This document shows, in pieces, positions 1-64,000 of a DNA stretch of 64,000 nucleotides. This DNA comes from Haliotis cracherodii (taxonomy: Eukaryota). The stretch spans positions 51,708,001 through 51,772,000 of the forward strand of contig NW_027266265.1 of NCBI RefSeq assembly GCF_022045235.1, read 5' to 3'. The first letter of the stretch is position 1. Each line of letters opens with the position of its first letter. The position numbers and the translations under genes are program-made. Under the pieces are notes generated by a model. The model had not been told where the DNA came from and made no database searches. It worked only from the letters and a program-made list of their open reading frames with translations.

Positions 1-51
1 GGGCGTGAATGTGACATGTCCAGTGATATATATGGATGTCAGATATCATAC

Positions 52-3000
52 CTTGCAACCTCCAGTGAAGCCTGACGAGAAGCCGGCGACATATCTCATG
101 ATGCAGGGTGTGAGGTAGGCATCGGCACACGCTGAGGAGAAACGTAGAAGGTCATCAGCAACATGTATCTGCATCAGTCAACACAGATACACACTGGGAC
201 ATTTCATACTATTGACAGCAACATAGGGGCATCGGTGGCCAAGTCGTTTCAGGCGACGTAATTCGTTGAGCAGAGTTGTCTCCCTTGGGCACGTCAGAAA
301 CCTATGATTGTGGGTTTGAATCACAGTTTGCTCCGATTAGGCTAAAATAATAATAATCTTGGTTCTCAGGCACTGCCCACATCATCACAAAGTTCATTGC
401 ACAATTCGTTTTTGTTTCCATTATAAATTTTTTGTGTGCATTGTTTAAGAATTAGGATTTTTTTGATTTTTTTGAAAATGAAAATAAAAACAAAACGTGC
501 GGCAGACTTTATGATGATGTGGATGGTGCCTGAGAACCAAGACTATTATTTTTTTTAGTCTTATGTTTCTAGGTTTGTCAGCACCATACCCTTGATCGTG
601 GGTTTCACAAAAGTGGTAAAGGTCTCAGACCTGCATCACTTCGGGCTTTTCTCCCACATTAAGCTGATATGACATGATATAAGTGGAATATCGTTCAAAG
701 TGCGTTAAACCCTAATTACTGACTCACTCACAGATATATATTTGGGGAGTAACCAACAAACTACAAGGAATTACAGATTATCTGTCCCCAGTGAATAAAC
801 GGTCTGAGCCATGGTCTCATGTCACTGCTTTGTGATATGTTGTTACGAACAAACATTAGCGTCACATCATCGGAGCAACTGGTTCACTTTGACTTTCATA
901 CATATTTCTTTTTGTATAATGATAAACACGACTCCCAGGTTTTGGTTGACACAGTAAAACCTGAGGGACGCTGGCCCGAGCTCACAAGACTTAGGGTGTT
1001 AGCGCAAAGTTTTATTAGCCAAGTCACTGCTGCCTGACGGTTTTACTATGGAGAAGGAGAGTTTTATCTAACTTATGAACAGTCGCAAAAACATTTATTT
1101 ATATATATTTGTTTACTATCATGTATAAAAGAGTGGTAAGGGTCAAAAGAAATGATTGTAAACTATATCTGGCCAGTAAATATACATGGTACCTTCTAAT
1201 GAACCACCTTGAAACAGATCTGATGTCTAGTAGTTAGAGTGCCTGACTACTGACCTAGAGGTTGTGGTTAATGGTACCTTCTAATGAACCACCTTCCAAC
1301 AGTTCTGATGTCTGGTAGTTAGAGTGCATGACTACTGACCTAGAGGTTGTGGGTTCGATTTGCATCACCGCTAATGAAAAAGTTTCAACTCTTGTCTTAC
1401 ATTTTACGACATTGGATGTCCAAACTACATCTGCTGCTAAACTCATTAGGAAAATATAAAACCTCACGCCCGGTCTTACTAGGAACAAGTAAAACCAAAC
1501 TCAAGTAAAACCTCCTGAGACTCGTTGAAGGTTATTACAAAGAAACAAGTAAACGTCCAAAACAATGGTGAATGTCTGTGATAGGTTTAAAATGATCAGG
1601 AATTGTGTATTCATGTTTGTTGTTAAACCCTGCACTTATCAATAAGCTAAATATATTCATATAGGAGCAATGCCTCACATCGTCGGAGTCAATGGTGATG
1701 TATTTTGTCACCTGTTTTCGCAAGCATAGGTAACTGGGGACATTAATAACCCTGGCTCCCCACAGGCCAGTAAATCTGTCATACTTTGTAGCTAACTATT
1801 ATCAGAGTATTATTATGTGTAAGACATTTAGCTCACTATTCTCTGAGTAGTATAATGTATAACTCCTTGTAGCTCACTATTCTCTGAGTATCATTATCCT
1901 TAATACAATGTAGCTCACTATTGTCTGAGTATTATAAGCTACAATAATACTTTGTAGCACACTATTCTCCGAGTATTGTAAACTATAATACTTTGTAGCT
2001 CACTATTCTCTGAGTATTCTAAACTATAATTCTTTGTAGCACACTATTCTCTGAGTATTATTAACTACAATACTTTGTAGTTCACTATTCTCTGAGTATT
2101 CTAAACTACAATACTTTGTAGCACACTATTCTCTGAGTATTATAAACTATAATACTTTGTAGCTCACTATTCTCTGAGTATTGTAAACTATAATACTTTG
2201 TAGCACACTATTCTCCGAGTATTGTAAACTATAATACTTTGTAGCACACTATTCTCCGAGTATTGTAAACTATAATACTTTGTAGCTAACTATTCTCTGA
2301 GTATTCTAAACTATGATACTTTGTAGATCACTATTCTCTGAGTATTCTAAACTATAATACTTTGTAGCACACTATTCTCCGAGTATTGTAAACTATAATA
2401 CTTTGTAGCACACTATTCTCCGAGTATTGTAAACTATAATACTTTGTAGCTAACTATTCTCTGAGTATTCTAAACTATAATACTTTGTAGCACACTATTC
2501 TCTGAGTATTGTAAACTATAATTCTTTGTAGCACACTATTCTCTGAGTATTCTAAACCATAATACTTTGTAGCTCAACATTCTTTCAGTATTACATTTTG
2601 TTCTGTCTGCGTGTCTGGTTCTGTCTGGGTGTCTGGTTCTCTGGTTCTGTCTGGGTGTCTGGTTCTCTGGTTCTGTCTGGGTGTCTGGTTCTGTCTGGGT
2701 GTCTGGTTCTCTGGTTCTGTCTGGGTGTCTGGTTCTCTGGTTCTGTCTGGGTGTCTGGGTGTAACAGGGAAAGTCAATATACCCACCAGTAAATCCACGG
2801 GGCACCATCCTCACCATCGGCATGACGTCCGAGGACAGAGACACGTGGGTGAAACCCATCTCCCTGGCCAGTTGCCCAACCTGCCTCTCATGGAGGTCGC
2901 AGCTGAAGAATATATTCAACAGGTGTACAAACATGTGTCCCAAGATGCTGACTTGTTAGGCAAGTGTGTGAGTGAGATCTTGAAATGTTTACCACTTGGG

Positions 3001-6000
3001 TGAAACAAACACAGATATGGTTTTGACAAACCTAACCCCCAAAAATAAACATTGCTAATCTGGGATTCATGCCAATGAATTTAATTTGTTCACTCACTCT
3101 TTTCGAAAAATACACTCTTGATAAGAAACACATTTTTTTTAATTTCATGATCAGATACAGCTGATGAGGTTAACAGAGGCAAGATTAATATATTCACTGA
3201 CCCATCACCACCAACCCACCAACATACTCAGTCACCCACTCACTCCATCTACTCACTCACTCACTCCAACTACTCACTTACTCATTCACTCCAACCACTC
3301 ACTAACTCCAACCACTCACTTCCTCACTCACTCCAACCACTCACTCACTCACTCCAACCACTCACTCACTCCAACCACTCACTTGCTCACTCACTCCAAC
3401 TTCTCACTCACTCACTCACTCACTCCAACTTCTCACTCACTCACTCACTCACTCCAACCACTCACTCACTTACTCACTCACTCACTCCAACCACTCACTC
3501 CAACCACTCACTTGCTCACTCACTTCAACCACTCACTCACTCACTCACTCACTCCAACTACTCACTCACTCACTCCAACCACTCACTCACTTACTCACTC
3601 ACTCCAACCACTCACTTGCTCACTCACTCCAACCACTCACTCACTCACTCCAACTACTCACTTACTCACCCACTCACTCACTCCAACCACTCACTCACTC
3701 ACTCCAGCTACTCACCCACTCACTCACTCACCCACTCACTCACTGCAACTACTCACGTGTAGGAGTGCATGAACACGACTGCGAGACTCTTGATCCCCTT
3801 GTTTAGCAGTTCCTGGAGATCAGCTTTAAGTTTACCCACATTCACCTCCTCCCAGATCTCCAGCTACAGGAGGAAAAGTGAAATTGTTATGTTGTTTTTT
3901 AGGATATGAAATCAAATCACAGTAGGATACAATGTACAGCTACACACATGGTATAAAGGCCGGAAATTCAACTTGGGTCTTGAATGTGATGAGAGAAAGC
4001 TCTATCCACAAGGCAACTTCACCATCATATCAAATAAAAGACAAAAAAACCATGGTTAATAATAACAATATTGAGCAACTTGACGTCAGCTCAGGAAAGA
4101 TATCAGACACAATTCAGTTATCATTATTAAAACAGTCCCCTGACCTCCTCGCCTGTGGTCCCGGTGACCTTGTGACATGACCTGTCCAGCTGACACACGT
4201 CCTGCTGCAGGACCAGCCTCTCCTCCACCTCCACCACCTCCTCATACAGCTTGTCCGGCATCACGATTTTCTGGAGACACGCCAGACTTTTCGTCACACA
4301 CCAGACATATCATGGCACTGGACACAGAGTTACAAATAAGCTGCGTATATGCATAAAATACCTCCCAAAACTATTCAAAACCCAATTACTTTCAATTAAC
4401 TTGCGTACAGAAATGCATGCATTAAATGGAAAACTCAATCTTTGAAAACGGCACGCGTAAATATCCAATGAGGCCTTTTCAGCATTTGTACAACATGTTA
4501 CGCTTGTTAACTGCTGGTTAAATTATTTAAAGTAAAGAGTAACACGCTTCTCGACTGGATGCTGTTTAATCAACAATCATACTAGGGAGGCAACTATGTC
4601 CGCTCTAGATATAACGCTTCACAACAGAGCTTATTTCTGAAAAAACATTTTTAACCCGAGATGGAACTTGTCATGGAAATTGTAAAAAAAAAGAAGAGTT
4701 TGGAACCTAAGTCCATCTTGTTGCCATGGATAGTAAAAAAAAAGAAAAATTCTAAAATTTCTAAATAGCAAAAGGCACCAGTTCAGCATGTGCCTGACGA
4801 ACGTGAAAAGTTTCATGAAAAAATATTGAACTGTTTATGAGTTATGCTCCAGAAACGAACCCTACCCTCACAGAACCTAAGTCCATCTTGTTGCCATGTT
4901 AACGTAAAAAATAAAAATTTCTAAAATTTCTAAATAGCAAAAGGCACCAGTTCAGCATGTACCTGACAAACGTGAAAAATTCGTGAAAAAATATTGAACG
5001 GTTTATGAGTTATGCTCCGGAAACGAACCCTACCCTCACAGAGCCTAAGTCCATCTTGTTGCCATGGTAACGTAAAAAATAAAATTTTCTAAAATTTCTG
5101 AATAGCAAAAGGCACCAGTTCAGCATGTACCTGACAGACCTGCAATGTTTGATGAAAGAATATTGAACGGTTTATGAGTTATGCTCCGGAAACGAACCCT
5201 ACCCTCACAGAACCTAAGTCCATCCTGTTGCCATGGAAACGTAAAAAATAAAAATTTCTAAAACTTCTAAATAGCAAAAGGCACCAGTTCAGCATGTACC
5301 TGACAAACTTGCAAAGTTTGATGAAACAATATTGAATGGTTTATGAGTTATACTCCGGAAACGAAACGTGACGGACGGACGGACGGAGCCCGTTTCTATA
5401 TCCCCGCCAACTTTGTTGGGCGGGGGATAATGATTTACCAGATCAAATATGTGTGGCCGTGACTGGTTGCCGATATGAAGCAGATCCCTGAAGCCCTTGG
5501 TGATGACGAGTGCCATCCTCTCCCCCTTCCTCTCCAGCAGGGCGTTGGTCGCTACTGTTGTCCCCATCCGTATCCAGTCTATCAGAGACGTGTCTATTGG
5601 GTCGGCTGCAGGACATGGCTTTCTGGTATACTGGAATACATTCATAACTGTGTAAACAATATTGTCATTCTTTAGGTAACAAAAATGGAATCTGAGGGCC
5701 CAGGTGAGCTAAAAAACACAATGTCCTGAGGTGTAATTCAATATATCGACAAAAATGTACCATATGCAGAGCTCCAGATAACATTTTGAGCAATTGAGTT
5801 GGTACTCCAGGGTTTCTATTTTAATTGGGTTATTACATTTTTCGTTGGGTAACCAATATTATTTTGCTCATCTATTCATAACTCTATTGGGGGGCACGGG
5901 TGGCCCAGTCGTCTAAGGCGCCGCGATTCGCTGTGCAGAGTTGCGTCCCTTAGACACGCCAGAAACCTATGATTGTGGGTTCGAATCCCGGTTCGCCCTG

Positions 6001-9000
6001 ATTATGTTTCTAGGTTTGTCAGCACTATACACGTGCTCGTGGGTTTCACCGAAGTGGTAAACGTCTGAGACCTGCATCAGTTCGGGCTTTCCTCCCACAT
6101 TAAGCTGACACACCGTGATATAACTGGAATAATGTTAAAAGCGGCGTTAAACCCAACTCACTCACTCATCACTCTATTGGGTTTTTCCAAAAATTAGTGA
6201 ACATTCTAAAATTTAAAAAAATGAAATAATGTTTCAGATGTATATAACTGTTCTAAATATATAGGCTTGACTCGGAAAGTAAATTAGCTCGTAATTGTGT
6301 TACTGAAATTAGCTCCTTTGTACGCATGCTGAAATAGCTTAATTGGGTATTTACACATGCTGTTCTTATAAATGTAAGTTTTTCATTTAATGCATGCGCT
6401 GCTGTACGCAAGTTAATTGAAAGTAATTGGGTTTTGAATATTTTAGGGGGATATTTTACGCAAATACGCTGCTTATCTGTAGCTCTGTATATGATACTCA
6501 TTGAACATTTTGAAAGTAGGTCACTGTGGCATTCTACCATCATAAGATTGTCCAGAGCTCCAGGTAAGCTTTTGGTGTTGTGGGTATTTTACCCATGCAT
6601 TTTAAAATCATTGGGTATCAGTAATTCTATCTGGGTATTCAAATTTCTGTTACCCACTAGTGGGTATCTAAGTTAAATATTTAACAACACTATTCATCTA
6701 GTCCCTGCAAACTGGTGTCGTGTATGTTCCAGAGCTTTAAAGGACTCAAAAATACCACGATACTTCCACAAGAAAATGTGATGGCAAATGATCATGATGT
6801 AACTGTCATGGTGGGGTTTGGCAAGGTTGACAGAATGCCCGTTTATAATTTCAAAATAAGTTGCTGATTTGCTAATCGAATACGCAGGGTTACTTCACAA
6901 TATTTTGATGATACGCACAAGTTTTATTTTTGTAGCGTATCTGTAATGTTCGTTGCATATTTGATACGCTTGGATTTTGTTTTACTGCGTATTTCTGCAT
7001 TTCTGATGCGTATTTTACTCAGATACACAGCTTATCTGGAGCTCTGTTGTCATCAAGTGTCACACATAAGAACTGAAGAACTTTTTAAGCACTAGAATTA
7101 ACCATCAGGCTTAAAACTATCTAGCATATTAGAGAACCATACTTCATGAATTACCTTCAATATGTGACCGTATCTTAATTACATTAGGTAATTCACAACC
7201 TTTCCATGTTGGCAGCCTGCCCAAAGAATAACACATAACAAGTTTCATTGGCCAGCTGTTGTCATACTATAGATATTCCATGAGTTATTGTACATACAAT
7301 TTTTTCGTCTAGTTTAACCTTGAGGATATACCTTGACATGATTGATCAATGAGTCAAAAAATAAGTCCCAGGGCTATAAAAGAGACATACTTGATATCAT
7401 ATCATTAACATGCCCATTGCATGATCAAACTCATGACAAATACATATATTCGATGACTGGGGCTGCGTAAATATCAGTAAACCTCCATCATAATATTTTA
7501 ATTTTAACATGTAAGTAGTATAGTACAGAACCCTAGTATTCGGAAGTGGTTCTGGGCATGTGCGAAGAGGGCATGCTGGGTTATGCGTGAGCATCCAAGT
7601 TGGCAGCACTTCTGGTTTCGAGAGGCATGCGCCTCCAAGATGGCGGTACGTCCAGTTCCTGCTACGTCCCCCACAGGAGGAAAGGTTACAGAAGGTGTTA
7701 AGATACATATAGTAGAATCAGGGACGACGTTGTCACCATTAGAGGAGTGGGTCGAATGGTTGACTCATGCACCATCAGAGTGGATTGAATCATTCACTCG
7801 TGCTGACAACAAGTTCAAGCCAGACCCAGAACACCACAAGACACCATGCTACAACTGTAGCTACTTTGGCTGTTGGCCGCCATGCAGCTACTACTGACTC
7901 CAACGGCCAAAGTAGCTAGGATGACGTTTCCGTTCCTGGTTCCATTCCCCTTCCCATTCCAGATCCAGCTTTTCAGGGCCACCAAACTCTCCCGAAAGAA
8001 CACTTTCATTATTGCTTTGCCAACAAACACAAAAAAAGAACCCTCCTCCTCCTCCCTTGTCCTCTCTCTGCTTGCCAACACCCTGATGTCCATGATAGCT
8101 TTACTTGCTTCAGTGGAGGATTTTACCCTCTTGGAGTCGCACGCCTCCCGGAACCGTACGTACCGCCATCTTGGATGCGCACACCTCTCGGAATCAGAAC
8201 TGCCGCCATCTTGGAGGTGCACGCATTACCCAGCATGCCCTCTTCGCGCAAGCGCAGAACCACTTCCGGATACTAGGGTTCTGTACTATACTACTCTTGT
8301 AACTTGCTATCATGAGGTATTAAAATTATTACTTATGTTGAATTGTCTAAATGATTTTTTATCATTGAACATGCATATTTAACTTTAGTTCAATTAACAT
8401 AAGGAAGAGAATATATGGATGTCAACTTCTTTATTATGAGGAACACAACGTTTCAGAGTATAAGCTTACTCCTTCATCAGGTGAACGATGATGAAGCAGT
8501 AAGCATATACTCCAAAACGTTGTGTTCCTCAAAATAAAGAAGTTGACATCCATATATTCTCTACCTTATGTGAATCACTTCTAAATGCCTTTCAAAGACC
8601 AGTTCAATTAACATTCAACAATTTCAGAAACACTAAACTTATCTGTATGTATTTACAGTCCGTTTGATTCCATCTGAGACCGATGAATTCTCACTAACTC
8701 AAAATCTAATAATTTAAAAAAAAACAAAATGTGCACAGCGACATGAATTGTACAGACCAACTCTGATGGTTTGTCTCATAATTTTTGACACCCGAATAAA
8801 AAATTGTTGAAACGATCATCATTTTGTTGACATTTTTCGCCATCCCATACCAGGGAGGACCAGTCGCTCATGCAACAGCCAGGTAATGAACAAGCATGTG
8901 CACCGTACATGGGGGTCATCTCAAAAGCCGTTTTGGGTGTTCAATCGGAGTCACTGTTGCAGGTTTCTGAAGCAGTGACAGTGCATTTGGAATCAGTGTT

Positions 9001-11588
9001 GCTGTTGTCCGAATCGCTATCGCCGCTGTCCGAGTCTACCCTGATGATCACTGGCTTGATTGTGGCATGGTCGAATCCACTATGATCTTAATGTCTCTCT
9101 ATTTCATTCTCAACTTTCTCAACACACTTTTGCCACGTTTCCTGCATCATGGTGTCTATTGATTGTTGAACCAGTTTCTGTACATCCGGCAGTTTGAATG
9201 TTGTTTTTTGCCTCGCAACATCCGATTTAATGATACCCCAAATTAGTTCTATTGGGTTTAAATCGCAATGTTATGGCAATCGCAAAACTGAATGGCCATG
9301 GTCTTTAAGATACTCGTCAACTTTAAAGACAGGTGTGGTTTTATAAGACTTTATAATATCATACAGAACAGGTTTCGAAGCTTTTTGTGGATACGGTATT
9401 GCTTTGTGTGTCAACCATTCTATCATATCGCCCTTCCTACTGTTAGACGTTGGGGCTTTTGTGTTAGGTACCTAAACGCCATGATATGGAGCATTGTCCA
9501 TGACAACCAGACTCTTGGGCGGCAATACCGGTACCAGTTGAGTATTAATCCATTCTAGGAATACCGCTCCGTTCATTTTGGTATGATAGTCTCGGTTGTC
9601 TTTAGATTTTGCCTTGAAGACTAGCGAACAGCTTGGTAGGAATCCCCGACTCTTGCAGCCAGCATGGAGCACAATAAGCCGCTCACCCTTGCCAAGTGGC
9701 AGTTTCCTGGCACAGAAATCAGAAGAGGAGCTAGGGAACCATTGTGTTCCTGTGGTATGGAAAGCGTTTACCCACGTTTTGTCCAAGTATACAGGCTCAT
9801 AACCCTCATAAGGTTTTTCACGTATTGTGCGTAGGAAATGGTTCCTTAGTCGAACAATATCAGACCTCTCGCATAATGCATGTCTATTTTCGGAGCCTAC
9901 TTTGTTTAAACGGAAACCAAATTGGTGTAGCAATTGCCATAACTGATATTTTGAAATGGTCAAAGAATGATTTGTCTCCATATATTTTTTAAGAGTACGG
10001 AGAGAGACACAGATATTTTGTTTATACAGAGTCTTAATGGCGTTTCTAACCATCTCTTGTTGAAATGAATCGATTTTAACACATCGCTTGGGTTTAGAGA
10101 TGGTCCCTTAAGGTGTGTCACTGCAGGTTGAATCAGTACACTTTTTTAACTTAGTTTTTAACTTCCCTTCTGTTATCCAACTGGACGTGCAGTTCGTAAA
10201 CGATTCTTTTTCAAAGCATATTGTGGTCTACCTCTTTCACATTCATTTTTAAAAAATTTATAGACAGTGCAAATATTTGACTTGGCGTCGAGTGATGTTC
10301 TCATTGTTTCAGGTATAGCAATCACGCATCTATGGTTTGCTCAGCAAGCCTTACGTCACTTTCGCACATGAAACTCGCCCACCTGGCTGTTCTGAGCGAC
10401 TGGTCCTCCCTGGTATGGGATAGTGAAAAATGTCGACAATATGATGATCGTTTGTTGAACAATTTTTTTATTCAGTTGTGCAAAATTTTGGTTTGGCTAC
10501 AATTATTAGATTTTGAGTTAGTGAGCAATTCATCAGTCTCAAATGGAATCAAACGGACTGTAGGTATGTATAGATTTTCATAAGACACATAAAACAAACT
10601 AAAATCATTTGTAATGACGGTTACATCTCATGTACATCTGTTTATGCTTACGCACAAATACTTTGTGATAGGTTCCTACCTGACAGCAGCTGTTGCAATA
10701 TGAAACGACATATTTTGACAAAATTACTGAAAGGCTATCATAACAGCATTTATAAGGCCAATTACATTGCTCATTGACATATTGATGTATAACTTGTCTC
10801 TTTAATATGTCAAAGCTATAGCTGTAACAGCTGGTTTATTTGCAGTATCGATTATTTTGTGTAATTAATGATAAAGTGAAGAGGAAAAGCAGAGATGTCT
10901 TTTCTGTTAGACTTGTTCATAGCATGTCATCGATCTCAACTGCGTAGATCGATGTTCATAATGTCAATCACTGGATTGGCTGGTCCAGACTTGATTATTT
11001 TACAGACCACCGTCATATAGATGGAATATTGCTGAGTGTGGCGTTAAACAACAAACAAACAAACAAAAACATAGCTGTGTTCTTGCCAGTGTTTGTAGAG
11101 TTACAAAGCTGATCTTTTTCGTGCCTCAAGGCTCAACTTTTCATGAACTTTTCATGCTTAAAACACCATTTAACCTTAAATGGGCCCCATCTGCTTCATA
11201 CACGTATTTCAGCATTCGTCTTCTAACACAATCAATGATGTACATAAATGTGGACATTATGAAACGTCTTTAAATCTAGAGGGTCAATACATCTTATTGC
11301 TCTAAATTTATTTGTTCACCAATTCAACTCAACACCCTTAATTTAAACATATGTGAACAGCACGACACATCCCCAAACGAGCCTCAATAAGTTTTGGACC
11401 ATAGTCACCTCTTCTAGGATGCGCCTGATGCCTTCCCTTGGTGCGTCATCGTAATTGGCGGGGTCCTCCGACAGCAGCTTCAACACCCGAATCTCATTAT
11501 TCGGGCATCGGGCCCAGACGTCAGTGAAAGTGCCCCCACGATCAATGGCAAATTGGAACAGTGACGACATTGATACTTCGTCAGCCAT
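52..11588 (-). CDS. OPLAH: 5-oxoprolinase (ATP-hydrolysing), 5' part; the gene continues beyond the left edge of the window
   Basis: Phase-consistent GT-AG exons: 11588-11409 ([23 protein letters not shown]...[11 protein letters not shown]), 5630-5439 ([41 protein letters not shown]), 4270-4145 ([14 protein letters not shown]), 3863-3757 ([13 protein letters not shown]), 2902-2787 ([20 protein letters not shown]), 131-52 (ACADAYLTP). These are hallmark hydantoinase/oxoprolinase motifs. Confidence 0.96.
226..730 (+). mobile_element. SINE family C copy interrupted by a MITE
   Basis: Collinear with 5892-6170 once 340-563 is removed. Confidence 0.85.
340..560. mobile_element. Tourist/PIF-Harbinger-like MITE nested in a SINE
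   Basis: Long TIRs (GGCTAAAA..TCTTGGTTCTCAGGCAC / GTGCCTGAGAACCAAGA..TTTTAGTC) with a TTA TSD at 337-339 and 561-563. It interrupts SINE family C at GATTA|TGTTTC. Confidence 0.8.
1186..1352. repeat. 85-bp tandem duplication
   Basis: ATGGTACCTTCTAATGAACCACC...TGACCTAGAGGTTGTGG at 1186 and 1271. Confidence 0.85.
1780..2595. repeat. Minisatellite, ~41-bp unit, about 19 copies
   Basis: Unit ATACTTTGTAGCWCACTATTCTCYGAGTATTSTAAACTATA. Confidence 0.95.
2600..2760. repeat. Minisatellite with 18/26-bp units
   Basis: TCTGTCTGGGTGTCTGGT(TCTCTGGT) repeats. Confidence 0.95.
3225..3756. repeat. Compound (ACTC)n / CCAACC low-complexity array
   Basis: About 530 bp of ACTC runs punctuated by CCAACC. It abuts an OPLAH exon donor. 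Confidence 0.95.
4582..5430 (+). mobile_element. Helentron-associated non-autonomous element (HINE/pearl-like) with an internal ~169-bp tandem array
   Basis: About 3.9 units, with CCTAAGTCCATC anchors at 4706, 4876, 5044 and 5213. These are followed by a (GACG)n tract and the terminal hairpin ATCCCCGCCAACTTTGTTGGGCGGGGGATAA. The 5' boundary is approximate. Confidence 0.7.
5767..6487. mobile_element. Non-autonomous DNA element with CAGAGCTCCAGATAA termini, carrying a SINE C insertion
   Basis: Termini CAGAGCTCCAGATAA...CTTATCTGTAGCTCTG. A related inverted fragment lies at about 4325-4480. Confidence 0.6.
5892..6170 (+). mobile_element. SINE family C (tRNA-derived head with long A-B box spacing, ~280 bp), representative copy
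   Basis: TGGCCCAGTCGTCTAAGGCG...GGGTTCGAATCCC, (ACTC)n tail, TSD ACTCTATTGGG. A partial copy lies at 30635-30850(-). Confidence 0.88.
6553..7046. mobile_element. Non-autonomous DNA element of the same TIR family
   Basis: CAGAGCTCCAGGTAAGC...GCTTATCTGGAGCTCTG flanked by a TTGTC direct repeat (5 bp). Confidence 0.65.
7514..8295. mobile_element. Non-autonomous Polinton/Maverick-like element (782 bp)
   Basis: Termini AGTAGTATAGTACAGAACCCTAGTA...TACTAGGGTTCTGTACTATACTACT, imperfect TIRs of about 150 bp, and 6-bp flanks CATGTA / CTTGTA. Confidence 0.75.
8401..8600. mobile_element. Penelope-like (PLE) terminal fragment in an inverted arrangement, with a hammerhead-like core
   Basis: 14-bp TSD AGTTCAATTAACAT (8387-8400 and 8601-8614). 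Inverted arms of about 80 bp. The minus strand reads CTGATGA-AGGAGTAAGCTTATACTCT-GAAACGTTG...AATAAA. Confidence 0.7.
8656..10560 (-). mobile_element. IS630-Tc1-mariner DNA transposon with DD82E spacing (Sailor-type), decayed
   Basis: Imperfect TIRs of about 200 bp beginning CAGTCCGTTTGATTCCAT, flanked by TA on both sides (8654-55 and 10561-62), with an internal transposase remnant. Confidence 0.9.
8941..10304 (-). pseudogene. DDE (DDE_3-like) transposase pseudogene
   Basis: Motifs [33 protein letters not shown] and [14 protein letters not shown]. In-frame stops at 9474-9472, 9273-9271 and about 9090, and the 5' part is disrupted. Confidence 0.88.
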
Positions 11589-12399
11589 ATTGTCAGGTAC
11601 CAATAGGTACTTGAATAGTTACCTCCCCTTATTCATATTCAGTGCAGGTGACAGAATCGTGTCAAGCGTTCAAAATACATGCGTTGTAGTCGTCAAAGGC
11701 TCCGTGCACGAACTCACCTGATAAGATGTGTGTTTGTAAACATATATTTTTGTAATGTTTTGTTTGAGTAAGATGACAATAACGAATGCAAAACTCGTGT
11801 ACGGTTATATTTGAGAATGTGTTTACGAGTGTATGTAAAATCGTTAGGTGTTACGGTAGGCATGGGTTGCTGAAGACCTATTCTACCCCGGATCTTCATG
11901 GGTCTAATCGTTAGATGTTTCGATGTAATCATCAGATATTTCGGGTACAGTATTCATTGCAAAAAATTCATGTAATATGTTTATGAATTTATGTATGTAT
12001 GGGAATGTATGAAACATGAGGGAAATGATAACGAATATATAGTGAATATATGTTACACAAGCCATGCATGGCAATGTAATCTTCAGACTTGTTTGTTTAT
12101 TTATTGATTAACGCCGCTATCAGCAATATTCCAGCTATATGATAGCGGTCAGTAAATAATCGAGTCTGAACCGGAAAATCCATTGAGGAGCATCATGACA
12201 AGATGACATCATGAGCATCGATCCACTCATTTGGGATTTCGATGACATGCATCAACCATGCAAATCAACGAGCCAGACCACCCTATCCCGTTAGTCGCCT
12301 CTTACGACAAGCGTAGTTGCCACTATATGTTCTTCACAGCCACTGTAACCACCTTGATTATTGAGGCTATCTACTAGATCCATGTTGCTTCAATGTAAG

Positions 12400-15365
12400 G
12401 CACTGGTATGGTTCGCACTACATTCATGCACTGGTAATGTTCGCACAACATTCAGGCACTGGTAAGGTTCGCACAACATTCAGGCACTAGTAAGGTTCGC
12501 ACAACATTCATGCACTGGTAAAGTTCGCACAACATTCATGCACTAGTAAGGTTTGCACAACATTCAGGCACTGGTAAGGTTCGCTCAACATTCAGGCACT
12601 AGTAAGGTTCGCACAACATTCATGCACTGGTATGGTTTCGCACAACATTCATGCATTGGTATGGTTCGCACATCATTCATGCACTGGAAAGGTTCGCACA
12701 ACATTCATGCAGGCACTAGTAAGGTTCGCACAACATTCATGCACTAGTAAGGTTTGCACAACATTCAGGCACTGGTAAGGTTCGCTCAACATTCAGGCAC
12801 TAGTAAGGTTCGCACAACATTCATGCACTGGTATGGTTTCGCACAACATTCACGCACTGGTAAGGTTCGCACAACATTCATGCACTGGTAAGGTTCGCAC
12901 AACATTCATGCAGGCACTGGTAAGGTTCGCACAACATTCATGCACTGGTATGGTTTCGCACAACATTCACGCACTGGTAAGGTTCGCACAACATTCATGC
13001 ACTGGTAAGGTTCGCACAACATTCATGCACTGGTAAGGTTCGCACAACATTCATGCACTGGTAAGGTTCGCACAACATTCATGCACTAGTAAGGTTCGCA
13101 CAACATTCAGGCACTGGTACCTAGGTTCGCACAACATTCAGGCACTGGTAAGGTTCGCACAACATTCATGCACTGGTATGGTTCGCACAACATTCATGCA
13201 CTGGTAAAGTTCGCACAACATTCATGCACTGGTGAAGTTCGCACAACATTCAGACTAGTAAGGTTCGCACAACATTCATGCACTAGTAAGGTTCGCACAA
13301 CATTCATGCAGGCACTGGTAAGGTTCGCACAACTTTCAGGCACTGGTAAGGTTCGCACAACATTCATGCACTAGTAATGTTTGCACAACATTCATGCACT
13401 GGTAAGGTTCACTCAACATTCATGCACTGATAAGGTGCGCACAACATTCATGCACTAGTAAGGTTCGCACAACATTCATGCACTGGTAAGGTTCGCACAA
13501 CATTCATGCACTAGTAAGGTTCGCTCAACATTCAGGCACTGGTAGCTAGGTTCGCACAACATTCAGGCACAAGTAAGGTTCGCACAACATTCATGCACTG
13601 GTAAGGTTTGCACAACATTCATGCACTAGTAAGGTTCGCACAACATTCAGGCACTGGTACCTAGGTTCGCACAACATTCAGGCACTGGTAAGGTTCGCAC
13701 AACATTCATGCACTGGTATGGTTCGCACAACATTCATGCACTGGTAAAGTTCGCACAACATTCATGCACTGGTGAAGTTCGCACAACATTCAGACTAGTA
13801 AGGTTCGCACAACATTCATGCACTAGTAAGGTTCGCACAACATTCATGCAGGCACTGGTAAGGTTCGCACAACTTTCAGGCACTGGTAAGGTTCGCACAA
13901 CATTCATGCACTAGTAATGTTTGCACAACATTCATGCACTGGTAAGGTTCACTCAACATTCATGCACTGATAAGGTGCGCACAACATTCATGCACTAGTA
14001 AGGTTCGCACAACATTCATGCACTGGTAAGGTTCGCACAACATTCATGCACTAGTAAGGTTCGCTCAACATTCAGGCACTGGTAGCTAGGTTCGCACAAC
14101 ATTCATGCAGGCACAAGTAAGGTTCGCACAACATTCATGCACTGGTAAGGTTTGCACAACATTCACACACTGGTAGATAGGTTCACACAACATTCAGGCG
14201 CTGGTAGCTAGGTTCGCACAATATTCAGGCGCTGGTAAGATTCGCACAACATTCATGCACTGGTATGGTTCACACAACATTCATGCACTGGTATGGTTCG
14301 CACAACATTCATGCACTGGTAAGGTTCACACAACATTCATGCACTGGTATGGTTCGCACAAAATTCATGCACTGGTATGGTTCGCACAACATTCATGCAC
14401 TGGTAAGGTTCGCACAACATTCATGCACTGGTATGGTTCGCACAACATTCATGCACTGGTAAGGGTTCGCACAACATTCAGGCACTGGTAAGGGTTCGCA
14501 CAACATTCAGGCACTGGTAAGGTTCGCACAACATTCATGCACTGGTAAGGTTCGCACAACATTCATGCATTGGTATGGTTCGCACAACATTCATGCACTG
14601 GAAAGGTTCGCACAACATTCATGCAGGCACTAGTAAGGTTCGCACAACATTCATGCACTGGTAAGGTTCGCTCAACATTCAGGCACAGGTAGCTAGGTTC
14701 GCACAACATTCATGCACTGGTAAGGTTCGCACAACATTCATGCACTGGTAAGGTTCGCACAACATTCATGCACTGGTAAGGTTCGCACAACATTCATGCA
14801 TTCGTAATGTTCGCACAACATTCATGCACTAGTAAGGTTCGCACAACATTCATGCACTGGTATGGTTCGCACAACATTCATGCACTGGTAATGTTCACAC
14901 AACATTCATGCACTGGTATGGTTCGCACAATATTCATGCACTGGTAAGGGTTCGCACAACATTCATGCACTGGTAAGGTTCGCACAACATTCATGCACTG
15001 GTAAAGTTCGCACAACATTCAGACTAGTAAGGTTCGCACAACATTCATGCACTGGTAAGGTTCGCTCAACATTCAGGCACTAGTAAGGTTCGCACAACAT
15101 TCATGCACTGGTAAGGTTCGCACAACATTCATGCACTGGTAAGGTTCGCTCAACATTCAGACACTGGTAGCTAGGTTCGCACAACATTCATGCACTAGTA
15201 AGGTTCGCACAACATTCATGCACTTGTAAGGTTCGCACAACATTCATGCACTAGTAAGGTTCGCACAACATTCATACACTGGTAAGGTTCGCACAACATT
15301 CAGGCACTGGTAGCTAGGTCCGCACAACATTCAGACACTAGTAAGGTTCGCACAACATTTATACA
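12400..15365. repeat. 28-bp satellite, about 105 copies, with a 540-bp higher-order duplication
   Basis: Unit GCACTGGTAAGGTTCGCACAACATTCAT. 13081-13565 is repeated exactly at 13621-14105. Confidence 0.97.
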
Positions 15366-15942
15366 CGGCAGGGCTCACTTCATTGTTTGACTTTAACAGA
15401 CATGTGTCAGTACCGCGACACATTACCTCACGAGAGATGGGGTATACAGTGTATATACAATACACAGTACAAGCCTGTGAAGTACTGACTGTGACTTAGA
15501 ATTGGTTTAATTTTCAACGCCACACTCAGACATGTTCGTGCATAACATAACCATACAACCGAGTCTAGACCAGGCAGTCTTGGGACTTAATGCGCTTAAT
15601 TATGTTGTCTGAAGAGATAACTTTGACGATAGTGTATGTTCTGACATGTTTAATTCATTTTAATAAATATATTTTACATCATATATAATATATACATTAA
15701 TATGTTTAGCATTAAGGGGTATAACATATCAATAAATGTATTGTACCCAAGCCATGCATTCATAAGGCTGCGATAATATAGCACATGCCGCGCCATGCAG
15801 TATGCATGGTGTTAACGTAAGTATGTCGTGTGTTATTTAGAGAATATCCTGCGAGCGAGGAAATACTGATTGTCTGTACCCAGTGAATTATTTTTTTTTG
15901 TATGTTCAGTTACAACAGCACAGTAACATACACCACAGGAAC

Positions 15943-16039
15943 ATGTAACTAATAATAATAACAAACAAACTCACAAACGAGGCCGAACGTCTTCGGCCTC
16001 GTCTACGAGTTTGTTTGTTGTTATAATCATTAGTTACAC
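15943..16039. repeat. ~95-bp imperfect palindrome
   Basis: TGTAACTAAT..ACAAACAAACTC..ACGAGGCCGAA-CGTC-TTCGGCCTCGT..GAGTTTGTTTGT..ATTAGTTACA. Confidence 0.8.
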
Positions 16040-16066
16040 CAGAGACCATATAATAGATGGCCTCTG
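16040..16066. mobile_element. 27-bp palindromic micro-element, copy 1
   Basis: CAGAGACCATATAATAGATGGCCTCTG between GTTACAC direct repeats (16033-39 and 16067-73). Confidence 0.75.
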
Positions 16067-16215
16067 GTTACACGTTTCTGTGCATACACACTCCGGCGCA
16101 ACGATGACTTAGCATTGAAGCACGCCAACAAGCTTATTTGCATATCACGTGATCGGACTTTCCTCGTTTGTAAACAAATGCGCGTATTCTGAAATTAGAG
16201 TAGACTGATTAAAAG

Positions 16216-16242
16216 CAGAGACCATCTATTATATGGTCTCTG
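16216..16242. mobile_element. 27-bp palindromic micro-element, copy 2 (opposite orientation)
   Basis: CAGAGACCATCTATTATATGGTCTCTG between TTAAAAG direct repeats (16209-15 and 16243-49). Confidence 0.75.
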
Positions 16243-16751
16243 TTAAAAGCAAGCCTTTCAGTGCATTCTACATATTTTTTGCATAATTATATAGATATGC
16301 TGAGTACTTCGTCTGCAACAGTGAGAAGCACAACAGTATATCTTTACAAATGAAAGTGACCGTATCGCTAGCTCGTCATAGGGGTTCGATTATAGCGCGT
16401 GCCCATGTAAACAAAGGATACATACGTAAATGGAAATTGTTTATCACGCGTTAGGATATATCCTTATTGGATCTTAATCATATTCTTTAAGAGGTAGGTG
16501 TAGAGTTTCTCAAATTGATATGGATTACAGAAAATATGTAATTTGTTGAATGGACTGTGTAAGATGTGACGAATCGTTTGGTAATTGATAAATATAGCCA
16601 TTTGATTTTTTAAAATTAAATCATGGATTTGTCGCAGTGCTCGGCTTGAAGGATAGGGTTAGGCGCGTAAGTAATTGAAGCTCCTTTACAATCATTGTCC
16701 TAGTAGGGGAGGTCACTCTTAAAGTAAGTGCTAGCACATGTTCATAACAAC

Positions 16752-18752
16752 ATGGCGGGCTTAGAACTTCTGTCTGATCAGGGCTTTCGAATTGATGGGC
16801 GTAGACCGCATGAGTTACGAAAGATCCAATGTCGGCTAGGGGTTTTCAAGCAAGCAGATGGTTCAGCGTATATTGAGCAGGGAAATACGAAGGTTTTAGC
16901 AACAGTATACGGCCCACACGAGGTAACCGGCTAACTGGCACTTCAGGAACAAGAGACACTTAAATCCCGATGTGCTACTTTCCAATTGCAAAGCCAGGAA
17001 AGACTTCCGCCCGTATCCCCCCTCCAAAATTTGTATATGTATGCATAGCCGCCCAATCGTTTTAGCTAGGCTTATATATATATTTGAGGGGGGATTCGGG
17101 TGTAAGTCGTACCAACAGGTCTTGGAGGATTGCATACCTAGACATTTGCTAGACACAACAATCTCACACATGACACCCCTCTCCCACGGCCCTGCATTTA
17201 GTGCTCCAAGGAATAAGTTATTCTACTTTCAAACATGATATACGAGTTACATTTAGTAAGCACACACAGAATTATAAACTGACTCAATGTTATCACATTT
17301 TCTTAATCATGAATGTTAAGTAAAATTTATGTTTGTGTTAACATGATAAACTCCATATTGTGACATATTTCTTTCTTTATTTTATTTTCTATAGCATAAA
17401 TCTGTAAACGATAACAATTTTAAGGTGTGGCCTTACATAAGATGATGGTGTATAACGACAAACAAAACAAACTTTGTTCTATTTCAGATTAGAGGCAGTA
17501 GAGGAAGAGCCTTACATGACAAGGTTCTGGTGAACTGTCAGTACAGCATGGCCACCTTCAGCACCGGGGAGAGGAAGACACGCCCCAGGGGTGACCGCAA
17601 GTCCCAAGAGATGACCATGCACCTCCGACAGACCTTTGATGCAGCTATTATGACCAGCCTCTATCCTCGATCACAGATTGATATTTTCGTGGAGGTAAGA
17701 CAACCATATTCCTTTGTTTACGAATTAGAGTGACCAGAGCCAAATGTGCAATCTAATAATTCATAATGGAAAAGTTTTCATGTGTCATTTACAAGCAGAA
17801 CAAGCCAAGAAATTAAGGTAAATAAAAATTGAAACAATAAAATACACAATGATCTATTACAATATAGTTAGTATATACAGTTGGTCTGCGGCCTCCCCTT
17901 CAGACGGCCACCTCGAGTCAGGTCAACATTGACCTCATCAAGAATAACTACCATATTCGACGTAATAAGCGCTGAGGGGGCTCTCAAGATTAGAAATAGG
18001 GGGCTCTTATTAGAATATTACTTTGGTGAAAAAAAACAGAGTTGAAAGATTAATTTTGTGGTTTATGCTGACAGCCTGAAATGTTTATGTACGACAGATA
18101 TTATTTTCCAGAATTTGATTGCCCATAATTAAGGGTGCATATAGCACATGAGTGCATATTATACGCGAAAAAATAAGTCTTGTGAACATTGATCAATCGG
18201 AAGGGGTGCCAATTGGGATTGTTCACTAGCCAATATATTAGCAAATATCGTGGGCCGTGGGCGCTTATTAGAGCAGGGCGCTTATTACGTCAAATACGGT
18301 ATTTGTATAATGTATTTTTCAATTGATAATTCCAACCTTCTGTTGAGGAATTAAATAAGAGTCTTGTAAAAATTGGCTCTTGGCAGGTTCTTCAGTCCGA
18401 CGGCGGCAACTACTGCGCTAGTGTGAACGCCTCAACGCTTGCGCTCATAGATGCTGGCATTCCCATGAAGGACTATGTGTGTGCATGCTCTGCAGGCTTC
18501 GTGAACGATTCCCCGCTAGTCGACATCAGCTACCTGGAGGAGTCATCGGGTGGGCCGGAGCTGATTGTCGCCACCTTGCCTCAGTCAGAGCAGATTGTGT
18601 TTCTAGAGATGAACTCCCGGCTTCACGAGGACAACCTCAACAAGGTCCTAGACCAGGCCATGAAGGGTTGTAAGGACATCTACCAGGTGCTCAATACAGC
18701 TGTCCGAGAACACGTCAGTAGCACGGTCACATCACTCGGCTGGGAGACTTGA
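16752..18752 (+). CDS. EXOSC4: Exosome complex component RRP41 (RNase PH fold), 247 aa, 3 exons
   Basis: Exons 16752-16922 (MAGLELLSDQGFRIDGRRPHELR...GSAYIEQGNTKVLATVYGPHE), 17488-17694 (VNCQYSMATFSTGERK...YPRSQIDIFVE) and 18387-18752 (VLQSDGGNYCASVNASTLALIDAGIPMKDYV...TGA). Both introns are phase-0 GT-AG. Confidence 0.97.
17002..17108. mobile_element. Small MITE with GACTTCCGCCCGTATCCCC TIR (EXOSC4 intron 1)
   Basis: Imperfect inverted termini of about 26 bp. A related copy lies at 48961-49182. Confidence 0.6.
17951..18299. mobile_element. Tc1/mariner (pogo-like) MITE
   Basis: TA|CCATATTCGACGTAATAAGCGC...GCGCTTATTACGTCAAATACGG|TA. Confidence 0.85.
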
Positions 18753-18972
18753 CGATGCCACTTTATTGTACATGTTTGTCATATTTTTGTAAATAATTAG
18801 TATCTGACTTGAACATTATGTTTTTCTTGTTTATGACGCTTTTATTGGGCAAAGGGTGGCCAGCAGATTAAATTCTTGTCTTTGAATGCTGCCAGCCTAC
18901 CGAAAGTTGAGTTAATGCGCAGAGCCTTTAATGACGAGAACCTTGTGTTGTGCCGTCCTGTGATCTAAGGTG

Positions 18973-19170
18973 GTTATTATCTCCTGTCACAAAGTGGAAG
19001 TGGGTTATTGGAATGGGTGTTATGTGTCGGTCCTTCTGTCACGTTTAATTTCCGGAGCAGAACTAAAAAATATATGAGAGATATCTTAACCAATCTTGGG
19101 AAATAGATAGGTCTAGTGGTAAACTGGTGCCTTTTGATAGTTTGGGATTTTTGAAAAAAATATCCTGACT
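18973..19170 (-). mobile_element. Degenerate fragment related to the 4582-5430 HINE-like element
   Basis: Shares TTTCCGGAGCA.AACT and AACTGGTGCCTTTTG with the reverse complement of the 169-bp unit. Confidence 0.5.
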
Positions 19171-20181
19171 TTGTTTCAGGTTAAGCTCAGGTTGAGAACT
19201 AAGTGCTAATATCTCGTCATCAGGCATACACCACTGTGTACAAATTAGAGATTAAAGTAAAGTATCTTTTTAAAGTGACTATCCATGATCATGTCATGTT
19301 TGACAGTTTTCTATACAATCAGATCTATTTGATAGTCAGCTAATATATAATTGCACAAACATTTAACATTGTTACAATTGTGACATTGTGTTCAAATTAG
19401 ATATCTTTATATGATGTGTAATAGACCAGAGAGGTGGTATATGGGTAAATACGGTAAAAGATGGATAAGCACAAGTAACATTTAAAGTTTCCTCATAACA
19501 GACATACTCTCAATTTACACAGTGAAACGAGCATTTCTGGCTATGCTTCAGCACTATTGACAGCCGCAGCTGTATCTTGAGGTCAAATACAAACGATGTG
19601 TTCAATGTGACAAAACATAGCAACACATCAGGTTATTAGGCATACCACTTAATGACCGTAATCTCATAAGGATGCATGCAATGGTGAAACATGACACAGG
19701 CGAACAGGTGGTCATATATATATTTCTATTGTGTAATGTACATGTGTATTAGAATAATAGCCAATTTTATATCAACTATTTTGTTCCCTCTTAAAACATA
19801 TTTGTGATCGACCATTTGATTTTATATTCTATGGAGAGAAGAAAATTGTCCAAGAATATGCTCTAAAATTGTAATTATGCTTCAGACTGTTGTACAAAAG
19901 AAATTACCTCAATAATTGTTGCAAAATGTTTTTTATTTTTAACAAAATAAGGCAAAATTACAAAAAAATATCTGGTTTTGCAGCTGTATCGGACAAAATA
20001 TCTACTCTCCATACCAGAATATGAAATGGTCCGCCCTAAATACACGGCCAACCGCTTAACCCCCAAGGCCAATAAGATGAACGTCATACCCATCGCCTCA
20101 GCCGTACATGCAGTACATTGTATTTGAATTCATATCAACTTTTCTCCCTACGAAAGTGCCATGCTATACACAGCCAACAAA

Positions 20182-23100
20182 TTAACTCTCTAAAGCCAAC
20201 GGGATGAACGTCTTACAAAAGAATCTGACGCCTTCAACCGTTTTCATGACCTGACCAATTTGAACTGGATGAATGTAGTTAAAGTTCTTGTGGAACTGTT
20301 GTCGCAGAGCACTGCCTTCTCCACGGGTCACATGGTGACCATCCAGGTAATAAACACTCCGCTGGTCTTCAATCCCACTGATGGCCGTGGGGATCGTTAT
20401 CTCGGCCGGCAGACCGTATCTTGTAAGAAGACGCGCAAAGAACAGGAACTCTGACTTGTAGCTCTGTGGCACGTAGACGATGTCGGAGACTTGAGACAGG
20501 TAGATGTCGTCACTGGCGTAGTTACGGTTGTCACCGAGTCTTCTCTTGAATGTGGTGTACATCGTCTTGTTTGTCCGTTCCAGGTCTATCATGGCTTTCA
20601 TAAATGACTTTGAGTTAGTCCTGCAACACAGTATAGGAACAGTATAATTTAGTGACCCATCCATAACTATGTTGTTTGAAATAAGCCAATTTATTCATAA
20701 TAACAGAACAACACCGGACAATATGCTAGCATATGATGGGCCAGATCTATACCAAAACATCCGGGACATCGTCAGGGGTCGTCACCGATACTTACTTCCC
20801 TGTTAATATCTGTTCCCATGTACCTTTCTTTTATGGCATATTACTTTCTGTTTTCGCTTTTGCACCCCTGAAGAGGTGAGGTGAAATTGGGCTTAACGTC
20901 GCGTCTAAGATTATTGCACTTATATAGCGACGTGCATGCACGTGTATGTGTGTGACTGCTTGTACTAGTCCGGACTGATGCCGATTTATAGTGCTAGCCC
21001 ACTGAGATACCATGCCGCAGTTTAACATGAATACCCCACTCAGACACAGTATACTGACTCCGAGCCGACCAGTCCTTGTTTTAGCCCCTTAATGCCGAGC
21101 GCAAGACAGGGTAACAACAAGTACCATCTTTTAACGTCTTTTGGTATGACGCAGCCGGGGATCGAACCCCGGACCTACCACTAGACCACGGAGGCGGTCG
21201 CACCCCTGAAGATTCCGGGTCAGAATAGGAACCCAGCAATCGTGCTTGTTACAGCTCAGTTATAAGGATTGGGTGGCTACAATGTTTGACCTGGCCCACT
21301 GTGTGTCATCATACCCCGACAGAGGTTTGCCTGGCCAAAGGTTTGATCATTTATATGCCTCGTGGTGTAGCTGCAGTGCTGCTAAATGTGCATGAGTTAA
21401 ATCAACCTTCACTCTTTGCCCCGTGGTCTAGAGGTAGTGCGTCCACCCTGAGAGCTAATGGTTCGGGGTTCGATCTCCGGTCGTTTCATACTAAAAGATG
21501 GTATTTGTTGTTACCCTGGCGCTCGGCATTAAGGGGCTAAATTAAGAACTGGTCGGCTCGGAGTCTGTTAAACTGCGCAATGGTATCGCAGTGTGCTAGC
21601 ACTATAAAATCGCATTAGTCCGGACTAGTACAAGCAACCACACGCACACATACACACGTGCATGCGCGTTGCAATATAAGTGCGATAATCTTGAACGCGA
21701 CGGTAAACCCCATTTCACCTCACCTAACCCTGTGGGGATTCCGGGTTAGCATAGGTCCGAATCAATCCTTTACGGGGCGCACTCATATAGTTGTAATATT
21801 GGTGAGTGCGGCGTTAAGCAAGAACTAACAGTACTTACCTGGACTGATACCGGACACGAGGGCTGCTTGTCCTTTTAGACACAGGCTGGATGAACCAGAT
21901 CTTGTCCCGAGGCAGCACACCGAGCGTCCAAACATGGAGGAGAGTGTCGTCGGACACCATCAGATACCCACCAGCCCTGTAGTTCATCTCCATTGTTTTG
22001 ATTAAACACTTTTGGGCAAACGCACCCTTGTGCACGTCCATTTCTACGATCGTCACCTTCTCCGTCGATGTTTTATAGATCTTATTAAACTTAGCGCCAC
22101 AGTAAACGATGTGTGTGAACTGGAATCCGTACAGAGCTTCGTACGTTCTGATATTGTCATAATGGGTTGGATCCCTGAGGATGACAACCAGTACAATGTC
22201 ATTGAAAGTCGTATGGATTCCATGGGGTGGTCTGATGTCCAGTCTTGGACATAGTTTGTTCACCTTTGCCAAGTGGTGATGCAGGAGCTCACTGGACGCG
22301 GTGATGTCCACGCCAGGTGGGACTTGAACTTCTGGCACAAACTGGACATTGGTCAGGGAAGATGTCCGCCGCTTCCCATGCCTTTTTCGTGTGTGCTGCT
22401 TTCGCCTGGAATATGGGATCCGCTTAGGCTCTTTGTAACCCATTGTCTTTAGATCTTGCAGCCAGTGACGAATGATTTCAGCATCTGCTTTTCTCCAAAA
22501 CTTTTCTCTTGCCATCTCGTCAGACAGCGCTATCACACAGTCAAAGAAGGAGTCACGGGGATTGCAGTTCCAATTTCTGAGAAATTCAAGCAGTGTCTCT
22601 GATTTGAAGTACATATCATGCTCCAAGATCGCATCGGCTAAGTTCGTTTCGTTATTGTGTTCCTGGAAACTGTTCGGGGGGAAGAAGCCAGTGCCCCCTC
22701 CCATCTCCCAAAGGAGTCTCTGTGCCCAATAACCCCGCCAGATGTCACTGACGAAGCTTGGTATGGTCGTGGGTAGCAGAAGAGCCCAGAAAGCATCATA
22801 GGTAAACAGAGTGTTATAGGAATTGAGCGTGGAGAACACGCCACTCGGAACAAACGCAGGTGGTGCTACGGCGTCAAACGTTATGTTCGGAGCTAAATGT
22901 TTCCTTGTGCGTGTGAGCTGAACGATTGCGTCAACCTCAGGACTGCCGTTAACGAGCCCCTGCTGTATAGATGGAGTCGTCCAGTCGTCGAGGATGTAGC
23001 TAAGAGAGGCGTTGTCCCCGACCGAGCTGAGGGGGTACCCGCGAGGCCATAACGTTGGCTGTCCAAAGTGATTATAAGGATTGAACAAATTGATGCCGTC

Positions 23101-35400: not shown

Positions 35401-36999
35401 ACCAAGTTGCCGTGCTTATATGCTTTCAATGCTTGTCATATGTTCGAGCGAAGTATATCAGTGTAAACAAACTGCTTGAGTATATACAGCGCCATATTTG
35501 GTTCAGTGATTCCGTAAATCAGATCGATAACCCACTCAAAACATTGGACTCAACCCACTCAGTATATTTGCTAACACCAAAGAGTTTGCGTTTTAGGTAG
35601 TCATGGTAGAATGGAGATAAACATACTGTGTTTTTAATGTAGAGCTAGGTTACCTGTAGATTTAACCTTGCTAAATTTAACATTTGAAACCTCACACGCA
35701 TCTCCTAAATATCAGACCTTAAATTCAATAAATGTAAAATAATATCCTGCACTTAAACAAAAAAATATAATTCCACACATATGATTTATTTGTTTGTGGC
35801 CTTACCTCTCATATAGTAACTGACACTAATACCTGTCCCCGAACTAGAAATACAGACCAGTTGCTAAATGATATAAACAGCATGTGTATATGTAGTGATA
35901 ATGGATAATGTCTTGAAATCAGCATTTGTGAAAAACCATAGGATAAGAAACCTGATTGGTGAAACATCACACTTTGACTTCTCATTATACTTTAAGCCGA
36001 GAGTATCTTAAGAACACAAAAATACAATTCAAAAGCTTCATAGTGAGTGAGTGAGTATGGTTTTACGCCGCTTTTAGCAATATTCCAGCAATATCATCAC
36101 GAGGGACACCAGAAATGGGTTTCACACAATGTACCCATGTTGGAAATCGAACCCAGGTCCTCAGCGTGATGAGCTAACACTTTAACCACTAGCCCCCTTC
36201 AATTCATATTTAATACAGAGATACATGACATGAACCAATCTGACTTATTTTCTGCAAAGTCCCAATTTCAGACTTATAACTGTTTATGTAATAATTGCAG
36301 TTTCAGATATAATGTCTGCTAATTGAACATTGACATGTATACGGAAATTTTTTGAAATAAGGTTTTTATTACATTACGAACTAATGAGAGAAAAATAAGA
36401 TATTTTGTAGTCCACACATGTCGATTTTTACGGAGGTAAGCTGACGTCAAGCGTCTTTCTTCACGACATCTCAGTACAAATGTATCCTGGCACCCATAAG
36501 ACAGGACCCTTACCTCATGGTCGGTCACATATATTGTCCAGAGGAGCAGAAGTGCCTCCAGCTGGAGGGAATGTAAACACCACACAACACAAGCACACGT
36601 ACATCAAATCTGTAATACTCCATACAGTACACAATTAATGACCTCAGATCAGTATCATAATAAGCCAAATCTCATAAAAATCAGATCAAAGTTATTGCTA
36701 CTGCTAAACTAGAAAGAACCAACATTTGATTTTCATTACAATCAGAATCACATCCAACATGATTTTCATTACCAAGCCTCTTTAAATGTTTTGTTTTAGA
36801 CAAAGAAACATAAACGTAAGGCACACTAAAAGATGATTTCACAAATCAGACATGTGACTGGTATGTGGAGGTAGTAGGGTAAGGTTTTGACAGCATGGGT
36901 ACAGGCAGTATATCTAGACGTTCATCACAGTGTAGTGGGAACACTGCCTGTTAAGTGAAAGAACAATATTGCTTCATATGTGGAGAGAATGAACTGGTT

Positions 37000-37486
37000 C
37001 CGATGCAATCTCATTAAAATCTGATCTTAGTTCTTGATATCGCTAAACAAAGATCTGAGGACATCCCATTAAAGGTCATGTCAGAACGACCTTTCATCCA
37101 ACCAATCGGAGCGTCGCTTACCAGATCATGAAAGTGACAGTCGGCATGTGTTTTTTAATCATGCAACCATGAAAAATTTAACACGGGGTATTCCGAACGA
37201 CAGTAACAGGTTTTCTGATAATATCCATACAATCTAGGCCATCTATAAGCCACTCCAGATGTTCTTCTTATCAATTTAAAAAAATTTGATTGAGAATACG
37301 ACAAAATATGTTTCGAAGCGTAGTCGCCAGTTTGAAACTAGTGTCGTAAAGCTCGAGAAAGCTGCCTTCTTATTGGCTAATGTCAATTTCTTGTCAGTCA
37401 TTTCATTTGTCGGTCAAAATTCGCGAAAGGTCGTTCTGATGTGACCCGTAATGGGACGTGATCTGATTTTAATGAGATTGGGTCCG
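37000..37486. mobile_element. MITE with CAATCTCATTAAAATC termini; related copies at about 41440-41910 and 55901-56410
   Basis: Inverted termini CAATCTCATTAAAATCTGATC / GATCTGATTTTAATGAGATTG. The internal sequence is shared in reverse with 41440-41910. Confidence 0.65.
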
Positions 37487-37676
37487 ATGTCCACATTAAC
37501 AATTCTTTTTCAAGATCATGAGTGAGTGAGTGAGTGAGTGAGGTTAGTTTAATGCCACTTTGAACAGTGTTTCTGTAAAATAGACATCGCTCAAGGCTTG
37601 TCACAAGGAGGTCTGTGTGTGATCAGTTCTGATGCTTCTCATATACAAAAATAGAATAATAATAATTTTTTTTGAT

Positions 37677-37771
37677 CTGGCTTAATTTGGATAAAACCGT
37701 ATTCGACCTGGCCTAATTCGGATAAAACCGTGTCCGATCTGGCCTAATTCGGATAAAACCGTGTCCGATCC
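37677..37771. repeat. 31-bp tandem repeat, 3 copies
   Basis: TGGCCTAATTCGGATAAAACCGTGTCCGATC. Confidence 0.9.
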
Positions 37772-38017
37772 AGGCTGGTTGTGAGATGAGGTAGTCAAGT
37801 CAGAGTGGCTGGTCATTTCTGGTCAAAACTGGTATTGCCCAGTTATGGTGAGATTGATCTGGATAGGGACAACAGGGTTGCAATGTGGTCAAGCCAGAGT
37901 CTCGTGGTGATGAATTCTGATTACCACATCCTCATCCACAAAATGTGAAATATATTGGTCTGGAATGGATACGATGACACAGAGATAATGCAGGCAGGTC
38001 ACAAGGAGGTGATGTGG

Positions 38018-41000
38018 TCAAGCCAGAGCCACATGTGGCTGGTCTGTCCTGATGACCTCCTCCTCCTCGTTGAGGTGGTTGTAGAGGGGGAACTCACAGC
38101 AGCACAGACACTTGAGGAAGGAGGGAAACACGCCATACACGGGCGGGGGGAAGGGTATCAAGGGACTCGTTCGCTTCTTGTAGGTTACGTAGTCTTCATT
38201 CCTGAAACAGTGAGGGAGTGAGTGAGTATGGTTTTATGCCGCTTTTAACAATATTCATGCAATATCACAGCAGGGGACTCCAGAAATGGGCTTCACTCAT
38301 CGTACCCAAGTGGGGAGTTCAACCTGGGTCTTCAGCATGACGAGCAAACGCTTTGACCACTAAGCTACCCCACCGCCACAATTCCTGAAACAGTATTTCA
38401 TAGAATCGTACCTAATACATTCAACGTAATAAGCACCCAGGACGCTCTCAAAATTAGAAATAGGGAGCTCTTTTTAGAGTTTTATTTTGGTGAGTTGAAA
38501 GATAAATTTCATGGAGTATGCTGACAGCCTGAAATGTTGATATATGACATATTTTTCCAGAATTTAACTGCTCATAATTAATGGTGCATGTAACACATGA
38601 GTGCGTATCATACGCAAATAATCTTTTTTGTATCAATCGGGGTGCTAATTGGGATTGTTCACTAGCCAATATATTAACAAAATTGCTGTGGGCGCTTATT
38701 ATGTTGAATACGGTACATAAAATTGGTAAAGTTTGAAAATAAGGCCTAAAAACAAAAGCGATGTCTTCCCATTACCAAAATGACCCTAATTAAAGGTGAC
38801 GTCCCTGAGCCTTTCAAAGTGCAAAGTGCAATATTTATCAAAACACAGCTTAGCTAACAGTGATTTTCCAACAGTTCTACACCCAACCACACTCTCAATC
38901 CCCAATCTGTCATCATGGTCAGTTGGGAGCATCTACTGAAGGGGACAGTATAGAAGAGTGAGTCTTACTCCTACTCAAAGGCAGTGTAGGAAACAATTTT
39001 CAACAGCACTAGCGAGACGAGCTCACTAGTTAATGTTTTACAAGCCAATTTTGTCTTCAAGTAGCTATATGTATTTTCTCCTACCATCAACAAAGAGAAA
39101 TCTGGTAGCATAGAAAAAAAAGAATTCAAAGTTTAAACTAGGTGAACTTTAATCTGAATCAATATCAAACAGGTTTCTGTCACACACAGAACTAGTGACA
39201 AGCGACCTTTACAAGTAAGACAAATGTGACATCCCAGATATGTCAGAAAAATTTAAAATCTATTATGCAAATTAACATTATCATGTTCAATATTGACTTC
39301 TCTCTGAGATCCCCATTTTTTAAACCTGGGACTACAATAATGGCCGTGGGTCCCCCGGACTCTCCCAAATAATTAGGCCTGGTAAATCTCGGCACATTTT
39401 ACCCATATGGAGAATCAAACCCAGGTCTTCGCTGTGAAGAGCGAGTGCTTTAACCACCAGGCTACTCTGTCACCCACTGTTGATCAAGACATGGAAGAAA
39501 ACTACAGCTGAGCATCGCATGGTATCTTGCGATACGATTCCTATCATGATATGGACTGACGATACTACTGGTATCACGATACACCACATCAAACAGTAAG
39601 AAATTATGAAACCACCGAAATACAGCTCTAAAACATCTTTCTTCATGCAATTATTCATTGTTATCTCAAAACATTTATCAAAGAATACCACAAGAACAGT
39701 TTTAAATGAAAGGATGGTTATCAAATGTAACATTAAGTCTACAGGTGGCGTTATGCTACTTCTGCTATTAAGGGAGGTAACTCTATTAGTTTCTTTTCTA
39801 GTGAGTGAGTTGGGGTTAAGGCAGCTTTTAACAGTATTCCAGTCATATCACGGCATGTCAGCTTAATGTGGGAGGAAAGCCTGAAGTGATGTAGGTCTCA
39901 GACGTTTACCACTTCGGTGAAACCCACGAGCACGGGTATGGTGCTGACAAACCTAGAAACATAATCGGGGAAACCGGGATTCGAACCCACAATCATAGGT
40001 TTCTGGCATGCCCAAGGGACACAACTCCGCACAGCAAATCGCGGCGTCTAGACGACTGGGCCACTCGTGCCCCAATTTTCTTTTCTAATATAGCATATCA
40101 CAATTTCACAAACAGATGATTCAAGTATCGTGTGTTCCTAAGTATCGATGATATGGAATAAGCGAGTCGTTACAGCCCTAAAGAACACACTGCCTCTACA
40201 CATGGAGAGTTGATGAGTATGTGAGCCGCTCATTCCAAGTCGTCCTGTACACCTTACTTTCTGTATCTCTCATCGGACTTCTGCTCCAGGAGGGGAATAC
40301 CGCTGAGGAAGAGCAGGATGGCCATAGTGAACACAGGGCTAAGGACAGCCACCCACTGAGCATCAACCAGGATACTGGTACTCATTATGAACACGCCGAT
40401 CCATAGCGTGATCTCACCAAAATAGTTCGGGTGGCGGGAGACTTTCCATAATCCTGAAAGAAAATCAAGTTATTGAATACTGTAAATCGTGAAATTAATG
40501 CATCTCCAAAAGAATGTGACCACTGGACCCTAGCCAATATGAATGTGACACCCCCTCCTCTCAAGCCTCAGTGGATATCTATCTAAAGATGTCCTCAGTC
40601 AGGTTTAGAATCCTCACCTTAATCCCACCTTACATTAATCCAACCACACACTAAATAGCACCGCTTATTAGCGCTGAGTAAAGTACTTCTGCAAAATCAA
40701 TACATGCGCGCTGGCTTGTGTCGGCCTTTGATGCAGTCGCAAAGAACAAAAGGTGGCGTCTGTCTGGACTTGCAGGTGTGATCAGTGATGACATAAGTGA
40801 GTAGAACTCTTGTCTTGACCCCAGCAGTGACAATTCACAGGATGTCATTAGTGTTTGCATGACATTGTTTATATACTTTATATACAAGTGCTGCTCAATA
40901 AACAGTGGTGTGGAATACATCAGCATATGTCTAAGTTGGTATTTTTGCTATCCAAAATGTCTTATTGTTGATATAAATGCGATGTTTAAAAATGCGAGCA

Positions 41001-44000
41001 AAGACCATTCGCATTTTTCACGCTTAATTCACACTCGCGTTAATTTCAAGATTTACAGTATATAATCAAGGTATCATGCTACACATTTATCTGAGTCTTT
41101 CACTGGTCAAATTAAAAAAAGTACAATGCCTATCCCAATTTCATTAAAGACAAAGATGAACAAGGAGTTGTCTCCCTTTATACATCTACCTTACGGAGGA
41201 TGTCTATCTTTTCTTGTCAAATAACATTTTAATCTCACTGAGTAACCTGACAGAGTTAAGTTTATTTCATGAATTGGGCAGTTATTGGTGAAAATGTCTT
41301 CTTTTATCATTTACAGAGGTGAGAAAAGATTGTATTTGACAAAAAGCCAAATAATCTATCAACACACATGTTCTAACATTGAGGCAGGCTGAAAGACAAT
41401 CTTATTAAAATCACTTCTGCTACTACTTAGCAGTAGGCACTAGCCAATCAGAAAGCAGCTTTCTCAAGCCTTATGGCACCCCTTTCAAAAAGGAGACTTC
41501 CATTTCAGACTATGCTTGAAAAATATGCTGGCAAAGTTCTCAATTAAAATTTTGAAAACTGAAAAAAAAGAACATTATGGAATGTCTAATATATGGTCAA
41601 GATTGTATTGCAGTACCTCTCACATACATTGTACTATGCAATGTGTCTGCCATTAAAATGAAGCGAGAGATAGATGATGATTTTGACGGATTCAGTCGTA
41701 AAGCCTGTCACTGTCGTTCGGAATACTCTACATTAACATTTTTGAGGTTGCATGATTACAAAACACATTTCGACTGTCACTTTCCTGATCTGGTATAGGA
41801 CCTTCTGATTGGTCGGATGAAAGGTCGTTTTAATGTTACTCTAATGGGATGTCCTCAGAATTTTGTTAAACAATAGCGTGAACTAAGACCTGATTTTAAT
41901 GAGATTTTACTGAAAGAGGCTCTGGCATATTTAAGTCAATTCACACCTAGTTTGACCTGGCATACTGTACATCTTTGTCTCCTGATAGCACGTGGCACTT
42001 TCAACAATACTTCTAGGGTGGGGCCTATAGTGCTTTAAGTCCCTAAACTTGAAAAAAGGACCACATTTTCAAATAGAATGGGGCATTTTAACATTGTGCT
42101 GTATGGGCGTACCTCTGGAATATTTGAAATGTTCACATAAATGGCCCATGTCATAAAATTCTGAGAATGAACCCTGCACTTTCAACCACTGTCTCAGATC
42201 AATTAAAAGTGTTGTTGATGTTATTCACAAGAAAATCATAATTAATTTACTTTGTTGTTTTACACCGCACTCAGCAATATCACAGCTATATGACCGTGAT
42301 CTGAATATAATCCAGTCTGGAACAGACAATCCAGAAACTGATTGCATGAGCATCGATCCACGCAATTGGGATACGATGACATGCATCAACCAAGTCAGCC
42401 AGCCTGACCACCGATCCCGTTAGTGGCCTCTTACGACAAGCATAGTCCCCTTTTACGGCAAGCATGGATTGCTGAAGACCTATTCTACCCCGGATCTTTA
42501 CGGGTCGATGAATTTACTGGGGACACTTTTCAGTACAGGTAACTACATAGAAAAGTAGATTGTTTGTCCATGGATTTTGGTTGCAGGTTCCCGAGACCTC
42601 CTTTCAGTATTTGCAGAGAAGTGCAGTGTTTAACATTGATTGGTGCCGAAATACCATGCTTTTTTTAACACTACAGTCGATACTTTACTGGACATAAATA
42701 ACACTTTTTCAGTGGGGTCATTCAACAATCACGGGTCATGGGGTCTACAGTATCCCAGACTTGCCACATAGGCCAGTGTCATTCAACAATCATGGGTCAT
42801 GGGGTCTACTGTATCCCAGAATTCCCACATAGGCCAGTGTCATTCAACAATCACAGGTCATGGGGTCTACAGTATCTCAGAGTTGCCACATAATCCAGTG
42901 TCCTTCAACAATCACGGGTCATGGGGTCTACAGTATCTCAGAGTTGCCACATAATCCAGTGTCCTTCAACAATCACGGGTCATGGGGTCCACAGTATCCC
43001 AGAGTTGCCACATAGGCCAGTGTCATTCAACAATCACGGGTCATGGGGTCTACAGTATCCCAGACTAGCCACATAGTCCAGTGTCATTCAACAATCATGT
43101 GTCATGGGGTCTACTGTATCCCAGAGTTGCCACATAGGCCAGTGTCATTCAACAATCATGGGTCCTGGGGTCTACAGTATCCCAGACTTGCCACATAGTC
43201 CAGTGTCATTCAACAATCATGTGTCATGGGGTCTACTGTATCCCAGAGTTGCCACATAGGCCAGTGTCATTCAACAATCATGAGTCCTGGGGTCTACAGT
43301 ATCCCAGAGTTGCCACATAAGCTGGTGGTTTGAACATTTTGTTATAGTGAGTGAGTTGGGTTTAACGCTGTTTTTAACATTAATCCAGTTATATCACGGC
43401 ATGTCTGCTTAATGGGGGAGGAAAGCCCGAAGTGATGCAGGTCTCGGATGTTTACCACTTCGGTGAAACCCACGAGCACAGGTATGGTGCTGACAAACCT
43501 AGAAACATAATTGGGGTGAATCTGGATTCGAATCCACAGTCATAGGTTTCTGGCATGCCCAAGGGTCGCAACTCTGCACACAGAATCGTGGCACCTTAGA
43601 CGACTGGGCCACCCATGTCCCTCTGTTCCTTATAAGTTACGTCTTTTTCTACCAATTTAACCTCTAATGTAATGTATTGTATGTATTACGATATAAGGTC
43701 ATCAATAGACGATATTATGTGTGTTCATGTCATACTATGTTTACGACAAGAGTGTTTAAATACTGGAATTTAGGCACAAGAGTTGTAAACATAGTATGAC
43801 ATGAACATGAATATTATGGTCTATTTATTACTGAAGAAGATGTCTACATACAGAGACAAATTTAGTGTTTGCCTATAAGGACAGCAAGTCGCAACAGCCA
43901 CAGAACCACAATTTGTTGATTGACGTCAACGATCTTCAGCTACCGGTATGACGCCATTTCTAGTGTGACTTCATTCCAACCTCACATCACAATAAGATTG

Positions 44001-46995
44001 GAATGACGTCAACAATGCCGTCCAGATGACGGAAACAATACACTGTTGTCTCGTGACGTGATATGACCCTAGGGCACATATGATTCGTATGAACCCCGAT
44101 ATGTTTGCAATCGTAGATAATAAATCCATGTACAGTGGGTCTCATATCAGAATACAACACTGCATCACTGTATTGTAACCACTATTCATAACTTGATAGA
44201 AAACCATGTAGCAATAATAGTGTGCTAAATTAAGGCCACACTTTTTTATTTCTTGCTTTATAGATTTGTTTATCTGTCGGTAGGTGGAAAAATAATTCAA
44301 TTTCTTCTTTAGTTTTCTGCTCTACTACAGGCCAGCTGGTACCAAAATTTAAATATGGCATAATTTGGGAGGAGAGCCCAGGCCTGCACCACAGCTGTTG
44401 CTTTCAGCAATGCAAACCTGACGAATCAAGCGGGAACACTGTTCATGCTGTTGTTCATCTATCCATCCATCAATTTCAGGAAGAACAATAAACATTATTT
44501 ATACTTTTGGCGCAGGATGCTATCAGCATATTGGCACGATAAAAAAACTTGTTTTTCCAATTCAACAAAATTTACAGTTGAGAGACCAAGTAAGTAAAAT
44601 CAAAAGTGTTGCCTAACAACAATAACAACAGAAAACAACATAACAACACATACCCTTATCACACCATTTTCCTTTGTTGATTGGATTATTCCTGAAACCA
44701 AATTTTTGGAAATCTGCAAAAGTTTCTGAAAAAAGCCCTATTGCAAAGAACACAATGCCGACAATATCTTGTGGTGTGATGGAGGTGCTCTTGAGTGCGC
44801 TGGCTGGTGCATTGATGAATATCACAGGCAGACTCACAGTGAACACCCACACGGCCTGCAACAATAGAAAGATGCATTAGGTTCTGCAGCTCATCTGATC
44901 CCCATGTGTTGAAACCATAAGATCAATTTGTGAAATAAAGCAGTGGATATCTCAAAACCTACCTCATATTTTAAATGGATAAAAAAAACCTCAAACAACA
45001 TGACAGCCAGCATCAGGAAAATATAAAAATAAAGACAGGATTTATATATTTCTGAATCCTTTTACACAGGCAACACTTACAAAAATGAACAAGTATTTAA
45101 AAATAGTCTAACATGTTTACAGAAAATGTGTTTTTGAATATTTTCAAATAAATGATGTAAATATAAACTGTATGATGTAATGGCCATTTTGTTTTTAAAA
45201 TGTTCAACAAAAGAATGCATCAGCATATATACGCATTCTATGGTTTTGATGAATTAGTGCTTACCTGAAATACCCAGAACCCAGCAAATTTCAGACAGTT
45301 TTCTCTTTTGTCATCAAAGCGTTTATCTTCTCCGATCTTGATGATGCGATACAGCAAATATCCTGACAACCGAAGGCCCCAAACTACGACAAACACTGTG
45401 ATGATAATTTGCCGAGTGCTGTATGTCTGAAACAGTAAAAACAACATGGAAAGATGTCATCAAAAGTTTAAACACGATTCTAAAGTAGCAACTGCTACCA
45501 TTACAGAAAAAAACCATAGTTAGAAACTAACACTAGCCAACAGTCCCGGGCTAGCATAAATTCCTGGAGACTAGTACAAATTTCCCAATTGTTTTAACAT
45601 TACAAGGTCATTGTACCTTTAAACCCAGCTAGTAAAGCTTTTGAGTTTAGATCTAACCGTGAAAAAACTTAAACTATAGTTGTGATTCAGATAACCATGG
45701 TGATACAGATTAGGTGACAGGTAATTATCATCTGTTGTGACAGAAGACAACCATGATTAGTTGGAAGACAATAGTCGTAGGTAGTGATACCTGTAACATA
45801 AGCAATTGTTTTTGCCCTGGTCTGCTAGGTGATGGGATCAATACATCTTTTATATGAGTATCATTGCAATACTGCAATTGGTGGTGGCAGTAATTGTTAA
45901 AATAGGTGTTAGGTAGGTACAGTACATGAAGTGAGTGAGTGAATATGGTTTATGGAATTCTCCAGCAATATCACGACAGGGGACACCAGAAATATGCTTC
46001 ACACATTGTACCCATGTGGGGGAATCGATCTCAGGTCTTCTGCTTGACGAGCAAGCTCTTAAACCACTCGGCTGCCCTACCTCCCCTCATTGGATGATGA
46101 TGGACACTGGGGGTATCATGACGTCATATTTCTTGATTATCATGAGCTAACTAGTCATGCATTAGTTGAACTTTTATTTAATTGTACAACTACAAGATAT
46201 TGACATAAAATAACAACATCTGACATCAATATTCTGTTGCTTGAAACATGTCATTACAAATACATAAATGAATGTAGAGGCTTGTTATGATATTGTTATT
46301 GTTACTATCAGTTGTGAAGGTAATGCTATCAGTGCCGCTTCCTGTTGCCACCTTGTATCTACCTACTGATGTCGTAGTGATCGTGTTTCGGCATTAAAGT
46401 GTTTGCTTGCCTTCCCCATGAGGACCTTGTCACTGGTTAGTGTCTCACCCCGGTGAAACATTGCTGTTACCATGGTTACATTCTTTTATTTTGTAGGACC
46501 TACAGTGTTTGACTGATAAAAATGTGTTGCATCGAATGTGACTCATTGACAGTCGGATTTGGATCATTTTGGAAGAAAACTGCTTCAAATAGGTAGGATT
46601 CCTCTGTCATGAGTGAAACTGTGGTCCAAATTGACCCCAGGACCTCCCTCAATTAACACTGTGCTAAATTCCCTCCCAAGCCTAATCATGTCCAGCTCAA
46701 TGCAGTGTCTGCCCTAATCTCCATGACCATTCAGTCATAAAATCTTTATTCTTCAGATATAGCAAAACAGGTTATTTTCTGTCAACTTCAACAATGTTCA
46801 ACATGTTCGACATTTCGCTCCACGTACCTCAGCAAGAAAAAATGTCAGAACAGCCAACACCACAAAGTTTGTGCCACCAGCGAAGTCTGTCACTTTGTCA
46901 AATTTACATGTACATGCTATGAGGAAGAAGATGAACTGCATAGCAACAGTAACTATGGCACATATTGCCAGGTTGTTCTCATCCAAAATCCACAT
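38018..46995 (-). CDS. DUF1295 / steroid 5-alpha-reductase C-terminal-like polytopic membrane protein, 303 aa
   Basis: Exons 46995-46828 (FDKVTDFAGGTNF), 45426-45265 (WGLRLSGYLLYRIIKIGEDKRFD), 44855-44654 (ETFADFQKF...GKWCDK), 40453-40258 (GLWKVSRHPNYFGE...SGIPLLE) and 38201-38018 (YKKRTSPLIPFPP). Phases are consistent. Confidence 0.92.
38212..38380 (-). mobile_element. SINE family A copy inserted at a splice acceptor
   Basis: TSD ATTCCTGAAACAGT at 38198-38211 and 38381-38394. Confidence 0.9.
38411..38713. mobile_element. Tc1/mariner (pogo-like) MITE, same family, more diverged
   Basis: Collinear with 17951-18299 and ends GCGCTTATTATGTTGAATACGG|TA. Confidence 0.8.
39801..40074 (-). mobile_element. 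SINE family C copy
   Basis: Full length, TSD TTTCTTTTCTA. Confidence 0.88.
42251..42505 (-). mobile_element. SINE-like family B copy
   Basis: Full-length reverse match including the CCCGT head. Confidence 0.88.
42711..43322. repeat. 61-bp minisatellite, about 10 copies
   Basis: CAGTGTCATTCAACAATCAYGGGTCATGGGGTCTACAGTATCCCAGAGTTGCCACATAGGC. Confidence 0.95.
43346..43621 (-). mobile_element. SINE family C copy
   Basis: Full-length reverse match to 5892-6170. Confidence 0.85.
43703..43826. repeat. Imperfect palindrome (probable end of a DNA element)
   Basis: TGTTCATGTCATACTATGTTTAC ... GTAAACATAGTATGACATGAACA. Confidence 0.75.
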
Positions 46996-48379
46996 TCTCT
47001 AAGAACTTTGGTGAACCTTTTTTCTGGAAAAAATAAACAGGCTTTACAATAAAACAACATGACAAAATGTGAGCAGGGCTCACTAAGACCCCTGACTTTC
47101 ACTCCGACATATTTCTAAGTTCAAAAACATGAAAAAAGCATGCAGTAAGTCTGACCGCCTGATCCCGTTAGTCGCCCCCAATAAACACAGTCCCCTCTTA
47201 CAAGCATGGGTTGTTGAAGACCTATTCTAACCATTCATAAATAAATAGGAGAGGGTGATAGTAACACTTTCATTATTGTAATCAGACTTTCAAAATCCTG
47301 TTCTAAAACCAACACATTTCCTTTTCATATAATATTAATCACTCCGAACAGTCAAAACAACTTAATTTAAGGTGAAATGCACACCACAATCCCCACCCCA
47401 CCCCCACCCCCGACTTTCAACTGACCATGAGCATTGTTTTCGTTATAACATACTTACTGGTCACTAGTCTTTATTACTGGTATACTCCACTAATGTCATG
47501 AGACTGTTGTAAATCCTCCTATATATGAAATCTCTTTATGTAACTGTTACATATAAAGACGCCTCAGTCACGTGAGAAACTTAGGTAAGCTCTCAGCGTC
47601 TACTAAAATCACAAAGTGGGTCAAGAGTGTGGGTACAGCTGTACTCTGATTTGGCTATACAGCCTTTTACATATCAAGCCAGCCTAGAACTTTAGAACTT
47701 CTAGTCTGTGCAAATAATGTGTCTCAGTAGTATCTGTGAACTAGAAAATAACACAATTTCTGTACTTGTGACCACTGACCCTACCCTGACCTATAGGCCT
47801 ACACACACAGTGATACAGTGATACATATATAAATATATAATATATAAGCACAAAGTTCAGTCACTTATTAAAATTGATAAATTAATAACATCATATAGTA
47901 ATGATATATATATAGAGCAGTGTTTTTTTGCAAATGTATAATCTTTTAATTAAACAAAAGCCAAATTTTACACAAATCATAACGAAGCTTGCAAAACCTA
48001 TCAATAAACATGATAAATATTATTGTTGATGTCAATTTTTAATAGCATCAATGTGTGTTTGTTAATATTTTTTGAAACGTTAATACAAATTGTCTTCAAA
48101 CAAATGATGAGAAATATATCAATCGTCGGTGATTTAATGAAAGTACATCATGAAATAAATTTAGCATTTATTCTACTGAGAATAATTCTGATTTTGCCTT
48201 GGGTACATTTCTGTAGATCTAGATCTATACAGAAACGTAATAAAAATCATCAACACTTCAAATTGTGAACTTGCTTTCGTGATCATATAAACAATCATTT
48301 CGTAATGTGGTTAAAGAATTATTCATATCTCTCTGACAGTTACGGGGATGTCGAGGACTAAAGCGACAATCAACACTGA

Positions 48380-48960
48380 CATCAGACATCACGTTTCCAG
48401 GCACGCGATTCGTCAATGTCCGTATCATCGATCAGTGCTCACTGAGTTAGGAACATATACTGTGCGAATACTATTTGAAGGTATTCATACAAAAAGGAAA
48501 TTCTTAGAAATTAACCGATTTGGGTCTAATATCAAACCTTCACTTAAAATGAATTCATACCTCCACAATGATTGAGAATGTCTACGCTGTGACAGTTGTT
48601 GACAATCTTCAGTTATGTAAATGGGCGGGGAATACTGTCATCCGGGTTATCCTTCGGAACTCTAATCACTGTTCTCGAGCTACGGGGTCATAGAAATGGA
48701 GTCGCAAAAACCCTGTAAAGAAATGAATACATTATCTAAAAATAAAACGTATTTCTTTTGCGCCTGACAGGAAATAGGGTAAGCACGTGTACACGACGGA
48801 GGTCACCACCGACATGTTTACAATGGGAAGTCTGTTCCGTCGAGAACAATTCACCTGCAATTAACGCAGCTTACTGATTAGTATCGTTAACTGCTTCGGG
48901 CTGCTGCTTCACAGATCTCGTGTGCACCTTCGATCCCGAGGGATAGTTGTGGGTAAGATC
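48380..48960. promoter_or_regulatory. Probable bidirectional promoter and non-coding first exons of the DUF1295 gene and KDM8
   Basis: CpG-richer stretch between divergent genes, a GC box GGGCGGGG near 48622, an E-box CACGTG at 48784, and candidate plus-strand donors GG|GTAAG near 48779 and 48953. Both ATGs are preceded by splice acceptors. Confidence 0.45.
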
Positions 48961-48970
48961 GACTTCCGCC

Positions 48971-49014
<44 letters not shown>

Positions 49015-49182
49015 CTTTAATAAGAAAATGAGATGCTTTACAGCTGTTCATCTGATTAGAAAGAAAACTAAGAATGTTTCTTAAGCGTCCAAAAACGCAC
49101 AACACGGGGATACATAATTAAAAGGATTGAGCGACACAATCGATACATACAACTTTTGAAAGAGGGGATACGGGCGGAAGTC
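48961..49182. mobile_element. MITE of the GACTTCCGCCCG family containing a (CT)n tract
   Basis: GACTTCCGCCCG...CGGGCGGAAGTC. The right arm matches the 17002 element. Confidence 0.6.
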
Positions 49183-49221
49183 TTTCAGTATTATTGTTTG
49201 TTTGTTATTTATATCATGATA

Positions 49222-49563
49222 CCGTATTCGACGTAATAAGCGCCCAGGGCTCTCTCAAAATTAGAAATAGGGGGCTCTTATTAGAATATTATTTTGGGAA
49301 AAAAAAACAGTTGAAAGATAAATTTCGTGGTTTATGCTGACAGCCTGAAATGTTTATGTACGATACATATATTTTTCTAGAATTTAATTGCCCATAATTA
49401 AGGTCCATATAACACACAAGTGCGTATGGTACACGATTAAATAAGTCTTGTGAACGTTGATTAATCAGAAGGGATGGTAATCAGGATTGTTCACTAGCCA
49501 ATATATTAGCAAATACCGCCGTGGGCGCTTATTAGAGCGAGGCGCTTATTACGTCGAATACGG
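49222..49563. mobile_element. Tc1/mariner (pogo-like) MITE, same family
   Basis: Perfect TIR CCGTATTCGACGTAATAAGCGCC with a TA TSD. Confidence 0.88.
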
Positions 49564-49800
49564 TATAACATTTATACTAAGTTTTCCTATAATAATTAGA
49601 TCCACATCAAGTGCTTTTATGAGTTATTATGGTGTAATATTTATACATCATTTCATATAATTATAGTTTAGCAAGTAATACTTATCATCAGGTAAAATGC
49701 ATATATAAAATATCAGTAGTTTCAGTTATAGCTTTTTAGATAGATGCTAGCCAAAGGTAACGGGAGCGCTTCTCCAAGACATACTATTCAATAAGACAAG

Positions 49801-49967
49801 GGGGCGGTCGGGTAGCCTAGTGGTAAAAGCGTTTGCTCATCACGCCGAAGACCCCGGTTCGATTCCTGACATGGGTACAATGTGTGAAGCCCATTTCTGG
49901 TGTCCCCCGCCGTGATATTGCTGGAATATTGCTAAAAGTGGCGTAAAACCATACACACTCACTCACT
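49801..49967 (+). mobile_element. SINE family A (tRNA-derived, ~170 bp, (ACTC)n tail), representative copy
   Basis: A box TAGCCTAGTGG and B box GGTTCGATTCC, with TSD CAATAAGACAAG. Further copies at 25916-26070(+), 34361-34524(-), 36042-36197(-), 45930-46085(-) and 55087-55227(-), plus those listed separately. Confidence 0.9.
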
Positions 49968-51334
49968 CAATAAGACAAGACTTATGTCTACATAGTTCAA
50001 TAGATTTGAAGCTTTTAGATAAATGCTAGCCTAAGGTATCAAGATCCCATCTCCCAGACAAAAGATATGTCTACATAGTCTTATAGATTGCCTTGAACTA
50101 TTTTATTTAAGTAAATCTGTCATCACCTATATTAGAATAACATGCAGCCATTACTTCAATTTAGACTCATTCAGGATTAGCCCCCATACAAGCTTGTCTA
50201 AAGTGACCCCATAATCTCTTTCAAAGCACCCTTTCAAAGCACCCAGTAAATATGTCAACAAGATTAACAGGATTAAGTATTCCCCTCTGTCTAGCCATTC
50301 ATTAACCATAAGGCACACCCCATCGTGTATCAACCAATCATATTCCTTTTTATTGTTCTAAGTTTTGTTAAATACATACAGAAGCAAAATGTTAAGCAGA
50401 AGGGGTTTGATGCTCATACCAAGCAGACCCTCTCCCACAGCCCAGGGGGTTGTACCGACTCTCTGTGGCACCCTCAGCTATATTCTAAGATATTGTAAAT
50501 TGTTCATTGTTAATTGTTCTTGTAAATAAAATTGTGATTAGTCTCCTGTGACTCCGGCTCTTTGCTGACTAATTCCCCAAAGAAAACCAGCATGCCATTT
50601 GGAAGGTTTTGTTCATCCGAACAGCACCATAATATTTAACCCCGCACTCAGCAATATGCAGCTATATGACGGCGGTCTGTAAATAATCAAGGCTGGACCA
50701 CACAATACAGTGATTGACATCATGAGCATTGATCCACGCAATTGGGATACGATGACATGCATCAACCAATAATTAAGTCAGCGAGTCTGATCACCCGATC
50801 TTACTACAAGCATAGTTGCTTTTTACTGCAAGTATGGTTGCTGAAGACATATTCTACCCCGTTCCCTGATCTTCACAGGTTCCCTTTTATAGTAGGGCTT
50901 TCTCTTATACCATAAGTATACTGTACACCATATGTGACCGTGTGTACAGCTACAAATTCAATCCTGTGGTTGCATGCAAAGGTACTGCGAATCCCTTACT
51001 GATGTAGCATCGTGGCTTGACCATCCACAATGTAAGATCTTGTTTTGACCATCATGTGGTATGGATCATATATTTATTGCAAGAGATGTAAGGTCATGTC
51101 TGGACCGCCACAGGATGCAGCATCATGTCGTGACTGTCACATGACTTAGTGTCATTTGTCGTTATGAAATTTGAGTATTAAGATAAAATATATCTATATC
51201 AAAACACAGTTTTGGGAAACATTTAGTCCCCAAAAATGTACAAGTCTGATCTTGGAACCTTTAATGATTCTTTCTAATTCCAGGAAAGTTCAGACATTTA
51301 TCCACTGATTAATTTCCACAAATATTTTTCCAGG

Positions 51335-52546
51335 ATGCCAGACCTCGCAGCTCTAAGATCAGTGCTTCCCAAGACACCAGATGAGCTGCTGTTAACAATA
51401 ACCAGTCCTGACATTCTGGGGAAAGACTATTATGACTTCCTGAAGAAGACATGTGATTGTTTGTATGGACAAGATGGTGGAAGTGTCAAGCACTCCTGTG
51501 AGGTGTTGTTGGACCTGGCTTGGGAGAAGCTGAACACTGGGTACTGGAAGGATGTGGACATCAGCTGGAGATACACCTATACAGTCATCTCAGTGATGAA
51601 GGTGTACTGTCAGTGTTTGCTGCTGAATCAACAAAAAGGAGAGGTTTCATTGGCTGATATCATGAGGTCATGTGACATGGGTCTGTTGATGGGAGCCCCC
51701 ATCTTGGACAATATCCTGGCACGGATGTCTTCATTAATTCAAACCATCTTCAACCCTCCCAGGAAACGACAGTGTGGAGATGCGGTGAGTGAAGCTAAGA
51801 GACTGAAAGTTGCAGATGTGAGGATCGATGGAGATAAATCTGTATCTCGATGCTCCTGTCCATCCTTACAGAAGTTTAAAGAAAGCTACATGGACAAACA
51901 TCAAGCTGTTATTGTAACTGATGCCATTGATTTCTGGCCGGCCTTGAGTTCCAGGAAGTGGGATCTGGACTACATCAAACAAAAGGCTGGCTACAGAACT
52001 GTACCTATTGAGCTAGGATCTAAGTACACAGAAGAGTCTTGGTCACAGAGTTTAATGACAATAACAGAATTTATTGAGCGCTACATTGAGAACCCAGCAC
52101 AGGTGACCAAGGGCTATCTAGCTCAGCATCAACTCTTTGATCAGATTCCTGAACTGCAAAAGGACATCAGTGTTCCAACCTACTGCTGTTTAGGGGAGGA
52201 GGACGATGTTGATCAGAATGCATGGTTTGGGCCTGAAGGTACTGTGTCACCTTTGCACTATGACCCCAAGCATAACCTCCTGGCTCAAGTTGTGGGGTGG
52301 AAGTATGTGAGGCTCTACTCGGACAGAGTCACAGATCACCTGTACCCCCACCCGAACAGACTCCTGGTGAATACGTCACAGGTGGACCTGGAGGAGCCGG
52401 ATCATGCTAAGTTTCCATTGTTTGCCAAGGCTCCGTATGTGGAGTGTGTGTTAGGGCCGGGGGAAATGTTGTACATTCCACCACAACACTGGCATTTTGT
52501 CAAATCACTCTCTGTCAGCTTTTCAGTTAGTTTTTGGTGGGAATGA
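51335..52546 (+). CDS. KDM8: JmjC domain protein 5 (KDM8, arginyl hydroxylase/peptidase), 403 aa, single coding exon
   Basis: LAWEKLNTGYWKDV, CDMGLLMGAP, RTVPIELGSKYT, GYLAQHQLFDQIPEL, NAWFGPEGTVSPLHYDPKHN (HxD) and GEMLYIPPQHWHFVKSLSVSFSVSFWW. A splice acceptor (ttttccag) sits just before the ATG. Confidence 0.96.
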   Translation: MPDLAALRSVLPKTPDELLLTITSPDILGKDYYDFLKKTCDCLYGQDGGSVKHSCEVLLDLAWEKLNTGYWKDVDISWRYTYTVISVMKVYCQCLLLNQQKGEVSLADIMRSCDMGLLMGAPILDNILARMSSLIQTIFNPPRKRQCGDAVSEAKRLKVADVRIDGDKSVSRCSCPSLQKFKESYMDKHQAVIVTDAIDFWPALSSRKWDLDYIKQKAGYRTVPIELGSKYTEESWSQSLMTITEFIERYIENPAQVTKGYLAQHQLFDQIPELQKDISVPTYCCLGEEDDVDQNAWFGPEGTVSPLHYDPKHNLLAQVVGWKYVRLYSDRVTDHLYPHPNRLLVNTSQVDLEEPDHAKFPLFAKAPYVECVLGPGEMLYIPPQHWHFVKSLSVSFSVSFWWE

Positions 52547-53539
52547 TCATTTGCTAACAATAAACTTATTTTTATATTTTCATCCAAACTTTTAAATTTA
52601 TTTGTTTTTATGTTGTGTGCATTCAGAAATATTTTCTTGCTATATGATAGGGTTATGCAAATAATCAATTCTGAACCAGACAATCCAGTGGTTGACATCA
52701 TGACCCTCAGTCTGCACAATTGAGACACAATGACATGCAATGAAACAGCACTGACTTAGCGAGACAGGCTCAGGGGCCTAAAGTCAGCCCCAATTCTGCA
52801 ACAAATAGGTCGGTCTTCAGCAACCCATGCTTGTGTGACTGCTTGTTGTAAGAGGCGACTAACTTGATGGGGTTGTCAGGCTCGCTGACTTGGTTAATGC
52901 ATGTCATTATATCCCAATTGCATGGATCGATGCTCATGATGTCAATCACTGGATTGTCTTGTCCAGATTCGATTTTTACAGACCGCTGTCATATAGCGGG
53001 AATATTCAGTTCATAACTAATGTTATAGCTTAATCCCTGGTTGAGCAACATTGCCTGACAAGGGCAGTCGATTTGGAATCCCAGATTAATCCCTGGTTGA
53101 TCAACATATACTTTGAGCCACTGGGAGCATGGCCCAAAATAAATGAAATATTCACAAACATTAACTCATTTCAGGTGTGTGTATACTGTTTGGACTTCTG
53201 AACAAGTAGGAGTATTTCAGTTATACATCTGTATGTCAGCTTGATGTGGAAGGAAAGCCAACATGATCAGAACGAACCGGGATTCGAATCCACCACCACA
53301 GGATTCATTTACTCCTAAGGGAGGCAACTCAGCAATGAGATTGGCCTTATTACTGTATTATGTTTTGCTGACCATGTTAAGTGACAAATTGTCGGTAGTC
53401 GGCCCTACCCTATACCAAGAGACGTTAGAAGATGGTACCTGTTGAAACTCTGCCTGGCGCCCCGCATTAAGGGGCTAAAACAAGTCTGAGTGGGGTATCC
53501 ACTGGCTCGTAGCACTACTGTTTTCAAGTGGTATTAATA

Positions 53540-53541
<2 letters not shown>

Positions 53542-53583
<42 letters not shown>

Positions 53584-53591
53584 ACACACAC
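53542..53591. repeat. (CA)n microsatellite
   Basis: Read directly from the sequence. Confidence 0.95.
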
Positions 53592-56500
53592 CAGTTTGCA
53601 ACAATATTAAACGCGACGTTAAACCCCATTTCACAACCCCCTACCCGTGGCAGTGGACTCCAGCATTATCACCAGTGAGACTGACGATATGACGATGTTG
53701 GGGAACACTACTCGGCACCTTATAAGACGGACCAGCGATCGTCTTGTTTTCCATCGCCAGATTTATTGGTAGCTTTACTCAACCGTAGCTTTACTTTTCC
53801 GTTCTTAATTTGCGGAAATTTATTCATATTGTGTATGTTCTTGAAAGGTGTACTCGATATTTAAGATTGTAGGGAGTAAATGTACGTATTAATGGACCTG
53901 CCGACCTCTTTTGTGGTTAGAGTGAAGTCTTGATCAGGTGTCATCGTTCCCCAACCTTACCAGTGTCAGGATTGCTCTCGCAAGGTGTGAGTCACTGGTT
54001 TGCCTCTTCCAGATTCGATTATTTACATATAGATGGGATATTGCTGAATGCCGCGTCAAAGAAACATTCTCTCATTAACTTTGCTACAAGTACTGTTGTA
54101 GAAGTGTGATAGGACACATTAGGTGTTTGAAGCGTTTGTAAAATCGTTAGGTTTTTTCACGCACGCCCCTCGATGCATACATACACACAGAGAGTCAGAG
54201 GATCAGTGGTAGCTTCAGGAATGAGAATAGGGCACATTTCATTTGAAATATTTATGTATTATATAAGCAGAAAACAAACACATTATGAAATACAACCAGT
54301 AATATGTTTTCACAGCAATGACTTCCTGAAACATGTGTTATTGTTTTCAAGAACAAGATGTATTAAGTTGACACATTCATAGTGGCATACATGATACTGT
54401 TGACATTGATATATTTACAGACGTAACGTTACTAATATTTTTTTCATAATTGATATTTTTAAAGTAATAACTACATTGTTGTAATGTTATTTAATAATGA
54501 ACGAGATCAGTGGAGACATGCAGCTATTGTTACAACTGAAACCAACAACTTTAAACCATGAACAGCAATCTTCTATGAGAGTTACATGTACTTCCCCAAT
54601 GCTAATATGTTTACTCATGTTGCTTGACACGTCATTTATTACTACTGTCCAAAAGCGCTAATACCTCGCTACACGGAAACTGGGTCAGCGATTGCTGTAT
54701 GTCTGTCCCCGACCCTCTCGACAGACAGAACCGATACACGGAAATAGGTCATAGAGAAATAGGTCAGATAGAGCGAGACCGGTAACCTGCTTTTCGCTTC
54801 CTAGAGGCTGCAGGCGATGTTGTGCATGCGCTCTGGAGCAGGCAAACCCGTCTAGGACATCGTGTGTCTCTCTTATGATTGTGCCCGAATAATACAAACG
54901 TGTTTCGTGTTAAAGTTTACAATTACGAATGTTTTAGAACATATTAATTTTATGTATTTCGTGCGTACGTATATCATTTTACATATGTGAGGCAAAGATA
55001 AAGATTCTTTTAAAAGTTTCTTAACATCTTTCCAACTATAACTCGTCCCCATGTACATTTCTCAAACCAAAGCAAATAAAGCAATGATTTTACGCCGCTT
55101 TTAGCAATATTCACGGCGGGGGACGCAAGAAGTGGGCTTCTTCACTTATTGTACTTATGTGGGGAATAGAACCTGACCCTTCGGCGTGACGAGCGAACGC
55201 TTTAACCACTGGACTACACCACCGCCCTGATACGACGAATAGTGGCATGTCTTCCCATAGCTGTAGGCCCTGTATGTGATGTCAGTCGTAGACACTGTGC
55301 TAGATATGGTTCATCTGTTTTGAAACTGAAGTCGACGACCTATTTTCAATTCTCTCATCTTTACGAAAATCAACAGGAGAGTATATGTATGCAGACTACC
55401 ACATTTATTAAAGTTGAAGACAGTAACTCGTCAGGTGAGAGAATTTTCGAATCACAATAAATTCACAATTACGTAATACATTTATTATAAAAATTCACAT
55501 GTATAATGCGTTTAACGTTAGAAATATACTGTACATATATCGACTTCAATTGACATTCTTCACAAAATCAATTACAATCATTCAGGTGTCGATCCTCTTG
55601 TGAATTCTTTACCCAAAAATGATGCTGACACTGTCAGATGTCAATGTCACAAAAGCGGCGCCCGTGACAGTTCAGCACATTAATGGTTTTTCATGAATAT
55701 TCATCACCGAATGGAACCCGGATGTCTGTCTCGGCACCATCGCATCTCGACGTAATGTGAGCTCTCTATGGTTATTATGTTACAGAAAAAAAATAAACAT
55801 TTGTACAAAATATATTCTCCCGACGACGAAGCTACTAATTAATGGTGAAAGACTTGGTTCTAGAACACAGACATTTGGCGATAACCAGTTTTATGTTGAG
55901 ACAATCTCATTAAATTCGTTGAGACAATCTCATTAAATTCAGAACTATTTCTCCGATACTACACCACTCTGCCTCAACAGAGAAGGACACGCCGTGATAT
56001 GACTGGAATACTGTTAAATGCGGCGTTAAACCCAACTCACTCACTCACTAACAGAAGGATGACGGGGTCCTGTTTTAACAGAAGAAACCTCTAAGCGAAA
56101 ACCAAATACTGCTTGAAGGTCCTCCAGATGGCATGGCGCTCAGAAACGACAGTTACAAAAATTAAAATATTCACGCAACGTTATTACGCATCCTTTATTA
56201 TATTACAGAACTGGTCGATTAAGTTGATGCCCGAGATACGTAAATTATGGTCTGAATGCTTCGCTCACTCGAAACGAGTATTTAGCAGCATCGATGCTGA
56301 TTAGCTGATAAGAAAGTTTACATGGCGAGACCTATATGGGGTTGTGTAAACTTCACGTTGAGAGACAGGTATCGTATCGGAGAAAATGATCTGATTTTAA
56401 CGAGATTGATGTTGGGATAAAAAGTGTTTTCATTCCGATACATTCCGATACATTGCGAAGAAGGATTTACACAGTTTGGTGTACATATAGTTACATCTTC

Positions 56501-56725
56501 AAATCCATATCAACTAATCAACGAACTTGTTTATTAATGTGTTCTTACGGCTCACAAGGTTTACACCAAATGTCTAGTGTTTCCAATATCACTGCCACAT
56601 ATCCTTTTTCATATACCATCTATCCAGTTGCTGGGCAGGAATAACGAATCATTTCCTTGTCACTCGGAACACATCGTCTCTTTTCATGTGAAATGGTATG
56701 ACTAGTGTGTTCCGAAAGAAGCCCT

Positions 56726-59700
56726 CTACACAAATTGGCTGTCGATCCAGGTCCTAAAAGCAGCAACTTCGGTGTACAGCCCAGCCTGGTTGGCCCTGGC
56801 GCATTCAAACCCACTGGAGACGATTCCGTACTGTACCCACACGTTGTCATCCAGACAGACTAGCGGGCCGCCCGAGTCACCCTGAAACAATGGTAGGATC
56901 CACTAAATGAGACGAGGCGCTATGTACACGAACTCAAGTGCCTAATGCTTCCCTATTCTTGTTTTGTTTGTTTGTTTGTTTGTTTGGTTGGTTGGTTTAC
57001 TCCGCACTTTGAATATTCCAGCTATATGACGGCGGTCTGTAAACATTCGAGTCGGGACCAGACAATCCAGTGATTGACATCATGAACATCGATCCACGCA
57101 ATTGGGATACTTTTACATGCATCAACAAAGTCAGAGAGCCTGACCACCCGATCTCGTTAGTCGCCTCTTACGAGAAGCATAGTCGCCTTTTACGGCAAGC
57201 ATGGGGTTGACCGTTTCTAACCCGGATCAGGGGTCCGGACCTCTTTTGAAAACTAAATGTAAAATGTTGTAGGCTGTCAAAGTGACTGAAAGAGGATTTT
57301 AAAATTTTGCACATCTCCCTTTTATAAATGTTGGATCCGTCCCTGGTGCATGGACCTGTGAGTGAGTGAGTGAGTGAGTGCGTGAGTGCGTGCGTGCGTG
57401 CGTGCGTGCGTGCGTGTCCTGTTCATATTTTTTAGTGAGAGCCCACTGAGATACAATGCTGTAGTTTAAAATGGATATCCACTCAAGACACAGCATACTG
57501 AAACAGGTAGTCACCTGGCACGCGTCCTCGCCGCCACTAACACCATTAGCAGCACAAATGACGTTGTTATCGACTCCGGAGGCGGTGGAGGGGAAGGTGT
57601 CACGACAGGTTTGAGAGTCGTACAGCTCTAGGTCTACTTCCTGTAGAATACTGGCAGCAGGGCCATTGTCTGAAATAAAACACTCCTTCGTGTTTCATCT
57701 ACATTGTGACGTATTATTTAGTAATTTTTGCTAAAGGTGATAAGTAAACGTATTAAAAGAGATAATGTAATGTGAAACATAATATAAAATAATTAACCAT
57801 ACATTGATACTTGTTTGTAACAAGTAAGGATAAGAATTTATGGATAAACAACTTCTTTATTACAATTAAGAGCGACGTTTCGGTGTAGGTTCTGACTCCG
57901 TTATCAAGCAAGTGTGTATCTAAGAAGTTATGTTTGTAACCACAATAGCGCCAGGAGATCTAGTGGTTTAAGGCTCCACAGAGTTGCGTCCCTTAGACTG
58001 GTCGTGGATACCCGTCCATACCATGATCAGGGCTTTCACTAAAGCCGTAAGCGTCTTCGAGCTTTGTCATTGATACGCTGTGACAAAACTATATTCCTAT
58101 CCAACTCTCCAATTCTCTCATTCCAATAAGTAATCTCCACCAGAATTGGTAAAAATCTGGATTCACTAGTTCCACTAGTTCACGTGACTATCACATTTTG
58201 GCGGTAGTCGGAACCCTTATTTATAATGTTGCTCGATGTCAAGTTAAATGCCTAATTTCTATTAACTCGGACGTCCTGTTGTACGAACTTTTAGGGACCT
58301 GATCTGGCTTTATGACGCGGGCTACAGTGCAATATTAATACACCAGAGCTTCTCGGGGCATTAGAAAGGTAACGGAATAAGCCGAGTTGACCCGAATGGT
58401 ACATAACTTGCGGTGACCATGACCTTCATCATTTATGACAAATATGAACACCTCAAATTGGGGCATTGACGCCCTCTCTCGTTAGTCGTATAATAGAACT
58501 GGGGCTGCGCAGTCGTGGTCACCAGTTGAATCTAAATGATACAAGGCCTTTGTCACTAATGCCGTCATGCACACTTACAGGAAGTTGTTCCCCATCCAAT
58601 CACAGTACACGTCCTCCCAGTCTGGGTCACCTGAGACGAAGGCGCCATTTGAATAACTTGACGACACTTTGTGGTGATGGCATCTTTCTTCAGCTTCAAG
58701 ACAGCAGCATCGAATACTACAACATATAAGATACATCTCTCCATTGATATCAACACTATCCTTGTGGATGAATAATGGTATTTTTTTAAACTTCAGGAAG
58801 TTTAAAGCTACATGTATACGCTTGGCGGCGTGTATGGAACAGGTAGACCTCGGACCGCTTGCACAAAGGGCGCTTAGCGCTACGACTATAGTAAGTCTGT
58901 GTTAAAGTATGCGTGTTAGATCGTCGTAGCGCTACGGTCGCCTTGTGCAAGTGGGCCCAGTGCTTGATACCATGTTGTCATGGTATGTTTTGCGGACATA
59001 TTCAAGAACATTGTTCAAGTGCTTTAGAATAAATCTGAGAAATAACAAACGTTACTCTTAGAGCTCTAATAACTACACCCCTAAGAAATTTCTTAGCGAG
59101 TTAAGAGTAAGCAGTTTTATGATTACGGCCCCAGATCTTAAACTGTAACCCCCAATCGCTATCCTAGTCTACCCTTATTACAAATAACGGAGTACTGGGA
59201 ACACTACAGGTTCCTCGCATAGAAGGTTCCGAATCAATTCAACAAAATATGGATGCAGCGAGGTAATCAACATCTTAGATTGTCCCGTGTATCGTATCTC
59301 AATTCCATTATGATATATACCCAGGACCCAGTCATCACCGGGACCTCGTGTTAACCTCATCTCCATCTAGCTCCAATCACTATCTTAGCACAGCAGTTTT
59401 ATCGCATGTGAGTGTCATTTGATAGGACGGCTATTTTTAGCGTCCTGTCACTCTTGCTGTTCCCAAAGCAAATCATAGAGTTACGACTATAATAAGTGAG
59501 TAAGTGAATATGGTCTTACGCCGCTTTTAGCAATATTCCAGTAATATCACGGCGGGGGACACCAGAAATGGGCTTCACACATTTTAGCCATGTCGTGAAT
59601 CGAACCTGGATCTTCGGCGTGACGAGCGAACGCTTTAACCACTAGGCTACCCGACCGCCCCTAACGACTATAATGGGTTTAGGGCAAAGGATGGGAGTTA

Positions 59701-60812
59701 CGACGTTCGTAACCTTATGATGTCTTTTCTTCGGGAAAGTGGACCACAAAGCGATCATGGCGTTACGAACATCGTAAGTGTATGCTAAAGTATAAGAGTT
59801 ACGAAAGTTTTAACCTTGCGATGACTTGATTGTTAAAATGTTTCCCGATGCCCGTTCTCCGAATATCGAAAGTATATGCGAGTTACGAAAGTCGGCTCTC
59901 AACGATCGTATTGTGTCTTCTTTGATAGGCATTTCTTTGTGTCAGTGACCCTAATGTCAGAGGTCCGCAGAAACACGAACATAGTATACCCCAGATGACG
60001 TAAGAGCAAAGGTACTGACACAGTCCGCTTCCAGAGTTGAAGTTGGGATGGATGACGAACTCTTCTACTTCCATGACCTCCATGTTGGGGTTGCGAGAGT
60101 TGTAACTGGCGCTGCCGCTGGTACTGGAACAATGCTTTCCGACCTCTACTGACAGAGAAGAAGCTTGAAGGCCTCTGAAAAACAAAATTATGATAAATGG
60201 GTTCATCTTCTGCAAGAATTGCTGATATTAACAACTGTGTGTACCTTTTCGTCATTTTGAGGCAATTATTTGTAATTTCTATGTGAGTTTTCCATTTCCA
60301 ATTGTTAAATATACATTCCTTTGCATTTATCCTGTCAAGCTAATATAGATAGACTCATCATAAATGTTTCTATTAGTATTAGTTCCATGTTTATGACTAT
60401 TGTTACTTTTGTTGGCAGCCATCTTGGATTTGACCTATTTTCAATTTTGGACCTATTAATTACTCGATTAAGAGTGACAGAGTTGGGTTTAATGCCGCTC
60501 GGTTATTTACAGATCGCTATTCTTTTAGCTGGAATATTGCTGCGTTAAACAACAAACAGTCTTACACCACACAGTGAGCCGCAGTGAGGACCTTGTTGAG
60601 TCCAATCAGACTACCCCCGCAGGAGTAGGCGCCGAACCGACGCACGCCGACTACGAAGGGGTACTTGCAAGCAGGGTCCACGTTGTTTCCGCCAACTATG
60701 CGACTTGTCAAACATGCAGCCTCTGAAACAGTAGCACCAAGCATAACCTTCCATCGTAGACACGTGTATTGTCAGTTGCTGAGTGTGTACATGGTGAAAT
60801 TAACATGTTTAC

Positions 60813-60853
<41 letters not shown>

Positions 60854-63800
60854 TTACTATTACTGCAACCTCTCTCACAGAATTTGCTACTGCTTTTTAC
60901 ATATTTTTTCACTTTGATGTTCATTCTATCAACCACTGGTTTATCTTGTCAGGCGTTGAAGAACACTCGAGTTATTGCAACTGAGTTTAAAGGTAATATT
61001 TTATGGCCTCATTTGCTCTCCTATCAATTCACCACTTACGTGGGCAGATTTGTGCATCCTCAGCGTTGCAAGCCTTTTCAAACGTATTTCCTGTTGCAGA
61101 CCCAGTGCATGGCTGTCCATTGATTGGCACAGGGTTCGTACACGTGCGCGTTCTGGTGACATTTTGTCGTCCTCCCCCGCAAGGCGTGGTGCACTCGGTT
61201 TCAGGGACATCGACCCACGGAGACCACCCACCATCCTGAATAACTGAAGAAGTGAGATGGCATGTAGAAACCCTCTTTTCACCGTAGACTTGTTCGAACC
61301 ACCTTTATGTTAACATCACATATGTAGTCCAATGACACAAACAAGAAAAGTTATAATTTGGTATTATTTAAATACACACGAAGTGGTCAGGATTCTGCAC
61401 CATCCTTGTCTGATTGATTGCCTAAACCACCGCCCCCATCCCCCATCCCCCATCCCCTATCCCAACCCACTGAAGTTAAGAATCTCAAAATGAGACGACC
61501 CCACCCCTTTAACAAATTCTGATTCCGCCTCTTAATTAAAACATGGGACTCAAGCTATGCTCAACCGATTTTCAAACAAACAATATGTATGAAGCCCATT
61601 TCTGGAGTTCCCCGCCGTGATATTGCTGGTATATTGCTAAAAGCGGCGTACAACCGTAATCACTCACTGAAACAAACTGTAAATATAAATTGTCAATGCT
61701 AGATTTTCTGCCGAAACAGATTCCCCTTGGCGTAAAGAGTAAATAGTTGTTGAAATTATATGAATGGATCACTGAAAATCAGTGATGACACCAGGTGTTC
61801 GCGAAACGGGTAAGCATGTCTGCCTTACCGTTGCACCCGCCATTCATACTACTTGCAGAAAAAGTAAGTATTTATTGTCTGGCGCAGCACAGCAGTACAG
61901 CCGTGTATTCGGGAACATTGCTTATATACTTTCAACCCGTGAAGATTCGGGGTAGAATAGGTCTTCAGCAACCCATGCTTGCCGCAAAAGGTGACTATGC
62001 TTATCGTAAAAGGCGACTAACGGGATCGGGTGGTCAGTTCGCTGACTTGGTTGATGCATGTCATCGATCCCAATTGCGTGGATCGATGCTCATGATGTCA
62101 ATCACTGGATTGTCTGTTCCAGACTCGATTATTTACAGACCGCCGTCATATAGCTGGAATATTGTTGAGTGCGGCGTTAAACAACAAACCAACCAATTAT
62201 ATACTTTCGCGAACACCCAGTGTCATCACGGATTTCCAATGATGCAATCATATAATTTTGATCGCTATTTTATTACGTACAATGGAATCTGTTTCGCCAG
62301 ATAACAGAGACTAGTTATTCTCTGGTGTGGACATTTTGAATTTACTACCGAAGGAAGCTATTTTCAATAATCCCTTCGTTATCAGGATGAGAAGAACAAA
62401 ATGTTTTTGATTTTCATATTATTCAAACTTCTGTACTTCCGGAGGCTTATGTCCATCACTTGCAAGTGTTGAAATGACTAGATATAGATAAAACAGATCA
62501 GAATAGTTGACAGTGCACATCCCCTTATTTCAACATTCAACCGTCAACCGGAAATGTCCCATAACTTTTTTCTTTCTTTCCTTTCAGTATTTTTCTATTC
62601 AACCGATCGACAATACCTACCACACATAAATCATGCTATTTCGAACAAGGACTCTATATTATTGCACATAAAATCCGTAAACTAAATAACCTAAAATAAC
62701 CGAGGAAAAGAAAAACGTAACTGAGGATATTTGATGCTAACCTGTACAGTCATCAGTGTTACAATTCAAGGGTACATTCCGTTCATTGTTTCCGCTACAG
62801 GGAAGGCCTCCATTGGCCTGGGCGGGACTGTCACACAAACGACGGTCTGTCCTGGTTTGGGTACCGCCCCCACACGACACCGTGCACGCGGTGGTGGATA
62901 CCGCAGTCCACGCGCCCCACATCCCATCAACTGTCAGAACAGTGAAAATAAAACATCGGAAATAAGTTTTGTTATGATTGTGTTGTAATGTAATGATGTA
63001 TTGAGATAACACTCTCAGCCCCAATAACACACCCTCCGAATAACTAACATCTTATTAACCATACCCCGGCCAATAACACCAGGCCCACAACATCGACCCT
63101 AATCCCACCAATACCAACTCCAACCCAACATCAACCCCAACCAACAACCCCAAGCTCTCAACATCGACCTTAACCTCAGATCAACCCCTCGACCAACATC
63201 AGTCCCAACCAACAACACCATACACTCAACATCGATACATCGATACTTTCCCAAGATCACACCCCACAAACAAACAAACAAACATCAGCCCCCATCAACA
63301 ACCCCAACCACTCAACATCGACCCTAACCTCAGATCAACCCCCACACACCATTAGCCCTCACCAACAACCCCAACCACTCAACATCGACCCTAACCTCAT
63401 ATCAACTCCCCACACACCATTAGCCCTCACCAACAACCCCAACCACTCAAAATCGACCCTAACCTCAGCTCAACTCCCCACACAACATTTGGGCCAACAT
63501 ACAACATGAACCCCATCTTACAATATAAACCCAAACACCATTTTTTTCACAATCCTCCCATAGCACCGACCCCTCACACAAGATCAAGTCTTACCCCAGT
63601 CTAAAACATTAGCCCCTATCCTCCAAACATCACCCCTTCCCGAGAACATCAATACTATTTTACCAAGCCCCATTTCACCCCAACAACCTTACACAATAAT
63701 CAACTCAGGCCCACTCAACAATATCAACTCATAATCAACCAAACAATATAAACCCGAACCACATTGTTAAGTCCCACGACAATTCTCCTCGTATCTGCAA

Positions 63801-64000
63801 TCTTACCCCAACCCCACAACACAACGACAGCCACACCAATAGCGTCGCTGTCAACCCCCACGTACTTGGACATAACTGTTCGTTGCATGTCCTGATGACG
63901 TCACTTGTCGCCGAACCGACACAATCCTGACCCCCAGGTGAAGGGGCCGGGCTGTCACATGCTCGTGTCCTCCGGTACGTCCTCTGCCCCCCTCCGCACG
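56726..64000 (-). CDS. Trypsin-like S1 serine protease with at least 3 N-terminal thrombospondin type-1 repeats; the 5' end lies beyond the window
   Basis: Exons >64000-63866, 62930-62742 and 61243-61040 (TSP1: WxxW...C..xCGGG...R.C), 60722-60566 (R^IVGG...CGGSLI...LTAAHC), 60174-60020, 58716-58579 (FDAAVLKL...CTVIGWG), 57669-57515 (EDACQ), 56881-56726 (GDSGGPLVC...TAG). The H-D-S triad and the S1 Asp are intact. Confidence 0.92.
57357..57416. repeat. (GAGT)n/(GCGT)n compound microsatellite
   Basis: Read directly from the sequence. Confidence 0.95.
57826..57915 (-). mobile_element. Penelope-like terminal fragment
   Basis: The minus strand reads CTTGATAACGGAGTCAGAACCTACACCGAAACGTCG...TAATAAAGAAGTTG..ATCCATA, similar to the 8401-8600 element. 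Confidence 0.55.
58853..58958. mobile_element. Short palindromic MITE
   Basis: CCGCTTGCACAAAGG..TAGCGCTACGAC is the inverse of GTCGTAGCGCTA..CCTTGTGCAAGTGG. Confidence 0.55.
59495..59661 (-). mobile_element. SINE family A copy
   Basis: Full length, TSD ACGACTATAAT. Confidence 0.9.
60810..60863. repeat. (TAC)n microsatellite, intronic
   Basis: Read directly from the sequence. Confidence 0.95.
61705..62303. mobile_element. MITE with ~100-bp imperfect TIRs, interrupted by a SINE B copy
   Basis: CGAAACAGATTCC...GTGATGACACCAGGTGTTCGCGAAA (61707-61807) is the inverse of TTTCGCGAACACCCAGTGTCATCAC...GGAATCTGTTTCG (62205-62296). Confidence 0.65.
61936..62196 (+). mobile_element. SINE-like family B (~260 bp, structured non-tRNA head, (AAAC)n tail), representative copy
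   Basis: CCCGTGAAGATTCGGGGTAGAATAGGTCTTCAGCAACCC...GGCGTTAAACAACAAAC, with TSD TTATATACTTTC. Further copies at about 10911-11066, 12089-12313(-), 29184-29320, 30547-30610, 31705-31923(-), 33351-33620, 50635-50880(-), 52807-53007 and 56961-57228(-), plus those listed separately. Confidence 0.88.
63020..63500. repeat. C/A-rich degenerate tandem repeat (~70-bp unit)
   Basis: CAACAACCCCAACCACTCAACATCGACCCTAACCTCA recurs several times. Confidence 0.85.

Follow-up and report, generated by a model that had tools for sequence, protein, structure and literature searches.

The window (the whole 64-kb stretch of DNA that was analyzed) holds two copies of a 27-bp unit upstream of an RNase PH-family gene, which raises the question of whether so short a unit was itself mobile or is what a longer transposon left behind. 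The first copy occupies 16040–16066 and the second, as its reverse complement, 16216–16242; they differ by one base (16061, T to C in copy 1). The original prediction held that each unit has its own 7-bp target-site duplication, and direct reading of the sequence bore this out. On the forward strand, GTTACAC lies at 16033–16039 and again at 16067–16073, and TTAAAAG at 16209–16215 and 16243–16249; both duplications stop at 7 bp, with no extension to 8 bp. Dinucleotide shuffling gave no such units by chance (0 matches in 100 shuffles), and when the 64-kb window was scanned for any 10-bp inverted ends flanked by a perfect 7-bp duplication, these two units alone came back.

Each unit had been described as a 10-bp terminal inverted repeat (TIR) plus a 7-bp spacer. 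This anatomy did not hold, because the spacer is bases 11–17 of the TIR of a longer parent, which is 30 bp in length. As read from the sequence, each unit is an 18-nt stub plus a 10-nt stub with one A in common. The 18-nt stub of scar 1 (16040–16057, forward strand) corresponds to bases 1–18 of the parent TIR, where stubs are capped, and is identical to the ends of the long elements L033–L045 and L102. The 10-nt stub of the opposite TIR (16057–16066, reverse strand) shares with it the A at 16057, a 1-nt microhomology, and carries the single substitution at 16061. Scar 2 is the other way round, with the 10-nt stub at 16216–16225 (forward strand) and the 18-nt stub at 16225–16242 (reverse strand), base 16225 being common to both. 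Our main reading, to which we assign a probability of roughly 0.92, is that the 27-mers are fused TIR stubs of a long P-superfamily transposon, that is, scars of its excision. The window scars themselves would be inert.

A P-superfamily transposase had been predicted as the source, and the search for long elements with the same termini found both the elements and the enzyme. Eleven long elements on C1 share the TIR (349–2,776 bp), nine of them with a perfect 7-bp duplication. A further element, L102, is 8,167 bp long, has the same TIR and is flanked by the 7-bp duplication CATAGAC. In its 881-aa frame, all three core domains of the P transposase are recognized (PF21787, 1.2e-20; PF21788, 7.8e-17; PF21789, 3.5e-05), and its sole match in the PDB is the Drosophila P transposase (6P5A, E = 1.3e-14). 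In the alignment of L102 with 6P5A, the catalytic residues D303 and E531 are identical, as are all eight GTP-site residues (K385, K400, V401, S409, F443, D444, N447, and D528), the residues being those listed in PMC7776569. The first catalytic aspartate, D230, falls beyond the aligned 6P5A stretches, in a region within the PF21787 match. A THAP domain was not matched in the main frame or in eight short frames of L102, which may be decayed; the element has one TIR mismatch and a nested scar. Both parent ends have a common motif, starting 45 and 48 bases inward, which we infer to be a transposase binding site. Judged by its core domains, TIR, and 7-bp duplication, the parent is assigned to the P superfamily; a domain search of the genome gave 16 matches to the P-type RNase H domain, one of them in L102. 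One candidate was discarded: two TIR matches 11 kb apart on C1, taken as one long element, are a scar and an unrelated stub (L034 and L035).

Several of these P elements have a second gene, which faces the transposase (L102:6522–7640 and 8996–9409, reverse strand); similar frames occur in L098–L101, L104, L106, and L107. It consists of a C2H2 zinc-finger exon and a frame of 330–370 aa, free of Pfam matches, that is approximately 31–56% identical between families. For the 373-aa frame of this gene, Pfam likewise gave nothing, and the Atlas matches, which scored below 0.9, were set aside. Divergent P-type RNase H frames also lie beside PIF1 helicase frames at L108 (C18:7001500–7011499) and L109 (C8:23972500–23982499), the latter with a PHD finger as well. 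Element ends were not found in either of these 10-kb segments, and the two are possibly helicase-bearing P elements.

Across the whole genome (G000, 1.18 Gb), the exact 27-mer matched 32 times (control 0). As predicted, the copies have flanking duplications, with a 7-bp duplication at 31 of the 32 (26 perfect, 5 with one mismatch) and 8 bp at the remaining copy; the duplications are true ones, and the flanks differ from copy to copy. The target leans toward GTnnnAC (T2 and A6, 0.78; G1 and C7, 0.42; 73 sites, symmetrised), which GTTACAC in the window fits. When the spacer was relaxed, the genome returned 1,115 short end-fusions (control 0); over a thousand scars similar to those of the window are present. 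In a sample of 50 consecutive fusion sites, which also takes in sister families (their ends differ slightly, and their stubs come out short when scored against this TIR), lengths range from 20 to 45 bp and there are 38 distinct sequences; a 7-bp duplication at 0–1 mismatch flanks 45 of the 50, and the 27-bp form of the window accounts for 3. The scars consist only of parent TIR stubs between target duplications, and their junctions are mixed (microhomology, blunt, and insertion).

Stub length has an upper limit. Among the short fusions, counted as strand matches, 25 stubs end at TIR base 17, against 350 that extend to base 18 and 11 that go on to base 19. Twenty of the 100 stubs in the 50-site sample are 18 nt long, one is 17 nt, and none is longer; at 20 further C1 sites the stubs measure 16–18 nt, except for one long-element end with G19. 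Only 128 of the 1,165 exact 16-nt ends continue into an element, so most genomic ends are stubs. The cut is probably an 18-nt stagger, one base longer than that of the fruit fly, a figure read from repair products that one-base trimming or addition could shift. A parent with T at base 19, for which the cut would be 19 nt, was considered, and none was seen; all long elements inspected have G19. The few fusions that retain parent sequence past base 18 are as incomplete repair from the sister would give. There are also lone stubs with no partner nearby (L048, L050, L230, L231, L237, and L242), as expected if repair deleted one flank.

These features can be arranged as a sequence of events. Insertion of what would have been a 2–8-kb family member duplicated 7 bp of target, a step that empty alleles show for copy 2. 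To judge by the stub cap and by Drosophila P, the transposase would have cut one strand flush and the other 18 nt inside, so that the chromosome would carry two 3′ overhangs of 18 nt, identical to each other; the 18-nt stub of scar 1 would be such an overhang, left in the donor site. End joining, probably of the polymerase-theta type, would then have fused the overhangs. When two 18-nt overhangs meet, the terminal A pairs only with T10, T12, or T15, which yields products of 27, 29, or 32 bp; with ends of 17 or 19 nt, the expected lengths would differ. Of the registers open to two 18-nt overhangs, the 27-bp one pairs best, at 6 of 9 bases, so an identical 27-mer would be expected to recur independently. 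By eye, the first 100 of the 350 base-18 rows include 26 32-mers, 2 29-mers, and five blunt 18+18 sites, and 17+17 joins are absent from all 25 rows of stubs stopping at 17. The register model was built after the base-18 fusions had been seen and is a fit, not a blind prediction.

The original prediction took the 27-mer for a minimal non-autonomous element moved by P transposase. In its favor, 32 nearly identical copies are found in the genome, flanked by duplications of their own, copy 2 is polymorphic for its presence, and both window copies are of one form. MITEs are short, with inverted ends, a target duplication, and many copies; the members of a family are uniform and retain the sequences required for movement. 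The 27-mer has the inverted ends and the target duplication. Uniformity of size and sequence fails: the fusions are heterogeneous (38 forms in 50 sites, 20–45 bp) and have their cap at a single TIR position. As one of those forms, the 27-mer stops at base 18, keeps 18 and 10 of the 30 TIR bases, and is without the subterminal motif that the parent has at 45 and 48 bases, and its length is the one that the repair register predicts. Staggered cuts of 18 nt at both ends would leave it zero duplex overlap, so that it could not be excised by such cuts. The sites of the Drosophila P transposase fall inside the 31-bp TIRs (PMC7776569). The insertion of a TIR-only 27-bp unit therefore found no support, and we regard it as very improbable.

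We give just as little credence to a second explanation, in which the fusions arose independently of transposase, by deletion between inverted repeats (hairpin collapse or slippage) or by abortive gap repair that involved no long overhang. Elements flanked by TIRs are able to fold back, there are internally deleted copies (L038, 349 bp), and more than 18 bases remain in a few fusions. However, the TIR is 30 bp long and stub counts fall 32-fold from base 18 to base 19 (350 versus 11), an edge that random deletion does not give, and a second family has an edge of its own. The preferred reading remains excision of a long P element, and within it there is a variant for the pair in the window. Both scars are of one 27-bp form (3/50 in the sample), which independent repair explains only modestly, and scar 2 might have been repaired by copying scar 1, 143 bases away. 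One and the same rare form is found at two places in 210 bp. Copy 1, with its one substitution, seems the older, being present in 5 runs whereas copy 2 is absent from 6, and templated copies of a stub plus target site are found elsewhere (L032 and L220). However, the substitution in copy 1 is missing from copy 2, and three other close scar pairs differ in form. We consider this variant unlikely and give it a small share of the best explanation.

The search for empty-site alleles that had been suggested succeeded for copy 2. In 6 of 6 same-species runs, from two studies, position 16208 is joined to 16243. The 34 bases skipped equal the 27-mer plus one duplication, and TTAAAAG is present in these other individuals as a single copy, the empty site. 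Copy 1 is present in bridging contigs of five of the six runs; in the sixth, there was none among the contigs listed. These contigs record allele presence, not frequency, and the comparison is one within the species, as no contig of the other-species runs X7 and X8 spans this locus. Because copy 2 is absent from runs that carry copy 1, the two are separate events, in agreement with the independence claimed for them, and of the two window scars copy 2 arose later. A single ~200-bp element with two fixed ends was ruled out, since the duplications differ and copy 2 is missing where copy 1 is present. Among the alleles listed for the same-species runs, the scar sites held a scar or an empty site only, and no long-element allele.

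A second P family, family B, is 7.3 kb long and has a different TIR, a 7-bp duplication, and an 864-aa frame. Its four 7.3-kb copies (L098–L101) are 99.2–99.9% identical; in all of them the 864-aa frame is open and a separate 7-bp duplication flanks the element, which suggests that the family was probably active recently. Scars of family B were predicted beforehand, and 281 fusions were found (control 2). Thirty-four of 39 sites have a duplication at 0–1 mismatch, and the stubs peak at 16–17. Genome-wide, 50 matches stop at base 17, including seven blunt 17+17 sites. The 28 with T at 18 are mostly assignable to the opposite stub, with one clear 18+17 site and no 18+18. Because half of these rows (14 of 28, a 32-mer) also fit an 18-nt end, a difference in stagger between families, 17 nt in family B versus 18 nt in the 8.2-kb family, is probable, not proven.

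Scars of different families may also lie near one another. Two of 45 family-B scars are less than 2 kb from a listed family-A end (0.18 expected, p = 0.015), a count to be read with the facts that the pairs were noticed first, four distances were tried, and the family-A list is incomplete. Nothing was seen at 10–100 kb, and the short-range clustering of family-A and family-B scars is only suggestive. A sister family with the TIR variant ATACCGA has 347 exact ends. All 29 sites examined (L198–L227) hold scars or one-sided deletions only, with a cap that fits 17 or 18; no long parent was found at these 29 sites, and the parent may be extinct.

Some scars are amplified in tandem arrays, with nine copies at a 71-bp period at C6:33567302 (L173) and further arrays at C5:37206510 and C25:1184086 (spacings of ~47 bp and ~41 bp). 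Others sit inside other mobile elements (L102:8507–8541; also L103 and L111; L082, L160, and L170). One scar lies within the parent P element, and another, 37 bp long, turns up more than once between nearly identical flanks.

The first coding exon of the neighboring gene (16752–16922, forward strand) starts with the ATG at 16752 and matches the RNase PH family (PF01138, E = 7e-13); from the two 27-bp units down to this ATG the distances are 503 and 679 bases. The domain match is consistent with EXOSC4, the name given in the original prediction. Promoter proximity had been cited there among the signs of a P-type transposase. A preference for promoters was unsupported: CpG observed/expected, used as a proxy, is flat near scars (0.68–0.81) versus the window (0.71). 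Upstream of the gene, the DNA is pieced together from other repeats (window 15944–16038, 16102–16208, and 16247–16577). It includes a fold-back hairpin, one end of which overlaps the target of scar 1, segments of high read depth, and a 335-bp match to L156. Farther upstream, at 14500–15370, lies a 28-bp minisatellite of ~30 copies.

If the excision model is correct, an apparent record-small transposon becomes a readout of transposase chemistry. We lean, with some confidence, toward a broader proposal: that the geometry of the P cut is readable from genomic scars, that the long stagger is conserved in a distant animal and tunable (18 versus 17 nt in the same genome), that a two-gene lineage exists, maybe without THAP, and that scars, more numerous and longer-lived than their parents, are a fossil record of germline end joining. 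Scar lengths would then give the stagger for any family without protein purification, and structural studies would have an obvious pair to compare in two families that differ by one base. In a non-model animal, the scars offer a sample of how germline breaks are repaired, and they reveal families of which no parent is seen. They are also a warning that footprints may be filed wrongly as tiny MITEs when repeats are annotated. None of the open-literature papers listed in our searches reports, by title or abstract, natural genome-wide P footprints or an 18-nt cut.

Zebrafish Pdre2/THAP9 is likewise a P-type transposase outside insects with internally deleted copies, but it has a 13-bp TIR and an 8-bp duplication (PMC10983969). 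Galileo and 1360/Hoppel share the 7-bp duplication (PMC2775673; PMC3698922), a likeness that rests on the features compared and not on a tree. The Galileo target consensus, GTAGTAC, resembles the GTnnnAC lean seen here, whereas its TIRs are long and internally repetitive (PMC2775673), in contrast to 30 bp.

The closest parallel is Drosophila P, whose enzyme is the only one for which the papers cited here measure the long staggered cut (PMC2895639; PMC7776569). PMC7776569 describes the cut, of ~17 nt, as a feature of P elements alone and says that the mechanism of end cleavage is unknown. Stubs are capped at 17 there and at 18 here, and the duplication is 8 bp there and 7 bp here. The Drosophila products came from laboratory crosses, whereas ours are natural genome scars, and the abalone element has a second gene on the opposite strand and no THAP domain detected in the scanned frames. 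Common to both elements are a TIR of ~30 bp, an internal motif that lies at unequal distances from the two ends, and an RNase H core with a GTP-binding insertion (PMC7776569). After excision of Drosophila P, the donor site is left with 3′ overhangs of 17 nt, and their fusion by end joining gives microhomology, blunt, and insertion junctions of 17-nt stubs (PMC2895639, Tables 2–3). The same junction classes occur in both systems, and in both the fused TIR stubs lie between target duplications and never extend beyond the cut overhang (PMC2895639). The scar is thus a known product type, found here in nature and at large scale.
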